In this document: piece by piece, positions 1-64,000 of the stretch
Numbering within the stretch: the first letter of the stretch is position 1
How the letters are laid out: every line of letters starts with the position of its first letter
Source of the DNA: Candidatus Latescibacterota bacterium
GTDB taxonomy: Bacteria > Latescibacterota > UBA2968 > GCA-2709665
DNA length: 64,000 bases
NCBI GenBank assembly: GCA_965248435.1
Contig: OZ252100.1
Coordinates: forward strand, 768,001 to 832,000
Direction of reading: 5' to 3'
The notes under the pieces: model-generated
Databases searched by the model: none
The model's input: only the letters and a program-made list of their open reading frames with translations
What the model was told of the DNA's origin: nothing
Position numbers and translations under genes: made by a program

Positions 1-255
1 CATCGTCACGAAAAAGCCCACGATTTCGTCGATCACGACGTAGGACGGATCGTTTCCCCAGACCGCTTCGCCGGCGGAAGAAGCGTAGACCGCAATCAAA
101 AACAGGGGCAGGATGAGGAGGGCCCAGCCCAGCAGATTTAGAGGGGGAAGCAGACAGTAGATCCCAAGGGCGACGGCCGATCCAACGGTCCCTGGAGCGA
201 TATGGGCATAGCCAGCAAAGAAACCGGTGGCGATGAGCCGCGTGGCAAAATTCAA
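1..255 (-). CDS. pgpA: Phosphatidylglycerophosphatase A (partial, runs off window start)
   Basis: Manual translation from TTG at 255: MNFATRLIATGFFAGYAHIAPGTVGS...DPSYVVIDEIVG. Has the APGT and D-x-x-x-VVIDE motifs of PgpA and follows pgsA. Confidence 0.85.
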   Translation of the reverse strand, partial: MNFATRLIATGFFAGYAHIAPGTVGSAVALGIYCLLPPLNLLGWALLILPLFLIAVYASSAGEAVWGNDPSYVVIDEIVGFFVTM

Positions 256-280
256 GCCGACCTCGAGTTCACTCGCTCCA

Positions 281-916
281 TCAGCCCCGATTGTGGTCCC
301 AAAAGTACTTCACGCCCGATACCAGGGCCAGGAGGGTCACAGCCCCAACAAGCCCGTTCAACACGAGATGGGATGAGGCATCGACCAGGACAAGGGGTTG
401 GGCGCTCCACTGCGCCTCGACGACCCGGGTGCTGATAAAGACAAGGATGCCGAAGATGAGAACGTGCTGCAGAGCCGTCTTCCACTTGGCCAGCCTGGAG
501 GTCACGACAGGCTTTCCCCTGCGTATCCCGTAGATACGAAGCGCAGTAATAACAAAATCTCTGACCAACAAGACGACCACGAGCCACGCGTCCACCATCC
601 CCAGGAGAATGAAAGAGATCAGGGCGGAAGAGACCAGAATCTTGTCTGCGAGGGGATCCAGGAACCGTCCCAGCTCGGTCACCGTCCCCTGGCGCCTGGC
701 GATCCACCCGTCGAAGTCAGTCAGCGACGCCACAGCGAAGACGAGAAGCGCCACGTGCTTCCAGACCAATCCGTCCGCGAAGATCAGCGCGAGAAAGACC
801 GGCGTCAGCGCGATTCGGATCACGCTCAACACATTGGGGAGCGTAACCAATTTGCCCGACCGACCGGATTCGGGCAGACCTTCTGCTGTCCGATCCAATG
901 TTTGGGCCTGCTCCAC
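281..916 (-). CDS. pgsA: CDP-diacylglycerol--glycerol-3-phosphate 3-phosphatidyltransferase
   Basis: PNVLSVIR, DGWIARR..G...LGRFLDPLADK and RDF motifs. Start inferred at GTG 916, just after the recR stop. Confidence 0.85.
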   Translation of the reverse strand: MEQAQTLDRTAEGLPESGRSGKLVTLPNVLSVIRIALTPVFLALIFADGLVWKHVALLVFAVASLTDFDGWIARRQGTVTELGRFLDPLADKILVSSALISFILLGMVDAWLVVVLLVRDFVITALRIYGIRRGKPVVTSRLAKWKTALQHVLIFGILVFISTRVVEAQWSAQPLVLVDASSHLVLNGLVGAVTLLALVSGVKYFWDHNRG

Positions 917-918
917 GC

Positions 919-1512
919 CTAAAGCTCCCTTCGCCCTTCCAGAGCGCGTGACAGAGTCACCTGATCTGCGAGCGCCAGGTCGCTCCCGACGGGCAGTCCT
1001 CGGGCAATCTGTGTGATGTGCACCTTGAACGGCTCCAGACACTGTTTGAGATATTGTGCCGTGGCATCCCCTTCCACCGTCGGACCGTTTGCAAGAATCA
1101 CCTCCTGCACGTTTCCCTTTTCCAGCCGAGCCAGCAGTTCCCGGATATGCAGGTGCTCTGGCCCGACCCCATCCAGCGGGGAAATCCGTCCGTCCAGCAC
1201 GTGGTAGACGCCTCGATGTGCGCGGGCGTACTCGATGGCCAGAAGGTCACCTACGGTGTCGACGACCATCACCGTCGAGTGATCCCGGTTTGGATTCGAA
1301 CAGATGTCACAAGGATCTTGCTCAGTCAGACTGAAACAGATGGAGCACTGCTTAACCCGCGTCTTCACCTCCATAATCAACTCGGTAAGCGCGTGAACCT
1401 CTTTCGTATCCCACGTCAAGATCTCGAGGGCGATCCGTCTCGCCGATTTTTCTCCGATGCCCGGCAGCCGGTTCAATCCTGAAATCAACCTGTCGATGAC
1501 ATCGGACGCCAC
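919..1512 (-). CDS. recR: Recombination mediator RecR
   Basis: LPGIGEKSARR HhH, CSIC..CDIC zinc finger, Toprim EVILA..EGDATA. Confidence 0.97.
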   Translation of the reverse strand: MASDVIDRLISGLNRLPGIGEKSARRIALEILTWDTKEVHALTELIMEVKTRVKQCSICFSLTEQDPCDICSNPNRDHSTVMVVDTVGDLLAIEYARAHRGVYHVLDGRISPLDGVGPEHLHIRELLARLEKGNVQEVILANGPTVEGDATAQYLKQCLEPFKVHITQIARGLPVGSDLALADQVTLSRALEGRREL

Positions 1513-1528
1513 TGCGCACCCTCCCGAC

Positions 1529-1861
1529 TCAGATCAACCCGGGCAGATTCATCCCGGGGGGGATCAAACCGGCCGTTGCCTTCTGCATCTCCTGTTCGGC
1601 CAGCTCCTGGGACTTTCTCCTGGCTTCCTGCGCGGCTGCAAGGATCAGGTCTTCGAGCATCTCCACGTCTTCCCGATCCACGACTTCGGGATCGATTTTG
1701 ATACCCACGATCTCCTGCTGGCCGTTCGCCGTCACGACGACGACGCCTCCCCCGGCCGTCCCTTCAACGCGCTTTTCAGCGAGCTCTTCCTGAATTCCGG
1801 CCAGCTTCGACTGAAGCTTCTGGGCCTGCTTCATCATAGAGCCAACGCCTTTGGCCATCAA
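1529..1861 (-). CDS. ybaB: YbaB/EbfC nucleoid-associated protein
   Basis: MKQAQKLQ..GGGVVVVTANG..EMLEDLILAA; lies between dnaX and recR. Confidence 0.95.
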   Translation of the reverse strand: MMAKGVGSMMKQAQKLQSKLAGIQEELAEKRVEGTAGGGVVVVTANGQQEIVGIKIDPEVVDREDVEMLEDLILAAAQEARRKSQELAEQEMQKATAGLIPPGMNLPGLI

Positions 1862-1873
1862 TCCTCTCCTTTG

Positions 1874-3568
1874 TCAGGACCGAACGATCTCTCCATCCAG
1901 GATCTTCAGGGCCATCTGTACATCCTCATCCGTTTCGGGATCGTAGGCTTCGTCGCGCGGCCCATCTCCCCCACCCTCGTCGACGACCTCGCAGGCGATC
2001 CTGATCTCAGCCCCGTAATACGCCGTCGCGGCGCCTTCCACCATCTCCCGGTTCCGCGTGACCTGATTGGCGTGAAAGGCGCTGCTATGAGGGAAGGCAA
2101 GGGTCATCTTCAAGCCGTCGAAGGCCCTGGGTTTCCCTTCTGTCAGAAACGTTCCGACGGAAATCTTCTGTGCTTTGACTGCGTCTACAAGGCCATCCCA
2201 CCCTGACTGAATGCCTTCAAGCGTGACGTTGCCCTCTTGAGCGTTTGAACGCGAAACATCAGGTTCACTCGTTGACGCACCCTCAGGCGTTCGCGCATCC
2301 TCCACCCGCTCGGGCGGAGCGGCAGGAGGACCGGGGTCTTCAGCTGGCGGTTTGGCCTCAGAAAGGTGAGGCGGCGGTTCAGTCGAACGTATTCGCTTTG
2401 CAGTCGGCTGGCCGGTCCGCCCCTTCAGTTCTGCCTCCAGCCGATCCAGCTTGGCAATGACCTCCTCCACCGAAATCGTGGACGTCATCTTGACCAACTT
2501 CATCACCGTCAGCTCCAGCCAGAATCGGGGATTGGAGACCCGACCCAGGTTCAGCTCCAGATCCGAAACGATCTGAAGCATTCGGAGGAGATCGTCTTCC
2601 TTGAATTCCTTGGAGACATCCAGAAACCTCGCCTGGTCCGCTTCGGCAATGTCTTCTTCCTTCAGTCCACCCGAGACGCAGGAGACCATGAGCAGTCTGA
2701 GGTGTTCCAGAAGCCCGTCGATGAACTCTCCGACGTCGCCTCCTTCGTCCACAACCCGCCCAACCAGATCGAGGGCATTCCGTCCGTCCCCCTCCTGAAC
2801 CGCGTGCAGAAGCTCAAAATAGACATCCCGAGGAATGATGCCCAGCATATCCCGAACGGCATCTGCCGTCACACCTCCATCGCAGAACGACGCGACCTGG
2901 TCGAGCAGTCCCTGCGCGTCTCGCATCGCCCCATCGGCCCTTCGGGCGATCATGAAAAGCGCCTCCTCCTCTGCCTGCTTCCCTTCATCGGTCTTTCTCA
3001 GATGGGAGGCGATGTCGCCTGTCGGGATACGGCGGAAGTTGTATCGCTGGCACCTGGAAAGGATCGTCTCCGGCACTTTGTGAGACGCGGTCGTGGCAAA
3101 CACGAAGACGACGTGCGAAGGAGGTTCTTCGAGCGTCTTCAGCAACGCGTTGAACGCCGGGTCGGTCAACATGTGGACTTCGTCGATGATGTAGACCCTG
3201 CGCTTCCCTTTGGAGGCCGCGTATCCAACTTCCTCGCGGAGCTGCCGGATCTCATCGATCCCCCGGTTGGATGCTCCGTCGATCTCCAGTACATCCATGC
3301 TCTTTCCGTCGGCGATCGCACGACAGTAGGCGCACTCCCCGCAAGGATCAGGCGTGGGTCCGTTTTCGCAATTCAGGGCCTTGGCCAGCAGTCTCGCCGT
3401 CGTCGTCTTGCCAGTGCCCCTGGGTCCCGAAAAGAGATAGGCGTGGGCAACGCGATCCGCACGCACCGCGTTCTGCAGTGTCTTGACAATGTGCTCCTGC
3501 GCCACCACGTCCCCAAAGCGTTGGGGACGCAGTTTGCGTGCAGTGACTTCAAATGCTTCCCGTGGCAA
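1874..3568 (-). CDS. dnaX: DNA polymerase III subunit gamma/tau
   Basis: HAYLFSGPRGTGKTT Walker A, IIDEVHML, KTLEEPP, SRCQ. Confidence 0.97.
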   Translation of the reverse strand: MPREAFEVTARKLRPQRFGDVVAQEHIVKTLQNAVRADRVAHAYLFSGPRGTGKTTTARLLAKALNCENGPTPDPCGECAYCRAIADGKSMDVLEIDGASNRGIDEIRQLREEVGYAASKGKRRVYIIDEVHMLTDPAFNALLKTLEEPPSHVVFVFATTASHKVPETILSRCQRYNFRRIPTGDIASHLRKTDEGKQAEEEALFMIARRADGAMRDAQGLLDQVASFCDGGVTADAVRDMLGIIPRDVYFELLHAVQEGDGRNALDLVGRVVDEGGDVGEFIDGLLEHLRLLMVSCVSGGLKEEDIAEADQARFLDVSKEFKEDDLLRMLQIVSDLELNLGRVSNPRFWLELTVMKLVKMTSTISVEEVIAKLDRLEAELKGRTGQPTAKRIRSTEPPPHLSEAKPPAEDPGPPAAPPERVEDARTPEGASTSEPDVSRSNAQEGNVTLEGIQSGWDGLVDAVKAQKISVGTFLTEGKPRAFDGLKMTLAFPHSSAFHANQVTRNREMVEGAATAYYGAEIRIACEVVDEGGGDGPRDEAYDPETDEDVQMALKILDGEIVRS

Positions 3569-3665
3569 ACTGTTCTCCGAACGAGATAGGATGTGATTAT
3601 CGAGACGAAGCCCACAGCCGCGGTCTGTGGGCTGCCGTCCGATATACGAAATACGATGTTTTTAC

Positions 3666-3939
3666 GGCCGTGCACCCAGCTTCGATCCCTCATCCCGGCG
3701 GGCTCAAAAAGCGCCAGCTCCCACCAGGTCGCCCTGCGGCACACAGGCCGAACCGCCTACCGCTGCTACCTTCCGGTCCTGACGGGGTTTGGCGAAGGCC
3801 CATTGCGCAGGACCTGGCGATCGACACCGCTTTCTTTCTGAACCGCAACCCGGAATGCGAGACCTCAGGCGTGGGAATTCGACCCCGCTAAGCGGATTGC
3901 GGGTAACAGGGCACCGCTACCTCCCCATCTAGCACGGCC
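3666..3939 (-). ncRNA. ffs: Signal recognition particle RNA, large (Alu-containing) type
   Basis: Reverse strand begins GGCCGTGCTAGATGGGGAGGTAGCGGTGCCCTG, contains the helix-8 motif TCAGGACCGGAAGGTAGCAGC, and closes with GCACGGCC. Sits upstream of dnaX. Confidence 0.93.
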
Positions 3940-3947
3940 ATAAATCG

Positions 3948-3977
3948 CGTCGTTCGTCGCTCGTCTATCGTGGATCG
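3948..3977. repeat. Period-7 tandem array (CGTCGTT-like), left arm of an inverted pair
   Basis: cgtcgtt cgtcgct cgtctat cgtggat; inverted partner gcgaacgacgaacgacga at ~4369-4386. Confidence 0.7.
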
Positions 3978-4009
3978 CAACCGGATTCTCACTGGGGCTG
4001 GTTGCAACG

Positions 4010-4351
4010 TCAACTCCTGAGCCGTTTTATAAGATTGGTGAGCATCCGGCTCTCGTGATCGATGCTGTCTTCCAGATTAGAAAAACCCTCGTCGCTCACG
4101 AACTCTCTCCGACGTGCGATGATAAGCTGCGTCTCTAATTCCGAACAAGAACCGAGTGCTACGTAACAAAACTGGTATTCTTTGGAATACAGGCGTGCAA
4201 ACCTTCTGCTATGTTCGATGGAATCGAGATGGCCGTTCTCTGCATATGTGGTGCTAATCCGTATGTCTCTTCTTTGCGAAAGTCTTTCGCCGCGTCATAA
4301 ACAAGATCTACGATCTCGATCCCTTTTTTCTTTATAGCTCTTTGCTCTCAC
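4010..4351 (-). pseudogene. Four helix bundle protein (23S rRNA IVP-like), frameshifted
   Basis: Manual translation across two frameshifts: VRAKSYKE/KGIEIVDLVYDAAKDFRKEETYGLAPHMQRTAISIPSNIAEG/ARLYSKEYQFCYVALGSCSELETQL..LRS*. Has the SIPSNIAEG and GS.SELETQ signatures. Confidence 0.85.
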
Positions 4352-4432
4352 ATTGTGTATCCCCGCTTGCGAACGACGAACGACGATCCGGTCGTGTCCG
4401 TTAGGACACGACCCACGATCTGCGGGTTTTGA

Positions 4433-4509
4433 TGGTGGAGCAGATGGGGCTCGAACCCACGACCTCCAGAGTGCGATTCTGGCGCTCTCCCAAACTGAGC
4501 TACTGCCCC
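4433..4509 (-). tRNA. tRNA-Ala(CGC)
   Basis: GGGGCAGTAGCTCAG..CCAGA AT CGC AC TCTGG..GGTTCGAGCCC..CTCCACCA. Confidence 0.93.
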
Positions 4510-4518
4510 ACCCAAAAC

Positions 4519-4893
4519 TCACGCAGCCTCGATGATGATCCCCTCCCCCGATGAGACGGTTTTCAATACGGTGGTATCCCCAATCACGCGGCCGATCGGG
4601 TTGACCGGACTCGCCGGCCTGATCTCATCCCCCTCGCTGGCGGGCGTTTTTCCGAAAAAGATACAAAATGCCTTTCCGGGGGGCCAGTAGCCAAGGTCCC
4701 CCAGATCCACGGTTTCGACTGCATTTTCCGGATCCGCCGTCACAGGAATCGAAAAATAGATCTCATCACCCCAGGTATTGAAGCTGCCTTCTTCGATCGG
4801 AAGCTCGCTGGCAATCTGGCGCGCTGTCTCTGAATCATTCAGCTCGGCATCCAGGACGGTCGAACCGACGCGTATCTTTATCGGAAATGCCAA
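4519..4893 (-). CDS. Cyclophilin-like fold protein (TM1367/DUF369-like)
   Basis: WGDEIYF, GDLGYWPPGKAFCIFFGKTP, PASPVNPIG motifs. Confidence 0.8.
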   Translation of the reverse strand: MAFPIKIRVGSTVLDAELNDSETARQIASELPIEEGSFNTWGDEIYFSIPVTADPENAVETVDLGDLGYWPPGKAFCIFFGKTPASEGDEIRPASPVNPIGRVIGDTTVLKTVSSGEGIIIEAA

Positions 4894-5055
4894 GGTGATG
4901 TCCCAAGGGGAATGTTTTGACGCGTCGAAAGAACAGACCTTTCAATCCGTTCGCGATTGCCCTCGGCGACTATCCTGAGAGTTGACTCACTTAACGGAAA
5001 TCGATCTCCCCGCGGGCGGCAACCATGCAAAAAGTCTTCCACTCGAAAAGGATGC

Positions 5056-5145
<90 letters not shown>

Positions 5146-5149
5146 GTGA

Positions 5150-6316
5150 TCACATCATCCTCTTTCTGACTTCAAGGGGCTCGACAACCTCTCCCGCTCG
5201 AATCGTGACCACCGGCTCCCAGATACCGCCTTGACGCTCCTGGCCCGGCACGTCGCGCAGGGTAAAGGGACCCGCGTTCCACCGCACGACGCTGACATCC
5301 GCGCATTGACCTTCAACCAGCGACCCGATCGTTTCGTTCAGTCGGAGTACCTCTGCTGGTCGGCGGGTCACGCGGGGCAGGATATCCGCTTCCGCCATGC
5401 CAACGGCCCGCAGCTTCGACATCACCAGCAGAAGATCGTGCTGTGGCACGCCTCCGATGTGACGTCGCTGGAGGTCCGTCGAAATCGTATCGGGGAGGAA
5501 GCCGTCGGAGATGGCGGTCTCCGCGACCTGAAAATCGAACGATCCAAATCCGTGGCCGACGTCGAACAGCACCCCACGCTCCCGTGCGTCCCATACGCAA
5601 TCACGCACCCGGCCCTCGTGGACGATTTGCTGGCCCCATCCGTGGAGGCAGTAGGTCACGACATCCCCTCCCCTCAACATCCCCAGCTGTTCATCCAACG
5701 CCCAATCCGTACTGCCTCGCGTCCCGAAAAGCAGCGGCAGGCCTGTTCGCTCCGCTGCTTCCAGCGCACGACGAGTGATCTCACGCGGGTCGTTGTCACC
5801 GCAGACGGTATCATACACGTTGATCGAGATGCCCCAGATCGATCCCTCGGCCTGCTCGATCGTGCGGACGCACGCCTCGACGTCTGCCTCTTGAAGGTCC
5901 GCGAAATAGCCCTGCTTTTCCTCGCCGCACGCGGCAAGGTTGAGCGCCGGAACGACCCGCGTGCGCACACCACGAATCACGTGATCTCGGTAGTCGGACC
6001 AGTTGCCCGCCCCGGCGTCTCCCTGAGAGAGAACGGTCGTGACCCCGCGAGACAGCATGAACAGATCGGGGTCTACGCCGACTCGCGTCTCGCCCAGGTC
6101 GGGATGCGCGTGCAGGTCCACGAGCCCCGGCAGGATCAGATCGTCCGGAAACTCCAATGTCTGCCGAGCAGGAACCGTCGTAGTCTCAGGGACGTCATCC
6201 AATGCAGCCGCGATTCGGTCTCCCCGAATCGCGATCGCCCCCGGATGATCAACCCCGCTCTTCGGACAGACCAGCCGCCCGGCTCGCACAACAAGGTCGT
6301 AGGGCGGTTCGGTCAT
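5150..6316 (-). CDS. Amidohydrolase family protein (dihydroorotase/deacetylase-like)
   Basis: PGLVDLHAH, FDVGHG.GSF, PDTISTD. Start trimmed to MTEPP because the longer ORF overlaps a tRNA. Confidence 0.85.
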   Translation of the reverse strand: MTEPPYDLVVRAGRLVCPKSGVDHPGAIAIRGDRIAAALDDVPETTTVPARQTLEFPDDLILPGLVDLHAHPDLGETRVGVDPDLFMLSRGVTTVLSQGDAGAGNWSDYRDHVIRGVRTRVVPALNLAACGEEKQGYFADLQEADVEACVRTIEQAEGSIWGISINVYDTVCGDNDPREITRRALEAAERTGLPLLFGTRGSTDWALDEQLGMLRGGDVVTYCLHGWGQQIVHEGRVRDCVWDARERGVLFDVGHGFGSFDFQVAETAISDGFLPDTISTDLQRRHIGGVPQHDLLLVMSKLRAVGMAEADILPRVTRRPAEVLRLNETIGSLVEGQCADVSVVRWNAGPFTLRDVPGQERQGGIWEPVVTIRAGEVVEPLEVRKRMM

Positions 6317-6411
6317 CGAAGGTCCGTGTGCGACACGACAGAAACTTGGTTGATCGAAGGATTTGGAGCGACGGATGGGGAGATCCGCCCGTGTCGATGT
6401 CCAGCATGAGG

Positions 6412-6501
<90 letters not shown>

Positions 6502-6516
6502 AAAAAGCAAAAGAAG

Positions 6517-6630
6517 GTATCTCGTATTTCGTAACTCGTATCTCGTATCTCGGGGCGCACACCATAGCCAGTCAGAACTCGCTACCCCTTCACCTCGCGA
6601 ATCGACGAGATACGTTTCACGAGATACGAC
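6517..6630. repeat. Inverted pair of period-7 arrays (GTATCTC)n...(GAGATAC)n with short spacer
   Basis: gtatctc gtatttc gtaactc gtatctc gtatctc at 6517-6551; gacgagatacgtttcacgagatacgac at 6604-6630. Confidence 0.85.
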
Positions 6631-6631
6631 C

Positions 6632-7060
6632 TTATCGCCGATCTTTGAAGAACGCCTTTAGCATTTCCGAACAAGGCCTTTCGAGGACGCCGCTTCGAAC
6701 TTCCAGTCGGTGGTTCAGCCGACGATCCTCCACGACATTTCTAAGCGATCCACACGCGCCCGACTTCGGGTCCTTCGCGCCAAACACAAGCCTCGAAACG
6801 CGGGCAAGCACGAGTGCCCCGGCGCACATCGCGCAGGGCTCCAACGTGACGTAGATCGTCGCCCCTTCCAGTCTCCACGACTGGAGGGATTCCGCTGCGG
6901 CACGGATAGCCAGCATCTCAGCGTGCGCCGTCGGATCCTGGTTCGTGCGCGTGAGATTGTGGCCTCGACCGACGGCCTCGCCGCCCAGAAACAGGACGGC
7001 GCCGACACACACCTCACCTTTCTGAGCGGCAGCCTTCGCCTCATCCAGCGCGAGCTGCAT
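6632..7060 (-). CDS. tadA: tRNA adenosine(34) deaminase
   Basis: DPTAHAE, TLEPCAMCAGA, DPKSGA. Confidence 0.95.
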   Translation of the reverse strand: MQLALDEAKAAAQKGEVCVGAVLFLGGEAVGRGHNLTRTNQDPTAHAEMLAIRAAAESLQSWRLEGATIYVTLEPCAMCAGALVLARVSRLVFGAKDPKSGACGSLRNVVEDRRLNHRLEVRSGVLERPCSEMLKAFFKDRR

Positions 7061-7141
7061 TCCCGCTTCGTCTACGTCCAGAGGACCTTCCTCGATCTAA
7101 GTCATTGAACCTTCGAGACTCAGCCCTGCGCGGAATGAATT

Positions 7142-7170
7142 AATATACTGATTTCGCGAAACCAGGTCAA
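7142..7170 (-). promoter_or_regulatory. Sigma70-like promoter for tadA
   Basis: TTGACC-N17-TATATT on the minus strand. Confidence 0.5.
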
Positions 7171-7289
7171 ATAAGATTGCCGGCGAAAAAACTGGCGTAA
7201 CTCCTTGTGGGAGCAAGAAAAACGTCAAATCGAACGCTGATTGCTTCTGCTGCCGAAGGGGTCCAGGAATTGGTGCTGAATCACGGGGA

Positions 7290-8591
7290 TTACAGCCTGC
7301 AGCAAAACAGAGGGATCAGCATCTCGTGTTGACTCAGTCCGCCGTGCCTCCCGCCTACCAGGTCGGAGGGTGCGGCGCCTTTCCAGTAAGGATAAAAAAA
7401 GGCGTTTGTTTGTCTCGTCAGCAGCAAAAGATCTCCGATTCGCTCGTTGACATCGGGCCGAATCGGTCCAGGGCCCCAAAGGCCACCCCTGAGCGCATCT
7501 CTCGAAGACAACACGACTGCGCGGTCCCCGAGGGCCTTTCTCATATATGCCCTGGACTCAAGAGTGCAGCCGTGGTTGAGGTAGAGGTATGATGACCTGC
7601 CCGTCCCGGTAGGCGGGAGTCTGAGCTCGTCCCTGAGCCGCTTGAACCGGGGGACCGAAATGACATCCTGAGCCTCCACGCCGACGTGTCCGTGGTCCGA
7701 CATGAACAGCAGACCTGCTCGGCTTCCTCTGCGGCCTCCAAGCGGCCGGAGCAGCTCCTCTTGAAGCGAAAAGCAGAAGCTTCTCAACTCGGCTTCCGGC
7801 TCTCTCCCATCTGTGCCATAGTTGTGCAGAATCGTGTCGAGGGCACCCCAGTAGGCCCAGATACACGCCGGCTCCTCTGGATCGGTCTCCACTAACTTTC
7901 TGATCTGCACGAACATGTCGGATGAACTCACGAAGGGAACGACCCGCGTCGCGCCGTCGTAGAGCATCTGCGAGAGTCCGCTTCGACTGATCGCGTCTCG
8001 TATGAGGCAGGTGGACGGAATCCCGGCGCGCTTCAGGTATGTGTGAACGGTTGGCACGCCCAGGAGCGCTTCCCCGTCACCGGGGTAACGCAACAGTCGT
8101 GTGGGCCGTTCGTCCGACTCGGGGCTCAACCGGATCATATTCGCGATGAATCCGCGCTCGGGCAGGTACATCCGATAGCCTGTGATGCCGTGTCCAGTCG
8201 GTGGGAGTCCGGTGTGAAGCGTGGAGATCGCCACGGCAGTCGTTGAAGGAAAGACGGAGGTCAGAGGAACAAATCGCCCCTTGCGAGCGAGTGTGTTCAG
8301 AGCCAGCCCCCTGTCTTCGGCCATCTGTTTCTGTGCTGCGAGAAAGCCGAGGGCGTCCATCAGCAACACGACGAGCTTCCGACATCCCTTCAGCTGATCC
8401 CCAAGCGCTTCCTGAGCGAGAGGCGGCGTCGGGAATCCTTTGACGCCGAAGTGGGACAGAACCGTCGCCGGCACATTGGCCAGGCTGTACCCATCATACG
8501 CCGGCAGGACGAACTCGTCCGGCAGCCGTTCGCCAGCTAACGTCGCGGGACGCTTGAGTCGCTTCAGAATCTGTCGGGCGATCTTGTTCAT
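7290..8591 (-). CDS. Alkaline phosphatase superfamily (nucleotide pyrophosphatase/phosphodiesterase)
   Basis: LLMDALG, SVFPSTT, HGITG, SDHGH, HGGLS. Confidence 0.85.
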   Translation of the reverse strand: MNKIARQILKRLKRPATLAGERLPDEFVLPAYDGYSLANVPATVLSHFGVKGFPTPPLAQEALGDQLKGCRKLVVLLMDALGFLAAQKQMAEDRGLALNTLARKGRFVPLTSVFPSTTAVAISTLHTGLPPTGHGITGYRMYLPERGFIANMIRLSPESDERPTRLLRYPGDGEALLGVPTVHTYLKRAGIPSTCLIRDAISRSGLSQMLYDGATRVVPFVSSSDMFVQIRKLVETDPEEPACIWAYWGALDTILHNYGTDGREPEAELRSFCFSLQEELLRPLGGRRGSRAGLLFMSDHGHVGVEAQDVISVPRFKRLRDELRLPPTGTGRSSYLYLNHGCTLESRAYMRKALGDRAVVLSSRDALRGGLWGPGPIRPDVNERIGDLLLLTRQTNAFFYPYWKGAAPSDLVGGRHGGLSQHEMLIPLFCCRL

Positions 8592-8606
8592 AGATGCATC
8601 AAAATC

Positions 8607-8750
8607 TGGAGTGTTGGGGGAATTGAGTAATCAAGAAAAGAGTAGCTAGTGTTGGGGGAATGGGGTGTTGGAGCAATGGAGTGTTGGAAAATCAAGGCTA
8701 AGATACTCGTTTTTCCCAATCCTCCAACACTCCAATACTGCAATACTCCA
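8607..8750. repeat. Inverted pair of period-8 arrays (TGGAGTGT)n...(TCCAATAC)n
   Basis: tgggggaa tggggtgt tggagcaa tggagtgt versus tccaacac tccaatac tgcaatac tcca. Confidence 0.8.
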
Positions 8751-9107
8751 GATTCGCTTTGTGTCGTCTACTGCCGCCCTATTGCGGCACTCGCATCTTT
8801 TCGGATACGATTTCGGCCTCGGTCCTTCTTCTCACGCTAAGATCGTTAAATGATATAAGTGGTTTATAATTAAATATTTAACGTATAAAATCGCTTGAGG
8901 GGAATCTAGTCCACTGACTCGGCATAGCCTTTGCAATAATCTCACATAGCCATCACAATCATCAGTTATATTATCCAATGAATTGCAGGCTGGGAACAAC
9001 TGCGTTGAGGTTGCATCCCGTGCCCCGGGATGCGTAAAACGCTGGGGGCATAGATTTGATTCAGGATAGGTCAACGTTTTAGAAACTCGATAAGGAGGGA
9101 AGAGACA

Positions 9108-10388
9108 ATGAGCAGGTACGTGAAGCCCTTATGGGCGGCGTGCGCGGCCGGGCTGCTTCTGGTTGGCTGCGGCAACGAGCAGGTACTTTCTCCCCAGTCA
9201 GGACCGGCACCTCTGGCGAAGCTGGCTCTCGCAAGCCACGCGGGCGAGGTCGAAGTCGAGGTAACCGTAATGCGTGACGGACTGCCTACAGAGGATATCG
9301 AAGTGGCTTTCTCCCGATCGGTTTCAGGGCGATCGCCTGAGTACGACTGGGAAGGGACGACCGATTCGGACGGCACCGTCTCAATCGAAATCGAATCCAC
9401 ATCATCGCGCGGCACATCGGGATATTACGTTGCGCGCGCGACCGATGCGATCACCGGCGATGTCCTGGGGCGATGGGGAAGCATTCCGCTCACCGGTGGA
9501 AACGAAGTGGCGCTCACGTTGGCGATCGACGGTGCCGCCACCGTCACGTCGAGCCAAAGCATCACGCCGACCACGCTCACACTGCGGTTCAGCGGGATCC
9601 AGCCGCTGTCGAACGGATTTCACTTTGAGGGATGGGCGATCATCGGGGGATCCCCGTTCACGACGGGCAAGTTCAACGTGGATGACGCCGGCAGGTTGAT
9701 CGACCTGAGCGGCAATATCATCCAGAGCGGCAGATTCCGGACGGGCATCGATTTGAGCGGAACAACGGCCATCGTCCTTACGATCGAGCCAGACGGCGAC
9801 ACGGACACCGTCCCCGCCGACACCCACTACCTGGCCGGAGATGTCGCCGACCGTTCATCGGCTTTGACTGTGGGTCACCCCTCAGCACTGGGGGACGACT
9901 TCTCCAGCGCATCCGGAAACTATATTCTTGCCACGCCGACGGACGATCCGGATGGCAACGAAAACAGCGGTCTCTGGTTCCTGGATCTGTCTTCGGGCAG
10001 TCCGGCACAGGGCCTGGAGCTCCCAGTCCTGCCCGCCGGTTGGAAATACGAAGGCTGGGCGGTCACGGGCGGCCAGCCGGTGACCACGGGGACCTTTACG
10101 GACCCGGCGGCAGCCGACGAGAGCGCGCCGTTTAGCGGCGTCAATGACGGACCCCCATTCCCCGGGGAAGACTTCCTGAACAATGCTCCGAGCGGTCTGT
10201 CCTTCCCGACAGACCTTGCGGGGGGTGCTGCGGTCATCTCGATCGAGCCTTCACCGGATGACGGCACGAGTCCATTTACGCTTAAGCCGTTAGTGGGTGA
10301 CATCCCCGCCGATGCCACGGATCACGTAACTTATTCCGTAACCAACATGGCTTCGGGTTTCCCTACCGGCTCTGCAACAATCAGGTAG
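9108..10388 (+). CDS. Putative lipoprotein with two internally repeated EGW..TG.F / TIEP domains
   Basis: Lipobox LLVGC; repeats FEGWAII..TTGKF / YEGWAVT..TTGTF and LTIEPD / ISIEPS; RBS AGGAGG. Confidence 0.7.
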   Translation: MSRYVKPLWAACAAGLLLVGCGNEQVLSPQSGPAPLAKLALASHAGEVEVEVTVMRDGLPTEDIEVAFSRSVSGRSPEYDWEGTTDSDGTVSIEIESTSSRGTSGYYVARATDAITGDVLGRWGSIPLTGGNEVALTLAIDGAATVTSSQSITPTTLTLRFSGIQPLSNGFHFEGWAIIGGSPFTTGKFNVDDAGRLIDLSGNIIQSGRFRTGIDLSGTTAIVLTIEPDGDTDTVPADTHYLAGDVADRSSALTVGHPSALGDDFSSASGNYILATPTDDPDGNENSGLWFLDLSSGSPAQGLELPVLPAGWKYEGWAVTGGQPVTTGTFTDPAAADESAPFSGVNDGPPFPGEDFLNNAPSGLSFPTDLAGGAAVISIEPSPDDGTSPFTLKPLVGDIPADATDHVTYSVTNMASGFPTGSATIR

Positions 10389-10396
10389 TGTGTACA

Positions 10397-10433
10397 AAGA
10401 AAGAAGGGCGACCGACGGTCGCCCTTCTTTCTT
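10397..10433. terminator. Bidirectional intrinsic terminator
   Basis: aagaaagaagggcgacc-gac-ggtcgcccttctttctt, between convergent genes. Confidence 0.8.
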
Positions 10434-10440
10434 GCTATTC

Positions 10441-10473
10441 AATTGCGGATTTCGGAATGCGGATTGCGGATTG
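10441..10473. repeat. Period-7 array (GATTGCG)n; inverted partner at 10836-10865
   Basis: aattgcg gatttcg gaatgcg gattgcg gattg versus caatccc caatcca caatccg caatt. Confidence 0.85.
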
Positions 10474-10478
10474 ACTCT

Positions 10479-10835
10479 TCAATTCCTGTTTCTTTTCGCC
10501 GTTTTAATCGAAGACACCGTGATAGCAACGATCTGGCCGGCTTCATCCAATAGATCAACTATACGATTCCTGTCCATCAAATCGGATTCAATGAGGAGTT
10601 CCATCCAATACATGCTTTCATCTGCCTCTTCTTCTACGATACCCATCTTGGCAACGAATTCGGCCTGCGATCTCGCCCGACATGCAGCCCTGTAGTTGGC
10701 TCCCACAGACGTCCCACACCTCAGCAACTGCCTTCCCAAGACGTCGCTTGTGTTGCCTTTTGGCAACTCTTCGACGAGCTTTATAACCCGAAGTGCAAAG
10801 GCCCTAGTCCTTCCCTCCATTTCATCACGATTCAC
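10479..10835 (-). CDS. Four helix bundle protein (23S rRNA IVP / TIGR02436-like)
   Basis: RTRAFALRVI..QLLRCGTSVGANYRAACRARS.AEF..K..IVEEEADES.YW. Start GTG 10835; the ORF-track extension is translated repeat. Confidence 0.92.
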   Translation of the reverse strand: MNRDEMEGRTRAFALRVIKLVEELPKGNTSDVLGRQLLRCGTSVGANYRAACRARSQAEFVAKMGIVEEEADESMYWMELLIESDLMDRNRIVDLLDEAGQIVAITVSSIKTAKRNRN

Positions 10836-10868
10836 TCCGCAATCCCCAATCCACAATCCGCAATTGGA

Positions 10869-11600
10869 TCACCTCCGTTTCTCCACATCCCCGATTTCAC
10901 GAATTCGTTCGCCATACTCACGACTCTCGAAGGGCGTCGTGATCCACGCCGCGACAATCTCCTGCGCCAGTGTATCCCCGACCGTTCCCACACCAAGACA
11001 GAGTAGATTCGCGTCCACGTGTGACCGCGCGTATTTGGCGGCCGTCACGTCGCTGCACGCAGCGGCACGCACGCCTGAGACCTTGTTCGCCACGATCGCG
11101 GAGGGTGTTCCACCTCCGTCGATCACGATGCCGGTCACCACTTCTCCCTTCGCAACGGCCATAGCCACAGCCTCGGCGACCTTTACGTATCCCGCATCCG
11201 TCGTTGACGCCGGCGCATAATCGACCACCTGACGACTCAGCCTGCGCAGGGTCCCGGTGATCGTTTCCTTCAGCGCGAGTCCCCTTCGATCCGCGCCGAG
11301 TCCGATCGCCCCCTGCGTGCGCCCCGCCGAAGTTGGGGCCTGACCCTCGTCCCCCCGGACCTCGACAAGCTTGATCCCTTTATCCCTGAGTGTCTCGAGG
11401 GCCAAAGGGGTAATGATCCCCCCTTTTACGACCCGAACCTCCACCGCCCCCTGCCTGGCCGCCTCAAGGACAAACTCCTGAGTCAGGAGCCGAACGGGCA
11501 GACCGCCTCCCGGACCCTCTGGCCTGTCCCCGTCCGATATGCGGGACCCCAGCCGTCGAATCACCTCGGCCACGACCCGCTCGATCTGCGCCTGATTCAT
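10869..11600 (-). CDS. RpiB/LacA/LacB family sugar-phosphate isomerase with N-terminal extension (BMC-associated type)
   Basis: IGLGAD, ANKVSGVRAA, H.DANLL.LG, FE..RI. N-terminal amphipathic helix plus an ITPLA domain. Confidence 0.8.
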   Translation of the reverse strand: MNQAQIERVVAEVIRRLGSRISDGDRPEGPGGGLPVRLLTQEFVLEAARQGAVEVRVVKGGIITPLALETLRDKGIKLVEVRGDEGQAPTSAGRTQGAIGLGADRRGLALKETITGTLRRLSRQVVDYAPASTTDAGYVKVAEAVAMAVAKGEVVTGIVIDGGGTPSAIVANKVSGVRAAACSDVTAAKYARSHVDANLLCLGVGTVGDTLAQEIVAAWITTPFESREYGERIREIGDVEKRR

Positions 11601-11649
11601 GTCCTGTGCTGCCCGCCTCACTCCCTGAATATTGATCCTCCGCGTCCGC

Positions 11650-12459
11650 TTACGTCCCCACCTTCCGCCCCCAGGTCCCGGTCACTTCCGGCTCCGGGTT
11701 ACCGAGCTCCGATTCATCCGATTCGACAACGCGGTTGAGCCTGTCCGGATGGTTCGTAATGATCCCTCCCACACCCATCTCGATCATGTCACTCATATCC
11801 TGCTCCAGGTCCACCGTCCAGACCCAGAATCCCATCGCCCGGCTCAGGAACATCTGAACCAGGTCGGGGCGGGCAGCCCTGTAGTTCAGCGCCAGTGCGT
11901 TCGCGCCGATCTTCAAGACCCGCTTGACCACGCCCGTCTTGCGGCGGAGAGCGGCCTCGCTGCCGGTCATCACAAAAGCTGTAGGGATGCGCCGATCCAG
12001 CCGATTCACCGTCCGGATCGCCGGCCCATAAAAGGATTGAATGATCGCCCGGGACTGTGCCCGCATAGATCGGATCACAGTCACCGCCCGCTCCGCGGCC
12101 TCCTCCGTCTTCGCCTCGATCAGGAGCGGGGCCTGCTTGTGAACGAGGTCGAGCGCTTCTTCCAGGGTCGGGATCCGCTCGTTTCGGAAGGAGGGGTCGA
12201 ACCAACTCCCGGCATTCAGCTTCTTGACCTGGGCCAGTGTCATCGTATCCACGGGACCGCTTCCGTTTGTCGTCCGGTCCACCGTCCGATCGTGGATGGT
12301 GACCGGGACCCCGTCCGCCGTCAGGTGGATATCCACCTCCACCAGATCCACGCCGATCTCCAGGGCCTTCTCGATCGCGGCCAGCGTATTCTCGGGAGCG
12401 AGCGCCGACGCGCCCCGATGCGCGATACGCATCACGGGGGGGCGAAGGATTTTGGTCAC
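11650..12459 (-). CDS. Glycerophosphodiester phosphodiesterase
   Basis: IAHRGAS..PENTLAA, EVDIH, HD.TVDRTTNG, WTVD, GIITNHP. Start uncertain. Confidence 0.9.
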   Translation of the reverse strand: MTKILRPPVMRIAHRGASALAPENTLAAIEKALEIGVDLVEVDIHLTADGVPVTIHDRTVDRTTNGSGPVDTMTLAQVKKLNAGSWFDPSFRNERIPTLEEALDLVHKQAPLLIEAKTEEAAERAVTVIRSMRAQSRAIIQSFYGPAIRTVNRLDRRIPTAFVMTGSEAALRRKTGVVKRVLKIGANALALNYRAARPDLVQMFLSRAMGFWVWTVDLEQDMSDMIEMGVGGIITNHPDRLNRVVESDESELGNPEPEVTGTWGRKVGT

Positions 12460-12703
12460 CGGCGAGCGCCGCCGTCCAAACGGGAGGGTTTTCGCCTTCC
12501 TGGGTTTTCTGACCCGCATCTCTGCTCTCAAAAAAGGGGGAATAAAGGGGAGGCACTTCGATTCGCTTGATGCAAAATAGACCGCCGGCGTTCTGTTGTC
12601 AAGCAATCTCAATTCGTCGTTCGTGGATCGGGAAAACCGTATCTCGTATCTAGTATCTCGTATTTCGGGGGCTGATGTTACCGCGAAAAAGTGGACAGGT
12701 TAG

Positions 12704-13621
12704 TTAAGCAGCAAGGAGCTGCTCGTAGTTATGTGGACTTTTGTAGCCCAGGGTAGAGTGCCTCCGCCTGTGGTTGTAGAAACGGATGTAGTTTGAGATC
12801 CTTCTTCGCGCCTGGTTGACGGTGGCATAGGTATCGCGATGGACGCGTTCGATTTTCAGCGTTGAGAAGAAGGACTCTGCCACCGCATTGTCAAAGCAGT
12901 CGCCTTTGCGACCCATACTAGACCGAATGCCGTTTTCAGCGACGGTATTTTGGAAAGCTTCACTGGTATACTGAGATCCACGATCAGAGTGAAAGATCAA
13001 TTCCCTTGGGGGCTTTCGAGTTGCACGTGCCTTTTTGAAGGCTTCGACCGCTAGCTCCGCAGTCAAGGAGGCCCGGAGCGACCATCCGACGATCTTCCGG
13101 GAGAACAGGTCCATCACGACGCACAGATAGGCGTGGCCTCCCACGATGGGGATGTAGCTGATGTCCGAGACCCACTTCTGGTTGACTTCATCGGCGTTGA
13201 ACGCTCGACCCAGCAGGTCCGGAGACACGATGGCGTTTGAGGCTGCCTTTGTCGTGCACCGGAATTTGCGTGGGGTCCCAATGGCCTTCAAGCCCATCTT
13301 CTGCTTGATCCGGGCGATCCGGCTGGCACTGCAGACGATCCCGGCCTCGTTGAGCTCCTCCGTGATGCGAGGCGTGCCGTAAGTCTGGTCGGTCTCCCGG
13401 TGGATGGCTTTGATGTGGAGCGCCAGCACTTGGTTTTCTTGCTCCCGTTGGCTGACCGGACGGCTTTTCCAGGCGTAGTAACCGCTTTTGGAGATCCCAA
13501 GGGTCTTGCACATATGGGTTACTGAAAATCGGTCGCGGTTCTCCTCCACCAGGTGGAAGTTCATCTTTGGCGTCTGCTGAAAACGGCTAAGGCTTTTTTT
13601 AAAATGTCCCTCTCTTCGCAC
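12704..13621 (-). CDS. IS3 transposase OrfB (DDE integrase core)
   Basis: WVSDISY, DLFSRKIVGW, HSDRGSQY, DNAVAESFF, YN..R.HSTLGY.SP. Confidence 0.95.
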   Translation of the reverse strand: MRREGHFKKSLSRFQQTPKMNFHLVEENRDRFSVTHMCKTLGISKSGYYAWKSRPVSQREQENQVLALHIKAIHRETDQTYGTPRITEELNEAGIVCSASRIARIKQKMGLKAIGTPRKFRCTTKAASNAIVSPDLLGRAFNADEVNQKWVSDISYIPIVGGHAYLCVVMDLFSRKIVGWSLRASLTAELAVEAFKKARATRKPPRELIFHSDRGSQYTSEAFQNTVAENGIRSSMGRKGDCFDNAVAESFFSTLKIERVHRDTYATVNQARRRISNYIRFYNHRRRHSTLGYKSPHNYEQLLAA

Positions 13622-13860
13622 AGATACTCGACCTGTCGCTTCAACTCGAAGATCTCCAGGTCCTTCGACTTGCGACGGCCTTTCCCGGGGAAGGCTTCCT
13701 GCTCATCCTCAACGAAGTCCCTCACCCAGCGACGCAACAACCCAACAGGCATGTCCAATTCTGTCGCGACATCTTTCGGAGTGCGGTCTTCAACCAGAAT
13801 CTGCTGCACCGCTTCGACTTTGAACTCTCGGGAATACTTCCGACGCTTCCTGACACCCAT
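13561..13860 (-). CDS. IS3 transposase OrfA (HTH)
   Basis: RKYSREFKVEAV..ERDILKKA; -1 frameshift motif AAAAAAAG. Confidence 0.93.
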   Translation of the reverse strand: MGVRKRRKYSREFKVEAVQQILVEDRTPKDVATELDMPVGLLRRWVRDFVEDEQEAFPGKGRRKSKDLEIFELKRQVEYLCEERDILKKALAVFSRRQR

Positions 13861-14071
13861 AGAAAGCCTCCTTGGATATGGGGAGACATTCTACCTATAC
13901 AAAAACCTTAACCGAGTGTCCACAAAATAGGTAACCCCAGGCTCGTCATCTTGCCAGTTCCTTAGTTTCACGGAATTCCCGTGCCATTCCCGTGATCGCC
14001 TTTCTGAACTACTCGCATATCCGACGAGATACGCTTCACGAGATACGAGATACGAGATACGATCTTCACCC

Positions 14072-14100
14072 TTGACACTAATCGGCCCTTGTCGTAAGTT
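14072..14100 (+). promoter_or_regulatory. Sigma70-like promoter for tRNA-Asn
   Basis: TTGACA-N17-TAAGTT. Confidence 0.5.
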
Positions 14101-14121
14101 TTTTTGCGAGTTAAACCTTGA

Positions 14122-14197
14122 TCCGGCGTAGCTCAGTCGGCAGAGCAGGTGGCTGTTAACCACCGTGTCGTAGGTTCGAGTCCTACCGCCGGAGCCA
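14122..14197 (+). tRNA. tRNA-Asn(GTT)
   Basis: TCCGGCGTAGCTCAG..GGTGG CT GTT AA CCACC..GGTTCGAGTCC..GGAGCCA. Confidence 0.95.
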
Positions 14198-14385
14198 GAT
14201 AGAACGTCTGACTGAACCAAGCCTGGGGTGGTTAACCGGTCAGTCGGATCGTTAAAGAGTTCCAGGCACAACTCCTGAGGTTTCCAGACGACTTGATTCA
14301 CGTGGAGCCTCAGGAGTTCTTTTTGTTCTTCGCGGGTGGCTTCTTTGTAGATGTCCTCGAAGCTCGTCAGCACTCCCTTCAGCCT
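14198..14385 (-). pseudogene. Probable C-terminal remnant of a large serine recombinase reading into tRNA-Asn
   Basis: SFEDIYKEATREEQKELLRLHVNQVVW.. runs antisense into the tRNA 3' end, the usual layout for tRNA-targeting recombinases. No catalytic domain visible. Confidence 0.5.
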
Positions 14386-14638
14386 CCCGGGAAGTATTAC
14401 GCAGGCGTGCAGGAAACTGCGCCTTGCACAGTCAACGATCAGCAGTGATAGAGCTGCCATCAGTGATCAAGGGAGAAGCTGAAAGGAGATTATCTCTGGT
14501 CAAACAATACGAGCAGTATGCCAGAGAGACGGCGCTGTACGCTCGGGAAAGGGTGGACAGGCAGACTCTTCGCAGATGCCGCACAAGGCTGGCATCAAGC
14601 TCATGGAAGGGTTGCGCTTGCACCCTCTACGCCCGCCG

Positions 14639-15448
14639 ATGAAGCAAGCGCCAGACACTGCCGACGCCGGTAGCGAGGTACGTGGCCACCCCGGGCGGAC
14701 CCTGTGGAGGATTGCCGCTCGCCGGCTCAGGGAGGCGGGGCGGGATCTACTGCCAGTGTTCCTCCTCATCGCCGCCTTCCAACTCGCCGTGCTCCGCCAA
14801 CCGCTCCCCGATTTGCTGGCCGTTCTGATGGGCTTGTGCGCCGTGGTCGCCGGCCTAGCCCTGTTTATCGAAGGCCTCGAGCTGGCACTGTTTCCCCTCG
14901 GCGAGTCGATGGCCAACGAATTCGCTCGCAAAGGCAGCGTTTTTTGGCTCCTGGCGTTCGGATTCGTACTCGGCTTCGCCACCACTGCGGCAGAACCGGC
15001 GCTGATCGCCGTCACTCAGGAGGCGGCCGAGGTCGCTGCAGAGGCCGGTCTGATCGAAGCGGGCGAATCCTCCATGGATCGCTACGCCCTCGGGATGCGG
15101 TTCACGGTTGCTGTCTCCGTCGGCGTCGCGGTGTGCTTGGGCGTACTGCGCATCCTCCTCGGCTGGTCCATCCACCTGATGATCATGATCGGCTACATCC
15201 TCGTCGTCTTGCTGACCATGGTGGCACCGCAGGAAATCGTTGGTATCGCTTACGACTCGGGCGGTGTGACCACGTCGACGGTGACCGTTCCCTTGGTGAC
15301 GGCGCTTGGCGTCGGGCTAGCCTCGGCCATCCGCGGCCGCACCCCGTTGATCGACGGGTTCGGCCTCATCGCCTTCGCTTCGCTTTTGCCCATTCTCTTC
15401 GTGCTCGGTTACGGGATGGTCGTATTCGGACTGTCAGTAGGAGGGTGA
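14639..15448 (+). CDS. DUF1538 membrane protein
   Basis: [41 protein letters not shown]. Confidence 0.88.
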
Positions 15449-15450
15449 CG

Positions 15451-16242
15451 ATGCAGTTGTTCACGGACGTGGGACATGCGCTGCTCACAACTGCTCGCGA
15501 CGTACTTCCGGTCGTCGCTGTCCTGGTGGTGTTCCAGCTCTTCGTGCTCCGGCGGCCGATTCCGCATCTACGACGCCTGTTCGCCGGTGGGTTATGTGTC
15601 CTCGTGGGCCTCGCCCTCTTCCTGATTGGATTGGAGGGTGCGCTCTTCCCTCTTGGGCGCGCGATGGCTCAACAATTGACCGCCCCGGCGTTCGTCTTCG
15701 GCACGGAGGTGGTTCCGGACGAGCCTTCGTGGAGCGCCTATCTCTGGATCTACTTGTTCGCCGCCCTCCTTGGCTTCGCCACCACGATCGCCGAACCGGC
15801 GCTTATCGCCGTGGCGATGAAGGCCGAGACGGTTTCTGCCGGCGGCGTCCGACAGTGGCGGCTGCGGGTCGCCGTTGGAATCGGCGTCGGCGTGGGAGTA
15901 GCGCTCGGCGTCGTGCGCATTGTGTCCGGTCTGCCGCTGCACTGGCTCATGGCCGCCGGTTACCTCATCATCATCGTGCAGACCGCCTTTGCGCCGAAAA
16001 ACCTCGTCCCGCTGGCTTACGATTCCGGCGGGGTCACCACGTCGACCGTAACCGTGCCGCTGGTAACCGCCCTGGGCCTGGGGCTGGCAACCACGATTCC
16101 CGGCAGGAACCCGGCAGTCGACGGGTTCGGGCTCATCGCCTTCGCCTCGCTGTTTCCGATCATGGCGGTCCTGGGCTACGGGCAACTGATTGCGCTGATG
16201 GCCCGGAGACGACGTTCCCGGTCCCGGAAGAGCGGTATGTGA
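15451..16242 (+). CDS. DUF1538 membrane protein (paralog)
   Basis: Same motifs as the upstream gene; ATG at 15451 after GGAGG. Confidence 0.88.
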   Translation: MQLFTDVGHALLTTARDVLPVVAVLVVFQLFVLRRPIPHLRRLFAGGLCVLVGLALFLIGLEGALFPLGRAMAQQLTAPAFVFGTEVVPDEPSWSAYLWIYLFAALLGFATTIAEPALIAVAMKAETVSAGGVRQWRLRVAVGIGVGVGVALGVVRIVSGLPLHWLMAAGYLIIIVQTAFAPKNLVPLAYDSGGVTTSTVTVPLVTALGLGLATTIPGRNPAVDGFGLIAFASLFPIMAVLGYGQLIALMARRRRSRSRKSGM

Positions 16243-16264
16243 ATCAGGAAGGAGGAGATCCACA

Positions 16265-16606
16265 ATGAAGTTCTACCTCATCGTCTCCACCGTGAAACCC
16301 GATCACACCGACAACGTCGTCGATGCGGCCAAGGCCGCCGGCGCGACCGGCGCGACAATCGTCCCCGCGCGCGGTGTCGGAGTGCACGAAGCCAAGACGT
16401 TCTTTGACTTGGCGCTCGAAGCCCAATCGGACTTGCTCTTGTTCCTGCTGACGGAAGTTTTCGTCGATCCCGTTTTGAAGGCCATAAACCGCGCCGGCGA
16501 GTTCGAGAAACCGGGCACCGGCATCGCCTTCGTGATTCCCGTTGATCGTGCCATCGGCCTCGAAAGCCAGATGGACCGGCTCCGTGAGGAAGAGCAAGGG
16601 AAGTAG
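16265..16606 (+). CDS. P-II family regulator
   Basis: AAKAAGATGATI..ARG.G, PGTGIAF..PV...IG. Confidence 0.85.
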   Translation: MKFYLIVSTVKPDHTDNVVDAAKAAGATGATIVPARGVGVHEAKTFFDLALEAQSDLLLFLLTEVFVDPVLKAINRAGEFEKPGTGIAFVIPVDRAIGLESQMDRLREEEQGK

Positions 16607-16738
16607 CAGCGGTCCGGGCAGGCGGGTCGCCGCAACGCGTCTCTTTGGATCCTCGGGCGTGTGAGAAGAGGTTCCATAATGGTTTCCCTGATGTAAATTG
16701 GCCCAAAAGCACAAGGACTCACAACCTTGTTTATTTGT

Positions 16739-16782
16739 TGGTCGGTGCGGCGGGATTTGAACCCACGACCCCCTGCCCCCAA
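16739..16782 (-). other. 3' half of a tRNA-Pro (att-site remnant)
   Basis: CTTGGGG GCAGG GGGTC GTGGGTTCAAATCCCGC CGCACCGACCA. Similarity stops in the anticodon loop; no 5' half. Confidence 0.75.
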
Positions 16783-16851
16783 GGAAGTTCTCCCAAAGTG
16801 AAGCACCTGCACATCTTCGTTTGACCAGCCGTCGGGATTCCCCGAACTTGC

Positions 16852-17075
16852 CTAGATTAAACTCCAGAACATCGCCCTTTGCTCCTCAGCAGGGAGTTTC
16901 ACCAGCTCCCTGAGTTTGCGCTCAGACATGTTTCTGAGCCTCGGATCCCCTGCATTCAGGCCTAACAGAAAATTCTGGATATCCTGATCCAATTTCAGGA
17001 GATCCAGAATCTGGGTGATACGTGCCCTTGATACACCTTCCTGACGAGCCAGTGCGGCTCGGCTCGTGACCTCTC
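16852..17075 (-). pseudogene. Fragment of HTH protein of the LAR..GVSRAR.TQ type (recombinase-island associated), copy 1
   Basis: EVTSRAALARQEGVSRARITQILDLLKLDQDIQ..; 5'-truncated; near-duplicate at 22037-22322. Confidence 0.65.
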
Positions 17076-17149
17076 AGAATTTACGATTATATGAAGTCCC
17101 CTTTGGATGGCCCTATCCCGTCGGATACCTCAAGTCCCCCCCGACCCGA

Positions 17150-18184
17150 TTAAAATCGCACGGTATCACCGGTCGTTGCAGAACGCATCGCCGCGTCGTA
17201 GATCGATATCGCCCGTCTGACCTCTTCGGGCTTCACCATCAGTTCTGCCCCCTTATTCAGGACATCGGAGATATTTTGATAGTACGACTTCCAGGAGCCT
17301 TTGACACTTTCTATGACGAGTTCCCGTCTCTCACCGTCCACTTCGGTACAGACCTTTGCATAGTTTTCAGGATCTTCCTCGGCGGCGTCGATATCGCCTC
17401 CCACCATCGGCTGCTCCTGCGGATCCAGCCCGTATTTCACCAGCCCTCCAAGGTCGCCTAAGACATACCAGCGGGGTTTGTCGGCCTTTGCCAAGTTGCC
17501 GACCTCGATTTGATAGCGCACCCCATCTTCGAACTTGATCAGGAGAGCGGCGTAGTTGCCGATGTCCGTGTCCCAATATCCGCCGTCGTAAATGTCACAG
17601 AATACGGCCTTTACCGGACTGTGGACAAGCTGTAGCGCCTGGTCTACAAGGTGTGCGGGCCAGTCGTAGAGGATGCCTCCACTCCGTTTATTCACACTCC
17701 GCCATCCCCGGGGCGCTTCGTATCTCATAACGGCAACCTGAAACAGGTAGGGGATGCCGAGCATTCCGCCTTCGATCATCTTCTTAACGGTAAGAAAGTC
17801 CCAGTCCCACCGGCGGTTGTGAAAGACACTTAAAAGGACGTCGTTTCGCCGGCTCACTTCGATCATGGCATCCGCCTCCTGGGCGTTCATACACATGATC
17901 TTATCCGTCACCACGTGCTTGCCCGCGTCCATCGCCTGAATCGCCAGTTCGGCGTGCGTGTCGTGGGGCGTCGCCAGCACGACGAGGTCTACGCCATTGT
18001 CGGCGATCACCCGATCAATCGTTTCGTAGAGCTTAACGCCGGGGTGATCCTGGGCAGCTGATTCGCGTCGTTTGGCGTTTCGGGAGGCGACCGCATAGAG
18101 GTTCAGCCCATCCGCCAGGCCGATGAGGTAGGCGTGGAAGTGCCTTCCAGAATAGCCATATCCGACCACGGCTGCATTGACCAT
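17150..18184 (-). CDS. Gfo/Idh/MocA family oxidoreductase
   Basis: VVGYGYSG, TPHDTH, GKHVVTDK, FHNRRWD. Confidence 0.9.
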   Translation of the reverse strand: MVNAAVVGYGYSGRHFHAYLIGLADGLNLYAVASRNAKRRESAAQDHPGVKLYETIDRVIADNGVDLVVLATPHDTHAELAIQAMDAGKHVVTDKIMCMNAQEADAMIEVSRRNDVLLSVFHNRRWDWDFLTVKKMIEGGMLGIPYLFQVAVMRYEAPRGWRSVNKRSGGILYDWPAHLVDQALQLVHSPVKAVFCDIYDGGYWDTDIGNYAALLIKFEDGVRYQIEVGNLAKADKPRWYVLGDLGGLVKYGLDPQEQPMVGGDIDAAEEDPENYAKVCTEVDGERRELVIESVKGSWKSYYQNISDVLNKGAELMVKPEEVRRAISIYDAAMRSATTGDTVRF

Positions 18185-18352
18185 CACCCCTCCTGTTCCA
18201 TCGGATACTTCAGCCCCCACTGCGAGCGGATCCGGTCCAGGATTGCCATAACCCCCAAGGTCTCGTCTAAGGGCATAATCTCGCTCTCCAGCCTGGCTTC
18301 CCGCAGGCAGCGCATGACCTCGGCGGGTTCGTAATGGAAGCCGTTGCCCTCC
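18184..18352 (-). pseudogene. C-terminal remnant of a second Gfo/Idh/MocA oxidoreductase
   Basis: GFHYEPAEVMRCL..LES..MPLDETL.VM..LD.IR.QWGLKYP; N-terminal part absent. Confidence 0.65.
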
Positions 18353-18576
18353 AGAGAGTCCTTCGGCGAATTTATGGGCGATCTTTCCGGTGCCGAGTAT
18401 CCCCCCCAGCGAATAGGCATCATCACACTCCCTTCCGGCACAGGTATATCACAGTCCAGGCCGCTTTCGGCCTTGAATTTCTGGATCTCTTGGCGAACCT
18501 ATCGAATCGGGTCTGATTTGAGCGTGTCCCATTTTCAGATGGGGGTTTGGGATATCGGGCAGGCTGAATCTCTACC

Positions 18577-20643
18577 TCAGGAGGTCTCGAACAGGCCGAC
18601 GAGCCCTTCCAGGGAATTGACGGCGGGAACGCCATGCTGGCGGAAGCTTCTCCGGGAGATCTGGTCCCTCGAAATCCCGACGAACTTCAGGTCCTTATCC
18701 CGCGCCAGATAATAATCCCTCAAACTGTCGCCTACAAAGAGCACTTCGTCGGGGCGCAGCCTGTACCCCTGGAGGATGAAGGTGAGCTGCGCCGCCTTCG
18801 CACGTCCCGTCTGGTAGCCGGATACGCGGTCTACCAAACCTTCGATCCGGGTCAGACGGGTATATCTGTCGAGCATCTCCTGGTCGGTGCTGCTGCAGAT
18901 AAAGGTCAGCAGATTCTGGTGCCTGAAAAACTCTAGCGCCGGAATGGCGTAGGAAAAGAGGGGGTGATTGAAGATATCCTCAACTTTGCGCGATTCAAAA
19001 TGCGCAGCTACCTCTGCGTTTTCCAAGTGGTTCGGGAAGATCTCCTCCAACTGGCTTGCAAAGTCCAAACCGGCGGTCTCTAAGTAGCGCCTGCGCGCCT
19101 CGTCCGCTGCGAGATGGTAGTTCCGGGTGATGAGACCGACGGCTAAGTCGGTGAGGAAAGGCATGGTGTCAGCGACGGTGCCGTCGAAGTCGAAGACAAC
19201 TGCTTTGAGGTCGCGGATAACCAGACGGCCGGGCGTTTGGCTGCCTGCTTTGAGGGAGCGGCCCGGCGTTTGCGCAACCTTCCAGGAATGCAGCATTCGC
19301 CACACCACAATGAGGTTGGTGTGGACAGCCGTGAGGACCAGCCCCAGCAAGGCAAAGGCCGGGTGGAAGTAGGCCATAGTCCCGCACAGGAAGAACACAA
19401 AAAGCCGGAGATCCCGTCCTCTGCCGGCGGCTATCCACTTGCCTTTGTAGCGGTAGTTAAGGTTGACCACCGATTTTGCGGAGGTATAACTGACCATGAG
19501 GTGGCCCACAATGGCCAGGATGGAGATGGTGAAGATCAGAAAAGGACTCCAGGTAATGCCGGCGATCTTCTGACCTGCCAGCCGGTCCAGGGCGTAGTAG
19601 GCCAGTCCGGCGAACATCAAGGAGTCCGCATAGCGGTCCATGACCGCATCTAAGTAATCCCCCATCTGGGACTGGAGGTGTTTGAGACGGGCGACCTCTC
19701 CGTCACTCCCGTCTAAGATACTTGCCAGTTGCAGCAGCACCGCGCCGGCCACTGCCTGGCCCAGGAAGAAGCACAGGCTGCTCACCAGCGCCACCAGAAA
19801 GCCGACCACAGAGACCTGGTTGGGCGTGATCTGTGGGTATACCTTCAGGCAGAGAGGGGTGAAGATCCGGCTTGAAATTTTCCGGTTGATATGGCGGGAG
19901 ACCCAGCCGTCTGCGGATTTTGTCGAAAGGCCGGACAAGAGAATTTTCTCAGCTCGCACGAGGCCGTCTTCATCGTCTATATCCACCCAGAAGCGCCCCG
20001 TTATGTTGAAGGGGCGGACGGCGCTCTGGTCCGACAAAACCCGTATTGCCGCGGTGAGGGTGCTGTCACCGCGGAGGTCGATGGAGGTCCTGATGGCTTT
20101 GAAAATGGCCGGCGAACAAAGAAAGATACCTGTGTCATAGGCGTTATACGGAGTAATCTGCTTGCCTATATCCACGATCTTGTCACCGTGGGTGAGGACC
20201 TTCGTCACATCCTCCAGATCAACCCTGCCATTAGGCGAAAGGTCTCGATCAACGGCCAGACAGACCTCCCCTTCATCTATGCGCTCATCCTGCAATCTGC
20301 TGAGGATGTCCTCGTCAAAAACGTGGTCGGCCATAAGCAGGATGAAGTTCTCGTTCAGCAGATGGGCTGCCTTAAGGACGGAAAGGCCGTTTCCTGCCTC
20401 CCAATCTTCATTCGTAATTGAGGTAATGCGAACGTTCATGGTTTGGCTGAGCGAATCCAGGAAGCGCCTGACTTCCCTTCCCTTATAGCCTGTAACGACA
20501 CAAAAATCTCTCAGGCCGCTTTTTGTCGCCGTACGGATTGTCCGCTCGATGAGTGGCATTCCAAGAAGAGGGACGAGGGGCTTTGGAAGGCCTTTGCAGG
20601 ATAGTCTGGTTCCCTTTCCAGCTGCGATGATGAGGCATTTCAA
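18577..20643 (-). CDS. NTP-transferase / CDP-alcohol phosphotransferase / HAD phosphatase fusion (IPCT/DIPPS-like)
   Basis: IIAAGKGTRL..PKPL; DGWVSRHINRKIS..TPNQ..DGSDGEVAR..G.YLD..DRY; FDFDGT..GDS..D. Confidence 0.85.
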   Translation of the reverse strand: MKCLIIAAGKGTRLSCKGLPKPLVPLLGMPLIERTIRTATKSGLRDFCVVTGYKGREVRRFLDSLSQTMNVRITSITNEDWEAGNGLSVLKAAHLLNENFILLMADHVFDEDILSRLQDERIDEGEVCLAVDRDLSPNGRVDLEDVTKVLTHGDKIVDIGKQITPYNAYDTGIFLCSPAIFKAIRTSIDLRGDSTLTAAIRVLSDQSAVRPFNITGRFWVDIDDEDGLVRAEKILLSGLSTKSADGWVSRHINRKISSRIFTPLCLKVYPQITPNQVSVVGFLVALVSSLCFFLGQAVAGAVLLQLASILDGSDGEVARLKHLQSQMGDYLDAVMDRYADSLMFAGLAYYALDRLAGQKIAGITWSPFLIFTISILAIVGHLMVSYTSAKSVVNLNYRYKGKWIAAGRGRDLRLFVFFLCGTMAYFHPAFALLGLVLTAVHTNLIVVWRMLHSWKVAQTPGRSLKAGSQTPGRLVIRDLKAVVFDFDGTVADTMPFLTDLAVGLITRNYHLAADEARRRYLETAGLDFASQLEEIFPNHLENAEVAAHFESRKVEDIFNHPLFSYAIPALEFFRHQNLLTFICSSTDQEMLDRYTRLTRIEGLVDRVSGYQTGRAKAAQLTFILQGYRLRPDEVLFVGDSLRDYYLARDKDLKFVGISRDQISRRSFRQHGVPAVNSLEGLVGLFETS

Positions 20644-21150
20644 GGGATCGATCTATTCCTCCCTCCCGCTGGTGTTACAATTTTGCGCAAATGCAAATTT
20701 CTCGAGGATATGCGAGCTTCACGCTCTTGCGTAAGAAATTCCAATACTCTACTGAGGGAGTGTGAAAGAGCCCCGTAGTTCATACACGGTCCCCTCCAGG
20801 TCGTTAGCCAACGCCCGTCAAGGTAAACATCTAACGGCCTTTTATGTTTTCCGCGCTTTAGGATGAGGAAGTTTGTAAAAAAAAAACCCCCACATGCCAA
20901 AGATTTCGTCTTTGGCAGTGCAGCGGTCTCCTTTCTAAGCGGAATGTCTCGTCGCTGGGGGGGTCCCCATCAGTCCCGATCATTCAAAGAAAATTTGCCA
21001 TCTCTGCCTCCGAACACTTTCGGACGAACTCCAGGGGAAAATATGGAAGCCGCCCACAAATTAAGCCGCAATCGATAGGCCTCCGCAGGTAAAAACAGAA
21101 GCCTCCTCTTTCGGGCTGTAGGTATCCATTACATTATTTAAGCCATCCAC

Positions 21151-21179
21151 TATATAAAAAATCAGCCGACCCTTGTCAA
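21151..21179 (-). promoter_or_regulatory. Sigma70-like promoter about 500 bp upstream of the IPCT/DIPPS-HAD gene
   Basis: TTGACA-N17-TATATA. Confidence 0.45.
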
Positions 21180-21626
21180 GAAGAAATGGGACCCCTTTTC
21201 ACAGGACTGAATTGGCCACGCCAGACAGGTGCACGGCGTAAGAATTTGGCCTTTGGCCCCGGCGTTTCACAATGCGCTCGAAGTACCGATCCACCCTTCT
21301 GCCCGCGAAAGCCGCCGCCCCCCCTACAAACTTGGGGTCCTTACGACGAATCAGTTTTCACAATTCCGCACCTTGACCCGGCGTTCTTGTCGGGACGTGC
21401 GGCTATTGGTTTTGTGCAGCATTGAAAAGAGGTGATGGCCGCAAGGTTGACGATCGGGCGAAGAAGAACTAAGGAACTCATCGGTTACATGCTTGAAGCC
21501 TTCTATCCCATTTCTGAGTTAGTCTGCCGATCTTCCTGAACATCCTCCGCAGGTCTTTCCTGATGTCGTCGGACATTCTCTCACCCTTTTCTAAAACAAG
21601 GAGTCTGTCCCTTTCTAAGCCGTTGA

Positions 21627-21869
21627 TTATTGCATCTCTTGAATTTGTTTATAACCCATTTCTGTCAGACCATACCCCAATGGATCACGACGGGTGATAT
21701 ATCCTGACTCCATCAGACTTTTGATGATCGCCTCCCAGTGGTCTCGTACATTCTTGGACAATTTAGCCCGTTCCTCATTCAGGATCGAAATGGCAAGGTA
21801 GTCCCCCTTGGTGATTTTGTGCTCTTTGAAAACGTTCATTACTGCGCGTTGTTCAGGTGTGAGTTCCAT
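21627..21869 (-). CDS. Small hypothetical protein (possible winged-helix)
   Basis: MELTPEQRAV..LMESGYI..YGLTEMG; GGAG RBS. Confidence 0.5.
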   Translation of the reverse strand: MELTPEQRAVMNVFKEHKITKGDYLAISILNEERAKLSKNVRDHWEAIIKSLMESGYITRRDPLGYGLTEMGYKQIQEMQ

Positions 21870-22036
21870 ATCCCGCTCCTGCAAGAAGCTCGAAACGACC
21901 ACCGTGAAAAGCCCGACGGACCGCAGACCGCGACAGGGATTTTGCCAGCCCGGCCCGTCGATGATGAACTCGAGTTGATCAAAGACCAACGCCCAAGCTT
22001 GGGTAACAGGCGGCATCCGCACAACTTGAGGCCACC

Positions 22037-22322
22037 TTAGACCAACCTCCAGAACATCGCTCTCTGCTCCTCAGCAGGCAGTTTCACCAGCTCCCGGAGT
22101 TTCCTCTGCATCCAGGCCTAACAGAAAATCCTGGATATCCTGATCCAGTTTGAGGAGATCCAAAACCTGGGTGATCCGTGCCCTAGACACACCTTCCTGA
22201 CGAGCCAGGGCAGCTCGGCTCGTGACCTCTCCCTGATCAAGAATAGACTTGCAGCGGATAGCTTCTCGAAGTGGATTCGTGAAGAACCGAGGCCGTTCTT
22301 CCGCCGGATGCCCCATCATGAT
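22037..22322 (-). pseudogene. HTH protein fragment, copy 2, with internal deletion
   Basis: Nucleotide near-duplicate of 16852-17075, lacking ~30 bp. Confidence 0.6.
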
Positions 22323-22625
22323 GACAGCTCGCCGATTCCTAGCGGTCTGATAAACAGGACACTTATCTCGAACAACCAAGGGTTCAGTGAGAGTAACACC
22401 TGGGGAGCCGGAATACAAAAGGGACCGTGATTTGATCACGGTCCCTTTTCTTACTTGCACGGCCAAGTCGCGGCCCTTGATGGGATGTGGAGCCGCATAA
22501 GCTTGACGTTCTGCCGAACTTGAGGGGCTGTCGGAAGCGTTGAGTTTCGGGATGGAAACGATTGGTATGACGATTTGACCGCAACCAACCCGCTGTGATC
22601 GATAGCCTCCGCTATGCTGCCGGTC

Positions 22626-23291
22626 CTATGGCATCTCCCCGCCCACTGCCAAGGCCTCCTTAGCGCTCTGCCCCGCGGCGAATGCTGCGTTTACGCCGTG
22701 TTCCCATTCTCTGATCGCCTGGGCCTTGGCGACGACGTCGCTAAGCTCCTCCGGACGAACGACGATCACGCCGTCATTGTCCCCGACGACAACGTCACCG
22801 GCGTAGATCGTTCGGGCGCCGATGACCACGGGTTCGTTGGCCGCAACGGCCAAGGCTTTGCCGTGGATGTATCCTGGCGCAATCATTCGGGAAAACACCG
22901 GGAACTTCATGTCGCGAAGGTCATGGCTGTCTCTGGCCGCCCCCTCGATCAGGGCCCCGACGAAACCATGGGCGCGAGCAAGAGTAGCGCCGCCCTCGCC
23001 CACAATCCCATATCCGCGTAACTCCTCGGGCACCTGGATGACCATGATCGAGTAAGATTCTAGAGACTGGGACTCGTACGTGTCTGCGAGCAACGCCAAA
23101 TCGGCCGGAAATTCGTCTGTCGCCATTTCGAGGCGGACGGTGACGGCCGTGCCCGCCATCCGCGTGAACGGCACCGCCGGCCTGATACCCGGATCAAGAT
23201 GACTTTCAGACAATCCCAGTCGGACTCTCGCGTCAACCAGCAGCGGAGTTGAGAGGCTTAGTAGCTTCTCGCGCAGTTGCAGACTCAGCAT
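22626..23291 (-). CDS. RraA / HMG-aldolase family protein
   Basis: GTAVTV, G.VGE, EGAARD, GDVVVGDNDGVIVV. Confidence 0.85.
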   Translation of the reverse strand: MLSLQLREKLLSLSTPLLVDARVRLGLSESHLDPGIRPAVPFTRMAGTAVTVRLEMATDEFPADLALLADTYESQSLESYSIMVIQVPEELRGYGIVGEGGATLARAHGFVGALIEGAARDSHDLRDMKFPVFSRMIAPGYIHGKALAVAANEPVVIGARTIYAGDVVVGDNDGVIVVRPEELSDVVAKAQAIREWEHGVNAAFAAGQSAKEALAVGGEMP

Positions 23292-23319
23292 TCAGCGCAT
23301 CCTGCATAAGCATCTGGTG

Positions 23320-23379
23320 GTCCAACGTTCAAGCTCAGCGGCGCCGCTTGTCGGCGTCCACTGCAGCGCCGTGTTCTGT
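23320..23379 (-). mobile_element. attC-like integron recombination site
   Basis: Minus strand: ACAGAAC ACGGCGCTGCAGTGGACGCCG ACAAG CGGCGCCGCTGAGCTTGAAC GTTGGAC. 60 bp, AAC..GTT cores, GTTRRRY, asymmetric L boxes. Confidence 0.65.
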
Positions 23380-23394
23380 GCCGTGGGACCACTA

Positions 23395-23592
23395 TTAAAA
23401 GGTGTCACGCTTAAATTTCAGAGCCTTTGCCCGTTTCCTTGCTGCATCTTTTCGTTTTCGTTTCTTTTTCACTGAAGGCTTTTCGTAGTATCTTTTTGCT
23501 CTTATATCCTTCAAAAGGCCTTCCTTCTGGGCTTTGCGCTTAAAAGCCTTAAGTGCTTTTTCGACATTATTCTCGTAAACGGTTATGATCAA
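23395..23592 (-). CDS. rpsU: 30S ribosomal protein bS21
   Basis: NNVEKALKAFKRK..EG..YYEKPS.KKKRK..AARKR. Confidence 0.88.
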   Translation of the reverse strand: MIITVYENNVEKALKAFKRKAQKEGLLKDIRAKRYYEKPSVKKKRKRKDAARKRAKALKFKRDTF

Positions 23593-23826
23593 AAGGGCGC
23601 TCTCTTTCTGGGGAACCATACAGGACCTTGTCCTGAGTGGCCCGCGAAACGGCCGTATCGAAGGGCCTGACCCGGCAGGGTTTAAGCGCGCCGGCGCCAG
23701 AATATCAAAGGGATCGTGATTCGTCACGATCCCTTTTCTTGTTCGCACAGCCACCTCGAATGCAAGTTGCTGTGCGCTGTCACAATTCTACTGCCGTGCG
23801 CTGCGTCTCCCGGTGCCGCAACCTGG

Positions 23827-24486
23827 CTATTTCGGCTGGGGCACGATTCGAATATACGGCAGCGGTGACTTCCAGCCGTCTGGATATTTCTTTTCGGCCT
23901 CCTCGTTCGACACCGACGGAAGGATGATCACGTCGTCGCCCTGCTTCCAGTTAACGGGGGTAGCCACCTGCTTCGTCGCGGTGAGCTGGCAGGAATCGAC
24001 CAGGCGCAGGATTTCGTCGAAGTTACGGCCGGTGCTCATCGGATAGGTGAGCGTGGCCTTGATTTTCTTGTCAGGCCCGATGATGAACACTGACCTTGCG
24101 GTCGCGTTGTCAACCGGGGTCCTGCCTTCGGACGTATCGCCCGCATCGGCCGGCAGCATGTCGTAGGCCTTGACGACCTTCAGCTCGGGATCGCCGACCA
24201 ACGGATAGTTGAGCGGGTGGCCCTGCGAGGCCTCGATGTCCTTCGACCACTTCTTGTGGTCGCTGACGCCGTCGACGCTGATCCCCAGGACCTTGCAGTT
24301 GCGTTTCTTGAAATCGGGCTGGAGACCGGCCACGGCGCCAAGTTCGGTCGTGCACACCGGTGTGAAATCTTTCGGATGCGAAAACAGGACCGCCCAGCCG
24401 TCGCCGATCCACTCGTGAAAGTTGATCGCGCCTTCCGTCGTCTCGGCGGTGAAATTCGGGGCTTCGTCGTTGATTCTGAGTGACAC
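23827..24486 (-). CDS. 1-Cys peroxiredoxin (Prx6)
   Basis: FSHPKDFTPVCTTE, YP.STGRNFDE, ATPVNW. Confidence 0.95.
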   Translation of the reverse strand: MSLRINDEAPNFTAETTEGAINFHEWIGDGWAVLFSHPKDFTPVCTTELGAVAGLQPDFKKRNCKVLGISVDGVSDHKKWSKDIEASQGHPLNYPLVGDPELKVVKAYDMLPADAGDTSEGRTPVDNATARSVFIIGPDKKIKATLTYPMSTGRNFDEILRLVDSCQLTATKQVATPVNWKQGDDVIILPSVSNEEAEKKYPDGWKSPLPYIRIVPQPK

Positions 24487-24662
24487 GGTGTCCTCCTGGG
24501 CTTTTGGGGATGTGGGGATTGTGTCTTGAGATTTCGGTCAATCAATGGTGAGTTACAGCGCTGGATTGCTCACTCACCCCACAATGTAACTTTCTATACC
24601 CATCATTCCCAGCTAAATCTACGCCGACCCTAAGCGGGGTCAGGGGATCTTTCTCCTCATCG

Positions 24663-24802
24663 GACCCACCCCTGAATCCCCTCCAAGGAGGGGACCTCAC
24701 ATTCACGTCGCATAACCAAACAGGGTCACCAAATTCCCCTCTTGGGAGGGGTGCCCCGAAGGGCTTGCCCCTACACGATTAAAGCAGGGGGCGGGGTGGG
24801 TT
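24663..24802. repeat. REP-like palindrome pair (CCCCTCCNNGGAGGGG type)
   Basis: cccctccaaggagggga and cccctcttgggagggg; relatives at ~55430, 57050-57130 and 58295-58475. Confidence 0.6.
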
Positions 24803-24826
24803 TGCGAACGACGATCGACGGCCTTA

Positions 24827-25179
24827 ACCATGCCTCCGGTGGTCTACCCTTCGACACATTCGACTCCCTGCGGTCGCTCAGTGCAGGCAAGCTCAGGGCA
24901 TGCTTTTCTTGCTCGCCCAAGAAAAGGCCTACCGCAACCGCTACCCTTGGGCACAGCGCGGCTGTGCCCCTACACTCCAAGATTTCGCCGTAGGGGCGCG
25001 GCACCTCACCTTCAGTGGAAAGGACGGTGGCGGCAATCAGGGCGGGACTCCTGCCCCGCCTGACGCCCACTATGGGACCGGCCCAGAGGGCCTAACCGCG
25101 TGGGAGGTGAAAGAACGAGGTTGCAAGGGAGTCGCACACCGCGGCCCTGAGGGGTTCAAGCGATCTCTTTCGTGAGTTT
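24827..25179. repeat. Dispersed structured non-coding element, copy 1
   Basis: Shares ordered blocks with 55224-55652: GCCTCCGG, CTTTTCTTG..CAAGAAAAG, CGCGGCACCT..TCAGTGGAA, GGAGTCGCACACCGCGGCCC. Confidence 0.75.
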
Positions 25180-25248
25180 GTGCCCGCTGATCCTTCAAAC
25201 GAAATAAATATATTCAATGACTTTTAACTTCCTGGAATCGGAATAGAC

Positions 25249-25277
25249 TTGACTAAGTCCTCGACTTAGTCTATATT
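25249..25277 (+). promoter_or_regulatory. Promoter and operator palindrome of the TA operon
   Basis: TTGACT-N17-TATATT overlapped by GACTAAGTC-CTC-GACTTAGTC. Confidence 0.7.
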
Positions 25278-25311
25278 TACTTTCTGAAAACTCGAAACGG
25301 AGGAGGCCATT

Positions 25312-25560
25312 GTGATCCAGACAAACATCCACGAAGCCAAGACGAACTTCTCGAAGCTTATCAAGCGGGTGATGACCGGTGAGGAAGTCGTCATCGCTCG
25401 AGCCGGCGAACCTGTAGCCCGACTGGTCCCCGTTAAAGACCGGGCACGCAAGCCGCGGAACCCGGGAAGCGCGGCGGGCGTTTTCCGGATCGCCGAAGAC
25501 TTCGACGCTCCGCTTCCCGAAGATATCCAGGCGTCATTTGAGGGCTCGACGACCAAATGA
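25312..25560 (+). CDS. Phd/YefM antitoxin
   Basis: NIHEAKTNFSKL..GEEV.I..G.PVARLVP. Confidence 0.92.
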   Translation: MIQTNIHEAKTNFSKLIKRVMTGEEVVIARAGEPVARLVPVKDRARKPRNPGSAAGVFRIAEDFDAPLPEDIQASFEGSTTK

Positions 25561-25943
25561 CCTTCCTGCTCGATACTCACGTTTTTCTCTGGTGGATCTC
25601 CGGCGAGCCGCGTATGTCCAAGCGCGCGGCGGAAACCATTCGGAACCCCGATAGCGAACTGTTCGTCAGCGCCGTGTGCGGATGGGAAATCGCCATTAAG
25701 GCGACGCTGGGTCGGCTTGATCTGCCGTCCTCTCCCCTCGATTTCGTCGCCGAGCACCTCCACCAGAACGACTTCGACGTCCTCCCCATCAGCATGCATC
25801 ATGCACTGAGCGTTCATGACCTCCCTCGGGAACACAGCGATCCTTTCGACAGGCTCCTGATCTCCCAAAGCCTCTGTGAAAACCTTCCCATCATTACCGG
25901 TGATGAGGCATTCAAGCGCTACGACGTGCAAGTTATATGGTAA
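25557..25943 (+). CDS. vapC: VapC (PIN) toxin
   Basis: LLDTHVFLW, WEIAIK, H.DPFDR; ATGA overlap with the antitoxin. Confidence 0.92.
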   Translation: MTFLLDTHVFLWWISGEPRMSKRAAETIRNPDSELFVSAVCGWEIAIKATLGRLDLPSSPLDFVAEHLHQNDFDVLPISMHHALSVHDLPREHSDPFDRLLISQSLCENLPIITGDEAFKRYDVQVIW

Positions 25944-25979
25944 GCGTCCGCCTTGGCACGGCAAGTCGGTTCTGCTCTG

Positions 25980-26738
25980 TCAATTCTTCATAGCAATGCA
26001 GGCTAAGATGGCGATCTCGTGTATCACTGTCCTCTCGGGGCTCTGCTTCAGCTCGTCTTCCACCAGAGCCAGCCCCTCCAGAACCTCCTCCTCTGAAATC
26101 GTCCAGAGTTGAGATGCGTCCCGGTTCCTGAAATGAGCCAGGGCCTCTGACAGTTTCCATTCGGACTTGTCGATCCGAACATCCGCCGAAAACTCCAGCC
26201 CACGACTCTCCAACTCGTCTTGCAGTCTCTCCAGTGACCAGAATCGCCTCAGATCCTGTTCGTAGGTTCCGGGAAAATACTCGTAGTAGATCCAGTTCTG
26301 CATCTTCTGGGGTAGAATATTGGTAATCCTCAGTATCCCACCCCTCGACAGGATTCTTGTCATCTCATCAAGAGATTTCTGTTTGTCGCTGAAATGATGA
26401 AAAGTAAACTCTGTCGTAACGAAGTCGAAGGAGTCGGGTTCGAATGGCTGCGCTTCCGCGAACGCCCTGACGAAGTTGGCCTCTCCTGCAACCTTTTGGC
26501 GTGCAATGGATAGCATATCCAAAGAAGGTTCAAGACCAAACCATTGAATGTTGTGGTCCGTGAAATACCCGACCTGCATTTCCAGATAATTCCCCGTCCC
26601 GCATCCTACGTCGAGTACGGCGAAGGGCTTTTTTACTTCCTGTTTCAGAAGCGACTCTAAAGCAATATCCGGGTATGCCAGGGTCCTTCTGTTCTTGTCG
26701 TATCTTTCGGCGATCTTCGAGTAGTCGACGTTCTGCAC
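25980..26738 (-). CDS. Class I SAM-dependent methyltransferase
   Basis: VLDVGCGTG, PF..DSFD, FHHF. Confidence 0.88.
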   Translation of the reverse strand: MQNVDYSKIAERYDKNRRTLAYPDIALESLLKQEVKKPFAVLDVGCGTGNYLEMQVGYFTDHNIQWFGLEPSLDMLSIARQKVAGEANFVRAFAEAQPFEPDSFDFVTTEFTFHHFSDKQKSLDEMTRILSRGGILRITNILPQKMQNWIYYEYFPGTYEQDLRRFWSLERLQDELESRGLEFSADVRIDKSEWKLSEALAHFRNRDASQLWTISEEEVLEGLALVEDELKQSPERTVIHEIAILACIAMKN

Positions 26739-26759
26739 GGTGGCTCTCCATCCCTGCCT

Positions 26760-27072
26760 CTAACTTTCGGTTCGACGCTCTCTTACATACAGGTACGCCG
26801 GAAGGGCACAGGAAAGTCCGATGATCAGGTTGAGCAGGATGAAGAGGATCGGACTCCGCCCCCTTCCACGACTCTTCTGCTGAAACATCCATATCCAGAA
26901 TATCAGCGAGGTAATGAGCAAGTCCGAGGTGAAACCGCTAGCGGCCGAATTCGCGAACAGGGCAGAGATGAAGCCAAGGAGGTTCACACCTTCGATCGAG
27001 AAATGCTGGATGAAGAAGACGTAGGGTACGACCGCGCCAACGATCGCCATAACTAAGGTACAGGGTCTTCAT
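26760..27072 (-). pseudogene. DUF2834-like membrane protein, 1-bp frameshift near the N-terminus (or start at 27050)
   Basis: RBS GGAGG plus MKTLY is out of frame with MAIVGAVVPY..FANSAASG..DL..GLSCALP.YLY.RE. Confidence 0.55.
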
Positions 27073-27167
27073 CGCTTCCTCCTTCTATCCTCTTCAAGAC
27101 TATTTTTGCCCTGATCCGAACGAGTGCACGCTCTGAGCGGGGCGTGCTAGGATAGGATGTCTTAGGG

Positions 27168-29210
27168 TTAGTTCATCTCGAACGTACGCACAAGAAACGC
27201 CCACCGGTCTGCCATCTCCTCGATAATCTTATCGGTGGGTTTACCTGCCCCGTGGCCAGCCTTGGTCTCGATGCGGATGAGGGATGGGGGCTCTCCGCCC
27301 TGGGCGTGTTGGAGGGCTGCTGCAAATTTGAAGGAGTGGGCAGGAAACACCCGATCGTCGTGATCGCCCGTCGTAATCAGCGTGGGTGGGTAGGCCGTGC
27401 CGGGCTCTAGATTGTGATAGGGTGAATAGGCCATCAGGGTCTTGAAGTCTTCGGGCTCATCCGGCGAGCCATAGTCGGACGTCCAGGCCCAGCCGATTGT
27501 GAATTTGTGAAAGCGTAGCATATCCATCACCCCGACCGCAGGCAGGCAGGCCCCGAATAGCTCCGGCCTCTGGGTCAGTGCCGCGCCCACCAGCAGTCCT
27601 CCGTTACTGCCGCCGCCGATCGCCAGCCTGGAAGTTTGTGTGTAGCTGTTTTCGATCAGCCACTCCGCGGCAGAGATAAAGTCGTCGAAGCAGTTCTGTT
27701 TGTTGAGCAGGCGACCGCCGTCGTGCCAGTCCTTGCCGTACTCGCCTCCGCCGCGCAGACTAGCCTGAGCGTAAATCCCGCCCATCTCCATCCATACCAG
27801 GTTGCTGATGGAGAACGCAGGGGTCATGGGGATGTTGAAACCCCCGTATCCGTAAAGGTAGGTTGGTGTATCGCCGTTTCGCTCTAGTCCTTTTTTGTAG
27901 CTGATAAACATGGGGATTCGCGTCCCGTCCTTGCTGGGATAGAAGACTTGCTCGGTCGTGTAGGCTTCGGGGTCGAAATCAACATCCGGTTTCCTGAATA
28001 CCTTGCTCAGCCCGGTTTCCAGATCGTAGTGAAAAATTGTTCCGGCTGAGGTAAAACCGGTAAACGCATAAAACGTCTCCCGTTCCTTTTGCTTCCCGTC
28101 GAACCCGAAGACCGAGCCGATCCCTGGAACCTCTACGTCTCGTACCAGGGCCCCAGCCTTGTCCAGGATCCGTATCCTACTGCGAGCATCTTGCAAGTAG
28201 TTGGCGACAAACAGATCATGGACCAAAGTCACGTGCTCCAAGGCATCGCCTGCTTCGGGGATTCTCTCCTTCCAGTTAGACTGGTCCGGTTGGGTCGTAT
28301 CGATGGAGATCACCCTGTATTTTGGCGCCTTGAGATCCGTCATAAAATAGAATTGCGGACCGTCGTTCCCCAGGAACCGGTATTCCGCATCAAAGTCCCT
28401 GAGCAGTTCTACGACCCCATCGCCATCCTGGAGGTTTTGGTAGAACACGCCGTTTTCCCGGTGGGTACCGGTCATCACGTGAATGATCAGGTAAGTTCCG
28501 TCCTCTGTAACGTTTCCTGCGAAGCCCCATTCCTTTTGATCCGGGCGTTCGTAGACGAGGACATCGCTCTCCTGGGCAGTGCGGAGCCGATGGTAGTAGA
28601 GCTTGTGATAGTAGTTGGCCCCTTTGAACTCCTGACCTTCCTCTGGAGCATCGAATCGGCTGTAATAGAAGCCCTGCCCGTCTGGCGTCCAGGATACCCC
28701 CGAAAACTTGACCCATTGCAAGTGATCGTCCAGGTCTTCACCGCTGTCCACTTCTCTAACTCGCCATTCCTGCCAGTCCGATCCCGAGTCCGACAGCCCG
28801 TAAGCAAGGTAGCGTCCATCCTCGCTGGACGAGTGTCCTGAAAGGGCCACAGTACCATCTTCTGATAGCACGTTTGGATCCAGCAACAGCTTGGGCTCGG
28901 CATCCAGTGACGGCATCCAGTAGAGCACGAACTGGTTTTGGAGCCCGTCCTTGCGGGTGAGAAAGTAGCGGCTTCCCCGTTTAGACGGAATGCCATACTT
29001 CTCGTAGTCCCAAAGGGCGGTGATCCGCTCCTGGATCTTCTTGCGTGCAGGGATTTGATTCAACAGCTCGAAGGTCACCCGATTCTGTTGCTCGATCCAG
29101 TTTCGCGTCTCTTCTGAATCCAGGTCTTCGAGCCACCGGTAAGGGTCCGGCACGTAGATTCCGTGCAGGTCCTCTCCTTCGTCTTTGCGGAGGGTATCAG
29201 GATAAATCAT
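27168..29210 (-). CDS. Prolyl oligopeptidase (S9A)
   Basis: DPYRWLE, YGYGGF, RGGGEYG, GGSNGG, DDRV, GHG. Confidence 0.95.
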   Translation of the reverse strand: MIYPDTLRKDEGEDLHGIYVPDPYRWLEDLDSEETRNWIEQQNRVTFELLNQIPARKKIQERITALWDYEKYGIPSKRGSRYFLTRKDGLQNQFVLYWMPSLDAEPKLLLDPNVLSEDGTVALSGHSSSEDGRYLAYGLSDSGSDWQEWRVREVDSGEDLDDHLQWVKFSGVSWTPDGQGFYYSRFDAPEEGQEFKGANYYHKLYYHRLRTAQESDVLVYERPDQKEWGFAGNVTEDGTYLIIHVMTGTHRENGVFYQNLQDGDGVVELLRDFDAEYRFLGNDGPQFYFMTDLKAPKYRVISIDTTQPDQSNWKERIPEAGDALEHVTLVHDLFVANYLQDARSRIRILDKAGALVRDVEVPGIGSVFGFDGKQKERETFYAFTGFTSAGTIFHYDLETGLSKVFRKPDVDFDPEAYTTEQVFYPSKDGTRIPMFISYKKGLERNGDTPTYLYGYGGFNIPMTPAFSISNLVWMEMGGIYAQASLRGGGEYGKDWHDGGRLLNKQNCFDDFISAAEWLIENSYTQTSRLAIGGGSNGGLLVGAALTQRPELFGACLPAVGVMDMLRFHKFTIGWAWTSDYGSPDEPEDFKTLMAYSPYHNLEPGTAYPPTLITTGDHDDRVFPAHSFKFAAALQHAQGGEPPSLIRIETKAGHGAGKPTDKIIEEMADRWAFLVRTFEMN

Positions 29211-29241
29211 GGGCCTGTTAGGTTGGTGATCCTTGGACAAA

Positions 29242-30030
29242 CTAGGCAGAATTCGCGTCGGGAACCTGCAGATCGGCAGTAACTGGCTCGAACTCACGCG
29301 AAACCACGTAGTCAGGACGGGGATCCTTTACGCCTTTGGGGATGTTTTCGACCGCGCTGTAGGCGAAAATCACCGTTTGGCGTGGCTCCGGTGAGAAGTT
29401 GTGGTTGGAGCCGTGCAGAATGTTGCAATCGAAGAAACAGACGTCACCCGCCTTGCCGACGACCGGATAGATGTCGCTTTCTTCGGCAACGTGCTCTCGC
29501 AGGGCCTCAGGCGTGATGCACCACTGCTTGTAGCTTGTCGTCACCTCGTCGCTGTAGTGGTCCAGTATACCCCACTTGTGCGATCCTTTGACGAGGAGAA
29601 GGCAGCCGTTGTGAATCGTGTTGTCACCAAACATCACCAGGACCGACACCAGGCGGTCATCGACGCCGTCGTATTGCCAGTAGCCGTAATCCTGATGCCA
29701 CATCCAGACCGTACCCTCGAAAGGGGCCTTGAAGTTCAGCTTACTGTGAAAGATGTAGGCATCCTGGCCGAAGATCTGTTTCACCGGCCCTCCGACCGCC
29801 TCCGACCTGCAGATGCTTCGCCAGGGCTCGACGCGACGATGCATACAGAATACCGTGCGCACCGGGCCGCTCTTTTCCCTCACGATGTGCACCTCCTCCG
29901 GGTTGTCCTTCTCGCCCATCAGATCGGCGGCGGAGGCCTGCAGGTCATCGATCTGCTGCCGGGACAGGAGCCCTGGCTGAAACAGAAATCCCTGCTCTTT
30001 ATAGGTCGCTAACTGTTTTTCAGTCCACAC
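29242..30030 (-). CDS. PhyH-family Fe(II)/2-oxoglutarate dioxygenase
   Basis: K.NFK, WHQDYGYW, NGCL..GSHK, HGS..N.S..R. Confidence 0.88.
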   Translation of the reverse strand: MWTEKQLATYKEQGFLFQPGLLSRQQIDDLQASAADLMGEKDNPEEVHIVREKSGPVRTVFCMHRRVEPWRSICRSEAVGGPVKQIFGQDAYIFHSKLNFKAPFEGTVWMWHQDYGYWQYDGVDDRLVSVLVMFGDNTIHNGCLLLVKGSHKWGILDHYSDEVTTSYKQWCITPEALREHVAEESDIYPVVGKAGDVCFFDCNILHGSNHNFSPEPRQTVIFAYSAVENIPKGVKDPRPDYVVSREFEPVTADLQVPDANSA

Positions 30031-30087
30031 GGATGGTCCTCCATTCTCAAGCCTCCCAATGCAAGTCTGATCAACTTGACCGGCTCC

Positions 30088-31407
30088 TCATCTCATCAGC
30101 ATCTGTGACGGCAGCCACAGCGACAGCTGCGGAAACACCATCGTCAGAATAAGCGCGGCCACGATGAGCAGCAGGAACGGCCAGACGGACTTGTAGATGT
30201 CACCCAGCGTAATCTCCGGGGGACTCACACTCTTCATGTAGAAACAGGCCGGCCCGAAGGGCGGCGACAGGTACGAGATCTGCATGTTCATGCAGAATAC
30301 GACACCGAACCACACGATGTCGAAACCGTGCGCTTTGATGATGGGAATAAACAGCGGCATGGTCAGCAGCACGATACCGATCCAGTCCAGGAACATGCCC
30401 AGAAAGATCAGAATCAGCTGCATCACCACGAGGATGCCCCAGCGCCCAAAGGGAAGGCCGGTTACGGTGTTCTGGACGAACTGGGCGCCGCCGGCAAGCG
30501 TGTAGACCCCGATGAGCGTCTGGGCCCCGAAGAACAGCCACACCAGCATGCAGGTCACCTTGAGCGTGTCGAAGAGAGACTGTTTCACGTTCTGGATCGA
30601 AAGGCTCCGGTGGAACGCGGACACGATCAGGGCCCCTACGCACCCGATTCCGGCCGCTTCCGTCGGTGTCGCCACGCCGGCGTAGATGGAACCCAGGACC
30701 GCTACCGCGAGGAAGAACGGCAGGACCAGACCCCGCAGCAGACGCAGTTTCTCGCTCAGTGCAATCCCTCTTTCCTCCGGCGGAGCAGCGGGCGCCAACT
30801 CCGGGTTCAGGTGCGACCTGATAACGATGTAGGCGACAAAGAGGGCGGCCAGCAATAAACCGGGCACGATCCCTGCGATGAACAGCGCTCCCACCGAGGC
30901 CCCCGATACCATGGCGTAGACGATGAACACGATGCTGGGCGGGATCAGCGAGGCCATGCCGCCTCCGGCACAGATGCTTCCGATGGCGATGCGCTTGTCG
31001 TAGTTTCTCGCGAGCATGGCCGGCAGCGCGACGAGACCGAACGTCACGATTTCGGCACCGATGATTCCCACCATCGCGGCCATAGCCGTGCAGGCGATGA
31101 CCGTCCCGACCGCGAGGCCGCCCCTCAGACCCCCCGACCAGACGTGGACTGCGCGGAAGAGCCACTCCGCCGCCCCGGACCGCTGGAGGATGGAAGCCAT
31201 GAGTACGAACAGAGGGACCGCCACGAGGGTGTAGTTCAGCATCATGTCGTAGACGCGGGCGACCAGCATCGGCATCACGGACGGACCGAACAGGATCAGG
31301 GCGAAAATCACAGAGGTGGCGCCCATCACCCACGCCAGCGGCAAGCCGGACAACAACAGGATGATGAATGTGGCGATGATCAGCAGCGTGATCAGTTCGA
31401 TGCTCAA
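30088..31407 (-). CDS. dctM: TRAP transporter large permease
   Basis: AVPLF.LM, IPPS, ATPTEAA, SPPFG. Confidence 0.92.
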   Translation of the reverse strand: MSIELITLLIIATFIILLLSGLPLAWVMGATSVIFALILFGPSVMPMLVARVYDMMLNYTLVAVPLFVLMASILQRSGAAEWLFRAVHVWSGGLRGGLAVGTVIACTAMAAMVGIIGAEIVTFGLVALPAMLARNYDKRIAIGSICAGGGMASLIPPSIVFIVYAMVSGASVGALFIAGIVPGLLLAALFVAYIVIRSHLNPELAPAAPPEERGIALSEKLRLLRGLVLPFFLAVAVLGSIYAGVATPTEAAGIGCVGALIVSAFHRSLSIQNVKQSLFDTLKVTCMLVWLFFGAQTLIGVYTLAGGAQFVQNTVTGLPFGRWGILVVMQLILIFLGMFLDWIGIVLLTMPLFIPIIKAHGFDIVWFGVVFCMNMQISYLSPPFGPACFYMKSVSPPEITLGDIYKSVWPFLLLIVAALILTMVFPQLSLWLPSQMLMR

Positions 31408-31886
31408 TGACGTTCGCCCCAGATCGCAAAACGGAGATCTTTTACAAGCTTCCCGACGCCCTGGAGAAGCAGGAGAAGGATGCCCACGGCCAGAGCGATC
31501 TTGAAGGGATAGACCGGCGGGTCCCACGGCGAGCCGGATGTCTCCCCCAGCGCAAGCGAATCCAACGCGTAATAAATGGAGGCCCACAACAGCATGCCCA
31601 GATAGAGGGCGAAGAACAGAAAGGTGCAGGCATCGGCGATCGCCCGGCCTCTAGCCGAGAGGCGGCCGTAGAGCAGTTCGATCTTCACGTGTCTTCCCTC
31701 GTGGGCGGTCCACGCGGCCCCCATGACATAGACGAGGGCGCAGCCAAACACCATCGATTCGCTGGCCCACAACGTCGGCGCGTGAAAGAGATACCGCATG
31801 ACGATCTCGGTGACCACCACGAAGACGACGAGCAGCGTCACGACGCTGAACAGTTTTCCGATCCAGGTGACGAGACGATCGATCAA
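31404..31886 (-). CDS. dctQ: TRAP transporter small permease
   Basis: Four TM segments, RYLF.APT.W..E, HVKIE. Confidence 0.9.
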   Translation of the reverse strand: MIDRLVTWIGKLFSVVTLLVVFVVVTEIVMRYLFHAPTLWASESMVFGCALVYVMGAAWTAHEGRHVKIELLYGRLSARGRAIADACTFLFFALYLGMLLWASIYYALDSLALGETSGSPWDPPVYPFKIALAVGILLLLLQGVGKLVKDLRFAIWGERH

Positions 31887-32932
31887 TCGCCGTTCCCCCC
31901 TTCATCCACGTTCAACCTTCCCAGTTCCTCGAGCCAGGCCTTCTGGGCGTCGATGACCTTCTTGCACATAGGGCTCTTCTCGGCCCATTCATCCCACACC
32001 TCTCGCGCGACGGCTCGAGCACGGGACAGCTCCTGCTCGCTCCAGATCACCGGCGTTACGCCTCTTGCCTTCATTTCGTCGATCGCCCTCAGGTCGTCGA
32101 TCGCAACCCTTTCCGTCGTCTCCCACGCCCACTCCCGGACAGCGGTCTGCAGGATCTTCTTGATGTCGTCCGGCAGCCTGTCCCACTCCTTCTGGTTCAC
32201 CGTGAAATCGCCGGCAGGCATCGCGTGAAAACCCGGAAGATTGAAGTATCCGGCCACCTGATCAAAACCCATTCGCTGATTCATGGAAGGCGTTCCCCAG
32301 TCTGCGCCGTCGATTACTCCCTTATCGAGCGCGGAATAGACCTCGCTTCCCGGAAGGATCACGACGGAAGCGCCGAGTTTGGACAGCAGCTTTGCCGCCA
32401 TGCCGTGGGGTGCGCGAAACTTCAGTCCCTTGAAGTCCTCGATCCTCCCTACGGGCTTCTTGGAAGGCATGGACTCCATCCCCCAGTAAGTCACACCGAC
32501 ACAATGGACACCGAACGGCTTGTATATCTCGTTGAGCAGATCGAGCCCGCCGCGGTAGTGATAGAAGGCGTCCACTTCCCAGGGATGACGCCAGGCGGCG
32601 ACCAGGTCACTGATCGGGGCGAAGGCCGGGTTCTTACCGGTCCAGTAACCAGGCCACTGGTGCATGGCCTGCAGGATATTGTGCCTCACCGCATCCAGGC
32701 ACTCGAACGTCGGCACGATCGCCCCGGCCGGATAGGGCGTGATCTTGAGCCGACCGTTCGTCAGCTCCTCGACGCCCTCGCAGAATTCGACGAAGGTTTC
32801 GTAGGGCAGCTCGGACGCGCTCCAAAGTGCCTGAGCCTTCCACGTGATGGTCTCTGCTGCCTGTGCGGGAAACGTGAGCGAACAGACAGCGACCAGTAGA
32901 GCAGAACCAATTGAAACATATTTTCGTTTCAT
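31883..32932 (-). CDS. dctP: TRAP transporter substrate-binding protein
   Basis: Signal peptide, TNGRL.I, DFKGLKFR, EVYSALDKGVIDG. Confidence 0.92.
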   Translation of the reverse strand: MKRKYVSIGSALLVAVCSLTFPAQAAETITWKAQALWSASELPYETFVEFCEGVEELTNGRLKITPYPAGAIVPTFECLDAVRHNILQAMHQWPGYWTGKNPAFAPISDLVAAWRHPWEVDAFYHYRGGLDLLNEIYKPFGVHCVGVTYWGMESMPSKKPVGRIEDFKGLKFRAPHGMAAKLLSKLGASVVILPGSEVYSALDKGVIDGADWGTPSMNQRMGFDQVAGYFNLPGFHAMPAGDFTVNQKEWDRLPDDIKKILQTAVREWAWETTERVAIDDLRAIDEMKARGVTPVIWSEQELSRARAVAREVWDEWAEKSPMCKKVIDAQKAWLEELGRLNVDEGGNGD

Positions 32933-33017
32933 GCTTTCAGTCCCTCATCTGAATGCGGGCGCGTGACTCCCGTTCTGTCTCTTTGGCGATTCTCGGTGCA
33001 AGGCGCCCTCTTCGCGC

Positions 33018-35051
33018 CTAATTCTCACGCATAAACATGTCGCACGCCTTCCGAATCGCCGCGGCCGGACCGATGAAATAGACCTGATCGTCCACTTCGA
33101 TCATCGTGCCGCCGCGCGGGACCACGAACTGGTTGTCTCGGATGATCGCCGCGATCACGCACTCCTTCGGTATTTCGAGATCACGGATGGGGCGTCCACT
33201 TACGTGGGACTTCTCGCGCACCATGACATCGAGAACGCTCGCGGCTCCGATACCGAACTCGAAGAGCTGTGCCAGGCCGGGCCTGTCGAGGAGACTCTCG
33301 ACCATGGCCGCCGTGGCCCAGGGCGCGCTGATCGCCTTGACGTCGCTCTGCTCGAGGAGCTGCGCGTACTCAGGGTCCTGGACGATGGCGATCACCTGTT
33401 CCAGCCCCAGCTTCCTCGCCTGGAGAGCGGCGATCACGTTTCGGCCGTCATCCTCGTATGCCGCGATCACGACGTCGATGTTTTCGAGGCCTACCTGTTC
33501 AAGGAGCTCCCTCTTCGTTCCGTCTCCCTGGAAGATCGGCGTATTGAAGCGTCGCTGGAGCTCATCGCACAGGGCCTCGTTTTCTTCGATGAAGGTGATC
33601 TGATGCTCCGCTGAACGGAACATGACGCGGACCTCATCTTTCGCCAACAGCCGGTTCGCGATGCTCTGTCCCTGCCGCTTTCCGCTTATGATTAACACGC
33701 GCATTTTCGTTCTCCTCAATCTCTCAATGAGTAGCCTGGTTTTCTCAACAATTACCCCCGGGATTTCCAGAACTTCGGCGCGATTCTCGGCTCTCGTCAT
33801 GTATATGGCGCTTCCGACCAGCGTGAGCACGCCCCCGAGAAAAAAGCTCCTCGCTTCCAGGGCCGGTACGAATACCCAGGTCGTTATGACACCCAGAATG
33901 GGCACCAAGGGAAAGAACCACGTCCGGAATGGACGTCTCAGATTGGGCATCTTCTTGTGTAGTGGGATCACTGCGTAGTTGATTATCCCCAGTCCCATCA
34001 GGTAGCCGAAGTCGCTCAACGATGCCACGAACTTCACGATCCCGGAGGAGCTGAAGATGACCACGATCGCCGCGCAGACGACGAGGGCGATGTCCGGCGT
34101 CTGATACTTGGGGTGCAGTCGGGCGAAGAATAGAGGGAAGTGTCGATCCCGCCCAAGCGCGAACAGGATGCGAGCGCTTGCGCCCAGGGTCACGCTGAAT
34201 GCGGAGAGGCTTGCCATGATGGTCGCGGTGATCGCGGCCCATCGTCCCCAGTCGCCAAAAAGATGGTCCGCAAAGAAGATGAATGGCACATCACTCTGGG
34301 CCAGGTCTTTGTAGTTGACGACACTCATCATCACCCCGACCACCAGAATGTAGATCGCCGTGCTGATCCCGAGGGTGATGAGTATCGATCGCGGAATATT
34401 CTTGTGTGGTTCGATGATCTCTTCGGACGCATTCGAGATGAGTTCGAATCCAACGTAGGAGATGTAGATCAGCGCCATGGCCGGAACGAATGGACCCCAT
34501 CCCATAGGAGCGAGGGGCTCCAGGTTCATCGGCTCGATATCGGCCATGCCGAGCACCGAAACGCCGATGAGAACCGCCAGTTCCACCAAGTTCATAACGG
34601 TGATGACGATGAGCGCTTCCCTCATTCCCAGGTAGTTGACCGCGGTGAACACGATTGTGGCGATAGAGGTGATGAGGGCAATGTTGGCGTCGGCCAGGAA
34701 GTAGGTGCGGATCGTCAGGGCGAAGATGAGGGCGTACATCGCACATGCCAGCGTGTTGCCGATCCAGAAGAACCAGCCGGAAAAGAAGGCCACTGGCCGG
34801 CTCATCGTTCTACTGGTAAAGGAATAACCGCCGCCCGCCAGCGGAATCGCCGCGCCGAGTTCGCTGTAGTTCAGCGCGGTGAACACGGTCATGATGCCCA
34901 TCGTCAGGTAAACGAGAATACCGAGCGGGCCGACCATGTGGGCCAGCTCCCCCGGCAGGGCGAAAATCCCCGGTCCCATCGTGGCGCCGATACCGATCAT
35001 CACCGCCATGAACAGACCGATGTTTCGTTTGAAGCTCACTTGCTCTAGCAA
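33018..35051 (-). CDS. APC amino acid permease fused to TrkA-N/TrkA-C (RCK) domains
   Basis: GIFALPG, AGGGY, YVGFE..EEI..P..N.PR; C-terminal GDGT, DD..N, VPRG.T....D. Confidence 0.88.
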   Translation of the reverse strand: MLEQVSFKRNIGLFMAVMIGIGATMGPGIFALPGELAHMVGPLGILVYLTMGIMTVFTALNYSELGAAIPLAGGGYSFTSRTMSRPVAFFSGWFFWIGNTLACAMYALIFALTIRTYFLADANIALITSIATIVFTAVNYLGMREALIVITVMNLVELAVLIGVSVLGMADIEPMNLEPLAPMGWGPFVPAMALIYISYVGFELISNASEEIIEPHKNIPRSILITLGISTAIYILVVGVMMSVVNYKDLAQSDVPFIFFADHLFGDWGRWAAITATIMASLSAFSVTLGASARILFALGRDRHFPLFFARLHPKYQTPDIALVVCAAIVVIFSSSGIVKFVASLSDFGYLMGLGIINYAVIPLHKKMPNLRRPFRTWFFPLVPILGVITTWVFVPALEARSFFLGGVLTLVGSAIYMTRAENRAEVLEIPGVIVEKTRLLIERLRRTKMRVLIISGKRQGQSIANRLLAKDEVRVMFRSAEHQITFIEENEALCDELQRRFNTPIFQGDGTKRELLEQVGLENIDVVIAAYEDDGRNVIAALQARKLGLEQVIAIVQDPEYAQLLEQSDVKAISAPWATAAMVESLLDRPGLAQLFEFGIGAASVLDVMVREKSHVSGRPIRDLEIPKECVIAAIIRDNQFVVPRGGTMIEVDDQVYFIGPAAAIRKACDMFMREN

Positions 35052-35069
35052 ATCAATTCGCTCCGTGAC

Positions 35070-36698
35070 TCACTTTTTCGACGCCATCTTAAGCAGGTTG
35101 GCACGCGCCTTCATTCGCCATTTTTCCGTCTTGGGGAAATCTTCAAAGCTTCGAATGGGGGCGAACAACCCGTCGGATCGATCCACACCTGCTGTTTGTA
35201 GCAAGGCGTAGTCCTGCAGACTCTCGCCAAAGATCTCCCATCGAATCGAGTCTATCGGTCCGTTTTCTCCTGGATACACAACAAACGGATCGCCAAAGGC
35301 CCAACCCGGCCACATAAGACCATCCTGCACGGAAAACGGATCGATCAGCTCGCGCGTCTGCGATTTGTACCAGTAGTTGAATCCCCAGTGCAGGAAGCCC
35401 CTGAATGGCCAGCGATAGAACAGAAATCCGTGCATCGCAATCTTTGGAAGCGGCGTATCCATCACACGATTCAAGTATTTCCCGAGCGGATCGCAGCAGT
35501 AATAACACCAGCTCGGAATACCTTCTTCGTGGAAATCCAGCGCCGTGCGAATGTTCGGAATGGGCAAATCCGTCATCCCCTGCCTCGCAAACTCGACATC
35601 TTTAAACGCATCCGTCACCTTCATCCAGGGGGCCAGGCCCCGCAACATCTCGCGCGCCTTCTTGTAGTTCTCCAGGTGTTCTTTTTTGTGTGGTTCATCC
35701 GAAACGTGGAAGAATGAGCGGTTCAGAATCTTTTCCGCTGACAAGAAACGATGCAGCTTCGGAAGATATTGCGAGAGGAATTCGCGATAGATCTTCGACG
35801 TCGCCAGTGTATTCGGACGCCAGAGGAGTTTCTCGTCCCTGCCCTGGCCGTCGTAGACTCGAATGGCTCGCTCAGCACCCCACTGGGTAACCAGGTGGCA
35901 CCATTCGAACTGTCGGATGCCCCGCTTTTTCGCAAGGTCGATGTAGCGTTTGACGTCGCGCCAATCGAATCGATACTGGCCTTTGTCCGCCTTCGAAACC
36001 CGAAGCAGCTGCGTCGGGCGTTTCACGCCGTCCAGCGGAGGCGTAAACACCGGCACGTAGAGTGTATCCAACCCGTGTGACGTATAGTTGGCCAGGTAGG
36101 CATCCAGGAGGCCCCAATACTGTTGATCGAACATATCGGTCCGGTACCAGTCGATCAGCGCATCAGAGTAGAACCAGTGTGTGATCGGGAAACCGGTGCG
36201 CCGCTTCAGCGTCACATCGTGCAGTTTGATCCGAACGGTATGGCGTCTTGCCGGTCCGTCCTCCGGTTCCACGACCACCTTGATTATGTATCTACCCGGA
36301 TCCTCTCCCCGCTTCGGAACGACTGTCACCCAGAATGCGTGCGTCTCCCGCGCGGGCAGCAGGAGTTCAGTTTCTTCGAGCAGAGGATCGGGCACATACC
36401 CGGGAATCTGTCCCACGCCATCGACATCCCGAGGATCGGTCTCTATCGGCGTGTTGTGGGTTCGCATCGGGACATACCCCACGCGGCGCACCCTCACCCT
36501 CCACCCCGGTGGGCCGTCGGCGGTAACACGCACCTTGCACGGAGGTTCATTGCCCTGACGCATTCCGACCTGAAAACTGAGCGACTCGTTGCGTGCACCT
36601 TCCAGCGCCAATGCGGTCGTGCGCTTTGGAGGCGTTTTCGGGAAATGCCTTACAAGTGATGTTGAAATCCAGGACTGAATCGCCATTTCGAACCTCAA
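35070..36698 (-). CDS. DUF4091 domain protein (GH123-like)
   Basis: SDEP, WCYYC, GFLHWGFNYW, GD...VYPG..GP..SIRWE..DY. Confidence 0.8.
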   Translation of the reverse strand: MRFEMAIQSWISTSLVRHFPKTPPKRTTALALEGARNESLSFQVGMRQGNEPPCKVRVTADGPPGWRVRVRRVGYVPMRTHNTPIETDPRDVDGVGQIPGYVPDPLLEETELLLPARETHAFWVTVVPKRGEDPGRYIIKVVVEPEDGPARRHTVRIKLHDVTLKRRTGFPITHWFYSDALIDWYRTDMFDQQYWGLLDAYLANYTSHGLDTLYVPVFTPPLDGVKRPTQLLRVSKADKGQYRFDWRDVKRYIDLAKKRGIRQFEWCHLVTQWGAERAIRVYDGQGRDEKLLWRPNTLATSKIYREFLSQYLPKLHRFLSAEKILNRSFFHVSDEPHKKEHLENYKKAREMLRGLAPWMKVTDAFKDVEFARQGMTDLPIPNIRTALDFHEEGIPSWCYYCCDPLGKYLNRVMDTPLPKIAMHGFLFYRWPFRGFLHWGFNYWYKSQTRELIDPFSVQDGLMWPGWAFGDPFVVYPGENGPIDSIRWEIFGESLQDYALLQTAGVDRSDGLFAPIRSFEDFPKTEKWRMKARANLLKMASKK

Positions 36699-36837
36699 CT
36701 GAGTTTAGATATCAAGCTGTTGATGTGAAGGTACGCGACCCATCACTAATCCCCTCTCATATCCGGTGATGCTCCTCATTATGCTCGGGAAATTCGCAGT
36801 TCCTTTTTTGGAGATCGCGTCCGAACCATCTTGGTCC

Positions 36838-37242
36838 CTATTCATCACACACGGACCTGTAGATCCTGCTGACAAGCAAGCCGAATATTCCGAACTGCAG
36901 AATCAAGTATGCGGTTTCCATCCCGATGAATAAGGCGACTTCGCCGGTCGCCTGCTTCGCGACAAACGCCAATACGTGAGAGGTCCAGAAGAAACCCCCG
37001 ATGATCACCGCAAACTTCAAGCCGCGAACCGCTCCTCCACCAGCCAGTTTAACCCTAGGATAGAGCGCAGAGAGCAGCGCGCCCTGGATGAGGATCGTCA
37101 GAAGGCCGACCAGGAACTTCGGTTCACCTGAAAAATAACCGAAACTGTCATAGAGGCCCCTGAACAAACCAACGTGCCAGACTACGGCGAGAGGAAACGT
37201 GACCCCGGCGTAGGCTATGGTCCCGATGAAGATCCTCATCAT
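36838..37242 (-). CDS. Small four-TM membrane protein
   Basis: Hydrophobic ORF containing AVVWH. Confidence 0.55.
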   Translation of the reverse strand: MMRIFIGTIAYAGVTFPLAVVWHVGLFRGLYDSFGYFSGEPKFLVGLLTILIQGALLSALYPRVKLAGGGAVRGLKFAVIIGGFFWTSHVLAFVAKQATGEVALFIGMETAYLILQFGIFGLLVSRIYRSVCDE

Positions 37243-37362
37243 AGAGATAGGCACCTCATGAAGTCGAACGTGATGCAGGTCAGTATCAAACAGCTGCTTA
37301 CTGCCGCCACCCGTTATTATACGCACGCCGTGTTTAGGCCCAAACGTCGCCTCGTACTAGCA

Positions 37363-37399
37363 GCAGAAAGGTCGCGAATCCAACTCGCGACCTTTCTGC
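37363..37399. repeat. Hairpin family AAGGTCGCGA-loop-TCGCGACCTT (terminator-like), one of six copies
   Basis: Other copies at ~39665, 41317, 52105, 52979 and 60744. Confidence 0.75.
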
Positions 37400-37421
37400 G
37401 GTTGTTGTGAATGCTCCTGCT

Positions 37422-38477
37422 TCAGCCCCAAGCCTCGCGGAGTCGTCGAATCCAGTTGCCGTGCATGACCGCGGCTATATCATCATCCGAATATCCGCGC
37501 TTCTCCAGAATCGCCGGGATCTTCTGCAGGTCCGCGATCGTTTCCAGGTCGGCGGGTGACTGTTCCTTCCCGTAACCGCCGTCCAGATCGGTACCGATTG
37601 CCGCGTGATTGGCGTTGCCCGCGATCTGACAGACGTGATCAACGTGATCAACCACGGTCTCCAGAGTAATGCCCGTGTTGTCCTGCGCCTCGTGGTCCCA
37701 CAGGGGTGACAACATCCAGTCGTCGAAGGCAGTGCCGATAACACCGCCACGGTCGACGAGCGCCTTGATCTGCTTGTCGTCGAGCTGCCGGTCGTGGTCA
37801 CACAGGGCGCGGCAGCAGTTGTGTGTGGCCAGCACGGGGCCGCCGAAGACGTCGAGCGCTTCCCAGAACGCACCTTCGGCCAGATGACTGATGTCCAGAA
37901 TGATTCCGGCCGCGTCCAGGGCCCGGAGCAGGGGTGCGCCACGCGGCGTCAGCCCCCCTGGGGCCTGGGTGCCGTGTGAGTAGGCGCTGATCCCGTAGTG
38001 GCAGAGGCTGACCACGCGCAGCCCCTGCTCCCACCAGTGGCCTACCTGATCTTCGTCGACGATGCCGTCCGCGCCCTCCATCGTGAGGACGAATCCCAGC
38101 GGACAGGATGAGGAATCCTGCTCCCACTGCTCGAGGTGCGCGTCCAGGTCCTTGAGGCTGCTGACCTGACGCACGACGCCCTTGCTCTCCATCAGCCGGT
38201 AGTAAGCGAGTTCTCCCATAGACTTGGCGTAGGAAATATCCTGAGTTCGAACGCCGGAGAAGCGCTTGCCCATTGAAGACAGGCGGCAGTGGACGGTGAC
38301 GAAGAAGAGGCCGATCTCCCCGCGCCTCAGTTCCTCGAAATTGACGACGTTCAGACCTCGGCCCTTCTGCGGCATCCCCGCTTCGCCCTCTCGGATCTTG
38401 ACGATGGGCTGCAGCAGGTCGCGATTCCACTCCAATGCACTGTAAGCGATGTCGAGATGAGAATCAATGATTAGCAT
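37422..38477 (-). CDS. Membrane dipeptidase (M19)
   Basis: IDSHLD, MEGAD, DISH, TH, GTDLDGG. Confidence 0.9.
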   Translation of the reverse strand: MLIIDSHLDIAYSALEWNRDLLQPIVKIREGEAGMPQKGRGLNVVNFEELRRGEIGLFFVTVHCRLSSMGKRFSGVRTQDISYAKSMGELAYYRLMESKGVVRQVSSLKDLDAHLEQWEQDSSSCPLGFVLTMEGADGIVDEDQVGHWWEQGLRVVSLCHYGISAYSHGTQAPGGLTPRGAPLLRALDAAGIILDISHLAEGAFWEALDVFGGPVLATHNCCRALCDHDRQLDDKQIKALVDRGGVIGTAFDDWMLSPLWDHEAQDNTGITLETVVDHVDHVCQIAGNANHAAIGTDLDGGYGKEQSPADLETIADLQKIPAILEKRGYSDDDIAAVMHGNWIRRLREAWG

Positions 38478-38544
38478 GGGTCACCAGGTGTCGTTGGGTT
38501 TGTGGGTTTGCCGGGTAATGAATCCTCCGCGAGTGTTGGAGTTT

Positions 38545-39627
38545 TCATCTGGGCCGCCGCTCCTCGAAGGTTGGAAACTCCGCGAATTCAACGTGGGGTT
38601 CTTTCTGATACCAGTAGGCGACGGATGCGATATCGTCTGCCAGGGGCTGAAATCTATGATTCGGCCACCATCCCAGCGCCTGGATCGTGACTCGCAGATC
38701 GTTCTGGAAACAGACGGGGTCCATGATATGCCAGCGATACAGGCTCCACTTCGGGGGACCGTCTTCGCCGGGGTGTTTCAGGGTGGTTCCGGCGTATGCC
38801 GTGGTGTAGACTTCTGGAAAGCGATAGCTGCCACAGAAATAGTCCTCTGTACCGGTGCCGCAGATGGTGGGAAACTCCTGATCGCCATCGATGTAGAATT
38901 TGATTTCACCTTCGCCGAACCATCCATCCGACAGCTGCGTCTAAGCCAGGAACGTTCCCACGTACCGCCCCTGCCCCTTGACGCTGTCCAGGATCACATA
39001 ATCCGGGTTACGGCGGTCCGTCACGGCACGGCGCCACTGGGCGTGGAAACAGCCCGCTTCATCAGGCACCTCGGTTTCCGCATACGTTATCTGGAAGCCG
39101 AGATTGAGATCCTCATGCGTCTCGTTGGTGATGGTCACTTTTGCGTGCTTGCGGAACGGCATGGGCCAGTAGCAGTTCATGGCCGACCGCGGATTCACGG
39201 TCACCGCCAGAGAGTTCACCGGCGCGAACAGGTCGTGTCCGATCGCGAAAAAGTCAGAGAACGGAACCTCGACCGAGGGTTTGTCCTCACCCTCCCAATA
39301 GAACCGCAGCACGTTTGCCCTGCCGAAACGCCGGATGTCCGGCCCAGCGGCCATAGCCATCCAGATGTGCTGAATGATGCCGGGGCCTGTGACATCCATC
39401 AGGGTCACGGTTTGACCGGCAGGTAGAGGCTGGAACGGCCGGACCTTCCAGCCTTGACCCAGGTCAACAGCTGCCGCCGAATGCGGCAGATCAGGATCTT
39501 CGGGATTCGGAACCCGCGTGCCTCCCCTGCCCTTCTCTCCAGTAGGATTCTCTGCTGAAATCGAACGTGTCGTCGCGTTTGAAAGGAGAGGTAATCTACC
39601 AAGACCAAAATGCAACCCGGCTGTCAC
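38545..39627 (-). pseudogene. DUF2961 (GH172-like) with an in-frame TAG at 38941-38943
   Basis: RSISAENPTG..YVGTFLA*TQLSDGWFGEGE..GTGTEDYF..YRWH..DP..SVAYWYQ continues in the same frame past the stop. Confidence 0.85.
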
Positions 39628-39707
39628 TTTCGGCTCCTTCGATTTTTGATCGACCAAATAATACTCGAGTTCGTTCTCGCGACCTTTTGCATCGTCAAAC
39701 GGAGCTA

Positions 39708-39893
39708 GGCTCTTCACCAAATTCCGGCGAGGGCCGTAGCAGATTGCGAGGAAAAGCACTCATACTTCTTGAAACCTTAAGTCGTGCACACCACACTTTG
39801 AGCGATGCATCTCGTGAGTTACAGAGACGCCGGCAAGCGGGCGAGTCTACAATTAGAGCTTAATACCTTAACCCCAACATTCGACGAAGAACC
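39708..39893. mobile_element. Possible MITE / IS remnant
   Basis: Imperfect terminal IRs GGCTCTTCACCAAAT / GGTTCTTCGTCGAAT with TA-containing flanks. Confidence 0.35.
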
Positions 39894-39944
39894 TTAAGCT
39901 AGGGGATGGTCGAGTGGTTTAAGTCGGCCCACTGCAAGCTTAAG

Positions 39945-40382
39945 TTACTCTCCACCGTCCAGCATCGACACCAGCGCCGGGGGAACCAATCGGTGATGGC
40001 CGTCAAATGAGTCGAGCTTCCGCCAGGAGGCCGTGAAAACTTCGCCGTTGTCCTCTCGCCCGGTCAATCGACTATGTTCGTAGAGCGAATCGTCAACCAA
40101 TCGGCCATCATAGACGAAGACGATCTCGTGACCTGGCTGGCCCTCACAGGTGAACAGATTCTCGACGGTACCGAGGAGTTTCAGATCCGTAATTTCTGCG
40201 TCGATCTCTTCCCGGATCTCACGGATGATGGCGTCGCGAGTCGTCTCGCCGGGATTGACTCCGCCTCCGAGCGGTCGATAGAAGGGCGAGCCCTTGACCG
40301 AATCGAACGCCTCGAAGACCAGGATGCGATCCTCGTGATGAAAGACACAGAGGGCGACGACTCGAATGGACTCCGGCTTCAC
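39945..40382 (-). CDS. NUDIX hydrolase
   Basis: Nudix box GGGVNPGETTRDAIIREIREE. Confidence 0.9.
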   Translation of the reverse strand: MKPESIRVVALCVFHHEDRILVFEAFDSVKGSPFYRPLGGGVNPGETTRDAIIREIREEIDAEITDLKLLGTVENLFTCEGQPGHEIVFVYDGRLVDDSLYEHSRLTGREDNGEVFTASWRKLDSFDGHHRLVPPALVSMLDGGE

Positions 40383-40420
40383 GGCGTGGCGCCCCTATGC
40401 TGTAGATAGGAGAAATTGAT

Positions 40421-41224
40421 TCACTTAGTGACTGGGTCGGTCTCGCGAGCGAGCGCCAACAGGCAGTCGTCCTCCAGGGGTTCGATCGGCGTAAAGTCGC
40501 GATGGGCGACCCACTCCGGGCGCTCGAACCTGCGGATGTGGTTGTCCACGTGACAGAGGCTCAAATAGACGATCACCCTGCCCCACGGGCTGATGTTGGG
40601 CGCCGAGGCGTGCACGATATTGGAATGGAACATCAGCACGGCCCCCGGCTTGCCCTTGGGCGCGACGATCCCCGCATCGTTCGCCAGACGGCTTACCGTT
40701 TCCTTGTCGAGCGTCCAGAGCGGATAGGACGTCGTGAGCGTATCGTGGCCCGCCTCGATCGAGCCTTTCCTGTGGCTGCGCGGGATGAGATAGAGCGGGC
40801 CGTTGAATTCGGTCACCTCGTCGAGGAACAGCGCGATGTTCATCGCGCGCGGTTCCGGCATCTCGTCGTCGCGCGCCCACGTGCCGTAATCCTGATGCCA
40901 CTGCCAGACATCCCCCTCGAAAGCCGCCTTCCCGTTGATCTTGTACTGGTGCATGTATACAGGCCCGTCGAGGAGCTGCGTGACCGGCACGATCAGGCGC
41001 GGATGTCGTCCAAGGCGGTCGAACGCCTCGTTATAGGTATGTGCGGCGAAGGCCGTGCGAACCGCCTCGCCGTCCTTTTCGCGCCAGACCTCGTCGCGAC
41101 GCATAGCGAAGATCTTCGGCAATTCGCCCTTGAGGACATCGATCTCTTCCCCGCTGAACAGATCGGGCAGGAACACCCAGCCTTCGGTGCCGAACTGTTC
41201 CAACTGTTCCTTTGTCAGTCTCAT
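40421..41224 (-). CDS. PhyH-family dioxygenase (EctD/proline hydroxylase-like)
   Basis: HQYKINGK, WHQDYGTW, NGPL..P.SH, H.S.PN.S..R. Confidence 0.88.
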   Translation of the reverse strand: MRLTKEQLEQFGTEGWVFLPDLFSGEEIDVLKGELPKIFAMRRDEVWREKDGEAVRTAFAAHTYNEAFDRLGRHPRLIVPVTQLLDGPVYMHQYKINGKAAFEGDVWQWHQDYGTWARDDEMPEPRAMNIALFLDEVTEFNGPLYLIPRSHRKGSIEAGHDTLTTSYPLWTLDKETVSRLANDAGIVAPKGKPGAVLMFHSNIVHASAPNISPWGRVIVYLSLCHVDNHIRRFERPEWVAHRDFTPIEPLEDDCLLALARETDPVTK

Positions 41225-41417
41225 AGTAGAAGACTCCTGAAGTCATCGCAATATAGCGAGGCCCTTTACCGATTGCAACCGCCTGCAAGCAGGACTCCGG
41301 AGGCCCGGGGCAAAAAAAAAGGCGCGGGTTCGTTCTCGCGGCCTTCCCTCCAGGTTCATCTCCCAGAGCTTCCCGCTGGTGTAGGAGGCTCCCGCTGCGC
41401 AGAGGCCTCATTCAACT

Positions 41418-42134
41418 TCAATAGCTCCAGTTCTCTCGCCGAACCGGCAGGTGATTGAGTACCTGGCGATGGAACTGCCACTTGGGCATGAATCGATCCA
41501 TCAGCGCGACGAAGCGGGGGTTGTGGGTCGGCTCAAGCAAGTGAACCAGTTCGTGAACAACAATGTATTCAAGGCACTCCGCTGGCTTTTTGGCCAGCTC
41601 AGTGTTGAGGCGAATCGTGCGCGCCTTGTGGTTGCAGCTCCCCCATTTGGTCTTCATCCGCCGCACGAAGAACCGCTCCACCCTCACGCCGAGCAGCGGC
41701 TCCCATCGCGCAATGAGCGGCGGCGCAGCCTCCTTCAGCTGCTCGCGATACCATTCCTCGACGAGAACCTGCCTCCTGTGCTCATCTGTTCCTGGACGCA
41801 CGCGCAGAATCATCCCGCTGTGCTTCAGCTCGATGGAGGGTGGCTCATCCCTAGCAGCTACGGACAGCAAGTAGCGCTTACCCCAAACGTAGTGGCTTTC
41901 CCTCTCCACGTACTCGCGAGGCGTCTCGCGTTCCTGCGCGCGCAGCTTCTGCTGCTGCAGCTTGATCCAGCCCAGTTTGGAAATCGCGAAGAGGCGAAGC
42001 GTTTCCGTGCTTGTACGCTTCGGAGCTGAAACGCGTACTCTTCCTGTCGGTGGATGAACGCTGAGATGGACGTTCTTGATATCTTTGAAAACGACGTCCA
42101 CGGTGATGTCGCCCAACTCGAGTTGCTCGACCAT
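41418..42134 (-). CDS. M48/YgjP (DUF45) zinc metallopeptidase-like protein
   Basis: MKTKWGSC, YIVVHELVHL, H...F; adjacent to hsdR. Confidence 0.9.
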   Translation of the reverse strand: MVEQLELGDITVDVVFKDIKNVHLSVHPPTGRVRVSAPKRTSTETLRLFAISKLGWIKLQQQKLRAQERETPREYVERESHYVWGKRYLLSVAARDEPPSIELKHSGMILRVRPGTDEHRRQVLVEEWYREQLKEAAPPLIARWEPLLGVRVERFFVRRMKTKWGSCNHKARTIRLNTELAKKPAECLEYIVVHELVHLLEPTHNPRFVALMDRFMPKWQFHRQVLNHLPVRRENWSY

Positions 42135-45100
42135 CAGTATTCGCCTTGCTCGAATATGATGAGGAAGATCCGTTCCACCTCCGCCCCATCCTGAAGAATC
42201 TCGTGCAGGGCACCTTTAATCACCTGCTCGCGAGCTCTTACCCCACGCCATCCATCCGGCCGGTCTCGCTTCACCCTCGCGTCGATCGCCAGCGCTAGAT
42301 CCAGTGCCGGTTCGCCGGAGCTTAAGTACTCCACTGACGCCTCGGCCACGCGCTTCGCCCTCTTAGGCAACTCTCCGGCCTCCTTCAGGTTGTTGTAGAG
42401 CGCCCTCAATCCGGGGCTGTTCTTCAACTGCTCTGGCGTGTCTTCTGCGTGACCTGCCCTCCACACTCTTCGCGAGTTCGGCAATCCGCTTCAGGTATTC
42501 CTCATACTCGATGGCCCTCTCCTTGCGCAGCTCTATGATCTCCTGCAGCTGCGCGGACATCCTTTCGTAGAAGGCGGGGTCGCTCAGGTGCTCCTTGATG
42601 ATCTTGCGGCGGACATTGTTCTCGATGGTCTCGGCGATGGCGTTCTCATTTCCCTTCAAGCCACCCAGTTGTGTCGCTACGGCATTGGCGATGCCGGTCT
42701 TCACGATCAGCTCCAGCAGGCCCATGTTGTCGAAGGGCGAGATCTTGCGCGGCTCGTCGGCCTCGATGTAGGTGTCGATGAGGTGCCGCATGTCGGCCTC
42801 GTAGGGTTTGAGGTCGAGCGTCTCGCCGCTGGCCTTGCGGATTATTTCGCGGACCTTCAGGTAGTTATCGAGCTGCTGCTTGATGCGGATGATGTCGGCG
42901 GCACTGTATCCGGCAGGCTCAAGCTCGTCGACGATGTTGGCGTAAGCCCGAACCAGGTTCACGGTCGCCTTGTAAAGTGCGACCCGCTGCGGCTCCCGTT
43001 CCTTCAGGTCCGACGGTACCTCGGTATTGCCGCAGAAGTAGTGGATGTGCTCCAGCTCTCCCCTGGGCGGCTCGACCGGCTCGCAAACCAGGGCGGGCGC
43101 CTCCAGCGCGTCGTCGAGCCGTTCCTTCCCTTTCTTGAGACGGTCCTGCAGCAGCACCTCGGGAGCGGGCCCGCTCGCGCTGTGATCGAGCTCCGCGGTG
43201 TAGACGGCAATGGCGTTCTCGACCTTCTTGAAGAGGTCCTTGTAGTCCACGATGTAGCCGAAGTCCTTGTCCTCGCCATCCAGGCGGTTGACGCGGCAGA
43301 TGGCCTGGAACAGGCTGTGGTCCTGCATGGACTTGTCGATGTAGAGATAGGTGCACGGGGGCGCGTCGAAGCCGGTGAGGAGCTTGTCCACGACGACAAG
43401 CAGCTTCATGTTCGCCGGCTCCCTGGTGAACAGCGCCTTGGCCCACTCCTCGTAGGTCTCCGTCTTGGTTTTCCCCGGCTCGGCGTCGACGTCCTTTAGT
43501 AACTCAGTGTAGGTGTTGTAGATGAACTGCTTGTCGGTCTCGGTGTTGGCGCCGGTCTCCTCGAGCGTCACGTCTCTGGCCAGCGGGTTGTAGGACGTCA
43601 CCACCGCGCACCTGTCCTTGAATGGCGTCTTCTGGAATAGGGCGAAGTACTTACATGCCTCGTAGATGCTGGAGGCCACCAGGATCGCGTTTCCACGTTC
43701 GGCGGATATACGCGGCTTCACACTGAAGTCGAAGACGATGTCGCTCACCACGCGGTCCATGCGCGAGCGCGAGCTGAGCACCCGCTGCATCGTGCCCCAC
43801 GTCTTCTTCAGTTCATCCTTCTGCCAGTCGTTCAGCCATTTGGTCTTGGCCTCGAACCAGGCGTCGATTTTTGCCTCGGAGCCGAGGCGCTGATCGATGT
43901 CCCGCGCCTCATAGACCAGATCAAGCACGACTCCGTCGTCAACACCCTCGCTGAACTTGTAGGTGTGGATGTAGCCACCGAAGACTTCCAGGCTCGTTGC
44001 CCTGTCCTGGACCAGTAGCGGCGTGCCGGTGAAGCCGATGAATACCGCGTTGGGCATCATCACCTTCATCACCCGGTGCATCTTGCCACTCTGCGTGCGG
44101 TGACACTCGTCAACGAACACGAACACCTCGCCCACCGTCGGGCTGGGCTGGGCTTCCAGCTCCTTGATGAATGCGTCGAAATCGTCCATTTTCTTGCGGC
44201 CGAACTTGTGTACCAGCGAGCAGAGAAGGCGCGGCGTGGCCTGGCCGAGCCGACTCATCAGGTCGCGGCCGCTGCTGGTGCGATAGATAGCCTCGCCTAC
44301 CTCCGTGAAGACCCGCTCGATCTGCTTGTCCAGCTCGTCCCGGTCGGTAATAATGGCGACGCGGGCGTTGGGGTTGTTCTCGAGAATCCATTTGGCCAAA
44401 AACACCATCACGATGCTCTTGCCACTCCCCTGAGTGTGCCAGATGATGCCGCCCTTCTTCTCACGCGCGTGCGCCTGCGCGGCCTTGACGCCGAAATACT
44501 GGTGTGCACGCGGCAGCTTCTTCACGCCGCCGTCGAAGAGCACGAAGTCACGCATCAGCTCGATCAGACGGTCCTTGCGGCACATTTTGAGCAGGTACTT
44601 GTCCAGCTTGAAGCGGCTGTCGTCCGCTTCGTCCTCCTTCCACTTCAGGAAGTACTTCTCCGGCGTGTTGATGGTGCCGTACTGCAGCCCTTCGGAGTCG
44701 TTCCCGGCGAAGATGAACTGCACCGTGCTGAAGAACCAGGCGTTGAACTCCGGCTGCTGGTTCGAGAGGCTCTGACGGATGCCGTCGCCGATGCTCACAC
44801 GGCTGTTCTTCAGCTCCAGCACGCTGACGGCGATGCCGTTCACATACAACACGATGTCGGGCCGCCGCTCGCGATTTCCCTTGAGCGTCACCTCCTCAGC
44901 GATGGCGAAGTCGTTCTGCTCCGGCTCCTGCCAGTTGATGAGGTGGACGGTCTCCGTCACCTTGCCCGCCTCGATCTTCACAGGTACACCGTATCGCAGG
45001 AGGTTGTAAACAGCCTGGTTGTTGCCGTAGAGCGTGCGGCTGTGGTTGTCCGCCTCGGTGCGGAGCCTGTGGAGCGCCACGCCGATCTGTGCCGGCGTGT

Positions 45101-45260
45101 AGCCGCTATTGGTCAGCCACGCCGAGAGCAGGCCCTCCTCGATGTTGCTGTTGTCATCGCGGTCGGCCCGGTCGCCGAGGTGGCGGTAGCCCAGCTCGTC
45201 GCGGAACAGGGCGATAACCCGATCCTGCGTGGCGCGTTCCGGTTGGCCGAGGGTGGTCAT
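42134..45260 (-). CDS. hsdR: Type I restriction endonuclease subunit R, with a frameshift near 42460
   Basis: RPDIVLYVNG..ELK, HTQGSGKS, DECHR, FTGTP, LLTGFD, QAICRVNR. The last ~110 aa lie in another frame. Confidence 0.9.
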
Positions 45261-45538
45261 TTCAACACCTCCCAATGGCCAGATTGGGGGCTGGGCATCC
45301 CTGCTCTCGGCAGGTGCGAGTGATCAGCTCGATGCCACGCCCCCAGGATACGAGGTGGCCGGGACCGGAAAAAGACGTTGGCGATATCGGGATTGAAGGG
45401 GCGGGAGGCGTGTTTGGCGATCAGGTGTTCCAGGGTCCAACCTTCGGGCAAATGACCGGGGTTGGCAAACCCGCAGATCCAGCGCAAGTACTCATCGCGC
45501 CAGCTCGCTTTCCATTCGACTCGCTGGTGTTCATTCAT
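45257..45538 (-). pseudogene. Internally deleted AlbA/Schlafen + HATPase ATP-binding protein
   Basis: E.Q.VEWK.SW.DEYL.WICGFAN joined directly to PG.LPEGWT..H.S.PFNP.IANVFFR. Confidence 0.7.
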
Positions 45539-46161
45539 ACCATCCAGGCCTCCAGGCCATATACCGGGCGAGATTCGCGTAGATGGTTTTGGGCGTCTAC
45601 CGGAGGTTCGCACAGCGAATCCTGATCCCATTGCATCGGATTATCCACGATATACCGCCGGATACGATTCAATTCCTGTTCATTCCGGATAATATGTTCC
45701 CAATAATTGCGTTGCCAGATTTGCGATGCGTCCGACCGTTGCCGATGCCATTTCGTCACGCCAATTTTGAACCCGCGCACCATGGACCCGATGGTGCGCG
45801 ATGTGCCGGTGGGGCGCGGGGGCACCTGTAGGGGCGAATCATCATCGGGTAGGGGCGAATGATTATTCGCCCCTACCGCCGTTGCGTTTGCCGATGAATC
45901 CACAATAACCATGATGCCGTGAATGTGATTGGGCATGACCACCCATTCGTCCAATTCGACATTCGGGAAATGATCGGGAATCTGCAGCCAACAGTCTGTG
46001 GCAGTGCGGCCCACATCATTCAATACCATCCTGCCCTCCGCGATGGTTCCGAACAGGCAGCGCCGATTCTGCGTACAGATGGTGATGAAATAGGCGCCCG
46101 CCCGAGAATAATCATAGCCGTGCAGACGAACCGAACGACGATTTCTGTCCCCCGTTTTCAT
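45535..46161 (-). CDS. REP-associated tyrosine transposase (Y1/HUH)
   Basis: RRS.RL.GYDYS..G.YF.TICT, VMPNHIHG, WQRNYWEHIIR, YI..NP..W. Confidence 0.9.
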   Translation of the reverse strand: MKTGDRNRRSVRLHGYDYSRAGAYFITICTQNRRCLFGTIAEGRMVLNDVGRTATDCWLQIPDHFPNVELDEWVVMPNHIHGIMVIVDSSANATAVGANNHSPLPDDDSPLQVPPRPTGTSRTIGSMVRGFKIGVTKWHRQRSDASQIWQRNYWEHIIRNEQELNRIRRYIVDNPMQWDQDSLCEPPVDAQNHLRESRPVYGLEAWMV

Positions 46162-47405
46162 GCTAACCGAATCCTCCCGGTGAGCAGCTCCTGCATCATG
46201 CCCTGCTTGAGTTGGCGGGCTTTGGTGAGCTTCGCTTCCAACGCGGCGATCTCCGCGTCCATGTCCGAAAGGATGGCGGCGATGGCGGTTTGTTCGTCGA
46301 TAGTCGCGGGCGTCTCATAAACGAAACCCACGAAGTCCTTCTGATAAAGGTGATTGATTGTCGACCCGGCGCTGAGCTGAATAAGAAACTCGGTGAATGC
46401 GTTGGAACACAGCAGGTAATAGAAGAACTCGGGGTGAAAAGCGTCTTCTACAGGCCGTATCACGAAGACTCCGCTGTTAAGCGTCGCCGGTTTAGGCAAA
46501 TTGGCAACAAAAGTGATCTTGCCGATGGTTCCGTCCTTCGTCACGAGAACATCATGCTCTTTCAACTGAATGTACTTGTCCTGCTTATAGCGAGACTCGT
46601 CGACGTAGTGGCAATTGTTCCAGTCGATGTAGCCATCCTTGAATTCGGTGCCCGTGACGAGGTAGTAGTTCCCGGAGTCTCGGTACTCAGCAGTCGTTAA
46701 ACCCTGCCATCCAATGCGCGCTTTGAGGATGGCCGTATTCCCCAACCGCTTCATCTCCCACTCCCCGCTGAAGCCCGGCAGGCGCTTCTTGCCGGTGAGC
46801 AATTCCTGCATGGCGCCTTGTTTAAGCTGGCGCTTCTTGGCGAGGAGTTGCTCCAGGGATTCGATGAGGGCATCCGCATCGCTCAACGCCTCAGCGATGG
46901 CCTCTTGTTCGGCCAGTGGCGGAACAGGAAGTAAATACGGCCTAAGCTTTTCAAGGTTGATGTTTAGCTGGGCGTTGTGAGACGCCAGGTTTTCAAACGA
47001 CGCCTTACGCCTCCCCAATTCGTGTGCGAGCCAGCGCTTGTCGATCCTGTTGACGGAAGTAATGGCAACAAGACTGTCCGGGCAGGCCGTATCGAAGCCC
47101 GCAAACCCAACGTCCCCGATGTTTGCGGCGATCGTGAAGAAGAGAGTTCCTCGCGGAAAGAGCTTGCTAACCTTCAGGCCTTCTCGATTCAGCGTCTGTG
47201 AGTACCTGTTGATCCAACCACCGGAGTTCCTCACATCGCCGGTCTGGATGAACGGGATCTCTCCTCCATAATACTTTGGATCATTCCGAGGTCGAGCCGT
47301 GAACTTCCCTCGTTCAATGTTTGCTAGAGACTGGAATGGCTTGACCCCCCATTCCTCCGGAATCACCCCTACCTCGGTCTGCTTGTAGCCTGGCTTCAGT
47401 TCCAT
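46158..47405 (-). CDS. hsdS: Type I R-M specificity subunit S
   Basis: GYKQTEVGVIPEEW; two TRDs; EQ.AIA..LSD.D..KQG.MQELLTG repeated. Confidence 0.95.
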   Translation of the reverse strand: MELKPGYKQTEVGVIPEEWGVKPFQSLANIERGKFTARPRNDPKYYGGEIPFIQTGDVRNSGGWINRYSQTLNREGLKVSKLFPRGTLFFTIAANIGDVGFAGFDTACPDSLVAITSVNRIDKRWLAHELGRRKASFENLASHNAQLNINLEKLRPYLLPVPPLAEQEAIAEALSDADALIESLEQLLAKKRQLKQGAMQELLTGKKRLPGFSGEWEMKRLGNTAILKARIGWQGLTTAEYRDSGNYYLVTGTEFKDGYIDWNNCHYVDESRYKQDKYIQLKEHDVLVTKDGTIGKITFVANLPKPATLNSGVFVIRPVEDAFHPEFFYYLLCSNAFTEFLIQLSAGSTINHLYQKDFVGFVYETPATIDEQTAIAAILSDMDAEIAALEAKLTKARQLKQGMMQELLTGRIRLA

Positions 47406-49795
47406 GCGAACCCCATCACCTCCAAGTGGCGGTTGACCCTGGCCTCCAGGTCGGCCACGCGGTCGGCCATCTGCGGCAGCGGGGTATCGTAGCGCTCGGA
47501 CAGATCCTTCACGCGCTGGGTGAGTTGCTGGCTCAGGCGGTCCATCTCGCCGTGGATGGCGGCATCGAGCGAGGCCAGCCATTTGTCGTCTACTACCAAA
47601 GCCTTGATCTCGGCCTCGGTGAGCTTCTGATAGTGCGCGTAGGCCTGGGCGTCGAGCGCGGCCTCTGCCGCCTTGAGACGCTTCTTGAGGTCGGCCTCAT
47701 CGTCGTTGAGCTTCAGCCAGTCCTTCAGCGCGGCGGCTTCGTCCTCCACGTCCTTGCCGCCCCCGATCTCTCTCAGCCGGGCGTTGACGTTGGCCTTGTT
47801 CACCTTGTCGAGCTCGGCCAACGCTCCGTCCTCGCCTCCGTGTTCCTCCTCCATCTCCGTGAAGCGTGCGGCGACGCCTTCCAACCCGGCGGCCAGCTGG
47901 TCGATGGCCGCTTGTTCGTCCGCGAAGTAGCGAGCGACTATGAGGGCCTTGGGGATGAGGTCGCAGGTCCAGCCCTTGTCCTTCTCCTTACCCTTCCTGT
48001 CCGTCTCGATGATGCGGGTGGCCTCGGCCTTCCAGCCATCGGCGGCGACCAGGTAGCAGTCGTCCTGCATGGTCTCTGCCCAGAAATCCATCAGGTGCTG
48101 ATAGACGTCGTAGGGGTCGATGAGCGGCTTGCCGGTGTAGTGGGCGAGTAGGCCCTCGGCCAGCGCTGCGATGACCTCCTTGGGATGGCAGCCGGCCTGC
48201 AATGCCTTGAGCGTTACGATGCTCGTCTCCCGCCACGCGGCGAAATGGGCGTTCATGCCCGTGATGAAGGAGGCGAACTCGGGATGCTCGTAGATGGCGG
48301 ACTTGATGGCCGACTTCTCTACGCTGAGATCGAAGTAGCCGGGGCGGCTTTCCTTGAACAGGCTCTGCCGGAGCTGCGGGCAGACGGCCCAGTAGCGCTC
48401 GAGCGCATCGACATCGGCGGCGGGGATGCCGCCCTGAAGGTGACCCGCGATGTCCTGCAGGTCCTCGGGCGTCTGGCTGTCGATGTAGCGCGGCAGGTTG
48501 AGGTTGAACTCGTTCTTCTCGATCTCGGCGAAGGGGACCGTGCGCGCGTATTTCGGGACGTCGAGCCGCCTGTTGAAGACGTCCACGATCTTGTGGATGT
48601 CCATGTTGCGCAGGCGGTTCTTGGGGCCGTCCTTCATGAAGCCGGCGCTGGCGTCGATCATGAAGATGCCCTTCCGGGCCTGGGCGCCCTCTTTGTCTAC
48701 AACGACGATGCAGGCGGGGATGCCGGTGCCGTAGAAAAGGTTGGCAGGCAGGCCGATGATGCCCTTGATGTAGCCCTTCCGCACGAGGGCGCGGCGGATG
48801 TCGGCCTCGACGTTACCGCGGAAGAGCACGCCGTGCGGCAGAATGCACGCGCCCTTGCCAGTACTCTTGAGGGAGCGGACGATGTGCAGCAGGTAGGCGT
48901 AGTCGCCCTGCTTGGCGGGCGGCGTACCGAATGGCTTGAAGCGCTCGAAGGGCTCGTTCAGCGGATCGAGGCCGGTGCTCCATCGTTTGTCGGAAAAGGG
49001 TGGATTAGCGACGACATAGTCGAAGGTCTTGAGGGTGTCGCCGTCCTTGAACTTGGGATCGGCAAGCGTGTTGCCCTGCACAACGAGCGCGGTCGGGTTG
49101 TCGTGCAGAATCATATTCATCCGCGCGAGGCCGCTGGTGGCGGCGTCTTTTTCCTGCCCGTAGAGCGTGACGGCGGTGGCGGCCTCGTCGCCCACCTTCA
49201 GGAGCAGCGACCCGGAGCCGCAGGTGGGGTCGTAGACAGTGGTGGCGGCGCTGGTCCTGGCGTCGCGGATGCCGACGATTTGCGCCATGATGCGGCTGAC
49301 CTCGGCGGGGGTGTAGAACTGGCCCTTGCTCTTGCCACTCTCGGTGGCGAAGTGCCGCATCAGGTATTCGTAAGCGTCACCCAGGATATCGTCGCCCTCG
49401 GCGCGGTTCCTGGAGAAGTCGAGGGCCGGGTTCTCGAAGATGGCGACGAGGTTGGTGAGCCGGTCCACCATCTCCTTGCCGCTGCCGAGCTTGGTGGGGT
49501 CGTTGAAGTCCGGGAAGTCGGAGAGCTTGTTGGCGTTGGCCAGCGGGGCGATGATCTTCTTGTTGATCTGGTCGCCGATGTCCGGCTTGCCCTTGAGCGC
49601 GACCATGTCCTTGAAGCTCGCGCCGGGCGGGATCGTGATCGGCGCGTAGGTCTGGCCGGCGTATTTGTCGCTGACGTACTTGATGAAGAGCAGGACGAGG
49701 ACGTAGTCCTTGTACTGGCTTGCATCCATGCCGCCGCGCAGCTCGTCGCAGCTTTGCCAGAGGGAGCTATAGAGTTCGGACTTCTTCAGGGCCAT
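47396..49795 (-). CDS. hsdM: Type I R-M methyltransferase subunit M
   Basis: GQFYTP, YDPTCGSG, NPPF. Confidence 0.96.
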   Translation of the reverse strand: MALKKSELYSSLWQSCDELRGGMDASQYKDYVLVLLFIKYVSDKYAGQTYAPITIPPGASFKDMVALKGKPDIGDQINKKIIAPLANANKLSDFPDFNDPTKLGSGKEMVDRLTNLVAIFENPALDFSRNRAEGDDILGDAYEYLMRHFATESGKSKGQFYTPAEVSRIMAQIVGIRDARTSAATTVYDPTCGSGSLLLKVGDEAATAVTLYGQEKDAATSGLARMNMILHDNPTALVVQGNTLADPKFKDGDTLKTFDYVVANPPFSDKRWSTGLDPLNEPFERFKPFGTPPAKQGDYAYLLHIVRSLKSTGKGACILPHGVLFRGNVEADIRRALVRKGYIKGIIGLPANLFYGTGIPACIVVVDKEGAQARKGIFMIDASAGFMKDGPKNRLRNMDIHKIVDVFNRRLDVPKYARTVPFAEIEKNEFNLNLPRYIDSQTPEDLQDIAGHLQGGIPAADVDALERYWAVCPQLRQSLFKESRPGYFDLSVEKSAIKSAIYEHPEFASFITGMNAHFAAWRETSIVTLKALQAGCHPKEVIAALAEGLLAHYTGKPLIDPYDVYQHLMDFWAETMQDDCYLVAADGWKAEATRIIETDRKGKEKDKGWTCDLIPKALIVARYFADEQAAIDQLAAGLEGVAARFTEMEEEHGGEDGALAELDKVNKANVNARLREIGGGKDVEDEAAALKDWLKLNDDEADLKKRLKAAEAALDAQAYAHYQKLTEAEIKALVVDDKWLASLDAAIHGEMDRLSQQLTQRVKDLSERYDTPLPQMADRVADLEARVNRHLEVMGFAWN

Positions 49796-49970
49796 TCGCT
49801 AGTTGCTCCAAGCATGAGACGCCGCCGGTAACCCCTTGGCACGGTCGGCGGCGCGGTAACCTGCGAGCCTCGAAAACCTGGGTTCCCGGCCGCCTATTTC
49901 TCTCCCGTCGTGCTCTCTAACATTGAGTTCCTCATCGCAGCCAAGTAGCAGGCTGGCACTCTGTTCAGGC

Positions 49971-50039
49971 GCTCAACGTCCTGCTTAAGCTGACAAACCA
50001 GCGAAGCTGTATTTGGTCAGCTTCAAGTAGCTGTTAGGC
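49971..50039 (-). mobile_element. attC integron recombination site
   Basis: Minus strand: GCCTAAC (overlapping the upstream stop) AGCTACTTGAAGCTGACCAA..TTGTCAGCTTAAGCAGGAC GTTGAGC. Matches RYYYAAC/GTTRRRY with an extrahelical G. Confidence 0.8.
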
Positions 50040-51110
50040 GGCATTGCCTTTATCCTTCGGTTCTCTACCTACTACACGCGTGTAGCCCTCGCGCGTACTG
50101 AATGCCCTGGCCAAGCGTTCGATCCAAGCTTTGGTGTAGACGTAATCCCCATGGGTTTTATCGAACACGCAGTATTCTCCACGGGTCTGTTCGGGTTTTC
50201 CGACACCATATTTCGGCCGGACTTTGTAATATCTCCATGCATCAGTGTGGGTCGCCATCGATATTTCGTATAGCAGTCTTTCGTTTAACTCTTTAACTAC
50301 GTCACTTGGTCTATACAGATCCAAATTTGCGATCGGTATTTGCTTTTCCTTTATAAGCACGTTCAACTTCCCAAGACGCTCCAACTCGGTGTCACTCGCT
50401 TCGTCGACCCGAACAAACTCCACGGAAACGTCGGCTGCGCTCTCTCGATTTGCAACCTTCGGAACTAGGAACACGTTAAACGAGTACTTCATGCTGTTCA
50501 GCACATCACCAGGTAGCCCCCCGCGAAATGTTTCAACATATTCTCGTACTGTTTTTACAGCTGAGTTGACCAATTTTTTCGCGGCTGCCTTCTTCTCGGG
50601 AGGCATAATTTGAGAAAATTGAAGTGACACAGCCAACTGTTCCACAAGCGCATATTTCTTCCCGAACTTTGACACTAACAGTTCTTCGAGGTTGAGTAGT
50701 GTAGCTTGGCACTCGCCGTAGAGAGATGGGTCTAGCTCAGGGAGATACCGGTGCTCAATCTTGTTTCGTAAACCGATCAAGAACTCCAAATTCTTACGCT
50801 CGGGAGGAAAGTCGGACCCATAATATTGTTTAAGGCATTCGGATAAATCCCAGTGCTTAGGCTCTCCGTCGATCCGTTGGTAACGAATGCCCGTTCCGGA
50901 ACCGGAATTCCTTTTTCTATACCAAGGTCTCTTGTTGCGTTTATAGAAAATCGCGTGAAACAAGGCTGTCCACGCAATAACAATCATCACTAAGTACTGT
51001 TCGGTTCTGAATCGAGGCCCGGGACGGTTGTAAGCTTCTACGGCCGCGAGAGTTGCAGCTTTGCACTTTTCCAAATTGTCTCGGACCGGTTGAGAAAGTG
51101 CTTTTGCCAT
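50034..51110 (-). CDS. DUF3644 domain protein (HEPN-like)
   Basis: AVEAYN.P..FR....IAWT.L.HA, RNKIEH (Rx4H). Confidence 0.8.
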   Translation of the reverse strand: MAKALSQPVRDNLEKCKAATLAAVEAYNRPGPRFRTEQYLVMIVIAWTALFHAIFYKRNKRPWYRKRNSGSGTGIRYQRIDGEPKHWDLSECLKQYYGSDFPPERKNLEFLIGLRNKIEHRYLPELDPSLYGECQATLLNLEELLVSKFGKKYALVEQLAVSLQFSQIMPPEKKAAAKKLVNSAVKTVREYVETFRGGLPGDVLNSMKYSFNVFLVPKVANRESAADVSVEFVRVDEASDTELERLGKLNVLIKEKQIPIANLDLYRPSDVVKELNERLLYEISMATHTDAWRYYKVRPKYGVGKPEQTRGEYCVFDKTHGDYVYTKAWIERLARAFSTREGYTRVVGREPKDKGNAA

Positions 51111-51396
51111 CAGATTCGCCGTGATTCTCTATGCCACATGACACAAATTATGCAGGTGAGTATAATTCCCGAGCATAATCAATTCTCGGAGGATCTCGCG
51201 TCACGGTTCTATCCTTTCGTGAGCGCAACTTCCTGTATCCATTCGACTACGGAAAAAGTCGGCAAAATCCCTCCGGGTTGATATCCGTGCGAGCCGGAAT
51301 ATAGCGACGCCTATGCCTGATTGCAACAGCCTGCGGGCAGGACTCCAGGTGCCCGGACGGCACTTCCCTGCCCGGAAGTCGTGCTTCGCACTCCAG

Positions 51397-51759
51397 TCAC
51401 TTCGCGAGAGGCACGATCCTGGACTTGCGAATGCGCTGGTCGCGAGTCACCAAGGGCACGGCGTGCACGACACTCGTTGCCGCGATCAACTCGTCTGCCG
51501 GATCCCCCTGAAAGTCCAGGCGGGTGGAAATCCGAGCGACCTCGAAATCAAGCGGCCACACGTGAATACTTGCCAGCGCGTTCTGGATCTCCGCGTCATC
51601 CAGATCGATCTCAACTCTCTGGAGCTGTGCGAGCTTAGCCAGCTCCCAAAGCACAATGGCCGCCACGCCCCACGCGTTTTCTGACAGGAGGTCACGCTCA
51701 CGACGACGCAGATCGCCCTGCAGGGCGTGGATCAGAACGTGAGTGTCAAGATTGAGCAT
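51397..51759 (-). CDS. vapC: VapC (PIN) toxin
   Basis: LDTH, WELAKL, DPAD.LI.ATS, LVTRD. Confidence 0.9.
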   Translation of the reverse strand: MLNLDTHVLIHALQGDLRRRERDLLSENAWGVAAIVLWELAKLAQLQRVEIDLDDAEIQNALASIHVWPLDFEVARISTRLDFQGDPADELIAATSVVHAVPLVTRDQRIRKSRIVPLAK

Positions 51760-51994
51760 CTGCCCCTCGGCTCCGCCTGGCAGGGGCATCCCACGAGACC
51801 CCCGTAGACAAGATGTCACCCCGGATCTCGATCTTGTCTCGAAGCGACCCGATCAGGTTTTCCGGACGCTGCGGGTAGGGAATGATGCGTGCCACAGGCT
51901 TGCCTCGTTTTGTGATGATGAGTCCCTCAGGCGTGAGGCGGTCGATAAGCGCCAGGCATTGCTCTTTAAACTTCGCTGCGCCAATTTTCTCCAC
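51746..51994 (-). CDS. Phd/YefM antitoxin
   Basis: FKEQCLALID..ITKRGKPVA. Confidence 0.9.
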   Translation of the reverse strand: MEKIGAAKFKEQCLALIDRLTPEGLIITKRGKPVARIIPYPQRPENLIGSLRDKIEIRGDILSTGVSWDAPARRSRGADAQS

Positions 51995-52016
51995 GGTTCC
52001 TCCTTTCGCAGAACAT

Positions 52017-52056
52017 GGTCATATAATATGACCAGTCATATAATATAGTCATATTG
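52017..52056. promoter_or_regulatory. Probable TA operator
   Basis: Palindrome GGTCATATAATATGACC plus repeated GTCATAT. Confidence 0.6.
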
Positions 52057-52201
52057 TAGTTGCTGTCAAGGGCAACCGTCTTCCTTTCCTGGCGGCCGTA
52101 AACGGAAAAAGGTCGCGAGTTCAGACTCGCGACCTTTTCATTGTTAAAGCTTCTTGAAAAAGAGAGGAAGGGGGAGCCCTGCCGAAGGGCATCACATTCA
52201 A

Positions 52202-52489
52202 CTAAGCCGCGTGAAGCTTCTTTACGTACAATTTGCCAAGATTCTGCTCTGCTATCCACAGATCATATTGGGTCTGCTGGTTCAGCCAACTCTCTGCTGA
52301 TGTGTCGAACGCTTTTGACAATCGAATAGCCATCTCCGGGCTGATCCCAGCGCGGCCATTTAGAATCGCGGACAAGGTCTTACGGCTCACACCAAGGCTC
52401 TCAGCGGCCTCGGTGATCGTAATCTGCAAGGGTTCAATGCAAAGCTCTCGCAGAACCTCTCCAGGATGCGGTGGATTATGCATCTTCAT
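52202..52489 (-). CDS. higA: HigA addiction-module antidote
   Basis: [28 protein letters not shown]. Confidence 0.93.
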
Positions 52490-52767
52490 CAGTGGTAGTC
52501 CTCCAGATCTACGTCGTACACATCCGGACCGCGGACCCTGAAGGTGATCCTCCAGTTTCCTGAAACTCGAACAGCCCACGCTCCCTTTCGTTTTCCTCGG
52601 AGCTGGTAGAGGTAAAGACCTGGCAGATTCATGTCTCGTGGACTTGCCGAAGCATTCAGCCGACCTAGAACAATCCGGATACGAGCAGATTGCTGGACCA
52701 GAATCCCACGGCTAGATCCTGTCGTGAAGAAACGCTCTAAGCCCTTATGTTTGAAACCCTGAATCAC
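52489..52767 (-). CDS. higB: HigB (RelE-family) toxin
   Basis: MI..FKHKGL..FF, L.G...G.W...VSGNWR.TF, DYH. Confidence 0.93.
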
Positions 52768-53042
52768 AAATTGGAATGTAACCTATTACGTTACGGTTAT
52801 CAAGTTACAAGCAAGACGCAGCTTCCGCAGCCGCCCGCAGGGCTGGGTGTGGGTTCAACCCAATATTCCACGCGTATGGAATATTGGCCGAAATCGATAA
52901 AACGCGCCGGACTGGTAGAGAATCGCCTTGCCGAGCACTGCGGTTCGCAAGCCGCGTACCCATCTTGTCACCCAAAATAAAAAGGTCGCGAGTTCATTCT
53001 CGCGGCCTTCTTCATTCGTTGGAGTAAGATATTTGCGGACTT

Positions 53043-53723
53043 CTAAAAAGCGAGCGAAACAGAAAGTCCCCTACCATAGGGTGTAACGCTCACCGGGGAA
53101 CGCCCGCTCAAATTCACCGATCGACCGATTACGTAGCCGATGGCCGCACCGGCGACCACATCCGAGAGGTAGTGGACGTTCTCTTCCATCCGACCCGCGG
53201 CCGTCAGCGCCCCGAGGGTATACAGAGGCGCGCCGATCTTCCAGCCGTAGTGGCGGCGGAACAGTTCCGCCAGAGCAAAGCTGTTCGCGGTATGACCGGA
53301 TGGAAACGATCGATAATTGCTCCCGTCCGGGCGCTCGCGGCCGACCAGCCGCTTGATCGGGTCGACGACCGCCTGCGTGTAGACGAGCGTTCTAAACGCA
53401 TCTCCTGAAATGGAGGCCAGTTCCCGATTGTTCGTCGCCTTACCTGCAGACCACGCCAGCAGCGAAGCGGAGAGGTTGAACATGCTCGAACCATAAAGAT
53501 TCGTGAGGTCCGTAACGTCGAGAATCCTGATCTTATCCAGCTTTCCTACGCAGTTATTGTCCCAGGTGTGGACCGTGCCTGCGATTCCGAGGCCCAGAGC
53601 CAGAATGTAGAAATTCTCTCCCCGCACCAACGATTTGGCATCCTGTTTCAGGAATCCATCTGAGGCCGATGTGTTCGGGGCTCCAGCAAGGACCAGGCAG
53701 ACGGCTGCGGCGAAACACTTCAT
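53043..53723 (-). CDS. PAP2-family phosphatase
   Basis: K..VGR.RP, SFPSGH, GR....HY.SDV. Confidence 0.88.
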   Translation of the reverse strand: MKCFAAAVCLVLAGAPNTSASDGFLKQDAKSLVRGENFYILALGLGIAGTVHTWDNNCVGKLDKIRILDVTDLTNLYGSSMFNLSASLLAWSAGKATNNRELASISGDAFRTLVYTQAVVDPIKRLVGRERPDGSNYRSFPSGHTANSFALAELFRRHYGWKIGAPLYTLGALTAAGRMEENVHYLSDVVAGAAIGYVIGRSVNLSGRSPVSVTPYGRGLSVSLAF

Positions 53724-54232
53724 CACTGGGACGTCCCTCCTTGGTTCATTTTGTTCGCTTTCTAACTCCTGAGAGGCAGCGAGGTTCCCCAAAACATCGG
53801 AGTTTTGCACGTTATCGTCAACAGAAAGTATGTCGAAGCCCGGATTCTCTAGCATGTCGGTCGAAACCCCGGAAAACATAAGACCCACTACTAAAATCAG
53901 GTAATTGTGCTAAGCGCTGCTTAATTGTGCCCCCGGGGGCACAATCTGAAAGCGCAGACTTCGGGCCGTTTTCAGATATCCGACATGACCTGGTCATAAA
54001 ACTTGACGTGGTCGTCCTTTTCATCGCCCGCACGGAACTCCATGGCCGCCCGCGGATGGATGTTCATGTGCCCTGTGATGTTGTACGCAAGGAGCGGACC
54101 CCATCCTTTCCCTCCGCGAATGGGACAAACCTCCTGCAAAATCCGGGCCTGTAGAACCTCAATAAACAGCCATTTAGCGGAAAAAGTCAAACAATTCAAC
54201 GGGAGGTTGTCATCCGAGCTGTTTTGATACGC

Positions 54233-55171
54233 CTACGGACGGCTGGCTTCCCATCCATAGTCGATGTAGTTCCACTCGACACGATCGCCGTGGAGATCCA
54301 GCACGCAGAATCCCTCTTCGGTCCCGTGCCACGGTCCGCGCCACCATTTCGCGCAGACTGCGCCCCCGGTCACGAACGTCGTTTCCCGCCATCTCAAAAA
54401 CTCGCTGACGTGGAGATGGCCTTGCAGGACCAGAATCAGGTTGTGACCCCTGAAGAGATCCAGGACCTCTGTGTTGTTCACCAGGACTCGATTCTTCGGC
54501 GCCGGGATCGTCAGCCCCTCCGTCGCCGTAAAAAAACTCGTAAGAAGAGGCAGGTGCGTGGCGAGGACGATCGGCGTACCTCTCTGGACACGGGCAAGGT
54601 CCTGCTTCAACCACTCCAGCTGTTCAGGCGGGACTCTCCCGTTGAATTTCAGCTCGCCGCCGGTCACTACGATCGAGTCGAGCACGACGAAGTGGTACCC
54701 CACCGCGTCGAATGCGTAGTAGGTAGACTCCAGGCCGAGCCTCTCGCGATAGATTGCCCGAGGATCCGGACTGGGCGAGGTCCCGTCTTCAGGGATCGCA
54801 GCCACCAGGTCGTGGTTGCCGATCACCGGATAGCTCTCTCCTCGAATTCGTTTATGCATCACCATGTAGGCGTCCCATCTCGGCGCCACGGTCTTTGCCG
54901 AGGATTGGAACCCATCCGTGATCAGATCGCCGCCTGCGATGATCAAATCAGCACCCTGCTCGTTGATCGCGTTTGCGGCAAGCTCCATAGCTCGCGGCGT
55001 GTCCCATTCCGTGCGCGCGTGGATATCCGTGTAGAACACCAGGCGGACCGATCCTTTTTCTGATCCGGTGGCACCCCAGGCAAACCGAAGGGGACCGCTC
55101 GCCAGGACCGACAGCCCGCCGGCGCCCATCGTCTTCAGGAAATGCCGGCGGCTATTGAGAACACATTTCAT
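54233..55171 (-). CDS. Tat-exported metallophosphoesterase
   Basis: SRRHFLK signal; D.H, GD, GNHD, GHLH. Confidence 0.9.
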   Translation of the reverse strand: MKCVLNSRRHFLKTMGAGGLSVLASGPLRFAWGATGSEKGSVRLVFYTDIHARTEWDTPRAMELAANAINEQGADLIIAGGDLITDGFQSSAKTVAPRWDAYMVMHKRIRGESYPVIGNHDLVAAIPEDGTSPSPDPRAIYRERLGLESTYYAFDAVGYHFVVLDSIVVTGGELKFNGRVPPEQLEWLKQDLARVQRGTPIVLATHLPLLTSFFTATEGLTIPAPKNRVLVNNTEVLDLFRGHNLILVLQGHLHVSEFLRWRETTFVTGGAVCAKWWRGPWHGTEEGFCVLDLHGDRVEWNYIDYGWEASRP

Positions 55172-55223
55172 TGCAACCTAGATCCCAGAATCTAATTTTG
55201 TGATTCTTCGCCCCACCCCACAA

Positions 55224-55652
55224 CCCCACGCCTCCGGCGGCCTACTTTTCTTGTCTCGCCACAAGAAAAGTAGGCAAAAGAAAGGCGCCGCTCAGGCGCC
55301 GCGGGGGCTGGGGCCGCGGCACCTTACCCTCAGTGGAAGAATCGAGTTCAACGACAGAGAAGAATTCCTCCCCCCTCCTTATGCCCGCTGCGGGACCCGC
55401 ACCCACTCCGTCCCGGCTTTGCCGGGACACCCCTCCCAGGAGGGGACTTTGACGATCGCTATTCGGTTATTCAACAGAAATTATGGAGGTCCCCTCCTAC
55501 TTCACCCGCGAATTCCATTCGCCCCACCGTCCACCCCTCTGCCACCCCCGGTCCCGCAGAGGTCCCCAACCCCTTGGCGGGTCGAACACGGCTATCTGCA
55601 AGGAGTCGCACACCGCGGCCCCGATGGCATCGAGCGACCCTTTTCGCGAGTT
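55224..55652. repeat. Dispersed structured non-coding element, copy 2
   Basis: Collinear blocks shared with 24827-25179. Confidence 0.75.
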
Positions 55653-55710
55653 CCAAGACCGTGCTCAAATCGGCGAGTCGCAAAATTTTCGCAGTGAAGG
55701 AACTTGCTCT

Positions 55711-56970
55711 TCACCCCTCGGATGCCTTCACACCGGTTCGCTCCCTTCCCGACATACGAAGGTCCACTACCGCCAGACCGAGTATGGCGAACAGGAGCCC
55801 GCCGACGACCTGCCACTCCCTGACGCCTGTCACCAGATCTCTGCTGACGGGGCTTTCGTATTTGGTGTCAGGCAGTTGATTCTGTTCCAGCGTGGCGAGT
55901 TGATCGGGCGTCAGGACGTAGCTTGAATGCCGCAAAGTGTTTTTGAAGTGTTTTTCCAGGATCTGATTTTCCCGGTAGGCCACGGTGAGGTGAGTCCTGT
56001 ACTTATCATGATCGTCTGCGTGCTTTTCGGAGTTTAGCAGGTAGGTGTCTCTTCTGAACAGATGGACTCTCGCTTCGTGCAGGAAGGGATCCGTGATGGG
56101 TGAATACTTCCTGAGAAACGGACGATATGCGGATTTATCCCGAGAGCGATCAAGGATGCCTGCTGCCTCCAGGCCCCGATCCGAATCGATTCGCCAGAGT
56201 TCCTCAGACGATAAGCGGGAGCGGAAGAGACCGGTTTCCGGGTCATCGTAGAGATAGCCGTACTCGAACATCATACTCTCCTGGTTCTTCAGATACGCAA
56301 GGAAAGGAAAGCGATCCGTATACCTGGCAATTCGAGCAGGCGTGTTGAGTAGCGAAATCAGGAGTAAAATCAGTGCGACTCCGGATGCCCGACAAAGCCA
56401 TCGGACGCTTGTCACACTAACGCCCTTCGATATCAAGCTGGGTCTAAGGCCTTTCGCGATGGCGACCAGGGTGAGCGTGCCCGCGAACCCATTCAGCCAG
56501 ATATCCCCCAGCCCCCAGTATCTCCCCGGTGTTGCCCACTGAATGAGTTCATCTATCGTCCCCGCGATAGTACAGAGGATCGCGGCGATGAAATAGATGC
56601 TCACGTCTCTGATGCGATGGCACAGGGCGCGATAGGCCAGAAACCCGAGGAGACCGTATTCGACAAAGTGCAAGGCCTCTTCGGGACTTCTGAGCGCCAT
56701 CGTATACTTGACAAAGATCCCGGATATGACCAACAGCCATACATAGCTGGCCAGCGACATTCTGGAGCGACGAAAATGGATAACTCCGGCTGCGCTCGCG
56801 AGAGCAACAATGCCGATGACGACATAGGCAAAGGTTTCGCGACCCCAATTCAGGTATACGAACTTCTGAATGGCGCGAGCGAAGGGGATGGTCAGGTAGA
56901 TGATGAGCGTCCAGAGACCGACGATCGTCCAGGACACCCATTCCTGTTCTCGGGGTGGATGATTCAGCAT
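55711..56970 (-). CDS. VanZ-like membrane protein with C-terminal soluble extension
   Basis: EALHFVEYG.LG, DE.IQ..PGR....D...N. Confidence 0.75.
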   Translation of the reverse strand: MLNHPPREQEWVSWTIVGLWTLIIYLTIPFARAIQKFVYLNWGRETFAYVVIGIVALASAAGVIHFRRSRMSLASYVWLLVISGIFVKYTMALRSPEEALHFVEYGLLGFLAYRALCHRIRDVSIYFIAAILCTIAGTIDELIQWATPGRYWGLGDIWLNGFAGTLTLVAIAKGLRPSLISKGVSVTSVRWLCRASGVALILLLISLLNTPARIARYTDRFPFLAYLKNQESMMFEYGYLYDDPETGLFRSRLSSEELWRIDSDRGLEAAGILDRSRDKSAYRPFLRKYSPITDPFLHEARVHLFRRDTYLLNSEKHADDHDKYRTHLTVAYRENQILEKHFKNTLRHSSYVLTPDQLATLEQNQLPDTKYESPVSRDLVTGVREWQVVGGLLFAILGLAVVDLRMSGRERTGVKASEG

Positions 56971-57214
56971 AATACCCTCGTTCGTCGTTTATACGACCCA
57001 CCCCGCCCCTTCAGGGCACCCCGGAAAGCGTTTGGTGCGATTGTTAGAGTGCCCTCCTTGGGGGGGGATTTAGGGGTGGGTCTGATGGGCAGAAACCCTA
57101 TTGTGACCCACCCCGACCCAGGAGGGGATTTCGGGGTGAGTGCTTCGGCGAGATACATTTCCTTTTTCTCTCGGCAATCCCAAATCCGCAATCCGCAATT
57201 GAACCAGGCTCACG

Positions 57215-58252
57215 TTACTTGATTATCGCTTCTTTTTCCGCGTCAACCTCCATATCTGCCGAATAGTTCCCGTATCGCGCTGCCCCGTTCAGGCTTGCCC
57301 GATGGACTAGCGCCTTTTGTGCAGACTCCTTCTTTGCCGCGTCGCCCTGCCATGCCTGCAATACCGGCTCCTGCAAAGCGCGCCCATAGGAGAAACTTAA
57401 TTGCCAGGGTCCGCCGCCCAGAGCGTTCATGGCGCTCAGATGTTCTGTGGCTTCTATGGGCGATTGTCCTCCCGACAGAAAAACGATGCCAGGCACAGCG
57501 GCAGGAACAGATCGTCGAAAGCATCTCAGCGTTGCCTCGGCGACCTGCTGAACATCCGCTTGTTTATTACACGCTCTTCCTGGCAATACCATATTCGGCT
57601 TCAGCAGTGTCCCCTCCAGAACAATACGCTGCTCGTGCAGGTGTGCGTAGAGAGATTTCAGGGCACACTCAGTTGCTTCCTCGCATTCTTCAATGCCGTG
57701 CGGTCCATCCATCGTGACTTCAGGCTCGACGATGGGGACGAGCCCGGCCTCCTGCGACAGCGCCGCATTTCGGGCCAGTGCGCGTGCATTCGCATCGATG
57801 CAGAATCGCGTGGGAAGGCCGTCTCCAATCTGCAGGACGGCGCGCCATTTTGTGAACCCAGCACCGAGCTTTCGCCAATCATTGCAGCGGTCGCGCAGCC
57901 CGTCGAGACCTTCGGTGACCTTCTCGCCAGGGAACCCGGGGATGTCTGTGGTTCCCCGGTCTGACTTTATGCCGGGTATGATCCCCTTTTCTGAAAGAAG
58001 ATCAGGAAAGGGAACACCGTCTCGGGTCTTTTGACGAAGCGTCTCATCAAACAGGATGACTCCGCTGATGAATGACTCAATTTTTGGCGCCGTAAATAAT
58101 ATCTCTCGGTAAGATCTACGGTTCTCCTCCGTAGACTCGACACCGATGGAATCGAAACGCTTCACGATCGTGCTGACGCCTTCATCTGCCGCGAGAATTC
58201 CTTTCCCCTCCGCTACCAGCGCCTGCGCTGTCTCTTCCAGATGTTTCGACAT
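57215..58252 (-). CDS. Class I fructose-bisphosphate aldolase
   Basis: GKGILAADE, KWRAV, VPIVEPEV, LLKPNMV, FLSGGQ, FSYGRALQ. Confidence 0.95.
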   Translation of the reverse strand: MSKHLEETAQALVAEGKGILAADEGVSTIVKRFDSIGVESTEENRRSYREILFTAPKIESFISGVILFDETLRQKTRDGVPFPDLLSEKGIIPGIKSDRGTTDIPGFPGEKVTEGLDGLRDRCNDWRKLGAGFTKWRAVLQIGDGLPTRFCIDANARALARNAALSQEAGLVPIVEPEVTMDGPHGIEECEEATECALKSLYAHLHEQRIVLEGTLLKPNMVLPGRACNKQADVQQVAEATLRCFRRSVPAAVPGIVFLSGGQSPIEATEHLSAMNALGGGPWQLSFSYGRALQEPVLQAWQGDAAKKESAQKALVHRASLNGAARYGNYSADMEVDAEKEAIIK

Positions 58253-58495
58253 AAGTCCCTCAATGGGTGAAATCCGTATCTCGTATCTCAGACCTAACCC
58301 CCCCGGCCCCCTCCCGCGTCAAGCGCGGGACATGCTTCCCTAAAGGGAAGGGGGGAGTAGCGAGGCTCACAGTGAACTATCGAGTTGATATCGCCGCGGT
58401 GATTGCTCTAACCTTCCCTCCCCCTTCAGGGGAGGCCTGTCCCGAGCCTGGTCGAGGAAGACCGAGGGAGGGGTCCACGAACCACGGTATTTCCC

Positions 58496-59599
58496 CTACC
58501 CCAGCACGAGACTTCGAGCCACTTCCCCGCGTTCGAGCGCGGCATAGGCTTCGTTGATTTGCTCGAGCGGATAAGTACGGGTCAGGAGCTCATCGAGCTG
58601 GAGCTTACCCGCCTCGTGCATCTCGAGCAGATTCAAGATGTCGATCCTCGGGCGCGACGAGCCATACACCGAGCCCATGAGCGTCTTCTCGCTATACACC
58701 ATCTCGTTGGCGTTGATGCTCACCCGCACATCGGCAGGCGTCACCCCGATCACGACGGCCGTCCCCCCCCTACGGATGGCTGCATACGCCTGTTCGATGG
58801 TTTTGGCCAGACCGATGGCCTCGAAAGCATAATCCACCCCGCGACCCCCGGTAAGTTCCTTGATCACTTCGACCGGATCCTCTTTAGAGCCATCCACCAG
58901 GTGAGTGGCGCCCATCTGCCTGGCGTATTCGAGCTTTTGCGGCGCGATGTCTACTGCGATGATCTTGAGGGCACCCACGATGCGCGCTCCCTGCACCGCG
59001 TTCAAACCGATTCCGCCGCAGCCGAAAATGGCAACGCTGCTCCCGACTTTGACCTTGGCGCCGTTGGCCACGGCGCCCACACCGGTGATCACGCCACAGC
59101 CCAGCAGCGCAGCCTTATCCAGCGGAAAGTCCTGCGGGATCTTCAATACGGCTGCTTCCGGCATCGTAGACAACTCAGAAAAGCTCGAGACGCCGGCGAA
59201 GTGCCGAATCGGTTCCCCATTGAGCCGAAAACGTGTGGTGCCGTCCGGCATCAGCCCGGTGACGCGCACCTGTGTGCCGACGTCGCACAGCGCAGGGCGT
59301 CCACTGCTGCAGTAGTCGCAGATACCACAAGATACTCGCCAGATGAAGATCACGTGATCCCCCTGCTGAACAGAGGTAACGCCTTCTCCAACCTCTTCCA
59401 CGATGCCCGAACCCTCGTGACCCAGGATGATGGGCTTTGGCATCGGCAGATGTCCCTTCATCACGTGGAGATCGGAATGACACACGCCACCTGCGTATAT
59501 GCGGACCAGGACCTCACCGCGTTGGGGCGGGAGCACCTCGACCTGTTCGAGACGCAGCGGCGTCCCTGCTTCATACAGCACAGCTGCCATGGTTTGCAT
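58496..59599 (-). CDS. Zn-dependent alcohol dehydrogenase (class III-like)
   Basis: GVCHSD, GHEG.G, four Zn-binding Cys, GCG..TG.GA, G.GG.G. Confidence 0.92.
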   Translation of the reverse strand: MQTMAAVLYEAGTPLRLEQVEVLPPQRGEVLVRIYAGGVCHSDLHVMKGHLPMPKPIILGHEGSGIVEEVGEGVTSVQQGDHVIFIWRVSCGICDYCSSGRPALCDVGTQVRVTGLMPDGTTRFRLNGEPIRHFAGVSSFSELSTMPEAAVLKIPQDFPLDKAALLGCGVITGVGAVANGAKVKVGSSVAIFGCGGIGLNAVQGARIVGALKIIAVDIAPQKLEYARQMGATHLVDGSKEDPVEVIKELTGGRGVDYAFEAIGLAKTIEQAYAAIRRGGTAVVIGVTPADVRVSINANEMVYSEKTLMGSVYGSSRPRIDILNLLEMHEAGKLQLDELLTRTYPLEQINEAYAALERGEVARSLVLG

Positions 59600-59616
59600 C
59601 GTTCATGCCTCCCGTT

Positions 59617-60021
59617 TCAAACCGTTTGACTGATTTCGAACAAATGGCCATCAGGGTCCCGAAAAAAGCACCGGATCTCTGTATCCCAATCAACGGGCGG
59701 GGTTAAAAATTCAGCGCCTCTTCCCTTGAGAATTTTATAAGCCCCATAGCAGTCGGGGACTCGAATCGTTATAGCGTGGCTGACAGAGTTTGGATTCTCC
59801 GGCGCTTTGAACGTAACCTCGGGTTTGTCCCTGGTCGGGCCACCCCCGGTAACAATCAGCAGCCAGCTGCCCTGGAAACTGAAAACTGAAGAGGTCCCAC
59901 CATATTCGCGATATAGCTCCGCCCCGAGGATGTTTTGGTAAAACTGTTTGGATGCTTCGAGGTCACTCACGACCAGGATGTGAGTCATTTCCATGCCGTC
60001 GATCGGAAAGCTGCCCTCCAT
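59617..60021 (-). CDS. VOC/glyoxalase family protein
   Basis: H.LVV.D...S..FY..ILG; FFRDPDGHLFE. Confidence 0.88.
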   Translation of the reverse strand: MEGSFPIDGMEMTHILVVSDLEASKQFYQNILGAELYREYGGTSSVFSFQGSWLLIVTGGGPTRDKPEVTFKAPENPNSVSHAITIRVPDCYGAYKILKGRGAEFLTPPVDWDTEIRCFFRDPDGHLFEISQTV

Positions 60022-60238
60022 TCATCTTCTCCTCTCAAACATCATGAATCGGGCCAACGTAATACCTGGTCTAATTCCAGAGGTCGCAGTAATGGCTGAA
60101 TATGAGGAATATACTAAAAAAGCCTCCCTTTGGGGGAAGCTTGGATGCCGCTTGGCTTGGAAGCTCTCTGCCCAGCCAACCACAATCCTTAGGCCCCTCC
60201 TCGCGCATCTCACCTAGAGTTTGCCCATCGAGTTAGAG

Positions 60239-60592
60239 TTAGTCGACCCGCTCAAACTGTGCATAGATAACGCGCTTGATGTCCAACAGGTTGGTCACCT
60301 TTCCGAAAAGTTCGTCGATTCGCTGATCCGAATCGACCCTGGCCATCACCTCTTCGTGATGAGCGCTATCCTTGTATCGGCTGAGACCCATGAAAATCTT
60401 CTCATTCTTCTTTATCTCGAGTTCGTCTGCAAAGACTTTGCACCCGTGTCTCGAATCCAGGTCCACGGGTGCAAGGGTTTCGTCCTCTAACGCTCCGTGT
60501 TCTCGGTAAATCGTGCTCGCTTCCCGCTGCAGGGACAAAAAGGCGCCGATGTTCTGTTCCGGGACTCGAAAGAGGTAGACTAGCGTAAACAT
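60239..60592 (-). CDS. DUF1428-like protein
   Basis: VP....Y.EHGAL, Y....H...V...V..D. Confidence 0.6.
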   Translation of the reverse strand: MFTLVYLFRVPEQNIGAFLSLQREASTIYREHGALEDETLAPVDLDSRHGCKVFADELEIKKNEKIFMGLSRYKDSAHHEEVMARVDSDQRIDELFGKVTNLLDIKRVIYAQFERVD

Positions 60593-60807
60593 ATTCTATC
60601 CTTCCTCCAATCTGTCTTTCTGACATTCCGATTTCGCCAAATCCCAACATCTCGTCCATCGAATCGGCCTTCCATAATCTAAGTAAAGGCACCCCCTTAC
60701 GTGAACCCTTTTCGTCTGAGCGGACCCCAGCCAAGACAAAAAGAGAGGCCGTGAGTCCTGCTCACGACCTTTTCGTTTGCGTTAGTCCGCTCTTCTTCGC
60801 TTTTAGC

Positions 60808-61923
60808 TCACGTTCTATCCCTTTGGCCCATCTTCCGCCTCCATACGATTCCCTCTTCCAATATCTTGAACTCGCCGTTTGTCAGCGCCTGGGGCCTGAG
60901 CGGAAGCTCCTTCTTCCTTCCCTTGAAATCCACAGTCTTCAGAATGAACGAGCCGTTATCCGCTTCTGTCCTTGCTTCAGCCACCTGCTTCTCAATCTCG
61001 ATCGTGCCTTGCGAGGTCTCCTCAAATCCGTGGATCTTCAGAATCTGCACAAACACCTTCTCCATTACCTGCGCCCCGACTGTCAGCTTGTTGCTCGTCC
61101 CTTCTTTGAGTTCTTTCAGAATCCCCTTCCGGCGTTCCGAAACCTCTTTGTTCGCCTCGCACAGCTTGTCTTCCTGTCGCGTCATGAGTAGACATTCGCG
61201 CAGGTCGCTGATCAGCTTGAAAAATATCTTTCGTCGACCCGGGTTTCTGCTAATGTAGTCCTTGTTCGACCGCGTAAGTTGGCTGACGACGATCTTTAGA
61301 AAGAATTCTTCCAGGACCAGATCGACCTCTGATTCTTCTCGCGCCGAAAGCGTTCTGTAGAATGGATTGAGGTCTATGCTCAGCCCCTGCTTCGTCTGGA
61401 CCAGGATATCTCCCAGGCGAAGGTCCAGCTGCTGATAATCTCTCACAAAACTTCGCGCTTTGGATCGGCTTCGAACTTTGGATTCATCAATCTGCGACTG
61501 GATCCTTCGAACTTCCTCCCTGACTTTACCCAACAAGCCGATTTCCCTTGAACGACTTCCTACATACACATCTGTATTGGACAAATTTCCGCCTACTTCA
61601 ACATCCGAATCGGAGAAGATCTTGCTGTCTCCGACATCCCCCTGAGCGACAATATTGTGTCCGCGGATCTTAGCGAATGAGGCAGAACCCTGCAGCACGA
61701 CATCGCCTCCCCCTTCCACGACACATTGACCACGCGGCGACCCGGCGACAGCTCCCCGGATCACGATGTCGTGCTTCCCTCGAATTACACTTCCCGCATA
61801 GACATTCCCGTTCACTTCACCATCTTTGTCACCGAACTCGACAACACCCCCATCGAACGTGACTTCGTTTGCAAACTGCACTTTGCCAACTGTTTCGGGC
61901 GTTTCTTGCTCGGGATTTTCCAT
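60808..61923 (-). CDS. Hypothetical protein (beta-helix-like N-terminus plus coiled coil; DUF342/FapA-like)
   Basis: Repeated V.G.V/I.G motifs followed by a coiled coil. Confidence 0.5.
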   Translation of the reverse strand: MENPEQETPETVGKVQFANEVTFDGGVVEFGDKDGEVNGNVYAGSVIRGKHDIVIRGAVAGSPRGQCVVEGGGDVVLQGSASFAKIRGHNIVAQGDVGDSKIFSDSDVEVGGNLSNTDVYVGSRSREIGLLGKVREEVRRIQSQIDESKVRSRSKARSFVRDYQQLDLRLGDILVQTKQGLSIDLNPFYRTLSAREESEVDLVLEEFFLKIVVSQLTRSNKDYISRNPGRRKIFFKLISDLRECLLMTRQEDKLCEANKEVSERRKGILKELKEGTSNKLTVGAQVMEKVFVQILKIHGFEETSQGTIEIEKQVAEARTEADNGSFILKTVDFKGRKKELPLRPQALTNGEFKILEEGIVWRRKMGQRDRT

Positions 61924-61951
61924 TGTGCTGCGTCCTACTTTCACTGTTGAT

Positions 61952-62341
61952 TTACGAGGCCAGCCCTCGAATAGCCGAGCGACCCTCAGCGAGGTCATTG
62001 CTCATTCGTATGAGGTCTTGAATCATATCGACTCGGAAGGGCTTGGAAATTACGAGATCTGCAAACTTCATCTCTTTGTCGGTTACCTGCCCGGTATACC
62101 CGGATACAATGGCAATCACACACGTAGGAAGGAGGCCCCGAATCACGGAGAGAATGTCCAGACCACTCACTTCCGGCATCGCAATGTCGAGGGTAACCAG
62201 GTCGTAGGCCGCCTGAACCGCAAAGCCCAATGCCTCTTCACCATTTGTTGCCAAATCCACCTTCTTGCATCGAGTCGTTTCGGCCATCTTGGCCAACACA
62301 TCCCGCACCACTTTGTCATCATCTACGATCAGCATGTTCAT
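61952..62341 (-). CDS. Single-domain response regulator
   Basis: LIVDD, LDI.MP..G, SG, KPF. Confidence 0.9.
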   Translation of the reverse strand: MNMLIVDDDKVVRDVLAKMAETTRCKKVDLATNGEEALGFAVQAAYDLVTLDIAMPEVSGLDILSVIRGLLPTCVIAIVSGYTGQVTDKEMKFADLVISKPFRVDMIQDLIRMSNDLAEGRSAIRGLAS

Positions 62342-62658
62342 GCTATTCCCTCTATGCTCGATTCCGCAACAGCTGCACGGCAATAAAAAACCGGAGGCGC
62401 CGCCATCCTCTAAATAGAAACGCCTCCGGCATCCCCAACCTGCCTATGACAGCAAGCCGAGCATAATTATTTAGATTTTTAACATTCAGATCTCAGCAAA
62501 TGAATTGGCGCTGCGCTTTTTAGGAATCTACCCCCGGCATTTTGCATGTGCAACTTTAAAAGTGTCCAAAAATGTGCAGTTTGTCCGCCAACAGGCACAA
62601 AGAAAGGCACTAACCTCGCGAGTCAGCGCCTGAACCGGCAATCGATCGGTGTCTTTCA

Positions 62659-63357
62659 CTAAATGGGCCTGCGGAACTCTCTAGGCGACCTGCCTTCCAA
62701 TCTTTGGAAAGCAGATGTAAGTTGGCGATAGTTTTTGAAGCCGGAATCCTCGGCAATCCTGTAAAGCGGTTCATCACTGGCCCGGATAAGCGCCTTTGCC
62801 TTCCTCACACGATAGTAAGCCAACCGTCTTCTAAACGTCGTTCCGACGTTGTCCTTAAACAACCTCGATGCATACCTGCGCGAAATTCTAAAGTTTTTAC
62901 ATACTTCACCCAAAGTCAACTCAGAATCTGACGAATGGGCCTTCAAGAACGCATCCAGCCGCTCTGCGAGTGCATGTTGCGTTGGATAACGCTTTGCAAG
63001 CAGCCTCTTGATCGCATTCTTGAATTCATCCACATCGAGGGGTTTCGTCAGGAAGTCCTGGGCCCCTTCTTTCATTGCGAGAACAGCGCCCGATACGGTC
63101 CCATAGCCCGTCAGAATAAGCACATCAGTTTCAATTCCTCCCTTTTGCATAGCCCGCAAAACCTGCATGCCCTCGAGATTCGGCATCTTGAGATCCAACA
63201 CCGCTACATCGAAACACTTGTCAGATAGAAGGTCGAGAGCTTCTTGCCCGTCTCTGGCATATTCGACGGACCAGGGTTCCGAGTTCAGTACGCGTTCGAT
63301 GACCGTCAACACGACGGGCTCATCATCTGCGACGAGAATGCTGGGCTGCGGCATCAA
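62659..63357 (-). CDS. Response regulator with AraC HTH
   Basis: LVADD, DLKMP, TG, KP; C-terminal IA..SGF.....F....G.SP..FR. Confidence 0.9.
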   Translation of the reverse strand: MMPQPSILVADDEPVVLTVIERVLNSEPWSVEYARDGQEALDLLSDKCFDVAVLDLKMPNLEGMQVLRAMQKGGIETDVLILTGYGTVSGAVLAMKEGAQDFLTKPLDVDEFKNAIKRLLAKRYPTQHALAERLDAFLKAHSSDSELTLGEVCKNFRISRRYASRLFKDNVGTTFRRRLAYYRVRKAKALIRASDEPLYRIAEDSGFKNYRQLTSAFQRLEGRSPREFRRPI

Positions 63358-63646
63358 GCGACTCCGGTAATTCCTGTGTTAAGACCGAAAAACGAACTTC
63401 GTACGGAATATAGATCTTTTCTCATTCAATCTCCCGAGTTTATGACTTTAGATTTGTGATAAGTATCACACGCAAGTTTCAGTGGTCTACGACACTTCCG
63501 TTTTGCACATCATTGTGCACTTTATACAAGTATGTGCACAATCAGACATCCCGGCCGACGTCGTGACAAACAAAAAGGCCTGGGACTGAAGTCCTCGGCC
63601 GTGAGTGATTCCCCTGCTCGAACCTTGTGGTTTCCTTCGAAGGGAC

Positions 63647-64000
63647 TCAAAGGACCAGCCTGAAGGCACCCTCCGCCCTGCAAACGCCATTGATCATGGC
63701 TTCAATCCGATGGATACCCGCATAGTGCCTCCGAGTAGAAAAGTCCTCGAAACACTGTGCTTTGCAGATTTCCACTTCCTCGCCCGGCTGCAACACGAAC
63801 TCCTTCAACTTGAAGACCTTGGGAGACAGGCTGCCCGATTTCTTTACGTAATGGACCTTGTAGTCTACCGCGAGCACCTGAGGCCTCTTCGATCCGGACT
63901 TCAGCGCGAGAGAAAAACGCAGCTCCTGACCCAACTTTATCCTCTTCGCGCTCAATTTAAGTCCACGCACCGTAACCTTCGGCCTTCGCTCGAAGCCCAA
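63647..64000 (-). CDS. C-terminus of DNA alkylation repair-family protein (partial)
   Basis: DY.VHY.K..G..SPKVFKLK..TRRHY.G.H....NG. Confidence 0.75.
   Translation of the reverse strand: MGFERRPKVTVRGLKLSAKRIKLGQELRFSLALKSGSKRPQVLAVDYKVHYVKKSGSLSPKVFKLKEFVLQPGEEVEICKAQCFEDFSTRRHYAGIHRIEAMINGVCRAEGAFRLVL

Follow-up and report, generated by a model that had tools for sequence, protein, structure and literature searches.

A decaying four-helix-bundle cassette with heptamer arms in the tRNA-Ala–SRP RNA spacer of a Latescibacterota bacterium

The tRNA-Ala–SRP RNA locus and its broken gene

The minus strand of the window, by which we mean the whole 64,000-nt stretch of DNA analysed, carries in order a gene at 4519–4893 that we take to be cyclophilin-like, tRNA-Ala(CGC), a 488-nt spacer, the large SRP RNA and dnaX (Table 1). 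The tRNA lies 9 nt from the gene upstream of it. Both RNAs match their models end to end and are co-oriented, as the first-pass annotation had it. Between them, outside either mature RNA and interrupting neither, sits a cassette built from a four-helix-bundle gene and heptamer arms. A promoter and terminator scan of the locus gave one sigma-70-like site and no terminator-like site.

Table 1 Features of the tRNA-Ala–SRP RNA locus, in minus-strand order (window coordinates).
Feature	Position	Strand	Basis and remarks
tRNA-Ala(CGC)	4433–4509	−	ARAGORN; Rfam RF00005, 62.2 bits; host gene upstream of cassette
5′ heptamer arm, CGTGGAT/CGTCGTT family	4369–4417	−	Split by palindromic insert; 4384–4370 pairs with 3949–3963 in the fold model
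25-nt palindromic mini-insert, SDR-like	4389–4413	−	10-bp perfect stem, 4-nt loop; within one heptamer unit
Four-helix-bundle (PF05635/TIGR02436) pseudogene	4010–4351	−	Profile matches; 14-, 1- and 3-nt deletions
Sigma-70-like site	3985–4013	−	Overlaps pseudogene stop codon; 1 found, 0.8 expected in shuffles
3′ heptamer arm	3948–3977	−	4.3 degenerate units; ends 3 nt short of SRP closing stem
Large SRP RNA	3661–3944	−	Rfam RF01854 match 3668–3937, 177.6 bits; closing stem 3932–3944/3661–3673

Repeat relics flank the SRP RNA on both sides, those behind it (3577–3660) being CGTATTT heptamers with a small GC-rich hairpin. Elsewhere in the window, an intact TIGR02436 gene (10479–10856, minus strand, 85 bits) lies between inverted ATTGCGG arrays (10442–10864), and gene-less heptamer or octamer arrays, some of them inverted pairs, occupy gaps at 6517–6630, 8609–8750, 12617–12667 and 14024–14062.

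The first-pass annotation had read a SIPSNIAEG-type gene with two frameshifts in the spacer, in a region missing from its list of open reading frames, and had proposed a search with the 23S_rRNA_IVP (TIGR02436) profile. No open reading frame of at least 40 aa corresponds to this gene, whereas both halves of it exceed the curated profile cut-offs, with 46.5 and 40.6 bits for PF05635 (cut-off 33.8) and 39.6 and 44.7 bits for TIGR02436 (cut-off 24). The gene runs from a GTG at 4351, with a ribosome-binding-like GGGGA motif ahead of it (4364–4360), to a TGA at 4012–4010, and it keeps the SIPSNIAEG motif. Alignment with five intact paralogues (62–64% nucleotide identity) places one frameshift at a 14-nt deletion near 4328 and a second at a 1-nt deletion in the T run 4199–4201; it also reveals a 3-nt in-frame deletion near 4174, with one codon lost, which the earlier reading had missed. 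A conserved Pro and a conserved Gln are changed as well. The intact reading frame of about 115–125 aa expected of PF05635/TIGR02436 proteins is absent at 4010–4351. Unable to make the four-helix-bundle protein, this copy is dead and has no function of its own.

Further alleles were sought in 23 listed metagenome runs, all of them assembled contigs, four of which were compared with the locus. A 499-nt contig of run X1 (record 7, depth 36) equals 3907–4405 with zero differences, and this run is probably the source sample of the DNA. The second contig, from another study (run X7, record 21), spans 3906–4430 and differs by 5 substituted letters and 28 letters in gaps (net +8), at a depth of only 2.8, where errors are possible. 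Its gap pattern can be explained as 18 letters present in excess (14+1+3) and 10 missing, among them one peculiar to this contig, at 4277. An entry of a protein collection (P0001; 79 aa, 97% identical, called from an internal Met, with one ENA member on two contigs) is open across the 4199 break and carries an extra Gln, and so lacks the 1-nt and 3-nt lesions; it may well be the same allele as the X7 contig. As far as these sequences indicate, there are at least two versions of the near-identical cassette, broken in different ways; this, together with the three deletions, bears out the earlier view that the gene is decaying.

It is very improbable, and already largely refuted, that the frameshifts stem from assembly errors in an intact gene or are bridged by recoding. 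Both frameshifts do touch homopolymer runs, and an allele open across two of the lesions exists, but one lesion measures 14 nt, the separately assembled contig of depth 36 has the same letters (if probably from the source sample), and the conserved Pro and Gln are changed too.

No empty allele of this species was found in X1, X5, X7 and X8, X5 and X8 being covered in part (57% and 67% of the runs read); in these two, strains matching the flanks at about 98% are present, with the cassette uncovered. Joints from 3936/3944 to 4432 in X1, X7 and X8 look like empty sites but were rejected as other organisms, their inserted letters matching the spacers of other members of the class, namely G081, G136 and, but for one letter, G137. 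One further X7 joint, with 159 letters between, has a length that fits a species like G001, the sole congener. The four loci returned by a metagenome pattern scan for close alleles are unrelated, with tRNA-Ser upstream, and were set aside. Word sharing in six listed RNA runs was 0.06–0.11.

Heptamer arms, gene family and nested palindrome

The inverted heptamers described by the first-pass annotation are real, although the stretch 3948–3977 is degenerate and not pure (CGTCGTT)n; its partner at 4370–4386 comprises 2.4 perfect units. The two match in inverted orientation over 16 nt at 94%, a match that one of 1500 randomly placed pairs with this geometry equalled. Taken with wider flanks, the arms did not stand out significantly in a duplex free-energy test: among 1000 random pairs, 8% were as stable. 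Past the palindromic insert, the 5′ arm continues to 4417.

Two kinds of mobile element were considered. A tRNA-targeted integrative element was rejected, as none of the 12 direct-repeat families at 3600–4600 repeats the tRNA 3′ end and there is no room for an integrase. As for fixed terminal inverted repeats and a target duplication, the marks of MITEs and insertion sequences, the arms consist of degenerate units in tandem; neither a transposase nor, as judged without an empty allele of the species, a duplication at the ends could be seen at the cassette.

PF05635 has 14 matches at 11 loci of this genome, eight intact and three broken, and by eye all 11 adjoin heptamer or octamer arrays. A nearest-homologue search yielded 80 GTDB loci out of at least 602 candidates, 78 of them with both flanks; 44 of these 78 have inverted heptamer arms by the criteria applied. 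The nearest intact homologues among the matches listed, L164 and L165, carry CGTGGAT/CGTGATT arms of the same repeat family. The arms belong to the gene. A special link to stable RNAs did not hold: ten other such loci exist in the genome, none of the 78 homologous loci has a tRNA within 400 nt, and none has the SRP loop motif nearby. Some homologues also carry Pfam PF22296, which is presumably a bAvd-like domain.

Within the genome, the nearest paralogues carry GGTACCG arms and form a clade of their own with the pseudogene outside, in a tree built without the long branch L170; a single clade of all of them is not rejected (p-AU 0.098). At G000:C1:3022871-3913762, GGTACCG-armed four-helix-bundle genes have expanded locally to seven loci. 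Five of these are intact, one is truncated and one is interrupted by ~1.2 kb of inserted sequence; the five intact genes have Ala, Val or Phe in place of the conserved Glu that precedes ‘TQ’.

Period-7 arrays number 135 in the genome, against 1–25 for periods 5, 6 and 8–11. The CGTCGTT family accounts for 74 arrays of at least 3 units (1 in a shuffle), of which at least 4 have an inverted partner within 1.2 kb by a pattern that missed the pair at the pseudogene locus itself. CGTCGTT and CGAGATA arrays are nearly all solo; of the CAGACCG arrays, a gene-less hairpin family, 33 stand in short inverted pairs, mostly 23–80 nt apart. Between co-oriented genes, by crude gene calls, 31 CGTCGTT arrays are sense and 14 antisense. 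A solo CGTGGAT arm lies directly behind tRNA-Thr(TGT) at G000:C1:4624031-4624147, and this stretch recurs 25.8 kb away (4649874–4649908), as at the ends of an integrated element.

The palindrome nested in the 5′ arm appears to have a history of its own. Its 22-nt core is present 23 times in this genome, with CGTCGTT-family units on both sides of every copy; the stem is conserved and the loop variable. Of 41 genomes compared, one has the exact pattern, and the 40 relatives lack it. We propose that the palindrome invaded the 5′ arm family separately. The closest copy of arm plus palindrome (G000:C1:2338409-2338515, minus strand) is 93% identical over 61 nt before running into an ATTGCGG array; it lies in the gap between rnc, the RNase III gene (G000:C1:2337569-2338231), which it directly precedes, and a gene that from its sequence is presumably fabF-like. 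This position may be chance among 23 copies, or may bear on rnc self-regulation.

In Nostoc, small dispersed repeats (SDRs) are reportedly palindromes of about 25 nt, dispersed in many copies and always within heptamer arrays. By that definition the insert is SDR-like, being palindromic, 20–30 nt long, dispersed and seated in heptamer arrays. It differs from the Nostoc SDRs in sequence and phylum, and in being nested in the arm of a four-helix-bundle cassette. The Nostoc elements were described by Elhai et al. 2008, as cited in PMC2884548. Xanthomonas and Nostoc (PMC4692102) and Beggiatoaceae (PMC4679880) likewise have many intergenic 7-base arrays, often in inverted pairs and fast-changing, according to the main texts of these papers; those texts nowhere contain ‘four helix’, ‘S23’ or ‘intervening’, and leave the arrays unlinked to the four-helix-bundle gene or to stable-RNA spacers.

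The same spacer across the phylum

The orthologous spacer was collected from 38 of 40 relatives, those with a listed SRP match, and from a second set of 141 phylum genomes, of which 127 had an SRP match. The latter gave 85 further loci, with 7 partial or weak matches left out, and tRNA-Ala lies upstream in 67 of these 85, for 105 spacers from 30 genera in all. The pairing of tRNA-Ala(CGC) with a large SRP RNA right behind it is thus a conserved arrangement, found in 105 phylum genomes with a spacer of 5–225 nt (median 51).

None of the 105 spacers holds a four-helix-bundle gene, all being too short for one. The homologue profile had no match at the 85 further loci (a search made without a positive control), and no PF05635 match is listed at other tRNA-Ala–SRP sites. 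The comparison with relatives, which the first-pass annotation had recommended, therefore agrees with its reading of the cassette as an insertion. It had further held that gene-less relatives with both arms would speak against that reading; the relatives lack the cassette’s arms, but many carry paired arms made of other heptamers.

Period 7 is significant in 29 of the 81 spacers of at least 30 nt, covering 9 of 20 genera, against 0–2 spacers for periods 5, 6, 8, 9 and 10. The repeated unit varies by lineage: GTCAGTG in genus g2, TAAGAGG in g6, TGAGGAT-like in g8, GAAGATA in g9, GTTTCGG-like in g11, and TCAGCAG with ACGAGTC in g27. The g2 unit is the arm unit of a four-helix-bundle gene of its own member G006, while the four-helix-bundle genes seen in g6 have arms other than the spacer unit. 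We considered whether the spacer is an insertion hot spot and dropped the idea, since period 7 is also present behind the SRP RNA (12 of 91 genomes, 7 of 24 genera).

Hairpins are frequent in the longer spacers. A hairpin fold with a z score of −2 or lower was found in 42 of 63 spacers of at least 50 nt, against 2 of 54 length-matched control stretches behind the SRP RNA, and 13 of 14 genera agree (Wilcoxon p 0.013), although the control is partly coding and kin among the relatives are not independent. We count against this evidence that tRNA trailers often hold terminator-like hairpins anyway. In addition, the spacers of three relatives (G013, G014 and G015, or L022, L016 and L015) contain a 166-nt palindromic, MITE-like insert with short terminal inverted repeats, added to the usual hairpin of the genus. 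The sole congener, G001, has another palindrome in its tRNA-Ala–SRP spacer.

These counts bear on an unlikely but serious alternative, in which the cassette came to rest in this spacer as it might have in any other gap between genes of a repeat-rich genome, its arms persisting only through the youth of the insertion and slippage that renews tandem units, and their pairing doing nothing for tRNA or SRP maturation. The 135 period-7 arrays and 11 four-helix-bundle loci of the genome agree with such gap filling, as do the heptamer relics behind the SRP RNA, the solo arm behind tRNA-Thr and the spacers of G047 and G068, which at 165–225 nt form no hairpin. Against it, long spacers are hairpins far oftener than the control stretch whatever the element, be it heptamer arms, the 166-nt insert of G013–G015 or the palindrome of G001.

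Predicted precursor fold and proposed fate of the cassette

The very short spacers of the relatives, together with the lack of a terminator-like site at the locus, suggest that tRNA-Ala and SRP RNA are co-transcribed; the shortest spacers, from 5 nt, leave no room for a promoter. The predicted fold of the joint precursor resolves into four separate domains: the tRNA (pairing probability 0.99), the palindrome hairpin (0.98), the arm stem (mean 0.77) and the SRP closing stem (0.96). The arm stem adjoins the SRP stem in this predicted fold. Scrambling the 5′ arm (eight scrambles) left the SRP and tRNA stems at a predicted 0.96 and 0.95; eight scrambles of the 3′ arm gave 0.86 for each, with minima of 0.46 and 0.48.

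The small predicted effect of these scrambles is in line with the gap-filling alternative, and it also touches the earlier claim that the insertion was tolerated because its arms pair. Pairing is predicted by the model, yet the scrambles barely disturb the folds, most CGTCGTT arrays are solo, and the arm behind tRNA-Thr has no partner either. We regard tolerance through pairing, as far as the fold model goes, as no more than plausible.

On balance we consider it probable that an armed cassette inserted into the spacer, has been decaying there, and is looped out of the precursor and discarded with the spacer. In this scheme a cassette of about 470 nt (about 490 nt before its deletions) would have entered a normally short tRNA-Ala(CGC)–SRP spacer in the lineage of this species, and its gene, now dead, would be losing bases differently in different strains. 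The arms would pair in the joint precursor and the dead gene hang out as a side loop, so that the tRNA 3′ end and the SRP closing stem could fold as usual despite the cassette. Ordinary spacer processing, by RNase III at the SRP stem and perhaps at the arm stem, would then discard the cassette. The genome encodes RNase III (rnc), and in Bacillus subtilis RNase III cuts the scRNA out of a precursor stem; with the separate domains of the fold and the cleavage of the Coxiella intervening sequence (IVS) described below, this makes looping out and discarding the most likely fate. Over time such cassettes may collapse to gene-less heptamer hairpins, as in the spacers of other genera, whose hairpins could descend from cassettes. 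The reversed arm order in G114 and G117, relative to the cassette arms at the pseudogene locus, counts against this account.

The two RNAs might instead be uncoupled, with upstream transcription ending or being cut behind the tRNA, and the SRP RNA starting at a promoter of its own where the dead gene ends, the 3′ arm serving as leader. The sigma-70-like site does point at the SRP RNA (4013–3985), and the palindrome forms a stable predicted hairpin 20 nt behind the tRNA. We nevertheless judge this arrangement as a whole improbable, as the site is at chance level and no terminator-like site was found.

The favoured account, insertion followed by decay and removal with the spacer, invites comparison with the S23p-type IVSs in the 23S rRNA of Coxiella burnetii and Leptospira, as described in PMC4990558, where the S23p-type protein forms a pentameric ring. 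According to that paper, S23p IVSs resemble the cassette in several ways. They too are about 430–490 nt long, carry a decaying four-helix-bundle ORF that is looped out by a stem at their ends and preceded by tandem heptamers, and lie inside a stable-RNA precursor (as the cassette would if co-transcribed). The 16-nt inverted repeat of the cassette likewise supplies complementary termini that form a predicted stem around the ORF. The two also differ: the S23p IVS sits within mature 23S rRNA, breaking into helix 45, and its excision is obligatory, whereas the cassette lies in a spacer that would be discarded anyway; RNase III cleavage was shown for the IVS and is a presumption for the cassette; and the stem has 28 bp in the IVS against a predicted 15–20 bp here. 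The first-pass label ‘IVS-like’ is thus apt for the architecture of gene, heptamers and terminal stem, but an IVS proper is ruled out, since no mature RNA is interrupted.

The Coxiella paper (PMC4990558) was the only one found that links a four-helix-bundle gene to heptamers. In a literature search that most subscription papers lay outside, no paper was found on such cassettes outside 23S rRNA, nor any on a tRNA–SRP co-transcript.

This copy, then, is a genuine but dead cassette that looks caught in the course of decay, and its setting in the tRNA-Ala–SRP spacer is both unusual and amenable to testing. The locus bears on how S23p-type IVSs and bacterial heptamer arrays arose. Across 106 genomes, a single orthologous site is found in several conditions: as a bare spacer, with hairpins built from at least six different heptamers, with palindromic inserts of other kinds, and once with a cassette that bears a gene, in what appear to be two differently broken alleles. 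The precursor RNA is small (~860 nt) and suits in vitro study of how paired arms might make an insertion harmless.

More tentatively, it is possible, if doubtful, that the spacer acts as a filter at the RNA level, repeatedly invaded by self-pairing cassettes of different heptamer families, each excised as an IVS would be and then collapsing to a gene-less hairpin; the pseudogene locus would be the one intermediate that still has its gene. If this reading is true, the 23S rRNA IVS would be a special case of a more general cassette, excised by RNase III and able to reside in any co-transcript.
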